DNA of 64,000 nucleotides. It comes from Promethearchaeota archaeon. Lineage in GTDB: Archaea; Asgardarchaeota; Lokiarchaeia; Sigyniarchaeales; SOKP01. The translations under genes were made by a program, and so were the position numbers. The stretch is from positions 160,403-224,402 of the forward strand of contig JAHPZJ010000028.1 in assembly GCA_019058245.1 (NCBI GenBank), read 5' to 3'. Every line of letters starts with the position of its first letter. Within the stretch, counting starts at the first letter, position 1. Positions 1-64,000 of this stretch are shown one piece after another. The notes beneath the pieces are model-generated. The model was not told the DNA's origin and ran no database searches. It saw only the letters and a program-made list of their open reading frames with translations.

Positions 1-1
1 G

Positions 2-289
2 GGTCATATGACAATCTATCTGACTAGAACAGATGAAGATAACTTTTGGAAACGACCTTTTCCCTCAAAAATCCTCTTAATTGCCTGTGAATCAACTCAA
101 GTGGTTGCTACAATAATTGCTGCTGTAGGTCTAGGTAATTTAATGTCACCAATCGGTTGGGCTTTGGCAGGCTTTATTTGGTTGTTTGCTTTTATTGCAT
201 TTGTTGGCAATAACTTTCTAAAGGTTGGAACGTTAAAATTGTTGAATAGAAGATCTGCTAAAAAAAAAGATTTCAGACTAAAGAATTGA
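2..289 (+). CDS. C-terminal end of a plasma-membrane-type (P3A) proton-efflux P-type ATPase, truncated by window start
   Basis: GHMTIYLTRT..FWKRPFPSKILL..TQVVATIIA..G..MSPIGW..AGFIW resembles the last TM helices of H+-ATPases; the frame is open to the window edge. Confidence 0.75.
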   Translation, partial: GHMTIYLTRTDEDNFWKRPFPSKILLIACESTQVVATIIAAVGLGNLMSPIGWALAGFIWLFAFIAFVGNNFLKVGTLKLLNRRSAKKKDFRLKN

Positions 290-396
290 AATTTAGAAAT
301 TGAAATTTAGAGTTTAATAACACATTTCCTTTTTTTTTATGATTTTTAATCTAAATATGAACTAAATTAATTTTATCTAAAAAAAAAGTTGAAAAA

Positions 397-873
397 TTAT
401 TTTCTAATAATTAGGATATCACAGGGTACATGTCTTAAAACTTTCTCTGCAACAGAACCAAGTAAGATTTCTTCTAAAATAGAATGAGTACCTTTACTCC
501 CAATAATAACGAGATCAATATTTTCTTCCTTTACTGTTTTTATAATGTAAGATACTGGTCCATCTGAAAAAACTAACCTACCTTCAATTTGTATTCCTTC
601 TTCTAAAAAGATTTCTTTAGCTCTATCTATAATAGCTTGAGCATTTAATTCATATACTTCTTTTATTCTTTTTATATCAGGATCTGAAATCCTGTAGATA
701 TGAGGTATGGCAAATGATGGTGCCATAAACATTCCATTTGGTTCTGCATGATGTTCTACTGAATGAAATACAATCACTTCACAATTACTTGATTTTTGAA
801 TATCTATTGATTTTAATAAAGCCTTATAAGAAAGTTCTGATCCATCAATACCAATTAATATTTTTTTATAGAT
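397..873 (-). CDS. Universal stress protein (UspA family), probable ATC start
   Basis: C-term DLVIIGSKG...LLGSVAEKVLRHVPCDILII. The frame extends 32 codons upstream of the GTG at 777 to give (M)YKKILIGIDGSELS, preceded by AGGTGA. Confidence 0.9.
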   Translation of the reverse strand: MYKKILIGIDGSELSYKALLKSIDIQKSSNCEVIVFHSVEHHAEPNGMFMAPSFAIPHIYRISDPDIKRIKEVYELNAQAIIDRAKEIFLEEGIQIEGRLVFSDGPVSYIIKTVKEENIDLVIIGSKGTHSILEEILLGSVAEKVLRHVPCDILIIRK

Positions 874-989
874 AATAAATCACCTTATTGAACTTTTATT
901 ACTAAAAACAAATAAACTTCTATTAAAGAATATTGTTTATAATTTTTAAAAAAAACAAAAAATATTTAGTATTATAGAAATGAAATAAA

Positions 990-2270
990 TTGATCATGAT
1001 TAATAAAAAAGAATCTCAGGAAAATTCTAGTTTAAACAAAGAAAGATTTCTCAATTATATAAATACTTTTGACTTTCCGAGATTAGCTGGAACTGAAGGA
1101 GAGAAAAAAGCTGTTAATCTAACAATAACAACTTTCAAAGAAAAAGATTTTAATAAGGATCAAATTTTTACCCAAAATTTTGATTTCTCAACATTTTATT
1201 CAACATCTATGATGAAAATAATCATTCTAATGAATTTAATCTTTATAGCAATTATTTATTTAATAAAATATTTGTATCCCTTTCTAACTTTTTTTTCTAT
1301 CTTGATTTTATTATTAATTTTTTTTTCTATGCTTAAAGTATTAAAACATCCTGAGCTTAAGGGGTTCTGGGAAAAATATTTTGGACATTTCGTTAGTGCT
1401 ACAAATGTTTTTGTAAAAATACCTGCTACTAACGTGTCATCTCAAAAAATAGGAAATATAATAGTTTCAGCTCATTTAGATTCGAAATCTCAATCTTTTA
1501 AAACTATATGGAGGGTAATTTTAATTAGAATATGGTTATATAGCGAAATTTTCTTGTTTTTGTTTTATATCTTCTTTTTAATAGATTACCATTTTTATGT
1601 GCAAATAAATAGAATTTTAGAAATTTTATGGGAAATTTCTATTATTATTGGAACAATTTTGACAGTTGCTTCAAATGTCTTTTTATTATTTCTTAATATT
1701 AAAAATGATTCACCAGGCTCCTTAGATAACGCTACTGGTATGGCAATTGTATTTGAGTTGAGTTCTTTTTTTAAAAGTAATCCACTTCATAATTTTAATT
1801 TATGGTTTTGTCAATTTTCAGCAGAAGAGATAGGAACAATGGGTTCTAGAGAATTTTTAGATATGTATGATAAGAAATTTACTAAAAATTATACTTATCA
1901 AATTAATTTTGATATGGTTTCAATAGCCAATAATAAGAGTAATTTTATAGAATATATCAAATCTTATGGCATTGTTCCAAGGAAAAAAATTTCACCAATA
2001 TTAAGTCAATATTTTATTAATTCAGCTGAAATTGAAAGGGTGAATTATCATGGATTTCATGTTGCTCTTGGTGCCCATACAGATTCAATACCCTTTCATT
2101 TACGAAAATTTGATTCTATTGATATCACTACGAGAGCTGCAGCAAAATATACCCATAGTGCAGAAGATACTCCAGATAAAGTAGATCCCCAAATTCTCTT
2201 TGAGGTTTATAAGGTTGTTCGATTATTGATACAATCAATTGATAAAGACTATAATAAATTGATTAAATAA
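990..2270 (+). CDS. M28-family membrane metallopeptidase
   Basis: PRLAGTEGE, SAHLDS, GSLDNATG, AEEIG, HTD and YTHSAEDT motifs, with TM segments. Confidence 0.85.
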   Translation: MIMINKKESQENSSLNKERFLNYINTFDFPRLAGTEGEKKAVNLTITTFKEKDFNKDQIFTQNFDFSTFYSTSMMKIIILMNLIFIAIIYLIKYLYPFLTFFSILILLLIFFSMLKVLKHPELKGFWEKYFGHFVSATNVFVKIPATNVSSQKIGNIIVSAHLDSKSQSFKTIWRVILIRIWLYSEIFLFLFYIFFLIDYHFYVQINRILEILWEISIIIGTILTVASNVFLLFLNIKNDSPGSLDNATGMAIVFELSSFFKSNPLHNFNLWFCQFSAEEIGTMGSREFLDMYDKKFTKNYTYQINFDMVSIANNKSNFIEYIKSYGIVPRKKISPILSQYFINSAEIERVNYHGFHVALGAHTDSIPFHLRKFDSIDITTRAAAKYTHSAEDTPDKVDPQILFEVYKVVRLLIQSIDKDYNKLIK

Positions 2271-2292
2271 ATCTATATAGTTTAGTTTTTCT

Positions 2293-4032
2293 TTAAATGT
2301 GAAGTAAACGCACAATAGAGCCAAATCCTAATATCGTTGAGACTACTGAGCCAAAGAATATTTGAACAATTATAAAAGAACTTATCATAACAGAACTGAA
2401 TTTATTAGTTCTTTCATAGATAATTGAGTTCATTACCATAACTGCTAAAAATATTAAATAGGTAACAAGCATCCCACTGATAAGAAATAATGTATTGGAA
2501 AAATAAATTAGTATAAAAATATTAATCATTTCCATTAATGATGTAATTATTGTTTTATTCGATGGAGATATTATAAATTTGAGATTAGGATAAATAATTT
2601 TTCTATAAAAGATCTCCATGGCTAAATAAAATGGATAAATACTAAAAGTTAAAATATATGACAAAAAATTTCTTGGAGAAAAAAATGCGAAAGGATAGGA
2701 AAGTGATAGAGCAATATAAAGTGATAAAAATATAAAAGAGGCAAACAATGAAAACAAAATAACATTTTTGTGAAACTGCGATTTAATTTCGTCTTTCAAC
2801 CTTAATTCTATGTATGTAGCTATTTTTTCACCTTTAACTTCAGCAGTAATTATATATTTTATTATTATATATAGAAAATACAATAAAAGGATAAGAATAG
2901 GAGTAACAAGCAATCCAAGTATTCCTATCGTTTTTAACATAGATATCCAAAGAGTTAGAAAACCTATAAAGTATAAACAGACTATAATAACACTCTTTTT
3001 ATTTGAATTTTTTTTTGTTTTATCACTATTCTTTATTTCATAATCCTTTTTTGAATAATCTTTAATTGAAAAATATTTAAATGAATATTTTATGATTGAT
3101 AAAGTCGTTAAAAATAATCCTATAAAGCTTAAACCTAGTAAAATGTAAGTTATCTGGTAGGATAAGTTAATAGGCCCATTATTTGTTTCGGAATGGAAAA
3201 AATTTAATTCAAACCATTTTATTGTTTCAATAATTACTTCATCTGAAAATAAATAGTGGGGGCCTCCAAATAAATGGTTTTTAATTTCTAATAGTTTACA
3301 ATTTGTTAAGTTTTTCGCGACTAAGGCATTTTTTTCAAAGGGAACTGTTGTATCATAAATGGATTGAATAACCAATAAATTAGTTGGATTATTTTCATTA
3401 ATGATTTTGGTGGGTATAAAATCCATAAATGGATGATCTTCAGTAATTCCAAAATAAGACGCAGAAAAGTTAACTAGACCTGCCCAAGTAACGGTTGTCT
3501 TAAATCTATCATCCATTGCACTATTCATTAAAACCACCATACCCCCTAATGAATGCCCAATTAATCCAATTTGAGATATATTTATCCTTGCAAAAAAAGA
3601 CATTTGTGATAACTTATCTAAAAATCTAGAACAATCTTGAGCTATAGCAGGAACATTCGTCTGGTTCATATAAGGATTTGGGTTTATCTCCAAAATGTGA
3701 CCCCCACTTTCTCCCTCGCCTCTATAGTCGATACTTGCAACATAAAATCCTCTTTTAGTAAATTCATTGGGTATTCTCGGATCTAAATCTCTTTGACTAC
3801 CTAATCCATGAGCAAAGATTATCAATGGGGATTTTTGCTGAAACTGCAATTTTTTTGTCGGATGGTAAAGATTTGCATAAAGAGTGCTATTATATGATTT
3901 AAAAGTTATCCTCTCGTAAAATATATAACTTTCAGATCTTAAAGCAAATAAAGAACTTACAGAAATCATAAAAAATATAATTGAAGATATCAAAAACCAA
4001 TGATGTTTCCACATTATTTTCTTTTTAATCAT
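2293..4032 (-). CDS. Alpha/beta-fold hydrolase with multi-pass membrane C-terminus
   Basis: FAHGLG, DYRGEGES, GHSLGG nucleophile elbow, DTTVP, H; several C-terminal hydrophobic helices. Confidence 0.8.
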   Translation of the reverse strand: MIKKKIMWKHHWFLISSIIFFMISVSSLFALRSESYIFYERITFKSYNSTLYANLYHPTKKLQFQQKSPLIIFAHGLGSQRDLDPRIPNEFTKRGFYVASIDYRGEGESGGHILEINPNPYMNQTNVPAIAQDCSRFLDKLSQMSFFARINISQIGLIGHSLGGMVVLMNSAMDDRFKTTVTWAGLVNFSASYFGITEDHPFMDFIPTKIINENNPTNLLVIQSIYDTTVPFEKNALVAKNLTNCKLLEIKNHLFGGPHYLFSDEVIIETIKWFELNFFHSETNNGPINLSYQITYILLGLSFIGLFLTTLSIIKYSFKYFSIKDYSKKDYEIKNSDKTKKNSNKKSVIIVCLYFIGFLTLWISMLKTIGILGLLVTPILILLLYFLYIIIKYIITAEVKGEKIATYIELRLKDEIKSQFHKNVILFSLFASFIFLSLYIALSLSYPFAFFSPRNFLSYILTFSIYPFYLAMEIFYRKIIYPNLKFIISPSNKTIITSLMEMINIFILIYFSNTLFLISGMLVTYLIFLAVMVMNSIIYERTNKFSSVMISSFIIVQIFFGSVVSTILGFGSIVRLLHI

Positions 4033-4431
4033 ATAATTAATACATCAGGAATTATTGCTATTTTTCTAATTTTATTTATGTTAGATACAATTTAATAATC
4101 TTTTAGATTAGAATTTAAAAAAAAATAATGCAACTTAAAAAAATTAAATGATTATTTTATAAAAATATCTTTTCTAGTTTAAGAAATTTCAGAATAAATA
4201 TTCATTTATTAATTGAATTTTAGTTTTAATAGAAATAATTCAACAAATTCTCGCTAATCTTATTATTTATTATTTAAATTCTAATTTGAGATTAAAAATA
4301 TAGAACAATTGACCATTTCGTTTATATAATGTTATTATGGCAGTAATTTTCTTTATAATTTGTAAAGAGTATCTTTATCAACCATGTTTTTTCTATATTG
4401 ATCAATAAACGATATTGAGAGAAGCTGATAT

Positions 4432-4524
4432 ATGTTGTATAATAAAATTTTAGTAGCTGTTGAAGAATCAAAGGATGCAATAGATGCGTAGAAAATAGAA
4501 GTTATAGTTCTGTTGTTTAATTAA
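4432..4524 (+). pseudogene. Remnant of a universal stress protein gene
   Basis: Translates as MLYNKILVAVEESKDAIDA*KIEVIVLLFN*, matching a USP N-terminus (compare YKKILIGIDGS...EVIVFH at 397..873). Confidence 0.55.
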
Positions 4525-4562
4525 ATAATATGAATAAGTATTTAATTGCAAGTATGATTTAA

Positions 4563-5678
4563 ATGAAAATTGGAAAGATAAAAGGAATTGTTATTTCATT
4601 ACATATAAGTACTTTACTCATTATTGGGTTAGTAGGTTTTTATGCTGCTGATTTTTATGCTACTCTAACTCAAGAAAGTAATATTTTTAATTTAATAATA
4701 GTTGGTTTAATCAATGGGTTAATTATTTTATTTTCAATTCTGATTCATGAGTTAACACATTCTTTAATTGCTCAAAAATATGGGTTAAAAGTTTCAGAAA
4801 TTGAATTATATCTATTTGGAGGAGTTTCTAAAATAGAACAAGAGCCTAATAATCCAAAGAGTGAGTTAGTTATTTCTATTTTTGGTCCAATCTCCAGTTT
4901 ATTGATTGGTGCTATTTTTTTAGCTACTTTATTTTTAATACCATTCCGTATTAATGCTATTCTTATAGTAACTCTTTTGTATTCTGGAATAACTAATATT
5001 GGATTAGGAATATTTAATCTGATTCCAGCATATCCTATTGATGGTGGAAGGGTACTACGAGCAATACTATGGAATAAAAGACATGATATGCTTTCTGCTA
5101 CGAAAACAGCATCAAAAGTTGGACATTATATTGCATATGGATTAATGGGATATGGATTTATATCAATGCTTTTCTTTGGCTTACTAAATGGTTTATGGTT
5201 AGTAATTATTGCTTCATTTTTAAATAATCAGTCAAGACATGCGTATATTCAAACTTTAAATGAATTTACTTTGTCGAAACTAAGTGTTAAACAGTTGATA
5301 AGATTTCCCGAAGTTGCAATTCCATTTAACAAAACTGTAAGTGAAGCAATTCAGAATTATTTTATTCCATATAATAAAATATATTTTCCAGTTATACAGG
5401 GAGAAAATATAGTTGGTATTATACATCTTGAAGATATAAAAAGGGTTTCAATAAGTCAGAGGGATGAAATAATTGTAGGGTATTTGATGAAAAAAATATC
5501 TCAATTCCCAACACTCAGTCAGAATAAAACAGGAAAGGATGCTTTAATAGAATTAAAGAAAATGAAAGATAGACCACATTTAGTAATTATTAAAGATAAT
5601 ATTCAAAATAATATTATTGGCTATATAGGCGAAGATGATATTCTAACATCTCTAAAATTTTTTCAAAATAACATTTAG
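4563..5678 (+). CDS. Site-2 protease (M50) with C-terminal CBS pair
   Basis: HELTH zinc motif, FGGVS, FNLIPAYPIDGGRVLR; CBS-like FPVIQGENIVGII. Confidence 0.9.
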   Translation: MKIGKIKGIVISLHISTLLIIGLVGFYAADFYATLTQESNIFNLIIVGLINGLIILFSILIHELTHSLIAQKYGLKVSEIELYLFGGVSKIEQEPNNPKSELVISIFGPISSLLIGAIFLATLFLIPFRINAILIVTLLYSGITNIGLGIFNLIPAYPIDGGRVLRAILWNKRHDMLSATKTASKVGHYIAYGLMGYGFISMLFFGLLNGLWLVIIASFLNNQSRHAYIQTLNEFTLSKLSVKQLIRFPEVAIPFNKTVSEAIQNYFIPYNKIYFPVIQGENIVGIIHLEDIKRVSISQRDEIIVGYLMKKISQFPTLSQNKTGKDALIELKKMKDRPHLVIIKDNIQNNIIGYIGEDDILTSLKFFQNNI

Positions 5679-6110
5679 AGAAAATAAATTCCTTCCGTGA
5701 GAAAAAATAATTACTCTTTATACTACTAATATGTTTTATAATAAGAATTTATTATTTGAAATGGTTTAACGCTATTTATAACATTCTTAAGATTTTTATA
5801 TTTCTTTCTATAGTTTATAAAAACTACACTAAAAACTTATTTTTCAAATTGTTTCTATATGTAATTCTTCTGGTGTAAAGTAGAGATTTATTAATCTCAA
5901 CTGCGAAATTAGTAGTTTGCTAAAACTTTCATATATTGATATCATGTAATTTAATAAAATTTAGATTTATAAGCAATATTAATAAATTTATTAAAAATGA
6001 TAAAAAAAAGAATTTTATTTTTTCAATTTATTAAAAGTAAGCTTATATAGTCATTTCTCTGTTCTACTAATAGAGTTATTTGTTCACAATTAAAAATAAT
6101 GAGGTGAAAA

Positions 6111-6551
6111 ATAATAATAATTTTATTAGATAGAATATCACTCCATGAATATTCAGCCTCTATTACAACTTATAATCTACAGAACGGTGGAACATTTTCA
6201 GCTGATCTTACAGTAATTCTCGTCTTTCTTCTGATTTGGTTTACCTGTGGATCAATTTTAGCATATTGGGTAAAAAGTGATATGAGAAAGAGAAATCTAG
6301 AAAATAGCTATATGATTTTCTTAATTGTATTAACTAGTTTAATTGGGTTTACATTTTATATAATCTCCACTCGTGGTGATAATGAAGTAGAATTTTTGGA
6401 ACAAGTTGAGAATTTCCCGGATATTGATGAATTTATTAAAGATGAGTTAGAAATAGAATTTCAAGATGAAATTGAAGAAATTAACGAAGAAGAACTTGAA
6501 GATATTATTGAAACAATTATAGAAGTTCCTGAAATTAGAATATTATACTAA
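6111..6551 (+). CDS. Small membrane protein (PLDc_N-like hairpin plus acidic tail), probable ATA start at 6111 or 6114
   Basis: Frame is open 57 codons upstream of ATG 6282 and adds a TM helix LIWFTCGSILAYWVKSD(MRKR); GAGGTGA at 6101 contains the in-frame TGA. Confidence 0.65.
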   Translation: MIIILLDRISLHEYSASITTYNLQNGGTFSADLTVILVFLLIWFTCGSILAYWVKSDMRKRNLENSYMIFLIVLTSLIGFTFYIISTRGDNEVEFLEQVENFPDIDEFIKDELEIEFQDEIEEINEEELEDIIETIIEVPEIRILY

Positions 6552-6575
6552 ATCATAAAATACAATAGATTTAAA

Positions 6576-7817
6576 TTAAACTTTATAATTTATTACTGTT
6601 TTTTTTAATAATTTTATGTAATCCATTAGATGTCGTGTCATTAAAAAATTATTTTTAACATGCTCTCTTCCTGCTTTTCCTATTTTTTCAGCTAGATTAG
6701 GATTTTCTAATAATTTCAAAACGCTCTCGGCACATTCTTCTATATTATTTACTAAATATCCCGTTTTACCATCAATAATTTGTTGTGGGATGCCTCCTAC
6801 ATTTCCTCCTACAACTGGTGTGCCTTTCCATAAGGCTTCACTAACAGTTAAAGCAAAGCCTTCTCTAATTGATTTTTGAATAACAACCTTTGAGATTGTT
6901 TGCAGCGTATTTACTAGTAAACTACTTTCAGCAGTACTTATAATGATATCTGGTTCATTTTTAATATGTTTTAATAATTCCTCATAAATTTTTTGTCCCT
7001 CTGGATCATCTTGAGCCATATTCCCTAACAATATCAATTTACAATCGAATTCTTTTTTTATTATTTTAAATGCTTTTACTACTCCAATAGGGTCTTTCCA
7101 TTTATCAAATCTGGAAATTTGAGTAATTATAGGTTTATCATTTTTAATGCCATACTTTCTAAGATAATGAGTAAGTCTTTTTTGACTTAATTTCTTATTC
7201 TTATCATTAAAAGGATTAATAGAGGGCATTATAATTTCCTGAGGTAGATTAACAATTTGTTTGTATTTTTCTTCAGATACAATCATTGCATCATATTTAT
7301 TAATGAATTTTGAGATAAAATTCCAAACAATTGGATTTCTATTACTAAGATCTATATGGCATCTCCAAATCCAAGGTTGTCTTTTTCTATAAAAATTAAT
7401 AATTGGTAATGGTTGTGGGTCATGGATTATTACACAATCTTTATCACTTAATTGATTAAAAATGGAATTTCTTCGATTAACTTCAAGATATATTCTTTTT
7501 CTCTTACCTGATAGACTTTTTTCAGCACCTTGTAAAGCATTGTGAATTATTTTTGTTGTTGTAAAGAATTCTGGACTTCCTTTAATTTGATGCCATTCTG
7601 TATCAATCCCTAATTCATTCATCATTATTATCAAATCATTTAATATTTCAACGACACCACCACCATATAAAGTAGAATTTACATGAACAATTTTTTTATT
7701 AAATAGAGGTTTAGATTCCTCGATTAAATCATTAATATAATCAAAACCAACTATTTGAGAGAATTGTTTTAATAGTATTTCATTTCCATTAAATTTCTCT
7801 AAATTTTTTGAATACAT
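6576..7817 (-). CDS. treT: Trehalose synthase TreT-like GT4 glycosyltransferase
   Basis: HVNSTLYGGGVVEIL, IHNALQG, HDPQPLP, WRCHID, QISRFDKWKDP, EGFALTVSEALWKG. Confidence 0.88.
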   Translation of the reverse strand: MYSKNLEKFNGNEILLKQFSQIVGFDYINDLIEESKPLFNKKIVHVNSTLYGGGVVEILNDLIIMMNELGIDTEWHQIKGSPEFFTTTKIIHNALQGAEKSLSGKRKRIYLEVNRRNSIFNQLSDKDCVIIHDPQPLPIINFYRKRQPWIWRCHIDLSNRNPIVWNFISKFINKYDAMIVSEEKYKQIVNLPQEIIMPSINPFNDKNKKLSQKRLTHYLRKYGIKNDKPIITQISRFDKWKDPIGVVKAFKIIKKEFDCKLILLGNMAQDDPEGQKIYEELLKHIKNEPDIIISTAESSLLVNTLQTISKVVIQKSIREGFALTVSEALWKGTPVVGGNVGGIPQQIIDGKTGYLVNNIEECAESVLKLLENPNLAEKIGKAGREHVKNNFLMTRHLMDYIKLLKKTVINYKV

Positions 7818-7854
7818 ACACTTTTACCCAAATTTTATTCATATTATTATTTTA

Positions 7855-10050
7855 TTAAGATAATTTACTTAATCCTTTTAATAAATTTCTAGAATCTTGA
7901 ACTGAAAATAGATTGTATTTAGCACTGCTTCTTTCAAGTCCAATTCTTATTGAATATGTAGTTTTAGGAGCTATATTAAACATATCCTCATCAGTTTTAT
8001 CATCTCCTAAAATTAAAATAAAATCCCATTCTTCTTTAAATAATGTAGTTGAGATCGCATGTCCTTTATTTATCATAGCACTTTTTACTTCTACTACTTT
8101 ATTTCCATCTAATACATTTAAATCAGTATTATAACAATAGTTCTCTAATATATTGATTAATTCTCTTGATCTAACATTACCTAAATCAAATTCTGCTTTT
8201 CTATAATGCCAAGCTAGACTATATTCTTTTTCTTCAATGAAGGAACCTGGTGTTCTGTATGTAAATTTCTCTAGGATCGGGAGTATATTATCTTTCCATT
8301 CAGTCATTAAGATTTCAACCATTTTCCATTCTTTGTTTAGTTTTTTAGTCCAAATTCCATGTTCTGCGATTAACTCGATATTAATATCTTTAAACCAAAT
8401 ATCTAATGTCTGTTTATCTCGTCCACTTACAATTATTACTTTATTCCTTTTATCGTTACTAATTTTTTTAAGAGTATTTAGGATTTCATCATCTGGTCTT
8501 GCGTGATCAGGATTCTTATAGAATTGTACTAAAGTACCATCATAATCTAAAATTATTAATCTTTTCTTGCTATTTTCATAGTCTTTTAAAAGATTTTCTT
8601 TAGATGTGGAAGATAAAAGTCTTAAGGTTTTATCTTGAGGTATAATTTTAGTTTCCTTAAGATTTTCAATAAAATCTTCAGCCCATCTTATAACATCATA
8701 ATTTTCAATCCGTTTTTGCATTTTTAATATTTTTCTTTTTTTACGTTCTTCTGGCATTTCAATTGCTTCCTTTAAAGCTTCAACGATTTGTTTTCTATTA
8801 TTTGTATTAATGATAATTGATTCATATAATTCTTTTGCGGCTCCTGCAGTTTCACTTAAAATTAATACACCATTTCCGTCAACTTTTGAAGAAATATATT
8901 CTTTTGCTATAAGATTCATACCATCTCTTATAGGGGTAATGAGTGCTACATCAGCTATTCGATATAAAGATATTAATTGTTCTAAAGATAAAGGGCGATG
9001 GATATACAATATTGGATTCCATTCAATAGTACTAAATCGTCCATTTATTTTTCCTACAAGTTCATCAATATCACTTTTTAAAACTTGATATTCCTCTACT
9101 TTTGATCTAGATGGTGCAATCACAAAAATTAAAATAATCTTTTCTTGATAATTAGGATAAGATTTTAAAAACAATTCATAAGACAAGAGTCTCTCTAAAA
9201 TACCCTTGGTATAATCCAATCTATCTAATGATAGAATAATTTTTCGTTCTCCTATTTCTTCTTTGATTCTTTGGCTTTCATTTAAAATTTCTGAACTTTG
9301 AGCTGTATTATGATATTTTTTATAATCAATTCCCATAGGGAAGCAATCTACTTTTATTGTTCTCCCTTGTAAATAAATTTTATTCATTTTTATATCCAAT
9401 CCTAAAATTCGATGAGTACTGCTTAAAAAATGCCTTTCATAATCATACGTGTGAAAACCTAGTAAGTCTGAACCTAAAAGACCTTCAAGAATTTCTTCTC
9501 GCCAAGGAATTAAACGAAAAATTTCATAAGAAGGGAATGGAATATGTAAAAAAAAACCGATAGTAGAGTCGTGGATACTCTGTTTTATAAGATTAGGTAA
9601 TAGCATTAAATGATAGTCATGGACCCAAATAATATCATTTTGACGAAAAATTTGTAAAATTATTTTATGAAATTTTTTATTAATTGATTTATATGCTTCC
9701 CATAATTTATCATCAAAAGTAGTATATTGTATAAAGTAATGAAAAAGAGGCCAAATTGTTATATTACAAAAACCAGCATAAAATTCATCAATTTCCTTTT
9801 TTTTAAGGAATACGGGATAGAAATTAAATTTAGATATTAATTCTTTTTCTATTTCTTCTTTTTTATCTTCAATTAATTCTAATTCAATCCCAGGCCAACC
9901 TATCCAAATGCTGTTATGAGTTTTATGAAAAGAGCTCAATCCTGTAGTTAATCCTCCTAAGCTTCTTTTAAAAATGACCTTATCATTTTCTATTTTAATA
10001 GTTACAGGTAATCTGTTTGAAATAAAAATTAATTTATTTTTATTAGTCAT
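7855..10050 (-). CDS. Bifunctional trehalose-6-phosphate synthase/phosphatase (fused TPS-TPP)
   Basis: SNRLP, WPLFHY, WVHDYHL, GFFLHIPFPS, DRLDYTKG, DGMNL; C-terminal HAD domain LDYDGTL, SGR, GDDKTDED. Confidence 0.95.
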   Translation of the reverse strand: MTNKNKLIFISNRLPVTIKIENDKVIFKRSLGGLTTGLSSFHKTHNSIWIGWPGIELELIEDKKEEIEKELISKFNFYPVFLKKKEIDEFYAGFCNITIWPLFHYFIQYTTFDDKLWEAYKSINKKFHKIILQIFRQNDIIWVHDYHLMLLPNLIKQSIHDSTIGFFLHIPFPSYEIFRLIPWREEILEGLLGSDLLGFHTYDYERHFLSSTHRILGLDIKMNKIYLQGRTIKVDCFPMGIDYKKYHNTAQSSEILNESQRIKEEIGERKIILSLDRLDYTKGILERLLSYELFLKSYPNYQEKIILIFVIAPSRSKVEEYQVLKSDIDELVGKINGRFSTIEWNPILYIHRPLSLEQLISLYRIADVALITPIRDGMNLIAKEYISSKVDGNGVLILSETAGAAKELYESIIINTNNRKQIVEALKEAIEMPEERKKRKILKMQKRIENYDVIRWAEDFIENLKETKIIPQDKTLRLLSSTSKENLLKDYENSKKRLIILDYDGTLVQFYKNPDHARPDDEILNTLKKISNDKRNKVIIVSGRDKQTLDIWFKDINIELIAEHGIWTKKLNKEWKMVEILMTEWKDNILPILEKFTYRTPGSFIEEKEYSLAWHYRKAEFDLGNVRSRELINILENYCYNTDLNVLDGNKVVEVKSAMINKGHAISTTLFKEEWDFILILGDDKTDEDMFNIAPKTTYSIRIGLERSSAKYNLFSVQDSRNLLKGLSKLS

Positions 10051-10126
10051 TTAATCACTTGAAGAGTTCTTTTTATTATTATAATATAATTTTTTATTTC
10101 ATATGAAAAAATTTCATGCTTATATT

Positions 10127-10333
10127 TTATTTTTTATCCCAATTTCTCATCTTTTCTAAATTTTTGAATTCTTCTCCTGGTGGATGATATATCTCCTTAG
10201 TTGATATATAAGAGTCTTTTATTTCATCCAGTAATGGCAATTCTTTACTACATGAATTACAAATTAGAATATTTTTAATATTTTTTTTACCTGGTCCTAA
10301 AAGTCCACCACATTTTTCGCAAAATTCAACTAT
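10127..10333 (-). CDS. 68-aa zinc-ribbon protein resembling the N-terminal ribbon of TFS/RpoM; absent from ORF track, probable ATA start
   Basis: Manual translation (M)VEFCEKCGGLLGPGKKNIKNILICNSCSKELPLLDEIKDSYISTKEIYHPPGEEFKNLEKMRNWDKK*, with two CxxC pairs. Confidence 0.75.
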   Translation of the reverse strand: MVEFCEKCGGLLGPGKKNIKNILICNSCSKELPLLDEIKDSYISTKEIYHPPGEEFKNLEKMRNWDKK

Positions 10334-10971
10334 GTTTAATTAAACATCTGATGTTTTATTGTTTTTTGTTTTTATAAGAATATTAATTCAAATTCTTCTT
10401 CTTTTTGATATCTCTAAACCATTTTTATAATTTTTTATGAATTACTAATATTAAATGCTTAAATATCCATTAGATATTATGTAAAATTAACCAAATTGAT
10501 TATATTACTAAAAATATCATAAATAAAGACCGAAAAATTTTTTTTTTTTTATTTTTGAATATCTTATTTGATACTGAGGTCAATTTAAAGTGATAATTAA
10601 GCTAAAAGGATATCAAATCATTTTTATATCTATTTTACTAAAAAAATTAGGATATTTAATTTTTTCTAAAAATAAAGAAAAATTATAAGATATTTTAATT
10701 AATACTTTTACATATTCACTTATAATAGATATTTTGAAACGGAATTTTCTTCTTTTTTAAATATTTGATTTTTAATTTTTTTCTTCCCGATTAATGGAAA
10801 TTCAAATATTTCCCTTGAGAATAAAGAACTTGACAAATTGATATTTTCCTTGAAATTTTTTCTATTAGATTAATAAGTTCTCGAAAATTTTATTAGAACT
10901 TTATGATTTAATTTAAATTATAATTCTTTATTATCAAAAATAAATTATTAATTCATTATAGCTCTTATAAA

Positions 10972-12327
10972 ATGAGTATATACGCTGATGATGTCGTAAA
11001 CTTTACCTCCGTCTTAAAAATTGCATATAATTTCTTAACAGGTAGAGAGTATTTGCAAAAAAAGAAATCTAAAGAAAGGAAAACCTTAATTTCTGTAGCT
11101 TCAGGATTTCCTGATCTGGTATTTGCAGCTGATTCCATACCCGTTTTTCCCATTCGTATGGAAAAATTTAAGCTTAATTTATATTTACTTGCTTTAAACA
11201 CAGCAACAGGTCTATTTGGTTGGGATCTTACTACAAAATTGTTAGGAATCGCAAGACAAATAGATTTTTTAAAAATCGTAGATAATGTTTTAAATGACGT
11301 TATTAGTACTATCAATAAAAGATATAATAAATTTTATGAATTAGCTATTCAGAAGAATGTTTCACCCAAGTTTTGCTTTGGTGTTAAATCACTTTATGGA
11401 ATGCATCTCTCAAAATCAAATAATTGTGATTGCAGTTTAGATTTTACCCTAAGATGTAAGAAATATAATGATTATCTGAAATCACTAAAAGAATTAATTC
11501 CAAACCAAATATGGTTAGAAATTCCTTCGATCAATACACAGGATGAGGGTAATGCATTAGAAATTATGATCACTAACCTGAAAAAAGTGATTCAAGAATT
11601 AGAAAGTATCTCTGGCAATATTGTTACTGATAATAGTTTAAAAAAGCAGTTTCGCATTGGAAACCAAGTTAAGCGATATTATAAAACAATAATTTATGAT
11701 ATTGGTAACTCAGATTTTTATCCGTGTAATTCTGCAACGTTCGCGGAAATCTTAGCATTATTAACTATTTCATTTCAAGATTATAACTCAAATGCTCAAA
11801 GATATTTAGAAAATCTTAGTCATTTAGTAAAAGAAATGAAAATGCGTATTCAAAAAGGAGTAGGAATGGATGTTTCTAATAGACCAAGAATCTTATTAAC
11901 TCCAATATTCAATGGGTGGGAACCAAAAGCTCAAGAAATTATACATGATTTAGGAGGGAGAGTTATTTATTCAGATTGGGATTCACTTGGATTGTTAGAA
12001 GAAATATCTGTTTCGAAGAATTCTGATCCAATTGAAGCTTATGCTCACTTCCTTTTGAATAGTTCAAAAAAAGGTTTATTCTGCTTAGATAATTATGAAT
12101 CACTAATTAATTCCTATAAAAACTATGTTAAAAAAACTAAAGTTGATGGTCTTATAATTAATCAACTTGAAGATTGTCATATAGATCCAAGTTGTTATGA
12201 ATTAATGAAAAATAAAATCAGAATTGAAAATAAAATACCTTCTGTTAGTATTAAATTTAAAAAGATTGGTGAAAATTTAGAAAAAACTAAAGTTACTCTG
12301 AAGTCTTTTATGGAATTATATGGTTGA
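10972..12327 (+). CDS. 2-hydroxyacyl-CoA dehydratase (HGD-D) family subunit
   Basis: C.F.VKS.YG, LKKVIQELESISGNIVTDNSLKK, RPRILL, GGRVI, KVDGLII..CH, KIPS pattern. Confidence 0.7.
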   Translation: MSIYADDVVNFTSVLKIAYNFLTGREYLQKKKSKERKTLISVASGFPDLVFAADSIPVFPIRMEKFKLNLYLLALNTATGLFGWDLTTKLLGIARQIDFLKIVDNVLNDVISTINKRYNKFYELAIQKNVSPKFCFGVKSLYGMHLSKSNNCDCSLDFTLRCKKYNDYLKSLKELIPNQIWLEIPSINTQDEGNALEIMITNLKKVIQELESISGNIVTDNSLKKQFRIGNQVKRYYKTIIYDIGNSDFYPCNSATFAEILALLTISFQDYNSNAQRYLENLSHLVKEMKMRIQKGVGMDVSNRPRILLTPIFNGWEPKAQEIIHDLGGRVIYSDWDSLGLLEEISVSKNSDPIEAYAHFLLNSSKKGLFCLDNYESLINSYKNYVKKTKVDGLIINQLEDCHIDPSCYELMKNKIRIENKIPSVSIKFKKIGENLEKTKVTLKSFMELYG

Positions 12328-12337
12328 AATTTGAGAA

Positions 12338-12910
12338 TTACATTCCAAAGAAGTCAGATGGCTTTAATAAGTGCTGATCCTCTTCTTTCTCCTTTTTCGC
12401 CTTTTCATGGGGATCAACCCATTCTGCTTCTCCACCAGATGCTTGAGTTGTTGCTCCTCCAGGTGCTTTTAATCCTGTTGGTTTTAAGTTAATATCTGCT
12501 GATATTGCTTCTGGTTGTTGTCCTACTGCTACCGGGGCTGCTGGAACATAGGTTATCCCTCCTGCTTTTAAAACCTTTAATTCACTCAATACTTTTTCTA
12601 GATTCATTGTTTGTACGCTCTTATTCATTGTATCCATTATTTCTTTTAGAGATTTAGATGTTTCTCTTAATCCCTTTGGATTAATTCCTGTCAGTAGTGA
12701 ATCTAAATTAGCCGCTATGTTATCATTTAATTCTTTTAACGAATCTAAGACAGTACTCCAGTGTTTATTCATTTGTGATTCTATGGCACTAATCATTTTA
12801 ATTGTTTCATTCATAAAATTAACATGTGCTTCATAGCGTTCCTCGTCCTTAGCTCTAAGGTCCGAGATGAGCATTATTAATTTCCGTAGAGCTTCTTTTT
12901 CTTCACTCAT
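12338..12910 (-). CDS. Hypothetical coiled-coil protein with low-complexity tail
   Basis: 190-aa ORF, helical N-half, A/P/G-rich linker, terminal LLKPSDFFG. Confidence 0.7.
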   Translation of the reverse strand: MSEEKEALRKLIMLISDLRAKDEERYEAHVNFMNETIKMISAIESQMNKHWSTVLDSLKELNDNIAANLDSLLTGINPKGLRETSKSLKEIMDTMNKSVQTMNLEKVLSELKVLKAGGITYVPAAPVAVGQQPEAISADINLKPTGLKAPGGATTQASGGEAEWVDPHEKAKKEKEEDQHLLKPSDFFGM

Positions 12911-13042
12911 TTTTTACCAAAAAATATATTATTTTTTCTATTATAATTATGATTATAAATAAATTTATATGTATGCATATAAAAAAACAAATCTGTTATA
13001 ATTCCATTAATTTATTTGAATTAAATTAAAAAAAAAAAGGAA

Positions 13043-14536
13043 ATGACAGTTATCGCCACAAAATGGATTAAAAATCCAAAAATCTATGAAATTAACACTT
13101 GGCCTTGGTTTCAGTCTTTATCCGAAATTTATAATACCTCTATTACTTTAAATAATATTCCAGATGAAGTTTTTAATCATGAAATAAAATGTTTTGATGT
13201 TGTTTGGCTTATGGGTGTTTGGGAAAGAAGCCCTGCTAGTAAAAAAATAGCACTTGAACATCCTGATTTGCAGAAAGAGTACCATAAAGTTCTACATGAT
13301 TTTAAGGATGAGGATGTAATAGGATCTCCATATGCGGTGTACTATTATCATATTGATAATAAACTTGGTGGAGTTGATGGAATTATCAAATTCCGTAGTC
13401 AATTAAAAGAGATGGGGATTCAATTAATACTAGATTATGTTCCAAACCATATTTCAGTTGACTCTTTATGGACTTTCGAGAACAATTTATTTATTGAAGG
13501 GACTTTAGATGACTTAATGTCTCATCCTTATGATTTTTTTAGTATTTCGGAAAAAATTTTCGCCCATGGTCGTGATCCAAACTTCCCTAGTTGGACTGAT
13601 ACAATTCAAATTAATGCCTTTTCAGAAGCAGCTCGACAGAAAACAATTAAAACTCTTCTGAATATTGCGGAACTCTGTGATGGCGTTCGATGTGATATGG
13701 CAATGCTTTTAACTAATGATGTATTTCGGAGAACTTGGGGGGAAAAAGCGGGAGAACCTCCAGAAAAAGAGTTTTGGGAAGAAATCATTCCAGCTGTAAA
13801 AGAAAAATATCCAAATTTTATATTCATAGCAGAAGTATATTGGGATATGGAATGGGATCTTCAACAACAAGGATTTGATTTTTGTTATGATAAAAGGCTA
13901 TATGACAGATTAGCTCATGGAAATGCTAATACAATCAACGATCACCTTAAAGCGGAATGGAAATATCAAAGTAAATTAGTTCGTTTTATTGAAAATCATG
14001 ATGAAATGAGAGCTATAGAAAAATTTGGAGAGGAAAAATCTAAAGCTGCAGCGATTATAGCATTAACTCTGCCCGGAGCAAGATTAGTATACAATGGACA
14101 AACTCGAGGGAATAGGATAAAATTACCTGTTCAATTAGGAAGAATTCCTTTTGAAGAAACGAATAATACTATTTTTGAATTTTATCAAGATTTATTTAAA
14201 TCAATTCCAGGGAGAGAATACGGAGTAGGAAGTTGGTCTCTATGTGAATCAAAATTAGTAAAATCAAATGATTCTTCATTTACAGACATTATTTCTTATT
14301 TATGGTGGATTAATGATGATTATCGACTTATTGTTGTAAATTATAGTCCAAATTCTTCAGAAGCTCATATAAAAATAAGTCCATTTCATTTTGATACCAA
14401 TAGATGGATATTCACTGATTTACTAAAGCATAAATCATACATTTATAGTGGTAATAATTTGTATAAATATGGATTATATATTGAATTAAAAGCTTGGGAA
14501 GGATATATTTTTGATATCAAAAAAGAAAGTAATTAG
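13043..14536 (+). CDS. GH13 alpha-amylase-family glycosyl hydrolase
   Basis: WLMGVW, GSPYAV, LDYVPNH, DGVRCDMAM, AEVYW, FIENHDE. Confidence 0.9.
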   Translation: MTVIATKWIKNPKIYEINTWPWFQSLSEIYNTSITLNNIPDEVFNHEIKCFDVVWLMGVWERSPASKKIALEHPDLQKEYHKVLHDFKDEDVIGSPYAVYYYHIDNKLGGVDGIIKFRSQLKEMGIQLILDYVPNHISVDSLWTFENNLFIEGTLDDLMSHPYDFFSISEKIFAHGRDPNFPSWTDTIQINAFSEAARQKTIKTLLNIAELCDGVRCDMAMLLTNDVFRRTWGEKAGEPPEKEFWEEIIPAVKEKYPNFIFIAEVYWDMEWDLQQQGFDFCYDKRLYDRLAHGNANTINDHLKAEWKYQSKLVRFIENHDEMRAIEKFGEEKSKAAAIIALTLPGARLVYNGQTRGNRIKLPVQLGRIPFEETNNTIFEFYQDLFKSIPGREYGVGSWSLCESKLVKSNDSSFTDIISYLWWINDDYRLIVVNYSPNSSEAHIKISPFHFDTNRWIFTDLLKHKSYIYSGNNLYKYGLYIELKAWEGYIFDIKKESN

Positions 14537-14556
14537 AAAGTTTTTTTCAAATTAAT

Positions 14557-16410
14557 TTAATGAACTGTAACAGTCTTGGCAAGATTAAGTGGTTTATCTG
14601 GATCTAAATTATGCTCTAGAGCAGCAAAATATGCCAATAACTGTAATGCAGGGATGAATGTAATTGAACTAAAGAGATTATGATATTTATCTCTTGGTTG
14701 TGGAATTCTAATGGTTATATCACTTAAATTAGTAATTTTTTCATCACTTTCTATAACTAATGATATAATTTTACCCCCTCTAGCTTTAAATTCCATTACA
14801 TTTCCTAATAATCGTTCATATGTTTCATCTGGAGGTGCAATAAATATTATAGGATATCCATCTCTTACTAATGATATAGGTCCATGTTTTGCATGAGCTG
14901 CAGAATATCCTTCAATGAATCGGCATGCAACTTCTTTTAATTTCAATCCACCTTCTTTTGCTGTCGCGATAGATGCTCCACGTGCTAGAAAGAAAAAATT
15001 AAGATTCTTCTCTAAATCACTTACAATATACTTTATTAGATCAGCATTCTTCTCAAGAAAATTTTCAATAATATCGGGAACAGATTGAAGTGCTTCATAA
15101 TACTTCTGAATTTCCTCTTGTGAATCTTTATTTTTTAACTTAGCAATTTCTAATGCAACTAATGCAAGAGTTAAAATTTGAGTTACGAAAGTTTTTGTTG
15201 CAGCTACACCAATCTCTGGTCCTGCTTGGGTTACTAATACTTTATCAGAATATCTAGTAATAGATGATCCTACTATATTTGTAATTGACAATATTTTAAT
15301 ACTTGGTTTATACTTTTTTGCCCATCTAATTGGCTCAATTAAATCAATTGTTTCTCCAGATTGAGATAATGCTATAATTATAGAATTTTCTTCGAGAGAA
15401 TTATTTAACTGCGTTTTAAACTCTGAACATTCTATTGCTTCAATATACTTCCCTAGAAATTTAGTTATTATAAATTTACCAGCTAAGGATGCGTGAAAAG
15501 ATGTTCCAGCAGCAGTAATATATATATGATCAGCAGTTAATAAAGGGATTGCAAAATCTTTTATAGAATCAGGAGAAATTTTCATCGTTCTTCTTAAAGC
15601 AGAGGGTTCTTCATAAATTTCTTTTAACATAAAATGTTGATATCCCCCCTTTTCTGCAGCATCAATATTCCAATTGATTTCTTGAACTTTCTTCTGTTTA
15701 GGTAAATCACTATTATCGATATCAAAAAATTCTACTGACCCAGCATTTAGAATCGCTAGTTCATCATCTTCCAATATATAACAGTATTTTGTGTATGGAA
15801 GAAACGCTGGTATATCCGAAGCACAATAACTTGTTTTTCCTTTATCGATTCCTATTATGAGGGGGGATTCTTTACGACAAGCAATTATGGTGTTAGGATA
15901 ATCAGCATGGCAAATTGCCAATCCATAAGCACCTTCGCACCTCTTTATTGCCGAAACAATCGCCTCTTTTAGATTTTTATTTTGTTTCAAATATTCTTCA
16001 ATTAAATGTGGAATTATTTCAGTATCTGTTTCAGATTTGAAAATATGCCCTTTAGAAAGTAGTTCTTCTTTAAGTTCTAAAAAATTTTCAAGAATACCAT
16101 TATGGATAACGGCAATCTTATCAGTACAATCGAGGTGTGGATGGCTATTTATTTTGGTTGGAGGTCCATGAGTTGCCCATCGTGTATGAGCTAATGCTAG
16201 TTTAGAACCATTTGGAAATTCATCTAATTTTAGATATTCATTAATCTCGTCAATTTTACCTGCATCTTTTTTAACAAAAAGACTATTATTATGTTGAGAT
16301 ACAATACCACACGAATCATAACCCCTATATTCCAATCTTTTAATACTTTCAAGAGCTATTTTTCCTATTTTGATATTTTGATTCGTAACTATTCCGAATA
16401 TACCACACAT
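14557..16410 (-). CDS. glmS: Glutamine--fructose-6-phosphate aminotransferase
   Basis: MCGIFG, LEYRGYDS, HTRWATHG, SQSGET, C-terminal NLAKTVTV. Confidence 0.97.
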   Translation of the reverse strand: MCGIFGIVTNQNIKIGKIALESIKRLEYRGYDSCGIVSQHNNSLFVKKDAGKIDEINEYLKLDEFPNGSKLALAHTRWATHGPPTKINSHPHLDCTDKIAVIHNGILENFLELKEELLSKGHIFKSETDTEIIPHLIEEYLKQNKNLKEAIVSAIKRCEGAYGLAICHADYPNTIIACRKESPLIIGIDKGKTSYCASDIPAFLPYTKYCYILEDDELAILNAGSVEFFDIDNSDLPKQKKVQEINWNIDAAEKGGYQHFMLKEIYEEPSALRRTMKISPDSIKDFAIPLLTADHIYITAAGTSFHASLAGKFIITKFLGKYIEAIECSEFKTQLNNSLEENSIIIALSQSGETIDLIEPIRWAKKYKPSIKILSITNIVGSSITRYSDKVLVTQAGPEIGVAATKTFVTQILTLALVALEIAKLKNKDSQEEIQKYYEALQSVPDIIENFLEKNADLIKYIVSDLEKNLNFFFLARGASIATAKEGGLKLKEVACRFIEGYSAAHAKHGPISLVRDGYPIIFIAPPDETYERLLGNVMEFKARGGKIISLVIESDEKITNLSDITIRIPQPRDKYHNLFSSITFIPALQLLAYFAALEHNLDPDKPLNLAKTVTVH

Positions 16411-16460
16411 CTTTATATTATAAAATTTTTTTTAACATTATTTTAAATTCTAATAATAAC

Positions 16461-17879
16461 CTAGATTAAGTTCAATTTTTGCATCTTTTTCACAGCAATA
16501 TTATTCATTTCAATTGAATTATTGATATCAATAGTGGATTCACCAGATATTCTTAAATAGGGGCTTGTTCCAGAACGTCTAATCAAGAGCCAGCCATCTT
16601 CATAATCAAATCTACAACCATCTAACTGATTAATTTTAACAATTTTTTTTCCCAAATTATCTAAAGACTCATTTATTTCAGAAATGATTTTTTGATGTAT
16701 TTCTTCTGTAAATGGAATATCTTTAGTTAATTTAAATTTATTAGCAAAATATGGATAATGAGGAATATCCTTTAATAATTCTTTTAAAGATTTTCCAGTT
16801 TTTGTCATCATATCCAATACAATTGCAATAGTTAAAATTGAATCTGGTCCATAATGAAAATGAGGCCATATATAAGTACCAGAAGTTTCTCCTCCTATAA
16901 AACCTCCTAATTCTCGTAATGCAATTGCTACTTTAATATCTCCAACTTCTGTTCTAATAACATTGCAACCAAGAGGTTTTAATACATCCTCAATTAAACA
17001 TGATGAATTAATTGGAGTAGCAACTTGCATTTGCTCTTTTGATAATTGATTTTCCTGGATATAATATTTTGCCATTAAAGTTAACAAACGGATTGGGTCT
17101 ACGATTTCTCCATTCTCATCAAGAAAAATAACCCTATCAGCATCTCCATCAAGAGCAATCCCAATATCTTCTTCTTTGGAAATTTTTAAAAATTTAGAAA
17201 GTTTCATAAGATTCTTCTTATTTGGTTCTGAATGCCTTCCAGGAAAATTACCATCCATTTGTGAGTTTAGAGTAGTTACATTTATATTGTATTCACCTAA
17301 AAGCCGTGGTACAATTTCACATCCAGACCCATTTCCAGGATCTACAATTACATAAAGTTTATTACCATTAAATTTTATTAAACTCATTATTTCAGAAATG
17401 TGAAGATCATTTGTATCATTGATTTGTGTAACTTTTCCAATTTGATCATAATTTATTTTTATGAAATCTTTCTCATCATATATACGAGAAATTTCCATTT
17501 CTTGTTCAGGCGAAAATCCAATACCAGAGGGATTCCATAGTTTTAATCCACAATATTCTGGAGTATTATGTGAGGCGGTAATAACTACACCTGCTTCTGC
17601 ATTTAAAAATTTTAATGATGCCGCAAGAGTAGGAGTAGTAACAATTCCTAATGTTTTTACATTGCATCCACAACTTACAAGTCCAGAAATTAAAGCATAT
17701 TCAATAGGCAAAGCAGATGTACGAATATCTTTTCCTATAACTACAGTACCCCCTTTTAAATATGTACCTAATGCTAATCCTACATCAAGGCTCATAGCAG
17801 GCGTAAACATTAGATCTGATTCAGAATAATTTTTAAATACTCTTCTTATGCCACTTGTTCCAAAGATCGAAGTTGTCAT
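16461..17879 (-). CDS. glmM: Phosphoglucosamine mutase / phosphohexomutase
   Basis: FGTSGIR, ITASHN, DGDADR, GGETSG, SGT; directly upstream of glmS. Confidence 0.88.
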   Translation of the reverse strand: MTTSIFGTSGIRRVFKNYSESDLMFTPAMSLDVGLALGTYLKGGTVVIGKDIRTSALPIEYALISGLVSCGCNVKTLGIVTTPTLAASLKFLNAEAGVVITASHNTPEYCGLKLWNPSGIGFSPEQEMEISRIYDEKDFIKINYDQIGKVTQINDTNDLHISEIMSLIKFNGNKLYVIVDPGNGSGCEIVPRLLGEYNINVTTLNSQMDGNFPGRHSEPNKKNLMKLSKFLKISKEEDIGIALDGDADRVIFLDENGEIVDPIRLLTLMAKYYIQENQLSKEQMQVATPINSSCLIEDVLKPLGCNVIRTEVGDIKVAIALRELGGFIGGETSGTYIWPHFHYGPDSILTIAIVLDMMTKTGKSLKELLKDIPHYPYFANKFKLTKDIPFTEEIHQKIISEINESLDNLGKKIVKINQLDGCRFDYEDGWLLIRRSGTSPYLRISGESTIDINNSIEMNNIAVKKMQKLNLI

Positions 17880-18285
17880 AGTTTAGGTTTCGAGGTGTTT
17901 TTATATTTTACTGATTATAACTGTATCTTAATATATGATTAAGAAGTAATTTTTCTTTTTATAATTAATTTATGTAATTTTCCTTTATTGTAAATGATAT
18001 TAAAGCTTTATAATATTTCCCAATAATAAGAAAACTATTATTTTTTTGATGATATTCTTTAAATAATGCTTAATAAAAATTGATATTATTGTTTCAGTGC
18101 TATGATTTTTCAAGGATTATTTAATATTTTAGATTTATACTTTCAAGTGATTGATATTTTTTATAATAATATAGATAGATATTTTCGAGATTTTCTATTT
18201 TTCGTTAATAATAATGGTTTATATTAGTATTGCTAAAAATTATAAAATATTCCTTATCATTTTATTATTATATAAAAAAATACTG

Positions 18286-19773
18286 ATGTTTATGGATTTG
18301 AAAGAATTTGAATTAATTTATAAACAAAATCGGTGTGAGATTAAAGATAAAAAGAATATAGAAACTAGATTAAAAGGGATTGTTGGTAAGAATAATATAT
18401 CAACTAAAAAAATAGATTTATTAGCTTATTCTAAGGATACTTCACTTATAGGGTTCAATTGGACACTCCAAGGAAAAATTGCAGGATTACCTGATTTTAT
18501 AACATGGCCAGAAACAGAAGAGCAAATATCAGAAATTTTAAAACTAGCAAATAGAGAGAAGATTCCTGTAATACCATATGGTGAGGGATCTGGAGTTGTT
18601 GGGGGTGCGATACCAGTTTATGGGGGAATTATTATTGATATGAAAAAATTTAATAACATTCTTGAAATAAATGATAAAAATTTGACAGTTACTGCTCAAA
18701 CTGGTATTAATGGAATGAATTTGGAACGTTATTTAAATGCTAGAGGATATACAACAGGTCATATACCACAATCTCTTTATATTTCTTCATTAGGGGGATG
18801 GATAGCTCATAGAGCTGCAGGACAATTTAGTACTAAATATGGAAAGATAGAAGATATAATTTTAGGAATGGAAGTAATTCTACCTCAAGGAAAGATTGTA
18901 AAATTTAAAACTATTTCCAGGGCATCAACTGGTCCTCAATTTGATAAGCTATTCATTGGCTGTGAGGGTACACTAGGAATTATTACAAAAGCTACACTTA
19001 AAATATGGCCCTATCCTGAAACAAGAGCATTAATTTCTTATGCCTTCCCTACTTTTGAGGATTCTTTAGAAGCAACTAGACAAATATTAAGGCAACAAAT
19101 TTATCCTGCTGTTATCCGAATTTATGATGCCGATGAAACATTCAGACATTTTGATCATATAGAAAAAGCTAAGAATAAGGTGATGGTTGTGTTTGTTTGT
19201 GAGGGGATTAAAAGCCTGGTTAATCTTGAAAAGGCAATTACTATGGATACATGTGAAAAAAATAATGGTGTTGCGTGTGGGGAAGAACCAGTTGAACATT
19301 GGTTTGAAACTAGATTTAGAGTAACTGAAACTTCATTATCGCCAACATTAAAGACAGTTTTTGATACAATCGAAATTGAAATTTTATGGGATAAGGCAGC
19401 AGATCTATATCACTCTGTAATAACTACAACTAAAAAAATAAAAGGTTTAATTTTTATAACAGCGCATGTATCTCACTTTTATCCTAATGGAGTAGGGTTT
19501 TATTTTAGTTTTGCGGGAATTGCTCCAAAAGAAAAAACTGATCTTGAATTTTATCAAGAGGTTTGGAATACAGTTATTAAAGCAGTAGAAGATTGCGGTG
19601 GATCATTTGGACACCATCACGGTGTAGGAATCAATAGGTCAAAGTGGATGCCAGTAGAATGGGGTGTATCGTTTGATACTATAAAACAGATAAAGAATTT
19701 ACTTGATCCTAATAATATTTTAAACCCAGGGAAAATTTATGAAAATCTTTGGAAAAACGGAGATGAGAAATAA
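18286..19773 (+). CDS. FAD-binding oxidoreductase, alkyl-DHAP synthase (AGPS)/YgcU-like; start likely 18286 or 18292 rather than 18214
   Basis: PYGEGSGVVGG, GHIPQS..SSLGGWIA..AAGQFSTKYGKIED, GCEGTLGIIT, HVSHFY, HHHGVG, DPNNILNPGK. Confidence 0.85.
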   Translation: MFMDLKEFELIYKQNRCEIKDKKNIETRLKGIVGKNNISTKKIDLLAYSKDTSLIGFNWTLQGKIAGLPDFITWPETEEQISEILKLANREKIPVIPYGEGSGVVGGAIPVYGGIIIDMKKFNNILEINDKNLTVTAQTGINGMNLERYLNARGYTTGHIPQSLYISSLGGWIAHRAAGQFSTKYGKIEDIILGMEVILPQGKIVKFKTISRASTGPQFDKLFIGCEGTLGIITKATLKIWPYPETRALISYAFPTFEDSLEATRQILRQQIYPAVIRIYDADETFRHFDHIEKAKNKVMVVFVCEGIKSLVNLEKAITMDTCEKNNGVACGEEPVEHWFETRFRVTETSLSPTLKTVFDTIEIEILWDKAADLYHSVITTTKKIKGLIFITAHVSHFYPNGVGFYFSFAGIAPKEKTDLEFYQEVWNTVIKAVEDCGGSFGHHHGVGINRSKWMPVEWGVSFDTIKQIKNLLDPNNILNPGKIYENLWKNGDEK

Positions 19774-21042
19774 ATGAGTGAGATCTTAGAGAAATATAAA
19801 TGGATTGGCCCAATCATTGAAAAAATGGATCGAGACTTAAAACGGATATTTATGAAAAATTTTAGAATGCGAGATAAAAACTTTTTTCCAGAAGGGGATT
19901 ATAAAGCAGATATAAAAAACTTAGTTAATTGTATGCTCTGTCCAAATATGTGTAGATTTGATTGTGGTACGTTACAAACCTCTCTAACTGAAACCATGAG
20001 TCCTGCTTATAAAGCTCGGATAGGCTATTATCTAACAATAGGATTAATAGATCCAATGAAAAAAGAAAACCAAGATTTTATCAATTTAATGTACAAATGT
20101 ACAAATGAGGAAAACTGTAAAATTTGGTGCCCTTTTGAATTTTCGGTCGTATCACTCTTAGAGACTGTCAGAGAAGATTTAAATGATAAAAATTTGATGC
20201 CAGATTACTGTAAACAGCAGATTGATAAGTTGAATAATACGAATACTATAGAAGAGTACAATATATATCGAACTTATACTGAAAAAGGAATAGAAAATAT
20301 AGAAACGGATGGTAATGACGAAGTTTTCTATTATATTGGATGTGAATCAATGAAATTTCCTGAAGTTATAAAAGCAAATATAGAGATATTAAAGAAAGCT
20401 GGAATAAAATTTTCAACTAATCTTGATAGCAAAATATGTTGTGGAGGTCCAGCATTTAATATTAGAGAAATGGAAACCGCAAATAAGTTTGCTATGAAAA
20501 ATAAAGAACTTATTGAGGCAACAGGTGCTAAGACCATCATATCAGATTGTCCGGGATGTATATTAACATTATCAAATAGATATGAAAAACTCGGAGTTAA
20601 AATTGAAAAACAAATAATCCATATTGTTCAGTTCTTTAAAAAGTTAATTGATGATGGAAAATTAAGTTTTAAAAATAAAATTCCTGAAGAATTTAGAAAA
20701 ATCACTATTCATGATCCTTGTCTTATTGCTAGAAATTTAAAAGATACTGAATCAATAAGATTTATTCTTAATAGGATCCCTGATTTGGAAATTTTTGAAC
20801 CTCTTTATAATAAAGACTATGTTCATTGTTGTGGGTGGAGTGGTACTAACCATTGGGCAGATAGAGACTTAGCTATTAGAGAAGCAAGGAATAGAATTAA
20901 TGAATTAAAAGATACTGGAGTAAATATTTTCATATCCGCATGTCCTCTCTGTGAATTAGGTCTAGCTTATGGAATTGATGAAAATGAAAAAGAAAAATAT
21001 AAGATAATGGATATATCTGAATTGATAATAAGAATTTTATAA
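19774..21042 (+). CDS. Fe-S protein with CCG domains (GlpC/HdrD-like)
   Basis: CMLCPNMCRFDC, YYIGC, CCGG, CPGC, HDPC, CCGW, SACPLC; starts directly after the previous stop. Confidence 0.88.
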   Translation: MSEILEKYKWIGPIIEKMDRDLKRIFMKNFRMRDKNFFPEGDYKADIKNLVNCMLCPNMCRFDCGTLQTSLTETMSPAYKARIGYYLTIGLIDPMKKENQDFINLMYKCTNEENCKIWCPFEFSVVSLLETVREDLNDKNLMPDYCKQQIDKLNNTNTIEEYNIYRTYTEKGIENIETDGNDEVFYYIGCESMKFPEVIKANIEILKKAGIKFSTNLDSKICCGGPAFNIREMETANKFAMKNKELIEATGAKTIISDCPGCILTLSNRYEKLGVKIEKQIIHIVQFFKKLIDDGKLSFKNKIPEEFRKITIHDPCLIARNLKDTESIRFILNRIPDLEIFEPLYNKDYVHCCGWSGTNHWADRDLAIREARNRINELKDTGVNIFISACPLCELGLAYGIDENEKEKYKIMDISELIIRIL

Positions 21043-21077
21043 AAATAATAGGTATAATAAAATAAGGGTGTGATATT

Positions 21078-22538
21078 ATGAGTGATCTGATTTGTGTATT
21101 CGACGTTGGAACTACTGGAGCTAGAACGATAATTTTTAATGATAAAGGTGAAGTAATTGCAAAAGAATATGAGGAATATCCTTTTATGAAGCAGCCTGTT
21201 GGCATTTCCGAACAAGATCCAATAATTTGGTGGAATGCTATAAAAAATACATGTAATAAAGCATTAAATCAGATTAATCCTGAAAATATTATAGGGATTT
21301 CAGCAACATTTTTTCGTAGTACAATTACGATTATTGATAAAAAAGGAGAAATACTACATCCTGCTTTAACCTGGATGGATGAAAGACAAGAAACTTCCGC
21401 AATTGAGTGGAAAAGAGAGGTTGATCTTAGAAGATCAATTCCTAAAATACTATGGGTTAAGAAAAATAAACCAGAATTATTTAATAAAGCGTATAAAATT
21501 ATCCATCCAGATACTTATATCTACTTAAAATTATGCGATGAATGTGTTACAGATCCCACAAATGGAATTTTTGGGATTTTAAATAAGAATACTCTAAAAT
21601 GGGATGAGGAGTTATCTGAATCATTTGACTTACCAATAGAATTATGGCCAGAGGTGCATATTCCAGGTGAGATCATTGGTGAACTAACGAGTACCGCTGC
21701 TGATGCTTTAGGTTTTAAAAAAAATATTCCAATAATTTTAGGTGGTGGAGATCAACAATGCTCATCATTAGGATTAGGTGTAATCAATCCCGCTCAAGCT
21801 AAAGTTACTACTGGGACTGGAACATTTATTGATTATGTTGTTGATAAGCCTGTAGAACCTTCGGGAGATTTTCCTATTTTTTCATTACCTTCTGTAATAG
21901 AAGGTAAATGGAACATTGAGGGTATTGCCCCAGGAACAGGTACAGCATTAAAATGGTTCGCAGAAAATTTCTCACAATTACAAATTAAGGAAAGTCAAGA
22001 AAAGAATATTAATATTTATGATATGCTAACAGCAGAAGCAGCTACCATACAGCCCGGAAGTGAAGGATTGTTATTTTTACCAGAATTATGTATCTTCCGA
22101 AAAGGAACACTTCATGGTTTAGGTTGGAATCATACTAGGGCACATATGGTACGAGCAATAATGGAATCTGCTGCTCTAGCTTCTCAAATGTATCTTCAAT
22201 TAATTGAAGGAATGGGAGGGAAGAAAACTACTGAATTGCGAGTTGATGGAGGTGCAATGAATAGTGAATTATGGACTCAGATTTTTGCGGATGTTATTTC
22301 AAAGCCAATATTAGTTCCAGAGGTTAAAGATGGTGCTGCTATGGGTGCTGCGATTTTAGGATTTTTAGGTTGCAAAAGATATGATACTATTGAAAAAGCC
22401 ATTGAAAAAATGGTTAGATTTCCCACAATCAAAAACTCAAGTAAAGAAAATCTTAATATTTATAAAAAATTAAAAAGAATTTTTATGCCAGTTTTATTAG
22501 ATATATACAGTAAAAAAAGAGTAACTAAAGATCTTTAG
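21078..22538 (+). CDS. FGGY-family carbohydrate kinase
   Basis: DVGTTG, EQDP..WW, WMDER, GGGDQQC, TGTG, PGSEGLLFLP, VDGGA.NSELWTQI.AD. Confidence 0.9.
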   Translation: MSDLICVFDVGTTGARTIIFNDKGEVIAKEYEEYPFMKQPVGISEQDPIIWWNAIKNTCNKALNQINPENIIGISATFFRSTITIIDKKGEILHPALTWMDERQETSAIEWKREVDLRRSIPKILWVKKNKPELFNKAYKIIHPDTYIYLKLCDECVTDPTNGIFGILNKNTLKWDEELSESFDLPIELWPEVHIPGEIIGELTSTAADALGFKKNIPIILGGGDQQCSSLGLGVINPAQAKVTTGTGTFIDYVVDKPVEPSGDFPIFSLPSVIEGKWNIEGIAPGTGTALKWFAENFSQLQIKESQEKNINIYDMLTAEAATIQPGSEGLLFLPELCIFRKGTLHGLGWNHTRAHMVRAIMESAALASQMYLQLIEGMGGKKTTELRVDGGAMNSELWTQIFADVISKPILVPEVKDGAAMGAAILGFLGCKRYDTIEKAIEKMVRFPTIKNSSKENLNIYKKLKRIFMPVLLDIYSKKRVTKDL

Positions 22539-22726
22539 CTATTCTTAGAATTTCTTTTTTATATTTCTAAAAATTAGATATTATTTATGAAAATAATTAA
22601 ATAAAACTTAAAAAGAGTAAAAATCTATTCAAGTAATCTTTATTTCTATTTATTTTTAAATTTAGAAAAGTATTTTTTGAATCTATTATTTCAAAAAATA
22701 TAGAACATAATAAACCTTTTGCTCAC

Positions 22727-23551
22727 ATGCCTTATTTTAAGAACCAAGAGGGTTACAATTTATATTATGAAAACATAAATTCGGATTCAAATAAGTGCAC
22801 CATTATTTTACTCCATGGATTCGCTTCATCTGCTTCTTTTTTTAAGGCTCAAATAAGTATTTTAAAAGAGGATTATCGAATTATTGCTTTTGATGCATTA
22901 GGGCATGGGAGAAGTGAGCACCCAAAAGAACTCAATCTTACAAAAAATCTAAGACATGATATCATAAGAGATTTAGAAGATCTTCTAAGATTTTTAGATG
23001 TAGATGAACAATATGGTATAATTGGGCATTCTTTAGTTGGTGGAATGATAGGTCAATTATATACAATGAAGCATCCAACAGATGTCAAATTTTTAATTTT
23101 ATTGAATTCAGGGTATATTATGATAGATAATGTTGTTAGAAATATTTTTTATAATCTACTCCCATATTTTATCAGAATGAATTTTTTGGATGTAGTTGCA
23201 AATTCAGTTGAAAAGTTGTTAGATAAAACAATTCCTTATATCATTACCGCTTTATCAGGTAGTTTACCAGGTTTAAATCTAACAAAAGATCAATTATATA
23301 TGCAAATTGAAGATCAAATTTTTAGAATGATCCATGAAATTAAAGAATATGAACCTAATATTACTTGTCCAACACTTATAATTGGAGGAAGGCTTGATAA
23401 TTTTGCTCCAGAACAAATGTCAGAAAAATTACACCAGATGATTCCACACTCTACATTAGAAATTATTGATATGGCAGGTCATTTTGCTCCAGCTCAAAGA
23501 AAAGAGGTAGTTAATGAATTAATAAGTAATTTTATTAGAAAGATTAGATGA
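22727..23551 (+). CDS. Alpha/beta hydrolase
   Basis: LLHGF, DALGHGRS, GHSLVGG, CPTLIIGG..D, AGH. Confidence 0.85.
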   Translation: MPYFKNQEGYNLYYENINSDSNKCTIILLHGFASSASFFKAQISILKEDYRIIAFDALGHGRSEHPKELNLTKNLRHDIIRDLEDLLRFLDVDEQYGIIGHSLVGGMIGQLYTMKHPTDVKFLILLNSGYIMIDNVVRNIFYNLLPYFIRMNFLDVVANSVEKLLDKTIPYIITALSGSLPGLNLTKDQLYMQIEDQIFRMIHEIKEYEPNITCPTLIIGGRLDNFAPEQMSEKLHQMIPHSTLEIIDMAGHFAPAQRKEVVNELISNFIRKIR

Positions 23552-24033
23552 AGGAAAAAAATCACAAACAAAATATAAATAGCTTTATGTCAATGAATGT
23601 TCTAATATCAATTAAACCAAAATATGTGAAGAAAATCGAAAAAGGAGAGAAAAGATATGAATTTAGGAAATCAATATTTAATTGCAAAAAAATAAATTTT
23701 ATTTATATTTATTGTACTACACCAATTAAAAAATTAGTTGCTCGATTTAAGATAAAAAAAATTATTGAGGATACTCCATTAAATTTATGGGAAAAATATA
23801 GATTTTTTGCCGGTATTAACAAAAATGAGTTTTTTAATTATTTTGAAGGAAAGATCAAAGGGTATGCCATAAAAATAAAAGATTTAGAATTCTTTAAAAA
23901 TTCTGTTGATCCATATCAAATTTGGTCAGATTTCATCCCTCCTCAGTCTTTTCGTTATATTGAAGATATCCCTTATACTTTTGATATAGTAAAAAGCAAT
24001 GAAAATAATAATTTAGAAATTAAAAAAGCATGA
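23548..24033 (+). CDS. ASCH (PUA-like) domain protein, 'LISIKP..GEK.YEFRK' type
   Basis: LISIKPKYVKKIEKGEKRYEFRK, YIYCTTP, LWEKY..AGI..EFF.YF, PPQSFRY; ATGA overlap with the hydrolase stop. Confidence 0.85.
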   Translation: MKEKNHKQNINSFMSMNVLISIKPKYVKKIEKGEKRYEFRKSIFNCKKINFIYIYCTTPIKKLVARFKIKKIIEDTPLNLWEKYRFFAGINKNEFFNYFEGKIKGYAIKIKDLEFFKNSVDPYQIWSDFIPPQSFRYIEDIPYTFDIVKSNENNNLEIKKA

Positions 24034-24050
24034 AGAGATCATTCTTCATG
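24029..24050. repeat. 8-bp perfect inverted repeat across the ASCH stop codon
   Basis: CATGAAGA-GATCAT-TCTTCATG. Confidence 0.5.
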
Positions 24051-24124
24051 AAAAATCTTAAATTTAATTGAAGAAGTTTAAATTGATTAGAATTTATTTA
24101 TTTTTAAATTATAAATGATTCAAT

Positions 24125-25477
24125 ATGACCAGTAAATCTAATTTAAATTTAGAAATTCGAGAAGCTGTCAAAGAGGATTTTGAATTTGTTGAAGGTATGA
24201 TGTGTCATGCTTTAGAACCTTATTATGGTGGAGACCATAAAGCCCATGCCAAAAGAATATTAATGACTCATCTCTCTGGAGGAATTGATAAAATTGGACA
24301 TTTTTCATTTGAACAAAAAATGTTCATTCTGTGCTTAAATAGTAAAACCGTGGGAATGATTCATCTCGTTGGAAAGCGTCAGGGTACTTATAAGATCAGT
24401 CCAATTATAATTGATAAACCTTTTAGAGGAAAATATGGTTTAGGATCGGTTCTTCTTGAGCACGCTGAAAATTATGCCATTAAAAAGGGAGCAAGGCAAA
24501 TATATTGTACCGTAGCTGAAGAGAATGAGGAAGCCCAAAGTTTTTTTTTAGAAAAAGGATATATAATAGCTGGAAAATCAGAAAGTCACTATAAATATGG
24601 TATTACAGAGCTAATGATGTATAAAATATTTTTAGAACCAAATTTCGATGAAAAATTTGACAGACCTAATATTTCGGTTCATTTATTAGAAAAAAAATAT
24701 GAACTACAAGTTTCAGATTTTTTATTAGAAAAACTTCCAGAGCACTTCATAGGAATTGATTTGAAATGGATTGATGCACTTTTTAAAGGATTTTATAGAA
24801 GAAATTCTAGGAATATAAACTTAAAATTTAAACTTATTTTTGTTGCTATAGATAGATATGATAATGTCTTAGGAATTGCTGGTGCTACTCCAAAGAAAGG
24901 AGAACCCATCAAAATTATGCCGTTTTTAGCGAAAACATTACCAGCATTTGTAGCACTATTATCAGATATTCCATTTGAACTAAGAGACTATGGTCATAAA
25001 CTATATATTCATATAACACCCTCCGTTGAGGAAACAATAGCGTTACAGCAAAATGGATGGAAACTTGATGCTGCAATGCCAGAAGCATATCAAGAAAAAA
25101 TAATAACTCAACAATGGAGTTTAGATATTGATGATCCAAATTTTGCGCGTATTATCCGCACAAAGAAGAAATATCTTGATTTGATGAAGAAAAATAAAAA
25201 AACAATTGAAGTTAGAGTAGCATATAAAAAAATGAAATCAATTAAAAATGGTGATAGAGTAAAATTTCGATGTCGTAACAGTTCATACACTACTACTATT
25301 AAAGATATTAGATATTATTGTTCTATTAAAGAATTACTCGAAAGTGAAGATTCAAATAAAATTATTCCAAATCGGTCTAAAGAGGAGGTGTTGAAAATAC
25401 TAAAAGATATTTATCCCGAAAAATTAGAAAATCTTGGTATGATGGCATTAGAATTAAATTTAAACGAGAAGAAATAA
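24125..25477 (+). CDS. GNAT acetyltransferase + degenerate second GNAT + C-terminal ASCH fusion
   Basis: Motif A IDKPFRGKYGLGSVLL and motif B NEEAQSFFLEKGY; second GNAT-like segment FVAID..VLGIAG...LQQNGWK; C-terminal KKYLDLMKKNKKTIEVR..IKNGDRVKF..IYP. Confidence 0.8.
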   Translation: MTSKSNLNLEIREAVKEDFEFVEGMMCHALEPYYGGDHKAHAKRILMTHLSGGIDKIGHFSFEQKMFILCLNSKTVGMIHLVGKRQGTYKISPIIIDKPFRGKYGLGSVLLEHAENYAIKKGARQIYCTVAEENEEAQSFFLEKGYIIAGKSESHYKYGITELMMYKIFLEPNFDEKFDRPNISVHLLEKKYELQVSDFLLEKLPEHFIGIDLKWIDALFKGFYRRNSRNINLKFKLIFVAIDRYDNVLGIAGATPKKGEPIKIMPFLAKTLPAFVALLSDIPFELRDYGHKLYIHITPSVEETIALQQNGWKLDAAMPEAYQEKIITQQWSLDIDDPNFARIIRTKKKYLDLMKKNKKTIEVRVAYKKMKSIKNGDRVKFRCRNSSYTTTIKDIRYYCSIKELLESEDSNKIIPNRSKEEVLKILKDIYPEKLENLGMMALELNLNEKK

Positions 25478-25478
25478 T

Positions 25479-25802
25479 ATGAGACGTCTTATTTTTAAAA
25501 AAGAATATCTAAAGCTCATCCTACAAGGAAAGAAAGTTTTAGAAGGAAGAGTTGGATATGAAAATATTAAGAAATTGAAGACGGGAGAAATTATTTCTCT
25601 AAACGGAAAATATAATGCAAAGATAATAAAAATTCAAAAATTTTCGAGTTTTAAGGAGGCATTGAATATAAATAATTATAAAAAGCTATTACCAAATGCT
25701 TCATCTATAGATGATGCTTTAAATATATATAGCAATATCTATCCCTTGTGGAAACAAGAAAAATTAGGTGTATTTATTTTAGAAATTAAATATCCATTAT
25801 AA
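25479..25802 (+). CDS. Stand-alone ASCH domain protein
   Basis: KEYLKLILQGKKVLEGR..LKTGEII..FSSFKEAL..LLP...IY..E.LGV; 1-nt gap after the fusion gene. Confidence 0.85.
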   Translation: MRRLIFKKEYLKLILQGKKVLEGRVGYENIKKLKTGEIISLNGKYNAKIIKIQKFSSFKEALNINNYKKLLPNASSIDDALNIYSNIYPLWKQEKLGVFILEIKYPL

Positions 25803-25992
25803 ATCTGAAACAAAAATAGCTTCTTATAGTTTTAACCAAATTATGAATTAAAAAATTGACAGTTTAGGAACTTTTTTTAATAGTATTATTCAATTTGAAC
25901 TCTTGTATTCAAATATAATAAATAAAAAGGAACTATATTTATTAGTAAGAGAAGAAAACTAAATTAAAAATATTCATAAATCTAAATTAAAG

Positions 25993-27021
25993 ATGAAGAA
26001 TAATAATGAAACTATTTTTGTATTTGCATCTGGTTATCGAGATCTATATAAAAAAGAAATTTATAATACACTAGCTTATCCATCAGAATTTTTGATGCAT
26101 TTTAGATATCGTTTAAAATGGGTAAGTTTAGAGATTTCAAATCACATTTCTTTAGAAGGTAAAAATCTTATTGTGATCGCGACAATTGAGCTAGATGATC
26201 AAAACAAAAATAAAAACCAGAAATTCATGCCATTGAGAAAAGGTAAGATTATATCTACTTCTAAGGATGGTGATACCTTACATATATATTTTGAATTATC
26301 GAAAGATTGGGTTTTATATGAGGATAACTCCAATGATAGAATAGATTTATATGATACAATTATTAAAAGAGGGGGTAATCCTTCCAATGGTGTTGCTGTT
26401 GCATTTGGGAACGCTCATAATTTTAAATTCTCTAATGATGATTTAGCATGGGTTTATATAATTAATAGGCTTGTTGAATTTCCAGAATATCAAAATTCTC
26501 TTTTTTTTAGATTAAACTCTGTTACAAGAGTTCCTAATAATAAACCTCTTGAATTAAAGAAATTAGATCCTTTTACCAATGGATATATTCTTAAAAGAAG
26601 AAAAAATTATATTTTTGATTTCTCATTCAATTTTGGGCATGAGCCACCAGAAAACGCGAAAAGTGCTAATTTTGAATTAAATAGCGATGAAATCCTAAAA
26701 ATATTTCCCAATAAGTTGATGTTGGGATTTAGAGTCGACAAAAAACATTTTTTTGTTTCTCCTAGTAGTCATTCTTCTAATGAGAGAACAATTATCTCTA
26801 CTAAAATAAAAGGTACTATTGAAGCCCCATTATTGGAAATTCCAATAAGGGTTACAAAAAATAAATTATTATATGGCTTATATTTATTTTTGATTTTACT
26901 TGGATTAATTTTTATAAGTTTACCTTTGGCAGAAAATATTTTAGGTGTGACTTTAAAACTATGTGGTGCTATTTCTACAGCTCTAGGGACTTTTTTAATA
27001 AATTATTATACAAAATATTAA
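25993..27021 (+). CDS. Hypothetical protein with soluble beta-rich N-region and two C-terminal TM helices
   Basis: 342-aa ORF; hydrophobic LLYGLYLFLILLGLIFISL and LCGAISTALGTFLI at the C-terminus. Confidence 0.75.
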   Translation: MKNNNETIFVFASGYRDLYKKEIYNTLAYPSEFLMHFRYRLKWVSLEISNHISLEGKNLIVIATIELDDQNKNKNQKFMPLRKGKIISTSKDGDTLHIYFELSKDWVLYEDNSNDRIDLYDTIIKRGGNPSNGVAVAFGNAHNFKFSNDDLAWVYIINRLVEFPEYQNSLFFRLNSVTRVPNNKPLELKKLDPFTNGYILKRRKNYIFDFSFNFGHEPPENAKSANFELNSDEILKIFPNKLMLGFRVDKKHFFVSPSSHSSNERTIISTKIKGTIEAPLLEIPIRVTKNKLLYGLYLFLILLGLIFISLPLAENILGVTLKLCGAISTALGTFLINYYTKY

Positions 27022-27188
27022 TCATTGCGATAGAAAATCAAATTTGGAATAGAGTTTTATTTTAATAGTAGAAATTAGTTAATTTTCTTTATATTTCAAA
27101 TCATTTTTAAATTAGATTTATAATAATAATTTTAAAAATAACCTCAACTAAATATTAAACATCATATATATTTAAAAACAATATTAAA

Positions 27189-27563
27189 ATGCGAAAGAAT
27201 TCAAATAATAATGATAATACAATCTCTATTTCTTATTTTAAAGAAAAAGTTAGGGAATTTGTAAAAGAACGCAAATGGGAGAAATATCAAACACCTCAAA
27301 ATTTGATTCAAGCTCTTGGAATTGAGATTTCGGAATTGTCACAATTATTTCTTTTTAAGGATTATTCAATAGAAGATATCAAAAATAATAATCATCTTTT
27401 AAAAAATCTTTCAGAGGAAATCGCAGATGTTTTCATTTATCTAATATGTCTTGTAAATACCTTAAATTTTGATCTTACAGAAATATTTATAAAAAAAATG
27501 GAAAAAAACAAGGAAAAATATTCAATTACAGAGTTTAACAATGGAATATATTATAAAAAATAG
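27189..27563 (+). CDS. MazG-like nucleotide pyrophosphohydrolase (dCTPase-type)
   Basis: FVKERKWEKYQTPQNL..L.IEISEL, EEIADVFIYL, KMEKNKEKY. Confidence 0.85.
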   Translation: MRKNSNNNDNTISISYFKEKVREFVKERKWEKYQTPQNLIQALGIEISELSQLFLFKDYSIEDIKNNNHLLKNLSEEIADVFIYLICLVNTLNFDLTEIFIKKMEKNKEKYSITEFNNGIYYKK

Positions 27564-27581
27564 AGGAATTGAGAATTTAAG

Positions 27582-28052
27582 ATGCCAGATATTAATAAAG
27601 CTCTTCTAGCTCCTTGTGGACTGTATTGTGGTGTATGTGCTATACATATTGCTGATCGAGATAATAATTCGAGATTTAAAGAAATACTTGTAAATGTCTA
27701 TAAGCCATTTTCTAAAACTGCAAATGATATCAAATGTAAAGGATGTTTATCAGAAAATCAAGAGGACATTTTTGGATATTGTAAGATTTGTCCAATACGG
27801 GATTGTGTAAAAAATAAAGGATTTGAGAGTTGCTATCAGTGTAATGATTTCCCTTGTAAATTAATAGATAAGTTTCCCATCCCTGTCGGAAAAAAAGTTA
27901 TTCTTCGGGCAATTCCCCGATGGAAAGAACTAGGAACTGAAAAATGGGTCGATGAAGAGGAAAAAAGGTATCATTGCCCCGAATGTGGTAACTCATTATT
28001 TCGAGGGGCAAAACGTTGTAATATATGTAAAATAGCAGTTGATATAGATTGA
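27582..28052 (+). CDS. Cys-rich DUF3795-like protein with C-terminal zinc ribbon
   Basis: APCGLYCGVC, CKGC, CKICPIRDC, SCYQCNDFPC, CPECG..CNIC. Confidence 0.8.
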   Translation: MPDINKALLAPCGLYCGVCAIHIADRDNNSRFKEILVNVYKPFSKTANDIKCKGCLSENQEDIFGYCKICPIRDCVKNKGFESCYQCNDFPCKLIDKFPIPVGKKVILRAIPRWKELGTEKWVDEEEKRYHCPECGNSLFRGAKRCNICKIAVDID

Positions 28053-28114
28053 TCTATTTATTATTTCTTTATTAATAATAAGAATTTTTATGGTTTTTTC
28101 CTTTATAATTTCCC

Positions 28115-29092
28115 ATGGTTGCTAAGAATATTGATCATATCATAAAGGAGCAATTAAGTTTTACCTTAAAGGAAACAAATTTTTCTAATTTGGGAGATTT
28201 ATATCGAGGAAAAGTTAGAGATAATTATACAAAAGAAGATATCAGAATAATTGTTGCAACTGATCGTTTAAGTGCTTTTGATAGGGTAATAACGACAATT
28301 CCATTCAAAGGGCAGATGTTAAATCAAATTTCATCCTTTTGGTTTGAAAAAACAAAAGACATTGTAAAAAACCATATTATCGATATTCCAGATCCTAATG
28401 TTGCTGTGGTTCATCAATGTGAGACTGTTCCAGTTGAGGTCGTTATTAGAGGTTATTTAACTGGAAGTATGTGGCGTGATTATAATAAAGGTCATTCTAC
28501 TTCAGGTATAATGCCTCCGAATGGAATGAAAAAAAATCAGAAATTTGATGATATTATCATAACACCTTCTACAAAAGCAGAATCAGGGCATGATATTTAC
28601 CTCTCAAAGGAAGAAATTATAAAAAGAGGTATGGTTGATAAAAATATTTATGAAGAGATGGAAGTAGCGGCGCTTAAATTATTTGAATTTGGACAAGAGT
28701 TTTGCGAAAAAAATGGGCTTATCTTAGTTGATACAAAGTATGAATTTGGATTAAAAGAAGGTGAATTAATGATTATTGATGAAATTCATACTCAAGATTC
28801 TTCTCGATTCTGGATTCTCAATTCTTATCAAGAAAGATTTGAAAAAGGACTAAATCCTGAAATATTAGATAAGGAAATTTTTAGAGGATGGCTTATGGAA
28901 ACTTATCCTGAGATATTTCCTGATATTAAACCAGATGAAGATATTCCCCCCATCTCTGAAGATATTAAAATAGAATTAGCTAAAAGATATATGCGAAGCT
29001 ATAAGAAAATTACTGGAGTAGAGTTTAAAGCAGAAATTTCAGATGTAAAAAATAGGATTTATGAAAATTTAAAGAGAGCCAATTACTTATAG
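28115..29092 (+). CDS. purC: SAICAR synthetase
   Basis: GKVRDNY, TDRLSAFD, PVEVVIRGYLTGS, TPSTKA, LVDTKYEFG, DEIHT.DSSRFW. Confidence 0.96.
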   Translation: MVAKNIDHIIKEQLSFTLKETNFSNLGDLYRGKVRDNYTKEDIRIIVATDRLSAFDRVITTIPFKGQMLNQISSFWFEKTKDIVKNHIIDIPDPNVAVVHQCETVPVEVVIRGYLTGSMWRDYNKGHSTSGIMPPNGMKKNQKFDDIIITPSTKAESGHDIYLSKEEIIKRGMVDKNIYEEMEVAALKLFEFGQEFCEKNGLILVDTKYEFGLKEGELMIIDEIHTQDSSRFWILNSYQERFEKGLNPEILDKEIFRGWLMETYPEIFPDIKPDEDIPPISEDIKIELAKRYMRSYKKITGVEFKAEISDVKNRIYENLKRANYL

Positions 29093-29137
29093 GATTTAAG
29101 TAAAATTTAAATAATTACCACAGTATTTTTTCGTAAT

Positions 29138-29341
29138 ATGTTTGATATAATTCTATTATTTCTTGATGCTATTCTATTTGTTCTTTCTTTTTTGTTTGTT
29201 ATCCTTGACCTTAAAAGTTATGAAGGAGAAAAAAATGAAGGTTTAAAGGGGAACTTCATTCCTAAATATAGTCGTTTTGCTCTTTTATTTGGTCTTTTAG
29301 CACTAATAGTTGCTGTATTTAATAGTTTATTTTATCTTTGA
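29138..29341 (+). CDS. Small two-TM membrane protein
   Basis: 67 aa with two hydrophobic segments. Confidence 0.5.
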   Translation: MFDIILLFLDAILFVLSFLFVILDLKSYEGEKNEGLKGNFIPKYSRFALLFGLLALIVAVFNSLFYL

Positions 29342-29570
29342 AGGTATAATATTTTAGAAGGATTCTAATTTCCTGAGAATTTTCTATTTGTTAAATACAT
29401 AGAATTCTGAATCTATGTTCTTTTTTCTCTAAGAAATTTAGGCTTTAATCAGCATTGATTTCATAAATTAATCAGAGGAAAAACTAATTCTTGTCGTTTT
29501 TGTCGATGAATATTATTTTTAAGTTAATAAGAATTAATAAAAATATATATAACTTCTTTTTTTTAACAAT

Positions 29571-29840
29571 ATGGCTCCCCAAGAATTTGAAGTAGAAATA
29601 ACTTTAATGAATAAACCTGCTGCAAAAGATCCTGTTGGTGCGACCATCCAAAAAGATCTTTTAGCTAAAAAAGGTTATGATATGATTTCTAATGTTCGTT
29701 CAGGACAATTTTTAAGAATTCATCTTAAAGCTGAGGATGAAAATGAAGCTAAGGAAATAATAGAAAAAATGTGTAATGACCTTCGAATTTTTAACCCAGT
29801 AACTCAAAACCTAACTATTTTGAAAGTATCAAAATTATGA
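29571..29840 (+). CDS. purS: FGAM synthase subunit PurS
   Basis: DPVGATI..L..GY..VRSG..MC..LRIFNPV; directly upstream of purQ. Confidence 0.9.
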   Translation: MAPQEFEVEITLMNKPAAKDPVGATIQKDLLAKKGYDMISNVRSGQFLRIHLKAEDENEAKEIIEKMCNDLRIFNPVTQNLTILKVSKL

Positions 29841-30547
29841 ATATTAAAATAGCAGTAATCCAATTTCCGGGTGCTAATTGTGATTTAGATGCTATACACG
29901 TTCTAAATAATGTTATTAATGTTAAAACAGATTTAGTATGGCATAATCACTTCAAAGAAGAGAAATATGATGGAGTAATATTACCCGGTGGATTCGCATT
30001 TGGAGATTATTTGAGAGCAGGAATTATTGCTGCTCATAGTCCAGCAATTGAAGAAGCAAGAATAATGCTAAAAGATGGAAGACCAGTAGTAGGAATCTGT
30101 AATGGATTTCAAGTTTTAACAGAAGCTCAATTTCTTCCAGGTGCATTATTACAGAACGATTCACTCAAATTTGCTTGTAAATGGGTAAATCTTAAAGTTG
30201 AGAATAATAATACAGCATGTACAAATAAAATGAACTTAGGAGATGTACTTGCAATACCTATAGCTCATGGAGAAGGACGTTATTATACTGATAAGTTGAA
30301 AGAATTAGAGGAAAATAACCAAATTGTATTCAAATATTCTACTGAAGAAGGAGAATTAACGGAAGAAGCAAATCCAAATGGTTCATTAGAAAACATTGCA
30401 GGTGTCTGTAATTTAGAACAAAATTGTGTTGGATTAATGCCCCATCCAGAACGTGCATCGGAAGAAATAATAAGCCCAAAAGGAACAATACATGGACAAA
30501 TATTTTTTAAATCTATGATTGAATTTATTAAACGGAGGTTAGCCTAA
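29837..30547 (+). CDS. purQ: FGAM synthase glutaminase subunit
   Basis: FPGANC, PGGFAFGDYLRAG, GICNGFQVL, AHGEG, NPNGS, MPHPER. Confidence 0.96.
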   Translation: MNIKIAVIQFPGANCDLDAIHVLNNVINVKTDLVWHNHFKEEKYDGVILPGGFAFGDYLRAGIIAAHSPAIEEARIMLKDGRPVVGICNGFQVLTEAQFLPGALLQNDSLKFACKWVNLKVENNNTACTNKMNLGDVLAIPIAHGEGRYYTDKLKELEENNQIVFKYSTEEGELTEEANPNGSLENIAGVCNLEQNCVGLMPHPERASEEIISPKGTIHGQIFFKSMIEFIKRRLA

Positions 30548-32793
30548 TGACAAAAGTAGATATTAATGGTGAAAAAGCAGATGTGGAAATGACGATTGAT
30601 GAATATGAAAAAGTTAGGAAACTATTAGCTCGAGAGCCAAATATTACGGAATTGGGGATGTTCGATGTCATGTGGAGCGAACATTGCTCTTATAAATCGT
30701 CACGTCCAAAACTACGAATATTTGAGGACGCTGAGGCAAATTATGATTATGTATTGGCTGGTCCAGGGCAAGATGCTGGAGTTATCGATATTGGGGATGG
30801 ATACGCATTAGCATTTCGAATAGAATCTCATAATCACCCCTCCGCAATTGAGCCATATCATGGTGCGGCTACTGGAATTGGCGGAATCATTCGGGACATA
30901 CTCTGTATGGGCGTTAGACCAATTGCTCTTCTGGATCCTTTAAGATTTGGTACTTTAAAGAATAATCCTCATTCTCAATGGTTATTTAAATATGTAGTAA
31001 AAGGTATTGGGGATTATGGTAATTGTACAGGAATTCCTACTATAGGTGGTGAAGTTGAGTTTGATGAGAGTTTTGAGAGTAATTGTTTAGTTAATGTTGC
31101 GTGTATAGGGTTAGGGACAATCGAAGATTTTAAACATGCTCCAAGTAGAGCATATAATCCAGGTGATTATGTTATTTTAATGGGTGGATCTACAGGTAGA
31201 GATGGCATTCATGGGGTTACATTCGCATCTCGTACTTTAACAGAGATGTCTGAAGAGGATAGACCTGCAGTTCAAATAGGTGATCCCTTTACTAAGAAAT
31301 TGATTATAGAAGCCACATTAGAAGCAATAAAGACAGGATTCGTAAGAGGATTAAAGGATCTTGGTGGCGGGGGCCTAACATGTGCTACAAGTGAATTAAC
31401 GGGGGATGGAGATACGGGAGGAAATATAGATTTAAGAAAGGTTTTTACGAGAGAACCTGGAATGAACTCTTATGAAATAATGCTTTCAGAATCACAGGAA
31501 CGAATGGCATTCATTGTTAAACCAGAAGGATTAGAAACTGTTCTTGATGTTTTTAGAAAGTATGAAATGTCTTTTGCTGTTATTGGGAGAACTGATGATT
31601 CCAAGGTTCTTAAAGTTTTTGATGGAAATAATATAGTTGTAAATATACCTGCTAAAGCTCTTTCAGAATCGCCAACTTTTAAAAGAGAAGAAAAGCGACC
31701 ATCTTATTTAGATCAATTATTATCTCAAAAAACTCCAGAACCAACAATAGGATTAGATGAAATAATTTATAGGTTAATTGCTTCAGAAAATATTTGTAGT
31801 AAAGAATGGATTTATCGGCAATATGATCATGAAGTTGGTGTTAGATCAGTAGTAAAATGTGGAGAAGGAGATTCAGGAGTACTTAGAATTATTGGTACAA
31901 ATAAGTTTATAGCAGCCAGCACAGGTGTTAATTCAAAACATTGTTTCTTAGATCCTTTTAATGGCGTTAAAGGAGGATTAGTTGAAGAATGTGGAAACAT
32001 AATCGCAAATGGCACTAAACCAATGGCGATGGTAAATTGCTGTAATTTTGGAAATCCAGAAATACCGGAATCATTTTGGTATTTTTCTAAATCTGTTGAT
32101 GGAATGAATGAATTTTGTAGAACAATGAGAATCCCTATTGTTGGTGGAAATGTGTCATTTTATAATGAGGATGAGGTTAAAAAAACTGCGATTAAAGCGA
32201 CACCCATGATAATGGTTGTTGGTCTTATTGAAGGTCAAGATAATATTATAACACTTCCATTTAAGGAACCTGGAAATTATATTTTTTTAATTGGTGAAAC
32301 GAAAGCAGAATTAGGAGGATCAGAATATCATTCTGTAATATATGGTCTTGAAGGTGGTATTCCACCAAAAGTAGAGGAGGTAAAAATCAAAGAGATTTGG
32401 GATTTTCTATTTGAACTATATAGCAACGGAATGATTAAGGCTAATCATGACGTAAATAAAGGGGGCTTTATTATTACTATAGCAGAAATGTGTTTTAAGA
32501 ATAAATTGGGAGCAGAACTAGATTTAAAAAATTGTTTTGATGATCATCTAAGAGATGATGAATTTCTTTTTAGTGAATCTTACGGAAGATTTATTATTGA
32601 AACAAAACCAAATGATTATGATAAAGTTCTCAAATTAGCTGAAAAGCATAATGTCAACATTAAAAAGATAGGAGTGTTAAATTCTACTCCCAAAATAATA
32701 ATTAAAGGTTTAAGAACAAAAGACATATATCTGGATATTCAAAAATTAAGAGAAAATTTTGAGTCTACTATTCCAAACTTAATGGAAATTTGA
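30547..32793 (+). CDS. purL: FGAM synthase subunit PurL
   Basis: MWSEHCSYKSS, ESHNHPS, TGRDGIHG, LSESQERM, QYDHEVG, GGNVSFYN. Confidence 0.97.
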   Translation: MTKVDINGEKADVEMTIDEYEKVRKLLAREPNITELGMFDVMWSEHCSYKSSRPKLRIFEDAEANYDYVLAGPGQDAGVIDIGDGYALAFRIESHNHPSAIEPYHGAATGIGGIIRDILCMGVRPIALLDPLRFGTLKNNPHSQWLFKYVVKGIGDYGNCTGIPTIGGEVEFDESFESNCLVNVACIGLGTIEDFKHAPSRAYNPGDYVILMGGSTGRDGIHGVTFASRTLTEMSEEDRPAVQIGDPFTKKLIIEATLEAIKTGFVRGLKDLGGGGLTCATSELTGDGDTGGNIDLRKVFTREPGMNSYEIMLSESQERMAFIVKPEGLETVLDVFRKYEMSFAVIGRTDDSKVLKVFDGNNIVVNIPAKALSESPTFKREEKRPSYLDQLLSQKTPEPTIGLDEIIYRLIASENICSKEWIYRQYDHEVGVRSVVKCGEGDSGVLRIIGTNKFIAASTGVNSKHCFLDPFNGVKGGLVEECGNIIANGTKPMAMVNCCNFGNPEIPESFWYFSKSVDGMNEFCRTMRIPIVGGNVSFYNEDEVKKTAIKATPMIMVVGLIEGQDNIITLPFKEPGNYIFLIGETKAELGGSEYHSVIYGLEGGIPPKVEEVKIKEIWDFLFELYSNGMIKANHDVNKGGFIITIAEMCFKNKLGAELDLKNCFDDHLRDDEFLFSESYGRFIIETKPNDYDKVLKLAEKHNVNIKKIGVLNSTPKIIIKGLRTKDIYLDIQKLRENFESTIPNLMEI

Positions 32794-32963
32794 GTATGAT
32801 TAAAAAAGGGAAATTAAATATTTAAATACATTTAAAAGGATTCTAATGATTTAAAAAAAATTCTTCAAGATAATACAACATTTTTAATTTAAAACCAAAA
32901 ATTTGATATATTTTTAATTTCTTTTTTAAATAGGAGAATACTAGATTAAAGATTATTATTATT

Positions 32964-33170
32964 ATGAGTGTTCGAGCTCGTGCTTGTATAAAGTGTAAAG
33001 AATATGTTATAATTCATCCGGGTAATCCCATTAATCAAGTAGAAATTAAGAAATTCGAAAAAGTGCATTTAGGTCACACTATAGTGACAGTTGATTTAAA
33101 TGAGGTAAAAGGAGCTTATTCATCTTATAAAAACGGCACAAATGAGAATGATACTCAAAAAACTGAATAA
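32964..33170 (+). CDS. Small putative zinc-binding protein (CxxC...HxxH)
   Basis: RACIKCKEY...FEKVHLGH. Confidence 0.7.
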   Translation: MSVRARACIKCKEYVIIHPGNPINQVEIKKFEKVHLGHTIVTVDLNEVKGAYSSYKNGTNENDTQKTE

Positions 33171-33234
33171 TTTCACTTCTTATTTCTAAAGTTATTAAAT
33201 TTTTAATTAAAAAAAAATTAAGTAATTAATTATT

Positions 33235-34734
33235 TTATTGTTCTATCTTAGTACCACACCATTTACAGAATTTTTCAGTTCCTGTTAGTTTACTTCCACA
33301 TAGAGAACATGTTTTTGCTTCAGCTGGAGTAGTAACAGAGGGAACACCAATTTGTCTTCCTTCAATTTTCCCTCCACAATTAGGACAGAATTTAGAATCA
33401 GGTTTTAATGGTGCTTTACATCGTTTACATTTTTGGATTTTTTCAGGTGTTTCAATAACTGCTGCTTTAGCAGGTGTGGATTTATAAGGTGAAGATTTAG
33501 CTGGTGTTTGCTCAGGTGATTTAAGCTTTAACTTTTTCTGACCCTTTCTTGCTATTACTGCTGCTAATATTACTATGACAATAATTACAAGAACAATGAT
33601 TAAGATCCATTGAATATTCAACCAACGCTCTCGAGAGGTTACTCCAGTATTATATGTTACATCAAATCTAATGGTAGTTGACTCCATTGATGATTTCATT
33701 GGATCAAAGTAGATAAAAAAATACCAATCTCCTGAAGAAGGTACAGAATATGAACCGGAGATAGTATCACCTTCTTGTATTTCTTCCGTATATATACCAC
33801 TAAAATCTAATACATTTGTAGCTGTATAATTAATAGTGTAATCGATATCAACAGAAGAACCTCCATCATTATACCAGACAAGATAGTAATCCTGGGAAAT
33901 ACTCACAGTAAAAGAACTAATAACTTGATCTGTATTTGGATAACTCCTCCAGAATGTTGGTGACCCTCCTTGATCCCAAGTATAGAGATCATTTGCATCA
34001 GCAATAAAGAAATCAATCTGACTACTTGCATTAAATTCATATTGAATTATTGAACCAGATCTTAGAAAATTCCATTCAGTCCAATACTCATTGTTTGAAA
34101 GGGTTTTTGCATATTCAATGTCTATATATTCTGTAGTCTTTGGAATGTTTTCAAAAGGTTGATTCCAGATTGCAAATGTCAAATCGCTAGACAATGATTG
34201 AATAGAGTAATCTATGGTTCCTTCTTCTATATGCTCATATTCATACCAAAATTCATTGAAATATAGCGTTTCAGTGGATCGATAATTTACATAGCCATTT
34301 TCATCAGCGTTACTAAAGGGAAACATAAATGCAACCCCCGCAATAGGAAGTATAACTAAAGCTAGTATTATTATAAATAAAATTCCACCACCAACATAGA
34401 CAGGACTATAATACCAAGGGCGATAATAATATCCTGACCACCAAGGTGAATACCACCACCGATAATACCAAGGTCGATGATACCACCAATAAGGTCTATA
34501 ATATCTACGGTGGGGGCTGTAATATCTATGTGAATAAGGACCACTTGGAGATCTTGATGTTATTCTTGTAGCACCAGTTCTCCCAAAGGGTGTACCACCC
34601 CGAGATCCTCCTCCTCGATAACTTCCGCCAAACCCACCTCCTCGAAATCCTCCGCCAAACCCACCTCCACCTCGAAATCCCCCGCCTCGAAATCCGCCTC
34701 CGCCTCGAAATCCGCCCCCTCCACCACGTGGCAC
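33235..34734 (-). CDS. Membrane protein: RGG repeat N-terminus, Y/W/R-rich tract, TM, beta-rich domain, TM, two double zinc ribbons
   Basis: (FRGGG)n start; YYRPYWWYHRPWYYRWWY; two TM helices; CKRC..CPNCG and CSLCG..CKWCG. Confidence 0.85.
   Translation of the reverse strand: MPRGGGGGFRGGGGFRGGGFRGGGGFGGGFRGGGFGGSYRGGGSRGGTPFGRTGATRITSRSPSGPYSHRYYSPHRRYYRPYWWYHRPWYYRWWYSPWWSGYYYRPWYYSPVYVGGGILFIIILALVILPIAGVAFMFPFSNADENGYVNYRSTETLYFNEFWYEYEHIEEGTIDYSIQSLSSDLTFAIWNQPFENIPKTTEYIDIEYAKTLSNNEYWTEWNFLRSGSIIQYEFNASSQIDFFIADANDLYTWDQGGSPTFWRSYPNTDQVISSFTVSISQDYYLVWYNDGGSSVDIDYTINYTATNVLDFSGIYTEEIQEGDTISGSYSVPSSGDWYFFIYFDPMKSSMESTTIRFDVTYNTGVTSRERWLNIQWILIIVLVIIVIVILAAVIARKGQKKLKLKSPEQTPAKSSPYKSTPAKAAVIETPEKIQKCKRCKAPLKPDSKFCPNCGGKIEGRQIGVPSVTTPAEAKTCSLCGSKLTGTEKFCKWCGTKIEQ
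34595..34734 (-). repeat. GC-rich imperfect tandem repeat encoding RGG/FGG units
   Basis: Repeated cctcgaaatcc and ccgccaaacccacc units in an otherwise very AT-rich sequence. Confidence 0.8.
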
Positions 34735-34736
34735 TT

Positions 34737-35738
34737 TTAATTTGACACCTCACTAGCTCTATTTTCTGGATTCTCAATTCCTCTAAAAATGTAATCTCTA
34801 TTTATAGCAAATAAAAATAGTATCATAGAAACAACTGACATAATCAGTCCTACGATATCCATTGATATTATTGGTGAAGGCGTCATAGTTGCAAAAGCAA
34901 TACCGAATAAGATCCATTGAAAAGCCATGAAAAACACAGTTAAGCCTGGTATGACCTTCTTTATTATCCAGCTAGTATGAATATTTCTAATATCAGAAAA
35001 TGCTGCATAAAGAATTGAACAAAGACCAATAATACTAAAAATCAACATTAACACACCAAAAATGTCTATTACAATCCATATAGGGGCAGCTAAATTAAGA
35101 TATGGCACTAATATCCCTGAACCTCTTAGATCAAATAAATTGAAAACAAGAATTGGGTCTTCTATAATTGGTCCCATCCCCATTAAACTCATTAGATCAC
35201 TATATCGACCGATAAAATATCCAAAAATTCCTGCTAAAGGTAGAATTACACCAAGTGTGAATGCTATGATAGCACATATACTAGCAAACCAAAATTCAGC
35301 AACTCTAGTATTTTTTACTGGAATTAACCCAATATCATCAAAGGTTTGATCTGGAATATAACTCCAGCAATCCTGAATTGTACATACCCCTACAAGTTTT
35401 TCATCTTCAACCACTGGTACAACATTTACATTCAAATTTCTCATTCTATTAAACGCTTCTGTGACTGTAGTATTAAGTGTAACTGGATCGATTTTATACA
35501 TTGCTGAAATTACATTTTCCGTTTTAGCATCTTTTCCTTCTGCTACTATATTTTGTATAATATCAAAATCTGCAATGACTCCAAGAACTTTTTGTTTCTC
35601 CTTCTTAATCACCACTAAATCGGGAACTCCTAATTCTTTCATTTTCTTTGCGGCATCCTGAATCGTCGCATTTGAGTCAATAATTCCATATTCATCATTA
35701 ATTACTAAATCTCGAACAAAATATTCTTTTAAAGACAT
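34737..35738 (-). CDS. CBS-pair protein with four-TM C-terminus
   Basis: ATIQDAAKKMKE..V.DLVV..VLGVI..DI, VPVVEDEKLVGV; ends 2 nt before the RGG gene start. Confidence 0.8.
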   Translation of the reverse strand: MSLKEYFVRDLVINDEYGIIDSNATIQDAAKKMKELGVPDLVVIKKEKQKVLGVIADFDIIQNIVAEGKDAKTENVISAMYKIDPVTLNTTVTEAFNRMRNLNVNVVPVVEDEKLVGVCTIQDCWSYIPDQTFDDIGLIPVKNTRVAEFWFASICAIIAFTLGVILPLAGIFGYFIGRYSDLMSLMGMGPIIEDPILVFNLFDLRGSGILVPYLNLAAPIWIVIDIFGVLMLIFSIIGLCSILYAAFSDIRNIHTSWIIKKVIPGLTVFFMAFQWILFGIAFATMTPSPIISMDIVGLIMSVVSMILFLFAINRDYIFRGIENPENRASEVSN

Positions 35739-35984
35739 GGATAAACCATCCTATTTTCAGTTAAATTATTTTTTATGAATTAACAAAAGAATGGAATATT
35801 TAAATCTTTTTATTCTCATAAATTTCTGATAAATACAATTGAAAAGTAAAGATTGGTCTCTCTATGTTTAATATTATTTGATTAACAAGCTTATTATTTC
35901 GATTGAATAAATAAGTGAATCTTTAGCAAAAGAGATAAGTAAAATTTAAAAAATCAATATAATTTTCAAAATTTAATTAGAATT

Positions 35985-36785
35985 TTATTCAAAAAAACTT
36001 GATATTGAACTAAAAGAATCGATAACCATAAAAGGTTCAATTTTTGAAGTCTTAAAATCATAAAATTGTCCCTTTCCAGTCTTAACAAGAACACCTTTTA
36101 AATCTGAATTAATTGCTCCTTGAATATCAGATTCTAAATCATCCCCCACCACCAATATTTCATTAGGTGTAAGATGTAATTTATTGAGAGCTTGTAAGAA
36201 ATAATCTTTTGATGGTTTTCCAAATATTTTAGGGAGAACATTTGCGGCATTAGCAATCATTTGTACAAAAGATCCCGTATCTATAACGGGTTCACCTTTT
36301 TTATCGAGATAATATTTATTTCCCTGTGTTCCTAAGAGTTTGGCACCTTTAAGTATATATTGAAAAGCTGCATTGAGACGTTTAACATCCCAATTATCAT
36401 GAAAATCACCTATAATTACAAACTCTGGTATTTCAGATCCTCTAACTTGAGAAAATTCTTCAAATTCTTTTAAAACTTCTTCTGTAGTGACGAAATAAGA
36501 CTTTTTCTCAGGATATTTCGATAAGAATTCTCTTAAAGCAATAATTGGTGTAAATATTTCATCCATTTTTATATTAAATCCATACTGTTGTAAGGTCTTT
36601 AAAACTGTTTTTGGAGTTTTACTGTCCGTATTAGTAAGAAAGAGCAATTTAATATCTGCATTTTTAAGTTTAGATACTGTTTTAATCGCATCTGGTATTG
36701 GAGAGCCTTTAAAATAGAGTGTTCCATCTATATCAATTAATAATCCTTTAATTTTATGGAACAATTCTTTATTACTCATTCTCAA
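35985..36785 (-). CDS. HAD-IIA family hydrolase (LHPP/NagD-like)
   Basis: DIDGTL, LTNT, GKPS, VGDDLESDI.GA, LVKTGK. Confidence 0.9.
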   Translation of the reverse strand: MRMSNKELFHKIKGLLIDIDGTLYFKGSPIPDAIKTVSKLKNADIKLLFLTNTDSKTPKTVLKTLQQYGFNIKMDEIFTPIIALREFLSKYPEKKSYFVTTEEVLKEFEEFSQVRGSEIPEFVIIGDFHDNWDVKRLNAAFQYILKGAKLLGTQGNKYYLDKKGEPVIDTGSFVQMIANAANVLPKIFGKPSKDYFLQALNKLHLTPNEILVVGDDLESDIQGAINSDLKGVLVKTGKGQFYDFKTSKIEPFMVIDSFSSISSFFE

Positions 36786-36806
36786 CCATAAGTTTAGTTA
36801 TATAGT

Positions 36807-37823
36807 TTATGGATAATAAATTCTTTCAGCTTTATAAAACCAACCAGGGCTAAGCGTTGATAAATATTTACCTCTAATAGCAAGTTGCCACACAATTTCT
36901 CCATCAGAAGTTACTTCGAAAATTTTCGGGCTATTACCAACAACACCGACAATTAAAGTATTATTGTTTGCTAATCGATCTGCATCTCTCGCAAATGTTA
37001 AATTATCTCTATGATATGTCCAAACTACATTTGAGGTTGTATTTTTAATTTCCACAACTTGATTTGGGGCAGTCCATTGAAGTGCGATTACAATATTACC
37101 ATTAGGATGAAATTCTGGTTCATGGGGATCATCTCCTAAAGAAGACCAATTAAGTTCTTTAAGAACTTTACCTGCATTGTTTACTATAACTGTTAAATTG
37201 AAATTTCTAAGATTTATTGCTGTATTTCCATTTTGGAATCGAGTTACTGCATTTGAATGAGTCCAACCTTGCATTGAAATATTCTTATAAGGATCATAAT
37301 AATAATGATCTTTAGCCTTCCAAGACCATATGATAGTACCTGCAGTATTTACTTCTTTTACTTGAAGATCATCATGAGTATCACTCCCTCCCCATATAAA
37401 GATAGTATTTCCATTTGGTAATCTATCAGCATCATGAGAAGCTTTATCATCCAAATAAGACCAAACTATTATACCAGCTCTATTAATTTCATATATTCCC
37501 TTTTGAGGCGCCAGAAATAAGACATTATTACTTGGCAAAAGTTCTACATCAAAACCCGGATTAGTATATGATTTAATATCATCTGGTAAAATATATTCCC
37601 AAACGACATTTCCATCCATATCAACTTCAACTATTCTAGGTTCTTCTCCATTACTTAAATCTGCAAATAATGTAGTTCCTGTGAAAGTCTTATCAGGATT
37701 ATATATTTCTATTAAAAAGTAACTCTGTTCCTCATTTAGTAAAATGAAAAACAAGATCCCAATAATTGATGCACTTATTATTATTACCATTAAGGAAATT
37801 ACATAAATTGATTTCTTTTTCAT
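36807..37823 (-). CDS. Aryl-sulfate sulfotransferase-like beta-propeller protein, membrane-anchored
   Basis: N-terminal TM; EVDMDGNVVWEY, HDADRLPNGNT, WTHSNAV, PHEPE, FYKAERI. Confidence 0.7.
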   Translation of the reverse strand: MKKKSIYVISLMVIIISASIIGILFFILLNEEQSYFLIEIYNPDKTFTGTTLFADLSNGEEPRIVEVDMDGNVVWEYILPDDIKSYTNPGFDVELLPSNNVLFLAPQKGIYEINRAGIIVWSYLDDKASHDADRLPNGNTIFIWGGSDTHDDLQVKEVNTAGTIIWSWKAKDHYYYDPYKNISMQGWTHSNAVTRFQNGNTAINLRNFNLTVIVNNAGKVLKELNWSSLGDDPHEPEFHPNGNIVIALQWTAPNQVVEIKNTTSNVVWTYHRDNLTFARDADRLANNNTLIVGVVGNSPKIFEVTSDGEIVWQLAIRGKYLSTLSPGWFYKAERIYYP

Positions 37824-38059
37824 CTAATTCACATCGAGTTTTCTAAAGAAAAGTTGCATTTTCTTACTATTAAAAGTTTTTACTGAGAAAAACAAATATG
37901 AAAAATTTTTCTAAATTTCCTTTATCATAGTAGTTTATAGAAACCCTACAATGTTTTTATTTCAAATATTTAAACTTTAGTGAAAAAAAAGCCTTAAAAA
38001 GCAAAAATTTGTACTTATATGTAGAAACATATTAAATTATAAAAGAAAGTGAAAAGATT

Positions 38060-39046
38060 TTGGATTTGCCTCTTGGTCAATATGATACTTACGTTTATTT
38101 TATAGTAGGTTTTTCAGCTTGGATAGGATTAGCATTATTCTTCTACTTTAAACTGGGAAAAAATATTCATAGTATAGAATTTAAAGTAGGAATTATGATG
38201 GTATCCGCAATGATGATTATTGCACTCTTAGTAACATTACAAATAGCAATATTTGAGAATGCATGGTTAACATTCCTTTTAGTTATAGGGGTAGTATTAG
38301 TAATTGTCATTTATTTTATAAATAAAACTGTAATGAATCTTAAAAACACTCAAGACCAACTTAATCAAGTACTAGAAAATTCTTCATCAATGTCTATTCA
38401 AGTGGCAAATATAGCCACAGAATTAGCAGCAAGTGCGAGTGAAGTGAATGTAGCATCAGAAGAAATTTCTTCAACCACACAACAAGTATCTACAAATACA
38501 CAAGATCAAGTAAGTTCTCTTGTGGAAATCAGTAGAATGTCAAATAATATAAATGAACTTTCTCATGAAATCATGAAATCCACTGACGATATAAACAGAA
38601 TAATGGACCTTATAACAAATATTTCAGATCAGACAAATCTTTTGGCATTAAATGCAAGTATAGAAGCAGGTCGCGCTGGAGAATATGGTAGAGGATTCGC
38701 AGTAGTAGCGGATGAAGTGAGAAAACTTGCAGAAGAATCCAAGAATGCTACAATTAGTACTGCAACACAGATAAAAGACATAACAAATCGCATCAAAATG
38801 ACTGTTGATTTGATTAGTGCGATAACACAAGATATTGAAGGTGCAACTGAAGCAGGCGAAGAAAATTCAAGAGCACTTGAAAATATTAGTGCTTCTTCAG
38901 AACAACAAACATCTTCAATGGAAGATATCGCTTCTACAGCAAGTAAATTAGGTATTCTCGCCGAAGACTTAAAAAGTAATTTGGCTAAATATAACTTTGA
39001 TAATCCATTAAAAGAGACACCAAAATCAATTAAGATGTCAAAATAA
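38060..39046 (+). CDS. Methyl-accepting chemotaxis protein (3 TM + signalling hairpin)
   Basis: [37 protein letters not shown]. Confidence 0.92.
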
Positions 39047-39081
39047 AACCAAAATTAGAAAAATAAGAGATCTTGTCATAA

Positions 39082-40008
39082 ATGTTATTTCAAAGTATAT
39101 TTAATGACCCGATAATTAGTATAATTATCTCATTAGTTACAGTAGTAATATTTATCTTCTTCTGGCGATTTGTTTTTAGAAATGAAAGCAATAGAATAAT
39201 GTTTAAAGTTGCTGTCTTGATGACAGTAATGTATAGTACTATGTCAATCTCAAGCAGCATTCAATATACAGATCTCGGAGAATATAGCTTTATTGTTATT
39301 ATTTTACTCATTGTAGTTACGCCATTGGCGTTTTATGCAATTTATTATACTACAAGGATAATCAAAAAGCAATATAACAATTTAGAAAACGTTATTAATG
39401 TTGCAAAAGAAAGCTCTATTGATGTCTCTAATATAGCAGCAGAATTAGCAGCAAGTGCAAGCGAAGTCAATACTGCTTCTGAAGAAATTTCCTCATCAAC
39501 GCAAGCAGTTGCACAGGATAGCCAAAATATAATGCTTTCTTCAAATGAAATTAAAAAAATTATAGAGATAATAATATCTATTTCTGACCAAACAAATTTA
39601 TTAGCATTAAACGCTAGTATTGAAGCTGGTCGAGCTGGGGAATATGGTAGAGGATTCGCAGTTGTAGCTGATGAAGTAAGAAAATTAGCTGATTTATCAA
39701 AAAGATCTGTTAATACCACAGAATCACAAATTATTGATATTCTTAGGAGACTTGAATCTATAGTACAGGCTATAGAAGGAATCAGTGCATCTGCGGAACA
39801 ACAGACCGCATCTATGGAAGAAATCTCTGCTACAGCTAATAAATTAGGTAATTTAGCAGAAAATTTAAAGCATAATTTATCTCAAGATAGAATTATTAAG
39901 TCAGGAGAAATAAAGACAGAGAAAATTAAAAAACAAAAAGAAGAAAAGAAACCAAAAGAACGTAAAAAGTTAACAGCTTTTAAAAAGTTAAAAATTACAA
40001 GAAATTAA
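39082..40008 (+). CDS. Methyl-accepting chemotaxis protein paralog with shorter hairpin
   Basis: Identical hairpin-tip motif; 3 TM N-terminus; Lys-rich tail. Confidence 0.92.
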
Positions 40009-40597
40009 ACTACCTAAATTAGAAGCGAAATAGAATCAATAAGCTTTAAATAATTTTACTTTCCCAAGTATTTATATTATTTTATCACTAAAACTAACTA
40101 CTGGTTCGTTTTATCTTAGGATTATTTATTATAAGTATTTAAGATCATTTCCTTTTAAAAATTATATCAGAACCCATAGACGATTTAAATATTCGTGAAA
40201 GCTTCATTTCACGTTTAACTATATATCGTATAATATTATCTTAAGATAATACAGATATTACATAAAATTGATTTCTAAAGGAAAAACTATATTATTTTTA
40301 AAAAAATTATTTCGTTATTCGATTTTTAATTCATTTTAAAACTCTTTTGAGTTAAAATTCATGTTAAATTTATTCATAATATTAATTAATATCATCATAA
40401 ACTATATTTAAAAGCGTTATTTATTACTTTTTAATCATATCTTATAATTTGAGAACTTTTATAAAATACTGAGTCATATAATTTTCTGTTTCTTCATTTT
40501 AAATAAAATACTATTTAAAGACAATTCTATTCTTATAATTTGCCATTATTCGATCTCCGATATATTTATTAAGGTGTGTTATTTTCTTATATATGAT

Positions 40598-40615
40598 ATA
40601 TTCAATATCGAATAT
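40598..40615. promoter_or_regulatory. Candidate PadR operator (near-perfect 18-bp palindrome)
   Basis: ATATTCAATATCGAATAT (one mismatch) about 30 nt upstream of padR; degenerate copy near 40546-40564. Confidence 0.4.
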
Positions 40616-40647
40616 TAAAAAAAATAAAATATTTGGAGAGTTAAAAA

Positions 40648-41298
40648 TTGTTCTTCGGAAAACGATTTAGCGGTTATCGAGGAGAAGATTTTTCTGGGTT
40701 AGATCTATTGGTATTATCAATAATAAGAAATCATGAAGGAATATCTGGATATGAAATAAGTCAAGTGATCAACAGAAAATTCAAACCAATGTGGAGAGCA
40801 TCCCCAGGAACTATTTATCCCTTACTAAGTAGATTAGATGAAAAAGGATTTGTTGAATCAAAAGAGTTAATTGATGAAAATAATCGTCAAAAAAAGACTT
40901 ATAAAATAACCATCCAAGGAATAGAGAGATTAAAAGAAACTTTAAAAGATAATTTTGAGCCTAGTATGAATACGCTCGGAGATTATATCCGTACAGTAGT
41001 AAATGCATGGTTACCTCATGAAAAAGGAATTAAAAATGTTATGTCATGTTTTCCTTTTCATTGTGCTCCAGTCGAAAGAAAAATAGATGAAGAAGATTAT
41101 TCTCTGAAAAACATCGAAAGAGTTGAGAGAATAATAAGTGACCTAAAATTTAGTAAAGAAAGGCTATCAATAAGATTAAAAGAAATTGAGAAAGATATCA
41201 AAAAATACATAGAAATCTTAGAAATGCTAAAAGAGAAAAGGAGTGCAAATACTAAAACAATCCCGATTGTAGACGATGATGAGTTTGAGAATTTTTAA
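40648..41298 (+). CDS. PadR-family transcriptional regulator
   Basis: SGYEI...W.ASPGTIYPLLSRL..KGFV, KKTYKIT..G. Confidence 0.9.
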   Translation: MFFGKRFSGYRGEDFSGLDLLVLSIIRNHEGISGYEISQVINRKFKPMWRASPGTIYPLLSRLDEKGFVESKELIDENNRQKKTYKITIQGIERLKETLKDNFEPSMNTLGDYIRTVVNAWLPHEKGIKNVMSCFPFHCAPVERKIDEEDYSLKNIERVERIISDLKFSKERLSIRLKEIEKDIKKYIEILEMLKEKRSANTKTIPIVDDDEFENF

Positions 41299-41301
41299 CT
41301 T

Positions 41302-41823
41302 TTGCCAAATGAAATTATTAATAAAATAGAGAGAGGAAAAAAAATGTGTCAAGAAAGTCATCATGGACATAATGCATTTGCTGGAAGTTTTCATTTCGGA
41401 CCTCGAGATGTAGCAAAGATGAAAAGAATGGCTAGACGCTTTATGGGAGGCTTTATGAGAAGTCATATCCCATATAATGTCGAAGATCTTGGAGATTCAT
41501 ATTTGATTACAGTCCCATTGGCAGGTCGTACAAAAGAAGATGTTAAAGTGTCTCTGATTAATAAAAATATTAATATCAAAGCAGAGAAACCGAAAATTCC
41601 TGAAAGAGAGAATCTAAAAGATGAGCCAAAGGAAAAACAATCAGCACAAGACTGGTATATGCCATTTTTCTGGAAAGGATATACATTTGTTGAAGTAAAT
41701 ATGGATATTCCTTTACCAGATGACGCTAATGCTGATACTCTTACTTCCAAAATGGCAAATGGACTTTTAAAGATATCAGTAGGAAAAAAACCAGCAAAAA
41801 ATATTGATATTAGTGTTAATTAA
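41302..41823 (+). CDS. Small heat-shock protein (Hsp20/alpha-crystallin)
   Basis: Y.ITVPLAGRTKEDVKV, IPLPDDA.....SKMANGLLKI, C-terminal IDI (IxI) motif. Confidence 0.88.
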   Translation: MPNEIINKIERGKKMCQESHHGHNAFAGSFHFGPRDVAKMKRMARRFMGGFMRSHIPYNVEDLGDSYLITVPLAGRTKEDVKVSLINKNINIKAEKPKIPERENLKDEPKEKQSAQDWYMPFFWKGYTFVEVNMDIPLPDDANADTLTSKMANGLLKISVGKKPAKNIDISVN

Positions 41824-41841
41824 TAAAAATATTTGAAATTC

Positions 41842-41921
41842 AAGGCGGAGCGCTTTAGAATTAAGTTAATAACTTTTCACGGGAGTGAACTTATAATTAA
41901 TAACTCTAAAGCACCCCACTT
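41842..41921. other. Long imperfect stem-loop downstream of hsp20 (terminator or structured RNA)
   Basis: GCTTTAGA/TCTAAAGC outer stem, TTCAC-GGGA-GTGAA inner stem-loop, followed by a T-tract. Confidence 0.6.
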
Positions 41922-42233
41922 AATAATATTTTTTTTTACTTTTTAATATATACTTCAATTTTTCTGTTTTTATTGATAGTAGTTATCACCTAGAATTTAA
42001 TATAGTATATTTTCTTGTTAAATTAATTAAATATATATCATAAATATGATAAGAATTTTATACAATAAAGCACGAAAAAATGACGATGTTGAATCTAGTT
42101 CTATAAATATAGTACTTCTGGTAATTTAATTTATTTTATTTGAAGCATTAGGTCTTGTATTTATTACTCAAATGTTTTTAAAGTCATTTTTACCTCAAAA
42201 TAAAAACAATAAAAAAAATATAATATAAGTACG

Positions 42234-43151
42234 TTATTCATTCTTACTTTGTCTTCGTATATATAGAAAATATGTTAGTATTAGAAAAATACTAGTGAAC
42301 ACTAACATACCTATAAGCGCAGTAGCTTCGGATGGGGTTATCCAATTGATGAATGTTGCAAATTCTTGTTCTTGGTTAGCACCACCAGAACCAAAGCTTG
42401 TAGGCATTCTAATCTCAGTATATCTAGGATTCGGCATATTCATACTCGCAGTTATGATACCTTCATAATAAGTAAGTATGTAGAGTGGTTCACTTTCTAC
42501 ACCGGCAAACCTCAATATCAAAGTAATCATATTGAACACAACCAGCAGAAAAAGTATGCTAACAATGATACTTATAGATGTACTTTTCATGATACTACTC
42601 ATTAATGTTACAAATGAAAATATCATGAATGAATATAATAACGCCCATCCTAATGACCCCCATATTACTATAGGTATTTCTTCATATTTTATGAAAGTCA
42701 TCGTACTGACTAAGATATAATAAATAATAACACAAATCGCATTTAAGCTATACCTTGAAATAACTCTGCCTACCAATAGTCGAGGTTTACTAATTTTGGG
42801 AAATAGTAAATTCCCTGTTTGTCTGTGAAAATCTTCAGCAATAATTGAACCTGCAAATCCCGCAGCGCTTAATATAACCAAAAATCCAAACATGGTGCCC
42901 AGGTATGATTGAATATATTCAATAGGATCTTCCGGTAAGGGTACATCTTGCATATATTGTAACTCACTAACTACTAGAAATATCGTAAAAACACCTATAA
43001 ATACAAGAAGCATAAGAATAAAGCTCTTAATGTTCCTCTTTAACTCAAAAGTTATAGTATCACCAATTTGAGTAAATTTTCTCCCTAATCCAACTTTTTG
43101 CTTTTCTCTTAACATTATTTCTGGTTTTATTTGTTCATTTTCTAATGCCAT
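42234..43151 (-). CDS. ABC-2 type exporter permease
   Basis: About six TM; GSIIAEDF..QTG.LLFPKI; downstream of an ABC ATPase. Confidence 0.85.
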   Translation of the reverse strand: MALENEQIKPEIMLREKQKVGLGRKFTQIGDTITFELKRNIKSFILMLLVFIGVFTIFLVVSELQYMQDVPLPEDPIEYIQSYLGTMFGFLVILSAAGFAGSIIAEDFHRQTGNLLFPKISKPRLLVGRVISRYSLNAICVIIYYILVSTMTFIKYEEIPIVIWGSLGWALLYSFMIFSFVTLMSSIMKSTSISIIVSILFLLVVFNMITLILRFAGVESEPLYILTYYEGIITASMNMPNPRYTEIRMPTSFGSGGANQEQEFATFINWITPSEATALIGMLVFTSIFLILTYFLYIRRQSKNE

Positions 43152-43154
43152 TAT

Positions 43155-44162
43155 TTATAAATCTCCCCTTTTTTCATTTTTCTTTGTTAATTCAATAAAC
43201 AAACTCTCAAGAAGACCTGCTTTAGGAACTGAATATTCTAAGATTTCATAACCGTTTTCAAGTAGAGTTCTTAGAATTTCAGTTTGATTCTTAGGATTTC
43301 CATTAAAAAATACCTGAAAAACCTTAGAATCGTTATTATAGTTAATCCAACTTTCTTCTTCTGATATTCCTGTTAATGGAACAATAATAGTCTTCAATTT
43401 ATTAATAGTTTCCTCAATATCACCATCTAGAGAATTAAATAACTCAAAATGGATGACACTTTTCATTGCCTTTCCTTCTAAATTATCTAATGTATCAAAT
43501 GCTATTAATTTCCCATTATGAATTATGGCAATTCTATCTGCCACCTCACTAATTTCATAGAGTAAATGACTGCTAAGAAAAACAGTTTTACCACTTTTTT
43601 TTAAATTGATAATAAAATCTCGAACTTCTTTCCTTGCTGTAGGGTCTAAACCTGTTTGAGGTTCATCTAAGATAATTATTTCAGGATCATGAATAATTGC
43701 AGAAACAATACCAATTTTTTGTTTCATTCCTTTGGAAAAAGTTCCAATCTTTTTGTCTTTCCATTCTAACATTCCAATCATTTCTAATACAGTATCTACC
43801 CTCTCGTTTATGTTTTTGCGGGGATACCCTTTTAATTTTGCAAAGTATTTCAAGATTTCCTTAGGGGTTACTTTCCCATAAAAGTAAGGAATTTCTATAA
43901 GGAACCCTATATTATCTAAAAGATAATCCTTATTCTTATTTGTTAATTTCTGAAGCTCACCATTAGCCCGTATTAAAACTTCACCGTCATTAGGCTTTAA
44001 TAAATTTGCCATCATTTTCATTGTAGTAGTCTTCCCAGCACCATTTGGTCCTAAGAAACCTACAATTTCACCTTGACGTATTACTAAATCAATACCTTTT
44101 ACAGCAAAAAAATCTCCAAATTTCTTGGTTAAATTTTTTAATTGTATTAAAACATTCTTCAC
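43155..44162 (-). CDS. ABC transporter ATP-binding protein
   Basis: GPNGAGKTT, FSKGMKQ, ILDEP..GLDP, SSH. Confidence 0.95.
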   Translation of the reverse strand: MKNVLIQLKNLTKKFGDFFAVKGIDLVIRQGEIVGFLGPNGAGKTTTMKMMANLLKPNDGEVLIRANGELQKLTNKNKDYLLDNIGFLIEIPYFYGKVTPKEILKYFAKLKGYPRKNINERVDTVLEMIGMLEWKDKKIGTFSKGMKQKIGIVSAIIHDPEIIILDEPQTGLDPTARKEVRDFIINLKKSGKTVFLSSHLLYEISEVADRIAIIHNGKLIAFDTLDNLEGKAMKSVIHFELFNSLDGDIEETINKLKTIIVPLTGISEEESWINYNNDSKVFQVFFNGNPKNQTEILRTLLENGYEILEYSVPKAGLLESLFIELTKKNEKRGDL

Positions 44163-44836
44163 TCTTTTTCACCATATTTCATATTTTTTATTGACTTTTT
44201 AACTAAATCAATAATTTTATCCTTCTGTAAATTTTCCATTTTCTTAATATCCTCAATAATTTCATTTAATTCTGCAGCGCTTTTCTTAAAATTTTTAATT
44301 CTATTTTCTATTTTTTGAAGCATTCCCTTCATCCATGATCTTAAGCCTCTAAAAAAATCAATAGCATCATCTTTACTTTCAAATTGGTTTATTTTTTCGA
44401 ATAACATCATTTTAATCACATCAGGGGGGCTTATTTCTGACATCATACTAAAAATATTTGCCCATTTCAATTTCAATTCTTCTATTACTTTTTTTCCTAA
44501 CTCTGTGATTAAATAAAATTTATTCGCGCGTCCATCAATTATATTCTCTTTAGATTTCAAATACTTTTTTTCTTCTAAATCCTGAAGAGTTCTTATAAGA
44601 GTACCCCTTGGAAAATTATACTTTTCCTGCAATTGATAACCTGTTATACCCATTGGATACTCTGAAATTATCAGTAAAACAATAAAATTCCTTATTTCTT
44701 GAAATGATTCTCGTCCTATGGGTAAAGGAGGTTTGAAATTTCTGGGGGAATATGATGACTTTAAACCAAAAAAAGGGAACCCTCCAAATGGAGGTGGTGG
44801 AGGAGGTTCATTATGATCTGGTGGTCCTTGTCCCAT
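44159..44836 (-). CDS. PadR-family regulator with Pro-rich N-terminus; start uncertain (44836 preferred over 44983)
   Basis: GITGYQL..RGTLIRTL..LE..YL, GR..KFY.ITELG; overlaps the ABC ATPase start. Confidence 0.8.
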   Translation of the reverse strand: MGQGPPDHNEPPPPPPFGGFPFFGLKSSYSPRNFKPPLPIGRESFQEIRNFIVLLIISEYPMGITGYQLQEKYNFPRGTLIRTLQDLEEKKYLKSKENIIDGRANKFYLITELGKKVIEELKLKWANIFSMMSEISPPDVIKMMLFEKINQFESKDDAIDFFRGLRSWMKGMLQKIENRIKNFKKSAAELNEIIEDIKKMENLQKDKIIDLVKKSIKNMKYGEKE

Positions 44837-44964
44837 GTATCTATGCTGCTTAATATCAAACCTAAATTGACCTATATCTCTTTTAAACACTGTCTTTATC
44901 ACCGATATTTTAGTAAATGGAAAAAAAAATATATTAATTATTTTATAATATTCTTCATATAAAA

Positions 44965-45030
44965 ATGTACCCATTTTGGACATATGTCAAGCATTTGATT
45001 TTAATGTTTTTATATATGACCAATCTGGAC
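44965..45030. promoter_or_regulatory. Candidate operator repeats between the divergent ABC operons
   Basis: ATGTACCCATTTTGGACAT (44965-44983) and ATGACCAATCTGGAC (45016-45030) share a CCA-Nn-TGGAC dyad. Confidence 0.35.
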
Positions 45031-45281
45031 TTTCTGTATACCCAAATTAAAGACATTCTACTATTATAGAATATAAAACTTTATATTATGATCATTAATA
45101 AAATGCTTAATAAATATTGAAATCAAATACATAAAATTTTGAATTTTTATAGAGTATTTTTAAAAAAGAAGAGAATTATGTGAAAGTTGCTCAAAAACTG
45201 GACTACATAAATTAAATATTGAAAAAAAAAATCTTAAACAAAAAAATATTTTAAAAATTTACCTAAAGTATCTATAAAATA

Positions 45282-46325
45282 ATGTCAGAAGTAGTATTGA
45301 AATTTGAAAAATTGACTAAAAAGTTTGGAAACTTTACAGCGGTAAATGGAATAAATTTAGAAGTTCATAGAGGTGAAACTATTGGATTAGTTGGTCCTAA
45401 TGGTGCTGGAAAAACTACAACCATAAAAATGATTGCAAAAATCTTAAGACCAAATTCAGGAAGAATCTTAATAAGAACAGATCAGAGTGATTTAGAAGAT
45501 TTACAAAAGGTATCGAGAACAACCAATCAAATAGGATTTTTAATAGATATTCCTGCATTTTATAACATGACCGCTTATCAACTTCTCAGATATTTTGCAA
45601 ATCTCCATAATTATCCTAAAGATCAGATAGATAAAAGAATCAATGAATTATTAGAGCTTTTTAAGCTAACTGAATGGAAACATGAAAAAGTTAAAAATTT
45701 CTCAAAAGGTATGACACAGAAACTAGGAATTATCCAAGCATTAATCCATAATCCAGAAATTATCATATTAGATGAACCACAGACAGGTTTAGATCCCTTA
45801 GCTCGTGTTGAAATAAGAAGATACATTCGTGAGCTCCAATCTCTCGGAAAAACAGTATTTGTAGCTTCTCATATGTTATATGAAATTTCTGAAGTATGTG
45901 ATAAAATTGCTTTAATTAATTATGGTTCAATAATTGGATTTGACACTGTAGAAAATTTAGCCCATATCTTAAAGACTAGTGAATTGAATTGTGTATTACT
46001 TGAACCTCTTAAACCAAGTGAATTAGAATCATTATTAAAGAAATTAACTGAAAAACTTCATCCATATTTAGATCATGATTTAGATCCTAAGATCTCGATG
46101 ATCCCAATTAAATATTTTCCTGAACAACAAGGATTAAAAATTTTCTATGATGGACAAAATAAATCAAAAGGAGAAATTTTAAAGATCCTGATAAAAGAAT
46201 TTGAAAATGATTTTACCGTGATATCATTTACTCAGCCAAAAACATCTCAATTGGAAAGAGTATATACGGAGATGGTAAAAAATAATAAATTAAACAATGG
46301 AGTTGTAAGGAAAAATGGAAATTAG
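45282..46325 (+). CDS. ABC transporter ATP-binding protein (paralog of 43155..44162)
   Basis: GPNGAGKTT, FSKGMTQ, ILDEPQTGLDP, SH. Confidence 0.95.
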   Translation: MSEVVLKFEKLTKKFGNFTAVNGINLEVHRGETIGLVGPNGAGKTTTIKMIAKILRPNSGRILIRTDQSDLEDLQKVSRTTNQIGFLIDIPAFYNMTAYQLLRYFANLHNYPKDQIDKRINELLELFKLTEWKHEKVKNFSKGMTQKLGIIQALIHNPEIIILDEPQTGLDPLARVEIRRYIRELQSLGKTVFVASHMLYEISEVCDKIALINYGSIIGFDTVENLAHILKTSELNCVLLEPLKPSELESLLKKLTEKLHPYLDHDLDPKISMIPIKYFPEQQGLKIFYDGQNKSKGEILKILIKEFENDFTVISFTQPKTSQLERVYTEMVKNNKLNNGVVRKNGN

Positions 46326-47169
46326 AAAAGATTACTACACTGGACTAAAACCTGTACTTTATACTATTGTCTTTGAAGTGAAAAAACAAAAAAAGAAGTT
46401 TTATGTCTTTGTTGGAATTACAATCCTAATTGCTTTTTTGGTAGGCTATGTTTTGATGTCAATTCCAAATAATCTTCTCCCTGACACACAACTAGATTTT
46501 TTTATAAATGGTTTAGGATTTATTTTATATTTAACGTTATTTGCTGCCTGTTTGTTTTTCTCAGGAATAATATGCTCTGAATATAGTAAAAAAACGGGAT
46601 TTATTGTTTTTCCTAAAATAAATAAATATAAGTTAATTTTGGGAAAATATTTTGGAAATCTGACATTAGTTGTAGCAATTATAACTATTTATTACTTATT
46701 ACTTGCACTTTTAGGATTTTATTATTATGGAGGTCCAATTAATACTCTTTTATTTTCTTCATACGCTATCGCAATATTATACGTAATTGCATTAAGTAGC
46801 TTCGTAACGTTTTTTAGTTCATTCATGAGAAGTGTTGTTGTGACAATTATCGTTACTTTTCTTATTCTTTTTATAGGTTTTAATATCGCAGATGGGATTG
46901 TTCTATTAGTACTCGGGGATAAATTTGAACCATTATATTCTCTATCGTATTTAGGAACTCTCATAACAGGAATACTTCATAGTCCATTCCCAGATCCTAG
47001 ATATGTTGAATTCACACTCGGTGGCGGGGATGGCGCATTTGGAGGAAGAGAGTTTACAATTGGTCAATGGATAACACCTTCTATAGGGATGGGAATCACT
47101 TTGCTACTTATATACATTATAGGTTTCTTTTTATTAGCAGCAATTCTATTTAAAAGGAGGCAATTGTAG
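46315..47169 (+). CDS. ABC-2 type exporter permease (paralog of 42234..43151)
   Basis: SGIICSEY..KTG..VFPKI, EPLY.L.Y, P.PRY.E, WITPS shared with the paralog. Confidence 0.85.
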   Translation: MEIRKDYYTGLKPVLYTIVFEVKKQKKKFYVFVGITILIAFLVGYVLMSIPNNLLPDTQLDFFINGLGFILYLTLFAACLFFSGIICSEYSKKTGFIVFPKINKYKLILGKYFGNLTLVVAIITIYYLLLALLGFYYYGGPINTLLFSSYAIAILYVIALSSFVTFFSSFMRSVVVTIIVTFLILFIGFNIADGIVLLVLGDKFEPLYSLSYLGTLITGILHSPFPDPRYVEFTLGGGDGAFGGREFTIGQWITPSIGMGITLLLIYIIGFFLLAAILFKRRQL

Positions 47170-47171
47170 AA

Positions 47172-48140
47172 ATGAAGCAAATCATACATAAAACCAAGAT
47201 TAGTTTACTGAGTTTATCTCTTCTTGCATTAATTATATTTGGATTGCTTTCTACAACAGTATCTGCTAGTATAAATTATCAAACATCTTTAATGAAGGGA
47301 ACAGAAATTTTTACAGTAAATCAATATGATGATAATAGATGGAAAAATACAGTTAATTCGGTTACTAATCCCAGCGACTGGTTTGAGGGGAATACCAACA
47401 TCACAGGTGCTAAGAGTAAGGCAACAATTAAAGGTTGGAACAGTGTCGAATGGAAAACCTATGACGTCTTGTTGAATTTATTTATGCTACCATACTTTAG
47501 TATCGAGGAAATTGCAGGGCTCTTAGGAATATTGAAAACATTTGGATATAATGAAACTACGATTAATGATAATTATCCAAATTCTTATAATCTATGGTAT
47601 GGTTTGCGTTCAGTCTGGAATTTTACTATTGCAGATTTTGAGAACTCACCAAGCTATAATGATGGAGTAAAAGTATTGCGGAATCCTCTAAAATTTAAAA
47701 CTATTTTAGACGACTATAATGATTTAGCGACAGAGCTTAATCAGATAATAACTCTTCAACTTGCAGGATATAATTTTCCACTTCTTAATGCGGATGAATT
47801 TCTTTGGCAACTTGTCTTCAGTGGATTAGCAATTGCAAAACCACAATCAGAATATTTAGCGGATTTAGTAAATGAATTGGGTTGTGAAAATGTTACAGTC
47901 AGAGGATCAACCATCACTTTTAATCGTCATGGAGAGACTGATTACACTGCGATAGTTTCATATGGTGAAAAAGGAACAAGGTCTTCATTTTCAGTAAAAG
48001 ATGACAATGAAAATACAATATTCAAAATTGAAAGTTCAAACTCAGAGTGGATATTTTACACAATTTTAATTATTATAGCAATTTGCTGTGTTATATTGGT
48101 TGCTTATTTTATTATTAAAAAAAGAAAACCAAAATTGTAA
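47172..48140 (+). CDS. Hypothetical secreted protein with C-terminal membrane anchor
   Basis: Signal peptide (..TVSA), C-terminal TM followed by KKRKPK; 2 nt after the permease. Confidence 0.75.
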   Translation: MKQIIHKTKISLLSLSLLALIIFGLLSTTVSASINYQTSLMKGTEIFTVNQYDDNRWKNTVNSVTNPSDWFEGNTNITGAKSKATIKGWNSVEWKTYDVLLNLFMLPYFSIEEIAGLLGILKTFGYNETTINDNYPNSYNLWYGLRSVWNFTIADFENSPSYNDGVKVLRNPLKFKTILDDYNDLATELNQIITLQLAGYNFPLLNADEFLWQLVFSGLAIAKPQSEYLADLVNELGCENVTVRGSTITFNRHGETDYTAIVSYGEKGTRSSFSVKDDNENTIFKIESSNSEWIFYTILIIIAICCVILVAYFIIKKRKPKL

Positions 48141-48512
48141 ATTCTATTTTTTTTAATAATTCTATTTTTCAAATCTTTAACAACAAAAATGATTAATAAC
48201 TTGATATAATCTATTAAGGTTAATTACGAGAAGCTAATAGAGTTAAGATTCCAGAAATTTTCATTTAACAAGTTGAATATTATTGGCAAAAGAGAAGTGT
48301 ATCTTAAAGTATTTAATAAAAAGGAAGATGATATCATAATTAAAGTGAATTTTGAAACAGAAAATGATTAGTCTTTAGAAAAATTTAAGGTACCTTTAAA
48401 ATACTAAGTCAGATGTCAGAAATTTTTTGATTAATCACGAATAGAAAATTATTTAAATAACTTAAGTTAAAAAAAATATACTCCTAAATATTATAAAATG
48501 GAGTAGAAAAAT

Positions 48513-50315
48513 TTGAAGAGAAATGATAAGAGATTAATTCTTTTTTTAATTAGTGCCGCTTTCATCATTGGATTCATTCCGCAAACGTTCGTATCAGCCA
48601 ATTACGAATTTTATTTCGCAGAAAACGACGATTCTTGGATCATGAATACTCTTGAACAAAGAGGATTAGATTCCAATATTATTGAAGATATGTATGTCAA
48701 CATAAGTAATAACTACTTGCTTTTTCATAGTATTTTAATATCACGAGATGGCTACATAATTCATGACGAATACCTTGAGGATTTTAAACCATCTGGAAAA
48801 AATAGCTATGATTTGGTTAATGATCCTTATTTACAGCAAATTCACGAAGATAGACATGCAATATGGAGTATAACAAAATCAGTTACTTCCTTACTCGTTG
48901 GAATAGCTATTGACAACGGACATATCAATAGTGTATCTCAAAAATTATTTGATATCTTTCCAGATAAATGGGACCCTTCATTTGGAAATGAAACAAAGAA
49001 AGACATTACTATAGAGCATCTTCTCACGATGTCATCAGGACTACAATGGAATGAAGAACAGGATGCATTTGTTGATTGGGGACCTAATGGTTATACATTG
49101 ACTTATATTCTTAATAAGACGCTTGTTCACGAGCCTGGCACTACATTTGAATATTCTACAGGTAGTATGGACCTCTTAGCGTCAATTCTACAAAATAAAA
49201 CAAATATGAAATTAGCGGATTATGCGCAACAATATTTATTTGATCCAATTGGAATTAATTCTAGTGATGTTGAATGGTTAGAAGGTAATTGGGAATGGGG
49301 AAGTGGTTCTCTTCCTAATATATCTCATGGAGGTTTTGGAATTTATATTACGCCTAGAGCCTTGACGCGCATTGGAGAATTATGCTTGAATATGGGAAAT
49401 TGGAACGGTACGCAAGTTATTTCTGAAGATTGGATACAAAAAGCATCAACTACTCATATTATTCCAGCGGACACGGAATCAGGTATAAGTTATGGGTATT
49501 TGTTTTGGATACGAGACAATTTTTACTCTGGTGTAGGGGCTTTTGGACAACAACTTTCAATCATTCCAGATCTTGACATGGTAGTTACCTTTACTTCTAA
49601 TTTCTACCCAGATGCACTACCACCATATCCTAGCAATATGATTAATTATTATATTATCCCCGCGGCTCTAGCAGAGAATTTGACAATAGCACGTCCAAGA
49701 GATAATGAAGGATTTAGGACAATTTCACCGGATTTCATGATATATGCAGAAAAACCATTTCGAGATACCGCATGGTATTCATTAAATGGTGGTACTAACA
49801 CCACATTTACCAATAATAGTGGTTATATTAATCAAAGTCAATGGGATGCATTAGATACAGGTAATTATTCCCTATCGTTTTATGCTAATAGTGCTGATGG
49901 AAAAACAACATCCAATAAGATACACGTTATAAAAGATATAGATAATCCTGTAATAACAATACAATTTGCGGGTACTAAATTCGGGTCAAAAGCTCCAGAT
50001 TTTTCTGTAAATATTACAGAAGATTTTTTGACAGATACATGGTATACAATAGACAATGGAATAACAAATAATACTTTCTCAGGATTATCTGATACAATCA
50101 ATCAAACTCAATGGGATAGTGCGCCTGAAGGAGATGTAACTGTTGCTGTATATGCTCTAGACATTGCAGGGAATATAGGTTCAGACCAAGCTATAATACG
50201 AAAAGTTTTACCCTCGGTGATTTCAGGATATAATCTTCTCCTACTTACAGGGTTTATATCGATTACTGCAACCATTATTACTCGAAAAATAAAAATAAGA
50301 TCAAAACACAAATAG
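48513..50315 (+). CDS. Beta-lactamase-like serine hydrolase with two Ig-like repeats and Loki-CTERM-like tail
   Basis: SITK (SxxK), ITIEHLLTMSSGL, PGTTFEYS, YGYLFW; repeated WY.(L/I)..G...TF...INQ.QWD; ISGY-TM-basic tail. Confidence 0.85.
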   Translation: MKRNDKRLILFLISAAFIIGFIPQTFVSANYEFYFAENDDSWIMNTLEQRGLDSNIIEDMYVNISNNYLLFHSILISRDGYIIHDEYLEDFKPSGKNSYDLVNDPYLQQIHEDRHAIWSITKSVTSLLVGIAIDNGHINSVSQKLFDIFPDKWDPSFGNETKKDITIEHLLTMSSGLQWNEEQDAFVDWGPNGYTLTYILNKTLVHEPGTTFEYSTGSMDLLASILQNKTNMKLADYAQQYLFDPIGINSSDVEWLEGNWEWGSGSLPNISHGGFGIYITPRALTRIGELCLNMGNWNGTQVISEDWIQKASTTHIIPADTESGISYGYLFWIRDNFYSGVGAFGQQLSIIPDLDMVVTFTSNFYPDALPPYPSNMINYYIIPAALAENLTIARPRDNEGFRTISPDFMIYAEKPFRDTAWYSLNGGTNTTFTNNSGYINQSQWDALDTGNYSLSFYANSADGKTTSNKIHVIKDIDNPVITIQFAGTKFGSKAPDFSVNITEDFLTDTWYTIDNGITNNTFSGLSDTINQTQWDSAPEGDVTVAVYALDIAGNIGSDQAIIRKVLPSVISGYNLLLLTGFISITATIITRKIKIRSKHK

Positions 50316-50809
50316 TCTTTATTTTTTTTTTTTTAGTTCTTATATTCTTTATAATCATCTAAAAAGTGAATTATAAAATTAACACTAATCGAACTATATC
50401 TTTCGTATTAATAGTCTGCTTATTGATGGAATTTTCTAAATATAATATTATTTTTCGTATTTGGAACATTATAAATTTGAAATATTAATAAATTTTGAGA
50501 ATTATTATCTCCACTCTGTTTAGAGAATTAATAATTAACTATTGATTTTTAATTATTATTGCTACTTGTTAAGTTGTATTAGTTGTTTATGTTATTATTA
50601 AGAAAAGGAAGCTAAAAATGCATTCCTCAATTTTTTTATCCAAATCTCTTTATTTTTCAAAAAATTTTTTGTTAATAATCTTAACATTAATACATTGAAT
50701 TCTTAGATGTATTATGGTCGTATTATACTGATATATTATCTTATCAAATTTTGTAAATTATAACAAAAACAATAAGTTTTAAATAATAAAAGGGGTTTTA
50801 TAAAAGAAA

Positions 50810-50971
50810 ATGAAATTAATAACATGTCATATTCCTGAAGCTTATCTTTCCGGAATAGAAGAACTTGTTAATATGAACTTATATCCAAATCGTTCTGAAG
50901 TTATTCGCGTTGCAATACGTGATTTACTTAAAACTGAACTCAGTACGCTATTGAGAAAAGAATCAAAATAA
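50810..50971 (+). CDS. 53-aa ribbon-helix-helix regulator (CopG/CdrS-like); below the ORF-track length cutoff
   Basis: MKLITCHIPEAYLSGIEELVNMNLYPNRSEVIRVAIRDLLKTELSTLLRKESK*, followed by a T-tract. Confidence 0.9.
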   Translation: MKLITCHIPEAYLSGIEELVNMNLYPNRSEVIRVAIRDLLKTELSTLLRKESK

Positions 50972-51002
50972 TTTTTTTTTCTCTCCTTTCTTTTTAATTT
51001 TT
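50972..51002 (+). terminator. Oligo-T archaeal terminator
   Basis: tttttttttctctcctttctttttaattttt directly after the stop codon. Confidence 0.5.
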
Positions 51003-51033
51003 AAGATCCAATGAGAAATAATTATTCAAATTA

Positions 51034-51855
51034 TTATAATAACGTTAAACTTATTGCCATAACAAACATTCCTGTAGTAATTCCTAAAATTGATAAGTGT
51101 TCTTTACCCAAAGAACGAGACATTGGTAGTAATTCATCAAGTGATATGTAGACCATGAATCCTCCAACAATTGATAACATAGCACCCAATAAAATCTCAT
51201 TAATGAAGGGAAAAAGAAATAATCCTACTGCCAATGCTCCTAATGGTTCACTAATTCCTGATATAAAGGACCAGAAAAATGCCTTTCCTCTACTATCATT
51301 ACAAGTAGATACCGTTGCAGCAACAGCTATTCCCTCTGGGATATTATGTAATGCTATTGCTACCATTATTAAAAGTCCTAGTTCAAAATCTTTTAAGGTT
51401 CCTATAAAAGTAGCTATACCTTCAGGAAAATTATGAATAAAAACACCAAATGTAACTAATATTGATGTTTTTCTTAATTGTTTTTCTTGAGATAACTTTC
51501 TTCGATGTAGATGACGACGTTGACGACCTGAAGATTGGTCAAGTGTTTCTGTATTTTCTGCTATACAAAGAGTATCTTCGTATTCATAATGATGGGAAAC
51601 ACCAATATCTATTAATAGCATTATTCCCATTCCTATTAGAAAGAACATAATACCCGCAAATGTTCCATTTGATATGATGCCTTCTTGTAATAGTTCTACA
51701 AAAGAAATAAGAATCATTACGCCTGCTGAAAAACCCATAATAAATGAGATGAATTTATTACTTGGTTTTTTGATGATAACAGCAAAGAGACTTCCTATTG
51801 TTGTGGATAAACCCGCTATTGTACTTAAAAGTAAAGCAAGTAAAATAGACTCCAT
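51034..51855 (-). CDS. zupT: ZIP-family zinc transporter
   Basis: AGLSTTIG, GFSAGVM..ISFVEL, IHNFPEG, ALHNIPEG, SEPLGA, ISLDELLP. Confidence 0.9.
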   Translation of the reverse strand: MESILLALLLSTIAGLSTTIGSLFAVIIKKPSNKFISFIMGFSAGVMILISFVELLQEGIISNGTFAGIMFFLIGMGIMLLIDIGVSHHYEYEDTLCIAENTETLDQSSGRQRRHLHRRKLSQEKQLRKTSILVTFGVFIHNFPEGIATFIGTLKDFELGLLIMVAIALHNIPEGIAVAATVSTCNDSRGKAFFWSFISGISEPLGALAVGLFLFPFINEILLGAMLSIVGGFMVYISLDELLPMSRSLGKEHLSILGITTGMFVMAISLTLL

Positions 51856-52069
51856 GATTAATATCTTCTACCTAAATATTAAGAATTGTGAAAACAAATT
51901 AATTATTAAATAATTCTAAGAATTAGAAATGTCTAATTTATTTTACTAAATAAATATTGTGAAATCATATATACAATAATTAACAAATTCTTCAGATTAA
52001 AAAATAATAAAAACTACTTAGCATGAATTTAATATAATAAATAGAAGAGATTTAAGGGAGTTTTATTGA

Positions 52070-52564
52070 ATGAGAAAAATAACTAATGCAGATAAATTGT
52101 TCTATTTCGAAAAAAATTTTTTTACTATGGATGGTGTGTGGATGTTAGAAACTGAAAAGGAAGTAGGGTGGGATACAGCTTTAAAAATTGATAGAGCTGT
52201 TTGGGTAAGGTTAATGAGAATCTTTTTTCGAAGGATTAAAAGATATTTAAAGATCGAATCAACTAATTTAGATGATTTAATTGAGATAATCACTTTTAGA
52301 TGGTCTATAGAAGGCTGGAAGTATGAAGTTGATCAAATTTCTGCCTTTGAAGTGATCATTAATATAAAAGAGTGTCCCTATAAAGCGGTAATGGACAGAA
52401 ATCAAGAACGTCAAGAACTAATTCCATTAATTTGCAATAATATGTGCTTTCCCTTTTATAAAGCTGCTTTTGAAGAATTTAATCCAAAAATAAAATTTGA
52501 AAGAACAAGTTCACTAGGTTTAGGAGATAATAGGTATGATTTTTGTTTTAAATTAGTTGAATAA
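52070..52564 (+). CDS. DUF6125/V4R-like hypothetical protein
   Basis: F.TMDG.W...E..VG.D.A.KID..VW, ECPY, C..MC..FY..FNP.I. Confidence 0.6.
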   Translation: MRKITNADKLFYFEKNFFTMDGVWMLETEKEVGWDTALKIDRAVWVRLMRIFFRRIKRYLKIESTNLDDLIEIITFRWSIEGWKYEVDQISAFEVIINIKECPYKAVMDRNQERQELIPLICNNMCFPFYKAAFEEFNPKIKFERTSSLGLGDNRYDFCFKLVE

Positions 52565-52578
52565 TTTTTTTTTTAAGT

Positions 52579-54510
52579 TTATTTATGATAAAGTATTTGA
52601 AAATGTTTAATTTGCTTTCTTAATTCTGAGATTATCAAATTCTTTTCTCTTTCAGATATTGAATATTGTTTGAATATAATATCATCAATGTCTTTCAATA
52701 ATCGATCAACGTTTTCATTGGTAATAAGATCATTTGTAATTAATAAACTGTTGATTTTCTCTACTTTTTCTACGATTAATTTCTTAATTTTACTATTAAT
52801 TCCAATTATAGGTAAATGCCTAATCATATATTGATTTAAATTAATTGTAGTGTCTTTTTGATTATTTATTCCATAGATACAATAAAATTGGATTAGAGCT
52901 GAATTTAATATAGCACAAATATACTTTAATTCATCAGATTGACTATGGAGTAATGAATAAATTGATGATGTAAAACAAACATTATCTTCAGTATAAATCG
53001 CTTCTGGTATAATATTATTATGTTTAATCAACAATTTTGGTTGTTTATAATATTCATAGTTATTCCCTTTCAGGATATTTGAATTAATTTCTTCTATATT
53101 AAATGATTTTATTTTTTTAAATTTATAATAAGTGAAATCATTTCTAGCGCTAATAAAAAAACACGAACCATTTGTATCTTTTTTCAAATTTGATTTTACT
53201 AACTTAAGTCCTTTTTCCTCTTCTCCTCTGATCATTTTTGGAAAATCTACAGGATTTAGATAATTTAAATCTCCAACTTTTTCGATTTTTTCAATTAAAT
53301 TATATATTTCCTCATTTGGTTTAATCCTAATCCGATTCATTTCTACTGTATCAGATCCACAAAAGGGACATTTATTCGCAAAAGTATAAACATATAACTT
53401 TTTCGATTGTAAAATTAAAGGACAATTTAGATTAAAACAAATCCTCAATGAATCTACAAATTGATTTGGATATGTAATTATCTTAGTTTTAGGGTAATTA
53501 TAAACCTTTAAGTCTTTTTTTTTATATGTTTTATTGTTTTCATACAATACTATTTGTACTTCATTTGTTGCTGTTTTAAACATCTTAGAACCAATATCAT
53601 AAATTTTTAAGATATTTACTTTAGAAAGAAATTTTTGTCTAAAATTAATATAACTCTGTCTGAGTAGAAAACTTTTTGGTACTAAGAATCCTATTACTTC
53701 TTTACTCCACTCTAAAGCTTTTAATAAAAAAGCACAGTAAATATCCTTGTAGAATATATTTCCTTTTTTCAGAATGTCTTTATCAGTCTGATTTAATATA
53801 TTACCATAAGGTGGATTTCCTATAATTATATCAAATTCGGGAAAATTCGAATTTATTAGACTGTTATTTAATACAATGTTTGATTTCAATATTGATACTA
53901 TTTTTTTTCCTCTTTCATCAAAATTCTCCTTATACCACTTAAGAAGTTTCAATATACATAATTTTACTGCATATTCATTTATGTCATATCCATATAAATT
54001 GTTTAGGATTTGATTCTTGACATTGGCTGCAATTGTGTTTGCATTTAGTTTTTTGATGATGTTAAAAATAATTTTAGCGGAACTTAAAAGAAATTCCCCA
54101 GATCCACATGCGGGATCACATATTTTAAGAGTGAAAAGTAGTTTAATTAATTTTTCTTTAGATCTTATATCGAATTTGTAAATATCATTAATATTCTTAA
54201 TCTTTTTAGAAATTAAATCATTATTATTAAACTTTTTATTAATTAAATGAACTAATGTCTCAGAAACAATAAAATTTGAAATTTCTTTGTCAGTATAAAA
54301 GGTACCTTCTTTTTTTCGTTTATGGTAACTATTTAAGAATTTCTCTTCAAACTCATCGATTAATGGAATTAGTTTTTTTAACTGATGAAAATCATCAGTT
54401 TTTATAGAATTATCAAAAATTATTATGAATTCTTTGAATTTTTGAAAATCTTCTTGATAAGTCATATCTCTATTTTCAAAATTCTTTTGTATATCATCTA
54501 TAATTTTCAA
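52579..54510 (-). CDS. N6-adenine DNA methyltransferase (TaqI/Eco57I-like gamma class) with TaqI_C-like TRD
   Basis: GTFYT, ICDPACGSGEFL, LYGYDIN, DIIIGNPPY, PKLLI..., LKYICAILNS. Confidence 0.9.
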   Translation of the reverse strand: MKIIDDIQKNFENRDMTYQEDFQKFKEFIIIFDNSIKTDDFHQLKKLIPLIDEFEEKFLNSYHKRKKEGTFYTDKEISNFIVSETLVHLINKKFNNNDLISKKIKNINDIYKFDIRSKEKLIKLLFTLKICDPACGSGEFLLSSAKIIFNIIKKLNANTIAANVKNQILNNLYGYDINEYAVKLCILKLLKWYKENFDERGKKIVSILKSNIVLNNSLINSNFPEFDIIIGNPPYGNILNQTDKDILKKGNIFYKDIYCAFLLKALEWSKEVIGFLVPKSFLLRQSYINFRQKFLSKVNILKIYDIGSKMFKTATNEVQIVLYENNKTYKKKDLKVYNYPKTKIITYPNQFVDSLRICFNLNCPLILQSKKLYVYTFANKCPFCGSDTVEMNRIRIKPNEEIYNLIEKIEKVGDLNYLNPVDFPKMIRGEEEKGLKLVKSNLKKDTNGSCFFISARNDFTYYKFKKIKSFNIEEINSNILKGNNYEYYKQPKLLIKHNNIIPEAIYTEDNVCFTSSIYSLLHSQSDELKYICAILNSALIQFYCIYGINNQKDTTINLNQYMIRHLPIIGINSKIKKLIVEKVEKINSLLITNDLITNENVDRLLKDIDDIIFKQYSISEREKNLIISELRKQIKHFQILYHK

Positions 54511-54585
54511 TTTAAAATATTTTATTGTTTATTAGGTATTTTTGTTAGATTTTTATAGTTAAATTAACTAAATATAATAGAGATT

Positions 54586-55080
54586 ATGACAAGTGATAAA
54601 AAGCAAAAAAAAGATTACTACGGAGTAGCGCCCATAAACTCAGTAATAAAAAATGTAAAAAAAGAGTATGATAAAGATCCAAAAGATTGGAGAATAATAG
54701 GTGCAAATGATGATAAAGGTAATACCGATACTTTTATTACCAAAAAACCCAATGCTTATTGGCTAAAATCAAAACAATTGAGTCCATACTCTGCTTTAAG
54801 CATGGGTACTGTCGTTAGAAATATAGATAAAGATATCGATGAAACAGTTGGAAAAAAGATGTCACCTAACGATATGCTTCGCTTATTTGGAATGGTTGTT
54901 CCTATTAATAATGATCAAAATGTTATTGCTACAGGAATTGAAAAATATTCCCAAGAGCATGGAAATTATCTAAAAGAATTGATAAGTGAACGCGATCCAA
55001 ATATAGGGCATATATTAGGAAGACGTGTTGACGAGGAATTTTCAAAAAGGCATCCCCAACGACGCGGTCTATATCTCTAA
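54586..55080 (+). CDS. Hypothetical protein
   Basis: 164-aa ORF with normal composition; no recognised motif. Confidence 0.75.
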   Translation: MTSDKKQKKDYYGVAPINSVIKNVKKEYDKDPKDWRIIGANDDKGNTDTFITKKPNAYWLKSKQLSPYSALSMGTVVRNIDKDIDETVGKKMSPNDMLRLFGMVVPINNDQNVIATGIEKYSQEHGNYLKELISERDPNIGHILGRRVDEEFSKRHPQRRGLYL

Positions 55081-55092
55081 ATAAATAGAAAT

Positions 55093-55503
55093 TTATACTT
55101 TTTGTTTTAATTTATCTAGATCGTCTTTACTTTTAATAAGAAAATCTGCATTACTTGTATATTTTGATGTATTATTTATTAATTCTTCAATAACTGCTGA
55201 AATTAAATCTGAACCAGATTTCCCAGTAGACCCCGCGAATTCCTTCAATAAAGGTCCTTTTAAATCTCCGATATAAAAAGTTACCCCTTTAGAGATCTCT
55301 TCCATCATCAATTGATATGCAAAATCTGCACCCTTCTCTCCTCTTATTAAAGGTTCATCAGGATCATCGAATGTATATGATACTTCTAACCATTTATCTC
55401 CTGCGGTAGGTATCATACCATAAATATAATCTTTAGTATAAATTAATAGAGGTGTTCCATTATCAAAAGATGAATCTATTATTAATTTAAATTCCTCGCT
55501 CAT
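55093..55503 (-). CDS. Hypothetical protein
   Basis: 136-aa ORF; no recognised motif. Confidence 0.75.
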   Translation of the reverse strand: MSEEFKLIIDSSFDNGTPLLIYTKDYIYGMIPTAGDKWLEVSYTFDDPDEPLIRGEKGADFAYQLMMEEISKGVTFYIGDLKGPLLKEFAGSTGKSGSDLISAVIEELINNTSKYTSNADFLIKSKDDLDKLKQKV

Positions 55504-55540
55504 TCTTCATCATTATTAATGTGTATAATAAAATTAATGC

Positions 55541-55631
55541 AAATTGATTAAATTAAGTTTATTTTTTTATAATTGTAATTATAAAATTTTTATTATAATC
55601 TTTTCTTTTAAGTTTATGCTTAAAGAGAATT
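55541..55631. repeat. Direct repeat copy 1 (91 bp)
   Basis: Aligns without gaps to 56798..56888 with 4 mismatches. Confidence 0.95.
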
Positions 55632-55871
55632 ATAATATCCTAACTTTAGCAACATAATTAATTTTTGAAAATTTAAAAGAAAGAGGATTAAAAGTATTTG
55701 ATGCATTATCTATTGGGAAATATAAGGATTGAAATAGATGTCATGGGGTATTTAATAAAATATTTTATAAGTTATTTCAAATATTTAGACTATTGGAAAA
55801 TATCCTCTATTTAAGATTAAAAATATTTCAATCTACTTTAAAATAAATTTCAAAATACATGTTAAATATTA

Positions 55872-56753
55872 TTAAAAATTTACCCCTAATATCCATGTCT
55901 CTCTTGTTTTCTTTCTGTTTTTCAGACTCTCTAATTGGGACCTATGTATTTTTCCTAAATATTTCCTTGAACTTACTAAAGAGGGAGGCACTTCAATTTT
56001 CTTATGGATCTTAAAACCATTATTCCTAAAGAAGGCTTCAGCAGCTTGAAAGCTCTTAAATTTATTTTCTTCTACATTATGTTGAATTAAAAATTCTTTT
56101 CCCGATTCGTTAAAAATATCCGTCAAACTTCCGGACTGTTCATCTTTTTTTATATAAATGTCTGCGGTTATCCAATACCCTTTCCGATTACTTAAGATTT
56201 TATGAATAATTTTACATAATCTTAATTTTTGCTTATCATTCAGATACACTAGCATTCCTTCATTTACTATCGCGATAGGTCCAGGTGGAAACTGCTCCGT
56301 GATTTCGATAAAAGTAGTTTCATCTAATACATTCAATGCTTGTAAAATCAAATTGTTAGTTGGATATGAACAATATTTTTTAGCCAATTCTCTTACAAGA
56401 AGCTCTTTTTTCTCCAATAATTGAGGTAAATCTGTATCTATAAAAAGAATCTCCGGATTTTTACAAAATTTTAATCCACGAAAGGAATAACCGGAAGAGA
56501 ATTCAAGGATATTGTTAATATTTAACTCTGAAAGTGCTACATCAATTGATTGATATCTCGTTTCAAAGTGAATCAATCTCAATATCAATTTAGTTGTGAA
56601 CTTATTTTCTCGAGAGAATTGTTTGATATTTCCGCTCAAGATCAATTCTGCAGCTTCTTTTGCAAAAGGTATTGTGGTTAATGCCTTGGTTAAAAGCAAT
56701 GATTTGGCGGAGGGACTAATTGAATCGAAGGCGGTTTGAACTGATTCTTTCAT
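55872..56753 (-). CDS. Class I SAM-dependent methyltransferase-like protein (LCM-type)
   Basis: FETRY.SID..L, ILEFSSGYSFRGL, IDTDLP, IVNEGMLVYL, GYWITADIY. Confidence 0.7.
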   Translation of the reverse strand: MKESVQTAFDSISPSAKSLLLTKALTTIPFAKEAAELILSGNIKQFSRENKFTTKLILRLIHFETRYQSIDVALSELNINNILEFSSGYSFRGLKFCKNPEILFIDTDLPQLLEKKELLVRELAKKYCSYPTNNLILQALNVLDETTFIEITEQFPPGPIAIVNEGMLVYLNDKQKLRLCKIIHKILSNRKGYWITADIYIKKDEQSGSLTDIFNESGKEFLIQHNVEENKFKSFQAAEAFFRNNGFKIHKKIEVPPSLVSSRKYLGKIHRSQLESLKNRKKTRETWILGVNF

Positions 56754-56797
56754 AATGATTATAAAAAAGATGGATCAATAATAGATTCACCTTTAGA

Positions 56798-56888
56798 AAA
56801 TTGATTAAATTAAGTTAATTTTTTTATAATTGTAATTATAGAATTTTTATTATAACCTTTTCTTTTAAGTTTATGCTTAAAAAGAATT
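56798..56888. repeat. Direct repeat copy 2 (91 bp), upstream of nadE
   Basis: Aligns without gaps to 55541..55631 with 4 mismatches. Confidence 0.95.
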
Positions 56889-56904
56889 TTACTAATTAGC
56901 AATA

Positions 56905-57675
56905 GTGAGAGATATCATGCGAAGCCTAGATTATAATTTAACAATCTCTAAAATACAAAACTGGATAAAAGAATATAAAAGTTCAGCTAAAATTAATGGT
57001 GTAGTTGTAGGAATTAGCGGAGGTATTGATAGCGCTTTAGCTACGACATTATGTGTTAATGCTCTAGGTAATGAAAATGTTATAGGGCTGGGGTTACCTT
57101 GTTCATCAATCCCACAAGATTTAAATGATGCAGAAGAATTAGCTGCTAAATTAGGAATTAAATTTCTCAAAATCGAATTATCAAGTGTTTTTGAGGAATT
57201 TATAAAAATTACATCTCCTTTATTTGAATCAAGTCAAATAGCAGAAGCAAATTTAAAACCTCGATTAAGGATGATGACAATTTATTTTGTTAGTCAATCT
57301 TTTGGAAATTTACTTGTTGCGGGCACTAGTAATAGAACTTAATTGGTGATTGGCTACTTTACGAAATATGGTGATGGAGGAGTTGATTTTGAACCCATTG
57401 GGAGTCTTTATAAATGTGAAGTTAGAGAAATCGCAAAAATATTAGACATTCCTAACCAAATTATTGAAAAACCACCAAGTGCGGGATTATGGGAAGGTCA
57501 AACAGACGAAGGAGAGATTGGAATAACATATGATGATCTGGATGAAATAATATATAGAATAGATTATAATTTATCATTAGAGGATTTGGATAGAGATATT
57601 GTTGAAAAAACTAAAAGAATGATAAATTCAGCAGAACATAAAAATAAAATGCCCCCTATATATAAAATAATCTAA
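56905..57675 (+). pseudogene. nadE: NH3-dependent NAD+ synthetase interrupted by one in-frame TAA (57340-57342)
   Basis: GISGGIDSA, NLKPRLRM, GTSNRT*LVIGYFTKYGDGG, PPSAGLWEGQTDE, HK; the two track ORFs are contiguous and in frame. Confidence 0.9.
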
Positions 57676-57901
57676 TATTTGAAAGAAATAGGTATTATTC
57701 ATAGTTTATTCAGATATTTTAAAATAACAGACAATTTTAAATATTATTTTTAAGGAAATTCGTTATTTAGTATGTATTTTACCTAATATTCTATTAGAAT
57801 CGAACCAATATTTTTATTAATATGACTTTTTATAATGATAAATAACATTCATTTATCTTAAAAAAAATGAATTAAATTTTCCAACAATTTACAGAGAGAA
57901 T

Positions 57902-59536
57902 ATGATGTATTTAAAGAGAAAAATTGCATTTTTTTTTATTTTTTGTTTACTTATTCTGTCTATATTTAGCGTAATACCATTAGGTCAAGCTGCGCCAATA
58001 CCAATAGAATCTAAAATTGGTCATACATTTTCAGAAGATTATTGGTCTATTTTATATGATTTTGCAGGTGATTATTTAGAAGAAGATTATAATCCAGGTC
58101 CCTCTCAAGATGATGTTTCCGTGGGTTTAACAGATAATATTACTACTACTGACTCGAAATTCTTTATTGCTTGGAATAATATTCAAAATGTGCAGAGTCT
58201 ATACATTGCTATGCAAAACTATACTTGGGATAATACAAATAGTACTCGTTATGGATGTGCTCCTTATCAGCTATTAATACAACATTTTCGCCCTGCAGGT
58301 CAAACAAATATCCATATTTTTGTATTAAATACTTTTTTTGGATTACTTGCTTATAGAGAAGATACATCAAATCCAGGAATTCCAAATATCCCGGATCAGA
58401 ATGATTCACTCTATATGGGATGGTCTTATTATTCAGAATATCATAAATTTCTGGCTAATTTAATCTTTTTGTTGAATGGAGCACCAAAATATATGTACTT
58501 TGATAATGAAACTAGAACAAAAGCAGTTCCAATACCAATGGATGAAACTGAACCTGGTACTTATAAATATGGAATGTCATATAAGGACGTTTTTATTTTG
58601 TGGCAAAAAATTAATGTTACTGAGGGTTTAGATAATACTGTAACTAAAGCGGAGATAATTGAGAAATGTTCTGCCTTTGCTCTTCTTTCAGAAATTAATT
58701 TTACCTATGTAGTTTCACAAAAAGAAAGTACAATTCCAGGTCTTAATGAAATTACTACTACAACTGAATATGACATTGGTGAAATCAAAGACTTATGGGT
58801 GATTGGGGATAATGGCACTGTGGCAAATTATTTTGGAGGTGAAAACATTTCTATAACGATACCAACAACCGCAAATATCGGATATTATAATGGAACCGCT
58901 GCTGCTAACAGAATAAGTGGAATTGCTTCAATTCCAGGTTTCAGTCTTGCTGTAATTAATCATGTAAATATTATCGTAATGGATTTAAATAATTGGCAAC
59001 ACCAATTTCAATATTCAGGTAATACAGACTTTATTGATGAAAGTAATAATACATTAGGAGCATCAGCAAAAAATATAACCGAAGCTAGCTATGATTTTAT
59101 GGATAATCCTGCTTATAAAATCGATTTCGCTTCTAAACCTAATTATTTACATGATGGATCTACAACTTATCCAGCACCTACTAGAGTATTAAGAAATGAT
59201 GCGATTAGAACACCATTACCATTGGGTTTCATGGAAAATTTGTATATTAGAAGTGTTTTAGCACTGATGATAGCAAATTTAACGGGGAGTGGACTTGCTG
59301 GACTTATTGGTTTTTTTAGTCCGATTTTAGAGGATGCGAAATTTTTTTACTTAACTTGTTTTCCAGTTTGGTCTGGTGGCACAATTAATCAAGATCCTAC
59401 CTTTACAGTATATATTGAAAATGAAGGCAAGCGAATTTCAGGTTTTGAACCCTTAATATTATCTTTGATTGGCGTTGCAGGAATTTCATTAATAATCTTT
59501 AGAATAAGTAAAAAGAAGAAATTATTTATTAAATAA
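57902..59536 (+). CDS. Secreted cell-surface protein with Loki-CTERM-like tail
   Basis: Signal peptide; many NxS/T sequons; FPVWSGG.I.QDPTF; ISGFEP-TM-KKKK end. Confidence 0.75.
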   Translation: MMYLKRKIAFFFIFCLLILSIFSVIPLGQAAPIPIESKIGHTFSEDYWSILYDFAGDYLEEDYNPGPSQDDVSVGLTDNITTTDSKFFIAWNNIQNVQSLYIAMQNYTWDNTNSTRYGCAPYQLLIQHFRPAGQTNIHIFVLNTFFGLLAYREDTSNPGIPNIPDQNDSLYMGWSYYSEYHKFLANLIFLLNGAPKYMYFDNETRTKAVPIPMDETEPGTYKYGMSYKDVFILWQKINVTEGLDNTVTKAEIIEKCSAFALLSEINFTYVVSQKESTIPGLNEITTTTEYDIGEIKDLWVIGDNGTVANYFGGENISITIPTTANIGYYNGTAAANRISGIASIPGFSLAVINHVNIIVMDLNNWQHQFQYSGNTDFIDESNNTLGASAKNITEASYDFMDNPAYKIDFASKPNYLHDGSTTYPAPTRVLRNDAIRTPLPLGFMENLYIRSVLALMIANLTGSGLAGLIGFFSPILEDAKFFYLTCFPVWSGGTINQDPTFTVYIENEGKRISGFEPLILSLIGVAGISLIIFRISKKKKLFIK

Positions 59537-59685
59537 TCCATATTTTTTTTTTCTTTATTTGATTTTTTCAATAATTAGCTAATTCAAATTATAAAAGAAA
59601 AAGCATTATAAACGCTATAATATCAGTGTAAAATAAAATTATCTTAATTGTTGTAGAGATGGATTTTATCAGGTTGTTATAAATT

Positions 59686-61332
59686 CTATAAACTTGATAA
59701 TACTCTTCTTATATTATTAATTCTTGTTGTTATACTATCTAATTGTATTCTCAGGTCATTACTTTGATTATTATACTCAGCATCATTAATTAGACCTGTA
59801 GCAAAATTATGTTCAATTTCTTTAAAATACTTTTCTAATGAATACCGTTTTCCCTCAAGAGCAATTAGTTCCTGATATAGTGAATCCTTATCAGATGGTA
59901 ATTCCTCTTCAACAGAGGACTTATCCTCATCAGGTACACTTACATTTGAGTTTGAACTACTAAAATTAATATAAGAAGCAGTTTCTATTTTTTGTGTTTC
60001 TATGGTTTCTTCTTTCTTCTTTTTTTTCTTTTCTTTTGCTGTTAAGGAACTAAGGGATTCTTCTAAAGAAGATGATTTTTCAATTGTTTTTTCTCCTACT
60101 GATGAAAATACATTGAATAAGTTTGTTCCAGTAGATGGAATTGATTCTGTTTCAATTTCTTCCACACTTACTGGTGTAATTTTAGGTTTTTGAGCAATAG
60201 TTTGTGGTTTTTCAATATCAGCAGGTTTTTCAGTTATATCTGGTTTTTTAGCAATTTTCGGTTCTTCAACTGTAAATGGGATTATTTTCTCTTCTTCAGT
60301 ATCAACTTCTATAATTTCAGAAATTACTGCGCTTTTTTTTGGCTTTTCTGGCATTTCTGTAAATTTTGGCACTTCTGTATAGTCTGAAGATTCATCAGAT
60401 TCCTTAAGTATATCTGATATTGATGGTGGTTTTTCTGGTATCTCTGAAATTATTCCCGATATGGGTTTAAGATTAGATGATTCTGATTCCTCCAAAATAT
60501 CTAGGATGGATTCTTGTTTTTTAGTTGATTCTGAAGCTTTTTTTAATTCTGGAAATTTTGGTAATGGCCCTAAGCTTTCAGATTGTGGGAATTCTTCTTG
60601 TTCAATCTCTAAATCTACATCTAAAGGCGCTTTCAGTTTCTCTATCTCTTCTTCAATTTTCCGTTGAACTTGTTTTATGGTATTTAATTCAACCAATCCT
60701 TTTGGTTTTTCTGATTTTGCTTCTCCAGGGGCTCTAATCTGAGGTGTTTTTTCAGGTTTTCCGATAACAGGTATTTTAATTTTTGGTGGAGGTAATTTTA
60801 CATCTTTCTTGGGTGTAATTTTTTTTACTATTTTCATTTGAGGTCCTTGCTTATAAATCTCATCTTTTTTCTCCAATTCAATCTTTAAACCATCAATTTC
60901 ATGTTTGAGATCTTTAATTTCTTCTTGAAATTGCTTTGAAACCTTATTTACAATTTTATTAATATCAACACTAGCTGTTTCTAAATCTTCACGCAACTTG
61001 TCAGTTGGGGGTTCTTGATAATCTTCTTGAGTTTCAATTTCCGGTAATTCTTCGATAATATTAATTATTTTTTTTAAATATTCTGGAAGTTCAGATTCTA
61101 TAAACCAGAATTCTAATGTATCCCACGTTTCTAACTTTTCTAAGGTTTCTTTAAATAGGCTAGCATTATCACTTGCTCTAGGAGAATTAATAGCTTGTAA
61201 CGATTGAATCTTATTTAATAATTTCTCCCGAGCCTCAATTTCATCATCTGGGGTTGGTTCTTGCTGGACCAAGAACAAATAAATTTCCTTAATCTCTTTA
61301 ATTATTGATTCAAACTTTTCTACTTCACTCAT
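59686..61332 (-). CDS. Helical N-domain + coiled coil + long E/K/P/S-rich disordered linker + C-terminal helical hairpin (possible steadiness-box-like)
   Basis: Composition; C-terminus LYQELIALE...LE.....GLINDAEY. Confidence 0.8.
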   Translation of the reverse strand: MSEVEKFESIIKEIKEIYLFLVQQEPTPDDEIEAREKLLNKIQSLQAINSPRASDNASLFKETLEKLETWDTLEFWFIESELPEYLKKIINIIEELPEIETQEDYQEPPTDKLREDLETASVDINKIVNKVSKQFQEEIKDLKHEIDGLKIELEKKDEIYKQGPQMKIVKKITPKKDVKLPPPKIKIPVIGKPEKTPQIRAPGEAKSEKPKGLVELNTIKQVQRKIEEEIEKLKAPLDVDLEIEQEEFPQSESLGPLPKFPELKKASESTKKQESILDILEESESSNLKPISGIISEIPEKPPSISDILKESDESSDYTEVPKFTEMPEKPKKSAVISEIIEVDTEEEKIIPFTVEEPKIAKKPDITEKPADIEKPQTIAQKPKITPVSVEEIETESIPSTGTNLFNVFSSVGEKTIEKSSSLEESLSSLTAKEKKKKKKEETIETQKIETASYINFSSSNSNVSVPDEDKSSVEEELPSDKDSLYQELIALEGKRYSLEKYFKEIEHNFATGLINDAEYNNQSNDLRIQLDSITTRINNIRRVLSSL

Positions 61333-61488
61333 GGAGGATAATTTGAGTTTATAATTAGGCTATGTCAAATATTTTATTTTTAAGTATTTAAAAACATTAC
61401 ACTAATATATTTTTTTCCGATACCAAGGAAATTGAATTTTTAAAATTATCTCTATAAACCAATTCTAAATAGAAAAAGATAAGAAAAT

Positions 61489-61695
61489 TTAAGTAATAAA
61501 CTTGATAATTATACCGATCCCAATAAGTATTAAAACAACAGAAACTACGACAATTATTATCATTCCAATAAGCTCTACATTTACAAGCCATACCCCCCAC
61601 TGAACTATTGCTATGAAAAGAATCAAAAGTCCGACAACTATCAAAATTAAACCCACTACAAGCAAAACTATGCTTAATTTCATACTTTTTGTCAA
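61489..61695 (-). CDS. Small two-TM membrane protein
   Basis: 68 aa, almost entirely hydrophobic; purine-rich gaggaaggga upstream. Confidence 0.55.
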   Translation of the reverse strand: MTKSMKLSIVLLVVGLILIVVGLLILFIAIVQWGVWLVNVELIGMIIIVVVSVVLILIGIGIIIKFIT

Positions 61696-61913
61696 AATTG
61701 TTCCCTTCCTCTACGATTATTAAAATAATAGAATTATAAAATTAATAAAATTAATCAATTCATCTCTTTAAAAATATTCTAAAATTGAATCTGGTATTTC
61801 ATATTATTAAAGCTAAAATTCTCTTAAAACTACCAAAGGAGAGGAATTAGAATAAAACAATCTAAACTTTATTTATCTTAATGAAAATAAATAAAAATCA
61901 TAATAAGTAAAAT

Positions 61914-62300
61914 ATGAGTATGGATGAAATAAAAAATATAATTGATGAATTGGGAATTGCTTCACTAGAAAATAACATCAAAATTGCTGGAGTCGCAATA
62001 GTGACTGATTCTGGGGATCTAATTTTTCAAACAAGTAATTGGGATATAACAAATCAAACAAAGATTATTTTGGATGTCATTAGAGGCGCTTCTTCATTTA
62101 TTTTAAGCGATTTAAATTATACAGTTACTCGAAGTGCTACTGAAGGATTTATTGGAACCAACGATAGTGGGATGGGATATATATTATTTGCTCCATTTCA
62201 AGGGGGTGTGTGCGTAGCTTATGCGCTGCCTCAAGCAGATACTCCTAAAGCATTATCATTTCTTAAAAGTTATGCGATAAAATTGAATGGGAAGGTATAA
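61914..62300 (+). CDS. Asgard (Loki-type) profilin
   Basis: I..IIDEL....I.GVAIV..SGDLI.QT.NWDI...Y......IGTN..G.G....P...G..VAY matches the remembered Loki profilin pattern; 128 aa. Confidence 0.8.
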   Translation: MSMDEIKNIIDELGIASLENNIKIAGVAIVTDSGDLIFQTSNWDITNQTKIILDVIRGASSFILSDLNYTVTRSATEGFIGTNDSGMGYILFAPFQGGVCVAYALPQADTPKALSFLKSYAIKLNGKV

Positions 62301-62319
62301 GTGTTGAATAAAGAAATGT

Positions 62320-62871
62320 TTAAAATACTTGCTTTAATGCTTGATCAAGAAAAATTAAGGTTTGTTTTATGGAACTGGTTGTAGAAAGCTTGATTGAAGC
62401 AATATTTGTTAACTCTTTTTCACCTAAAACAAAATTTCTCTCATCAATTTGTCTAAAATCATCCAAAGTTAAAGGGATCCATCTTTTATTACGATTTTTA
62501 GCTCGTTCAAAGCGTATATTAATAGGACACTGTAAAAATACGAGGATTAATTGCGGTAAGACCTGTTTAAAAGCAAAATAACCCTCTGGAGAACGAATAC
62601 CTGAAATACAGATTGAGCGCTCAGTTCTAAGTTGTTTAGAGTATTTCTTTACAATAAATCGCTCAAGCCATCCCGATCTCTCGGATTGTTGGAAATATTC
62701 AAAGGTAGAAATGTCTGGATTGTCAATTCCTTTAAATAGGAAAAAATTCGAAAGTTCAGCACTCATCTCAATAACAAAATAATTAGCTTCTCGATATTTA
62801 TTTGCGATTGTGGTTTTACCACTACATGAATGACCCGATAATGCTAATTGAAATCCATGAGTCAATTCCAT
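62320..62871 (-). CDS. P-loop nucleotide kinase-like protein (UPF0200/dephospho-CoA-kinase-like fold)
   Basis: GHSCSGKTT Walker A, ISGIRS, C...IRFER...R, F..IDER. Confidence 0.7.
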   Translation of the reverse strand: MELTHGFQLALSGHSCSGKTTIANKYREANYFVIEMSAELSNFFLFKGIDNPDISTFEYFQQSERSGWLERFIVKKYSKQLRTERSICISGIRSPEGYFAFKQVLPQLILVFLQCPINIRFERAKNRNKRWIPLTLDDFRQIDERNFVLGEKELTNIASIKLSTTSSIKQTLIFLDQALKQVF

Positions 62872-63227
62872 GATGAATTTTTACCTAAATTTCAATTATA
62901 ATTTAGAAATATATTGAAATATTTTGAAAAATCAAATTATTGAATTCTTTATTAATATTGAAGAAAATTTTATATATGTGAGGTTTTTCATAATTTCATA
63001 TACTATAATTGTTTTTTAACTTATAATTGTAGGTAAAATCCAAAAAATTGAAGAGTTAATTTATATCTTTTCTAAATATTTTCATTATAAAGACTAATAT
63101 TGTTAACTTGTCCGTTTTTTTTTAAATTTTCCCAAAGATTTAAATGATAATGAAAAATAATTATCTACTAAAAATAATATATATATTTATTTGAAAGTCC
63201 ATTCTATTTGAATAATTAGGAATTAAA

Positions 63228-64000
63228 ATGTCTAATAGAGAAAATTTAGTTCAAAAAATAAATATCAAGAGTTTAATAAAAGATTTAATAAAATCTATAA
63301 AAAAAAAAGATTCTCAGCAAAAAGAGATGATGACAGAGAAGCTTATAAGCATTGGGAAACCTGCAGTAGAACCTCTTATCAAAATCTTAAACAATAAATA
63401 TAGGGAGATTTGTAATGAAATAACATATATACTTGGAAAGATTGGAGATTCGAGAGCAGTTGAACCTCTTATTCAAAATTTATATAATAATCGATCAGCA
63501 AGTAATGCGATTTTTGCTTTAGGAGAGATTGGAGATAAAAAGGCAGTAGAACCACTAATCCACACTTTAAATAAAGGAGGTAACATAGAATACAATGTAA
63601 GAATAGCCTTAGCACTTGGAAAGATTAGAGATCCGAGAGCAGTCAAACCTCTTGTCAATGCTTTATTTACTACGAACCAGATGTTAAGAAAAAGAGCTTT
63701 TGGGGCTTTAGAAGAAATAGGTGATCCAAGGGCAGTAAATCTACTAATTCAAGCTTTAAAGGATGAAAATAGAAATATTTTGGGTAGTAGAGCAAACAAT
63801 TATGAATTACTTCAAAGACATAGAAATAAATTCCTTTATGAAATCAGAGAACAAATCATTGAGGATATTGTAAATATTAAGTGTGACAATAAAGTTGAAG
63901 CTCTTATCCAAGCTTTAAAACATGAAAATTCTGGAGTTCGTAGAGGTTCAACAATAGCACTTGGGAAAATAGGAGACACAAGGGCAATCGAACCACTCAT
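63228..64000 (+). CDS. PBS-lyase HEAT-repeat protein, truncated at window end; absent from ORF track
   Basis: Open frame from ATG 63228 with repeated LG.IGD.RAVEPLI..L units. Confidence 0.9.
   Translation, partial: MSNRENLVQKINIKSLIKDLIKSIKKKDSQQKEMMTEKLISIGKPAVEPLIKILNNKYREICNEITYILGKIGDSRAVEPLIQNLYNNRSASNAIFALGEIGDKKAVEPLIHTLNKGGNIEYNVRIALALGKIRDPRAVKPLVNALFTTNQMLRKRAFGALEEIGDPRAVNLLIQALKDENRNILGSRANNYELLQRHRNKFLYEIREQIIEDIVNIKCDNKVEALIQALKHENSGVRRGSTIALGKIGDTRAIEPL

Follow-up and report, generated by a model that had tools for sequence, protein, structure and literature searches.

What does a cluster of ASCH and GNAT domains do in this archaeon, and do its genes act together? In the 64,000-nucleotide window of Promethearchaeota archaeon DNA analysed here, the first-pass annotation had described three consecutive co-oriented genes (A, B and C) carrying three ASCH domains. 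ORF and Pfam checks bore this out, with Pfam ASCH E-values of 1.7e-3 for A (just under the cut-off), 3.3e-6 for B and 2.1e-9 for C. The ASCH motifs GEKRYEFR, NKKTIEVR and GKKVLEGR were found exactly as quoted. The two proposed ASCH subtypes were also recovered: A is of the ZmASCH/PDC-M11B type, and C and the ASCH domain of B are of the Pyrococcus PF0469/PH0355/PF0455 type. The features are listed in Table 1.

Table 1. Features of the locus, with positions in the window
Feature	Position	Strand	Assignment	Basis
Left flank	22727..23551	+	Core alpha/beta hydrolase gene, outside the module	Pfam domain search and same-genus locus comparison
Gene A	23593..24033 (ORF opens 23548)	+	ZmASCH/COG4933-type ASCH, PADLOC PDC-M11B; usual PIN-GNAT-EVE partner not found in this assembly; within the insert, loosely linked	PADLOC, 5guq match
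Gene B	24125..25477	+	450-aa GNAT-GNAT-ASCH fusion, module core; proposed cytosine-N4 acyltransferase with fused deacylase	Pfam, homolog search, AlphaFold2
GNAT1 of B (aa 9-170)	24149..24634	+	Acyl-CoA loop RGKYGLG kept; presumed catalytic	PF00583 E 1.2e-10, conservation, fold match
GNAT2 of B (aa 181-335)	24665..25129	+	Internal duplicate without CoA loop; presumed substrate-binding or structural half	hhalign 99.6%
Fused ASCH of B (aa 341-446)	25145..25462	+	PH0355/PF0469 type	K359-E362-R364 invariant; 2z0t match
Gene C	25479..25802	+	107-aa stand-alone PH0355/PF0469-type ASCH, 1 nt 3' of B	Profile match, pairing survey
Gene D	25993..27021	+	342 aa, no named family, C-terminal hydrophobic helical hairpin (membrane hairpin)	Fourth insert gene, beyond the stretch covered by the first-pass annotation
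Right flank	27189..27563	+	Core MazG-like/dCTPase-like gene, outside the insert	In 42/54 genus genomes

Genes A to D form a 3.6-kb insert, all at one core site. The locus is not core synteny: of 29 loci from the same genus, 27 have an empty site, and the fusion was not found in 60 relatives and 300 same-phylum genomes. B and C in this archaeon are a one-off acquisition, which has no bearing on Asgard or eukaryotic origins. The insert ends carry no flanking repeats, the site holds neither an integrase nor a tRNA gene, and promoter and terminator counts are at chance level. A single public-run contig, which may come from the source sample, spans 23125-27600; among public sequencing runs, no RNA run was listed as holding the locus. 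Notably, the insert sits beside a MazG-like core gene. This right flank was ruled out as a module member, as it is a core gene also present without the insert.

A total of 450 homologs of B were retrieved, the best 120 of which share 51-63% identity with it. Pfam places a GNAT domain at aa 63-145 of B. In the loop of GNAT1, G107 is invariant and G105 is kept in at least 90% of homologs. GNAT1 and GNAT2 are internal duplicates (hhalign E 7.8e-25). The earlier description of one intact and one degenerate GNAT is right about the missing CoA loop of GNAT2, but "degenerate" is too strong, since GNAT2 is conserved like GNAT1. Against 98 homologs, identity averages 62.5% for GNAT2 and 62.8% for GNAT1, columns conserved in at least 90% of sequences number 54 of 155 and 69 of 162, respectively, and GNAT2 keeps a G-x-x-G-x-T-P-K-K-G motif. 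The AlphaFold2 model of B has a pLDDT of 94.4 and a pTM of 0.90. GNAT1 matches single-domain GNATs with Z of about 19, and the fused ASCH matches 2z0t with Z 17.8 (rmsd 1.8, 107 residues aligned). Over its full three-domain length, the model has no counterpart among solved structures. Relatives of B were found neither in phage records nor in IMG/VR viral contigs, and the plasmid collection yielded no full-length match, only one partial tandem-GNAT match.

The ASCH domains were thought to be binders, as all three carry Glu where the YqfB clade has Thr/Ser in the octapeptide. This reading fails, because Glu-type ASCH proteins have been reported as ac4C deacetylases and the K/E/R residues are invariant here. 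K-x-x-E-x-R is present in all three domains, with K, E and R invariant across 99 fusions and E and R kept in 110 of 120 A-type proteins. ASCH proteins with a GKxxExR motif hydrolyse ac4C via a Lys/Glu dyad (preprint bioRxiv 10.64898/2026.02.27.708502), and a K-x-x-E-x-R ASCH was reported as an ac4C deacetylase in the EOLA1 preprint (10.64898/2026.08.01.741249). An earlier study, as relayed in 10.64898/2026.02.27.708502, saw no activity on free ac4C for three Glu-type proteins. The motif is not sufficient for ac4C hydrolysis, because ZmASCH, the protein closest to A, is inactive on the free ac4C nucleoside according to the same preprint's account. ASCH activity on tRNA is disputed (10.64898/2026.02.27.708502; 10.64898/2026.08.01.741249).

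A stand-alone ASCH lies within 600 nt of the fusion in 24 of 47 homolog groups, a count that overstates independence, as many paired loci belong to one related clade. The partners come from at least four ASCH lineages and in three orientations. Such a partner is missing from roughly half of the fusion groups, most of the non-CPR branches close to B among them. The conserved unit is two genes, B and a PH0355/PF0469-type ASCH, not three. This pair is scattered across many microbes and moves horizontally. PF0469 matches C at E 1e-17, and C is a partner acquired together with B, in agreement with the predicted co-occurrence of the fusion and a downstream ASCH. C as a recent duplicate of the ASCH in B was ruled out (39% identity; C groups with the partners in L016 and L158). 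An initial impression from 5 loci that the fusion usually stands alone was overturned by a scan of 80 more. The predicted B-C complex scored 0.29 (mark 0.32), which speaks neither for nor against an interaction. The neighbourhood survey revealed no recurring fusion neighbour besides ASCH, and no recurring transporter or regulator. Several fusion loci adjoin helicase, R-M, conjugative or OLD-type genes, and tRNA genes lie near some.

Gene A stands apart from this pair. Its ORF encodes 161 aa, with Met16 at 23593 as the likely start because most homologs are about 125-145 aa long. A matches ZmASCH (PDB 5guq) at E 2e-12 and PADLOC PDC-M11B at E 2.4e-47. In five same-genus genomes an A-type ASCH follows a PIN-GNAT-EVE (PDC-M11A) gene, for which tblastn gave no match in this assembly (76% complete). 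B matches PDC-M11A at only E 9e-4, against E 1e-138 or better for true M11A proteins. A stop codon 23 nt into A, where M11A overlaps it in relatives, was considered as a gene remnant and is explained by A's own conserved start. Of 46 other fusion groups, only 2 have an A-type ASCH gene nearby (L043 and L029, within about 1 kb), and in P0331 a distant tandem GNAT has such a domain fused to it (E 1e-11). The three-gene unit was therefore abandoned: A is mostly a leftover of a different candidate defence system. As a class, GNAT-ASCH/EVE pairings are not new: they had been predicted before, among them the (PIN)-GNAT-EVE plus ASCH operons (COG4933; Bell 2020, PMC7641849; Matelska 2017, PMC5499597). 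Full-text literature searches found no paper describing the GNAT-GNAT-ASCH architecture itself, although it may already appear in Iyer 2013 or in the EOLA1 preprint (Fig. S1a).

These observations bear on the original proposal, in which all three genes form one system, a GNAT toxin attacks tRNA or DNA, and the ASCH domains, themselves without catalytic activity, serve as readers or antitoxins, directing or neutralising the toxin. The PDC-M11B identity of A, the three A-type associations, the defence-type and mobile genes beside several fusion loci, and the inactivity of ZmASCH on free ac4C, as relayed above, are consistent with it. The toxin-antitoxin part is not supported, given the many partnerless loci and the partners that are often convergent with the fusion. 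The invariant catalytic residues, the reported activity of Glu-type ASCHs, the 44 of 46 groups lacking a nearby A-type gene, the PADLOC match of B at only about 1e-3 and the lack of relatives in viral contigs further make the proposal rather unlikely.

Gene D has a probable relative 3' of the fusion in L024; its AlphaFold model, from a two-row alignment, has a pLDDT of 40.5. A and D are accessory genes or passengers sharing the insert. Alternatively, all four genes may act jointly against viruses through a reversible N4-acylcytosine mark made independently of TmcA, a possibility that we regard as improbable. B would write the mark on cytidine nucleotides or nucleic acid, its ASCH and C would erase it in uninfected cells, A would read nucleic acid bearing the mark or cleave it, and D, the membrane protein, would be the effector. 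The A-type associations in L043, L029 and P0331 and the D relative in L024 fit this alternative.

The main clue to the chemistry of B came from its closest informative relatives. The tandem-GNAT core of B shares 35% identity over 328 aa (E 5e-62, both GNATs) with the Photorhabdus protein P0323, whereas solved GNATs match only at E of about 1e-7. P0348 (469 aa), a cluster member of P0323, lies among genes for a DegT protein (372 aa), a dehydratase (445), an oxidoreductase (319), an NTP transferase, a benzoate-CoA-ligase-like protein, an ABC protein (557), a GT4 glycosyltransferase (491), a methyltransferase (249), a nucleoside deoxyribosyltransferase (170) and a cytosylglucuronate-synthase-like protein. 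In function, and for the most part in size too, this neighbourhood corresponds to amiB-J/L/O of the amicetin cluster. From cluster gene content and size, and not from the AmiF sequence, we infer that P0323 and P0348 are AmiF orthologues (AmiF, AEF16045.1, 470 aa; PMC11677201 Table S3). A second such cluster lies on a Rhodococcus plasmid (29% identity, E 1e-39), and B falls in a clade with the AmiF-position proteins that excludes more distant tandem GNATs (SH-aLRT 100). AmiF is said, in work attributed to Zhang et al. 2012, to acylate cytosine in the amicetin pathway. The amide in amicetin is aminobenzoyl rather than acetyl and sits on a small molecule; the donor and substrate of B may therefore differ. 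Some relatives carry a MazG/dCTPase-like domain in place of ASCH, and others adjoin dCTP-deaminase-like, Ham1, deoxyribosyltransferase or, weakly, CTP-synthase-like genes. No cytosine-nucleoside biosynthesis genes were found in the insert and its flanks. A cytosine-directed acyltransferase is the best reading for B, in keeping with the acyltransferase role first suggested.

The same relatives could point to detoxification, with N4-acylation by B inactivating foreign cytosine compounds (nucleoside antibiotics or damaged nucleosides), while the ASCH domains mainly bind or recycle what is formed. GNATs commonly confer resistance, the closest informative relatives of B sit in cytosine-antibiotic-type clusters, and the fusion is patchy, mobile and often partnerless. 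A co-encoded deacylase would, however, cancel the protection, and the missing full-length matches in plasmid and phage collections and the absence of a recurring transporter or regulator also make this role unlikely. B might instead acetylate proteins or amines and have nothing to do with nucleobases, the ASCH acting as a generic tether to RNA and the neighbours being chance island cargo. In fold and HMM searches GNAT1 is matched best by RimI/Ard1/PaiA-like proteins, and some members of the tandem-GNAT family carry no ASCH. Those matches are only 10-25% identical and single-domain, and the AmiF-position match is far stronger. Swapped domains and neighbours repeatedly indicate cytidine nucleotides, and the fusion is paired repeatedly with separate ASCH lineages, leaving little likelihood for this explanation.

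Collectively, we slightly favour the view, drawn from sequence comparison, that B and C are a mobile candidate cytosine-N4 acyl writer-eraser cassette. GNAT1 would bind acyl-CoA, probably acetyl-CoA, and together with the CoA-less GNAT2 would bind a cytidine-containing substrate and acylate its N4. The fused and stand-alone ASCH would hydrolyse the amide via the Lys/Glu dyad. This would serve either to reset the mark or to salvage acyl-cytidine that otherwise cannot be deaminated or recycled, and the purpose of the cassette may be stress or conflict. We infer the two reactions, their substrate and acyl donor, and the purpose from the anatomy, conservation, co-occurrence and insertion observed here and from core homology to proteins of cytosine-nucleoside antibiotic clusters. 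For the substrate, we lean narrowly to free cytidine nucleosides or nucleotides over RNA or DNA because nucleotide-pool enzymes are fused or adjacent to relatives. No convincing TmcA was found in 54 genus genomes, and TmcAL was likewise not found in this assembly; these ASCHs therefore have no known host writer to provide their ac4C. Against the cassette, a writer fused to its own eraser risks a futile cycle, and the top GNAT1 fold matches are generic protein and small-molecule acetyltransferases; the many partnerless fusion groups, the different amide of amicetin and the disputed ASCH activity on tRNA also count against it.

Prokaryotic N4-acetylcytidine has two established routes, TmcA/Nat10 and TmcAL. 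ASCH erasers acting on RNA have, to our knowledge, been reported only in 2026 preprints and without a clear physiological role. If the cassette reading is true, a compact helicase-free writer with a fused candidate eraser would add a third such route, and this in a genus where TmcA was not detected. PH0355-type ASCH proteins would then have a natural substrate, and a family of antibiotic-biosynthesis enzymes would be tied to the modification of nucleotides or RNA.

Compared with known systems, B and C show partial likeness to several. The proposed N4-acylcytidine product and the writer-eraser linkage recall TmcA/Nat10, some operons of which include YqfB-clade ASCH genes; B, however, lacks a helicase/ATPase or DUF1726 domain, has a tandem GNAT, and is sporadic and mobile rather than housekeeping. 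The GNAT fold and two-gene mobile cassette resemble type II toxins (TacT/AtaT), but the insert has no RHH/HTH antitoxin, the partner is optional and often convergent, and the GNAT is tandem. PDC-M11 shares the ASCH subunit type of A and the logic of a GNAT, a PUA-like domain and a second ASCH. In contrast, B lacks PIN, has two GNATs and a PH0355-type ASCH, has no significant BLAST match to M11A, and keeps the CoA loop in GNAT1, which PIN-linked GNATs reportedly lack. Among ASCH ac4C deacetylases, YqfB is of the Thr type, and TthASCH, EOLA1 and the Pyrococcus Pku proteins are of the Glu type. The domains here share the fold (2z0t) and the K-x-x-E-x-R motif of the Glu type, but are fused or coupled to an acyltransferase, and the assayed Pku proteins may be of another subtype. 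The AmiF-position GNATs have a homologous tandem-GNAT core, end in a MazG/dCTPase-like domain and lie amid sugar, glycosyltransferase and CoA-ligase genes, whereas B ends in ASCH and has no such biosynthetic neighbours.

On re-reading, the sequence agreed with the first-pass annotation on the ORFs, the gaps between them and the octapeptides of all three genes, and the two ASCH subtypes that the annotation distinguished were recovered. Pfam detected ASCH domains in genes A, B and C, together with a GNAT domain within the N-terminal third of B (450 aa). The AlphaFold2 model of B, a prediction which that annotation had called for, is confident and contains three domains (pLDDT 94.4). In profile comparison, residues 181–335 prove to be a second, internally duplicated copy of the GNAT domain (99.6%, E 7.8e-25); this copy (GNAT2) has a deletion of the CoA-binding loop present in the first (GNAT1). 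GNAT2 had been described as degenerate; the loop is indeed gone, but mean identity to homologs is nearly equal for GNAT2 and GNAT1 (62.5% vs 62.8%), so GNAT2 is probably non-catalytic but not decaying.

Coordinates of genes in the window and of features in homolog loci (L numbers)
Feature	Coordinates	Description
Gene A	window:23593-24033 (+)	ASCH of ZmASCH/COG4933 type (= PADLOC PDC-M11B)
Gene B	window:24125-25477 (+)	GNAT-GNAT-ASCH fusion; ASCH of PH0355/PF0469 type
Gene C	window:25479-25802 (+)	Stand-alone ASCH, PH0355/PF0469 type
Gene D	window:25993-27021 (+)	342 aa; hydrophobic C-terminal hairpin; unnamed family, proteins ~340-390 aa
Hairpin	window:24029-24050	8 bp, spans gene A stop codon; minus-strand terminator-like; such hairpins no commoner than chance
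Upstream genes	window:18214-23551	FAD-linked oxidase, Fe-S protein, FGGY kinase, hydrolase; tightly linked, conserved in genus
Probable D relative	L024:1911-3092	Directly after fusion
Gene run	L029:904-4586	Fusion, membrane protein, COG4933-type ASCH, weak CTP-synthase-N-like protein
Amicetin-type cluster	L165:5343-19410	Photorhabdus tasmaniensis CP199718.1
Amicetin-type cluster	L160:1179-12930	Rhodococcus sp. 2G plasmid p1
Operon	L168:2708-15659	Distant tandem GNAT, Ham1, nucleoside deoxyribosyltransferase, radical SAM, formyltransferase, kinase, adenylation-PCP protein, DegT, ABC transporter; possible uncharacterised nucleoside-product cluster
Two-gene unit	L166:9001-10829	Mycobacterium persicum; GNAT-GNAT-MazG and nucleoside deoxyribosyltransferase, isolated

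About 3.6 kb with four genes (A, B, C and D) separates the upstream hydrolase gene from the MazG-like gene in the window. These flanking genes are direct neighbours in 27 of the 29 same-genus loci, which identifies the block as an insert. Conserved core synteny across Lokiarchaeia, raised earlier as a counter-reading, does not describe it, and searches of 60 relatives and 300 same-phylum genomes turned up no full-length B. One deep contig from a related sample joins position 23538 to 27404, the letters between not being known; this fits a co-occurring relative whose site is empty. The insert genes have the same GC3 as the host (0.16–0.19), indicating that the insert is old or came from an AT-rich donor.

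At least 450 homologs of B were found, the best 120 showing 51–63% identity. They are patchily distributed among CPR bacteria (5/401 genomes), Acidobacteria, Planctomycetes, Actinobacteria and other archaea, and mobile or defence-type neighbours are common at close homologs (relaxase/T4SS element, type ISP R-M with NucS, IS21/nSTAND3, helicase). For the neighbourhood survey proposed in the first-pass annotation, fetched loci were clustered at 70% identity into 47 groups; a stand-alone ASCH lies ≤600 nt from the fusion in 24 of these, and in 18 of the 38 groups whose loci extend ≥500 nt to either side of it. The partners are placed downstream, upstream or convergent to the fusion and represent at least four lineages in an ASCH tree with weakly supported deep branches. 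B clusters with L016/L158 (SH-aLRT 94), as does C with the partner genes at those loci (0.99), indicating that B and C arrived together. Gene C is optional, since other non-CPR branches are mostly without a stand-alone partner. Extra N-terminal domains occur on several fusions (L098, L001–L005, P0078, P0082, P0088, P0098, P0100), including a SARP-type regulator (Trans_reg_C + BTAD) in P0078, which suggests regulated versions.

A three-gene system in which ASCH serves as reader or antitoxin appears unlikely. Gene A is a looser member than this unit supposes, as an A-type ASCH lies near the fusion in just two other groups, L029 and L043, the latter with a complete PDC-M11 pair (PIN-GNAT-EVE gene PDC-M11A plus ASCH gene PDC-M11B). 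The distant tandem GNAT P0331 is fused to an A-type ASCH. These associations exceed our expectation from genome-wide frequency; island clustering could explain them. Gene A homologs follow PDC-M11A or its remains in five same-genus genomes. PDC-M11 modules are sporadic in the genus (L118–L122, 5/53 other genomes), and the L121 partner looks broken. PDC-M11A was not found in the source assembly, which is 76% complete. For gene D, a single recurrence was observed: the L024 product matches D's Atlas clusters (23% in alignment) and is probably a relative. Apparent membrane proteins also follow non-CPR fusions in L002, L029 and L066.

Glu at the YqfB catalytic-Thr position had been read as the mark of a binder, which fails against two 2026 preprints. 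One assayed 19 ASCH proteins and reports ac4C hydrolysis by Glu-type members, for which both Lys and Glu are required (preprint 10.64898/2026.02.27.708502); the other reports EOLA1 (K21/E24/R26) to be a deacetylase of free ac4C (preprint 10.64898/2026.08.01.741249); the two disagree on RNA substrates. K359, E362 and R364 of B's ASCH are invariant in 99 fusions. ZmASCH, nearest to gene A, is inactive on free ac4C nucleoside and is an ssRNase.

Solved GNAT structures match B's core at E about 1e-7 only. A search with GNAT2 as query reached distant tandem-GNAT members, several with a MazG/dCTPase-like domain in place of ASCH. Neighbours of other members include a deoxyribosyltransferase, a dCTP-deaminase-like gene, Ham1 and a weak CTP-synthase-like domain. 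Two members lie in clusters that also contain aminotransferase, hexose dehydratase, GT4, methyltransferase, nucleoside deoxyribosyltransferase and cytosylglucuronate-synthase-like genes, one also with a benzoate-CoA-ligase-like gene. These (L165, L160) are amicetin-type cytosine-nucleoside biosynthetic clusters outside Streptomyces. Amicetin comprises two sugars, cytosine, PABA and methylserine (PMC7040171), and AmiF of its cluster is a 470-aa GNAT (PMC11677201 Table S3). The amicetin cluster was matched by gene content and sizes, and the AmiF counterparts, which end in a MazG/dCTPase-like domain, were assigned on that basis. The Photorhabdus counterpart (469 aa) shares 35% identity with B across both GNATs (E 5e-62). 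Zhang et al. in 2012 reportedly saw cytosamine accumulate in amiF knockouts and so assigned AmiF to the cytosine-PABA amide. That B is an unrelated acetyltransferase is the least probable of the readings considered.

We lean towards a proposal in which B would transfer an acyl group from acyl-CoA to cytosine N4; its own ASCH domain and that of C would take the group off. Acylation blocks cytidine deamination (preprint 10.64898/2026.08.01.741249), so salvage would need an eraser. Detoxification of cytosine compounds is improbable, ranking just below the reader/antitoxin system. The substrate (free nucleotide versus RNA/DNA), acyl donor and purpose of the B/C system are what we infer.

The B/C module is real, uncharacterised and cheaply testable. 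GNAT-ASCH/EVE associations were predicted earlier as a class (PMC7641849, PMC5499597), and our literature search found no published description of the GNAT-GNAT-ASCH architecture. Special to the window locus are its Asgard-type host, defined empty site, orphan M11B gene and gene D. The locus differs from PDC-M11 in missing the M11A gene, and it is not a classical GNAT TA pair. Its ASCHs are not members of the YqfB clade. Nor is it of TmcA/Nat10 type. No convincing TmcA/Nat10 was found in 54 genomes of the genus, archaeal control genomes do show it, and TmcAL was not found in the source assembly. In its proposed function, B with C would resemble an acyltransferase of the AmiF type coupled to an ASCH deacylase of the Glu type.
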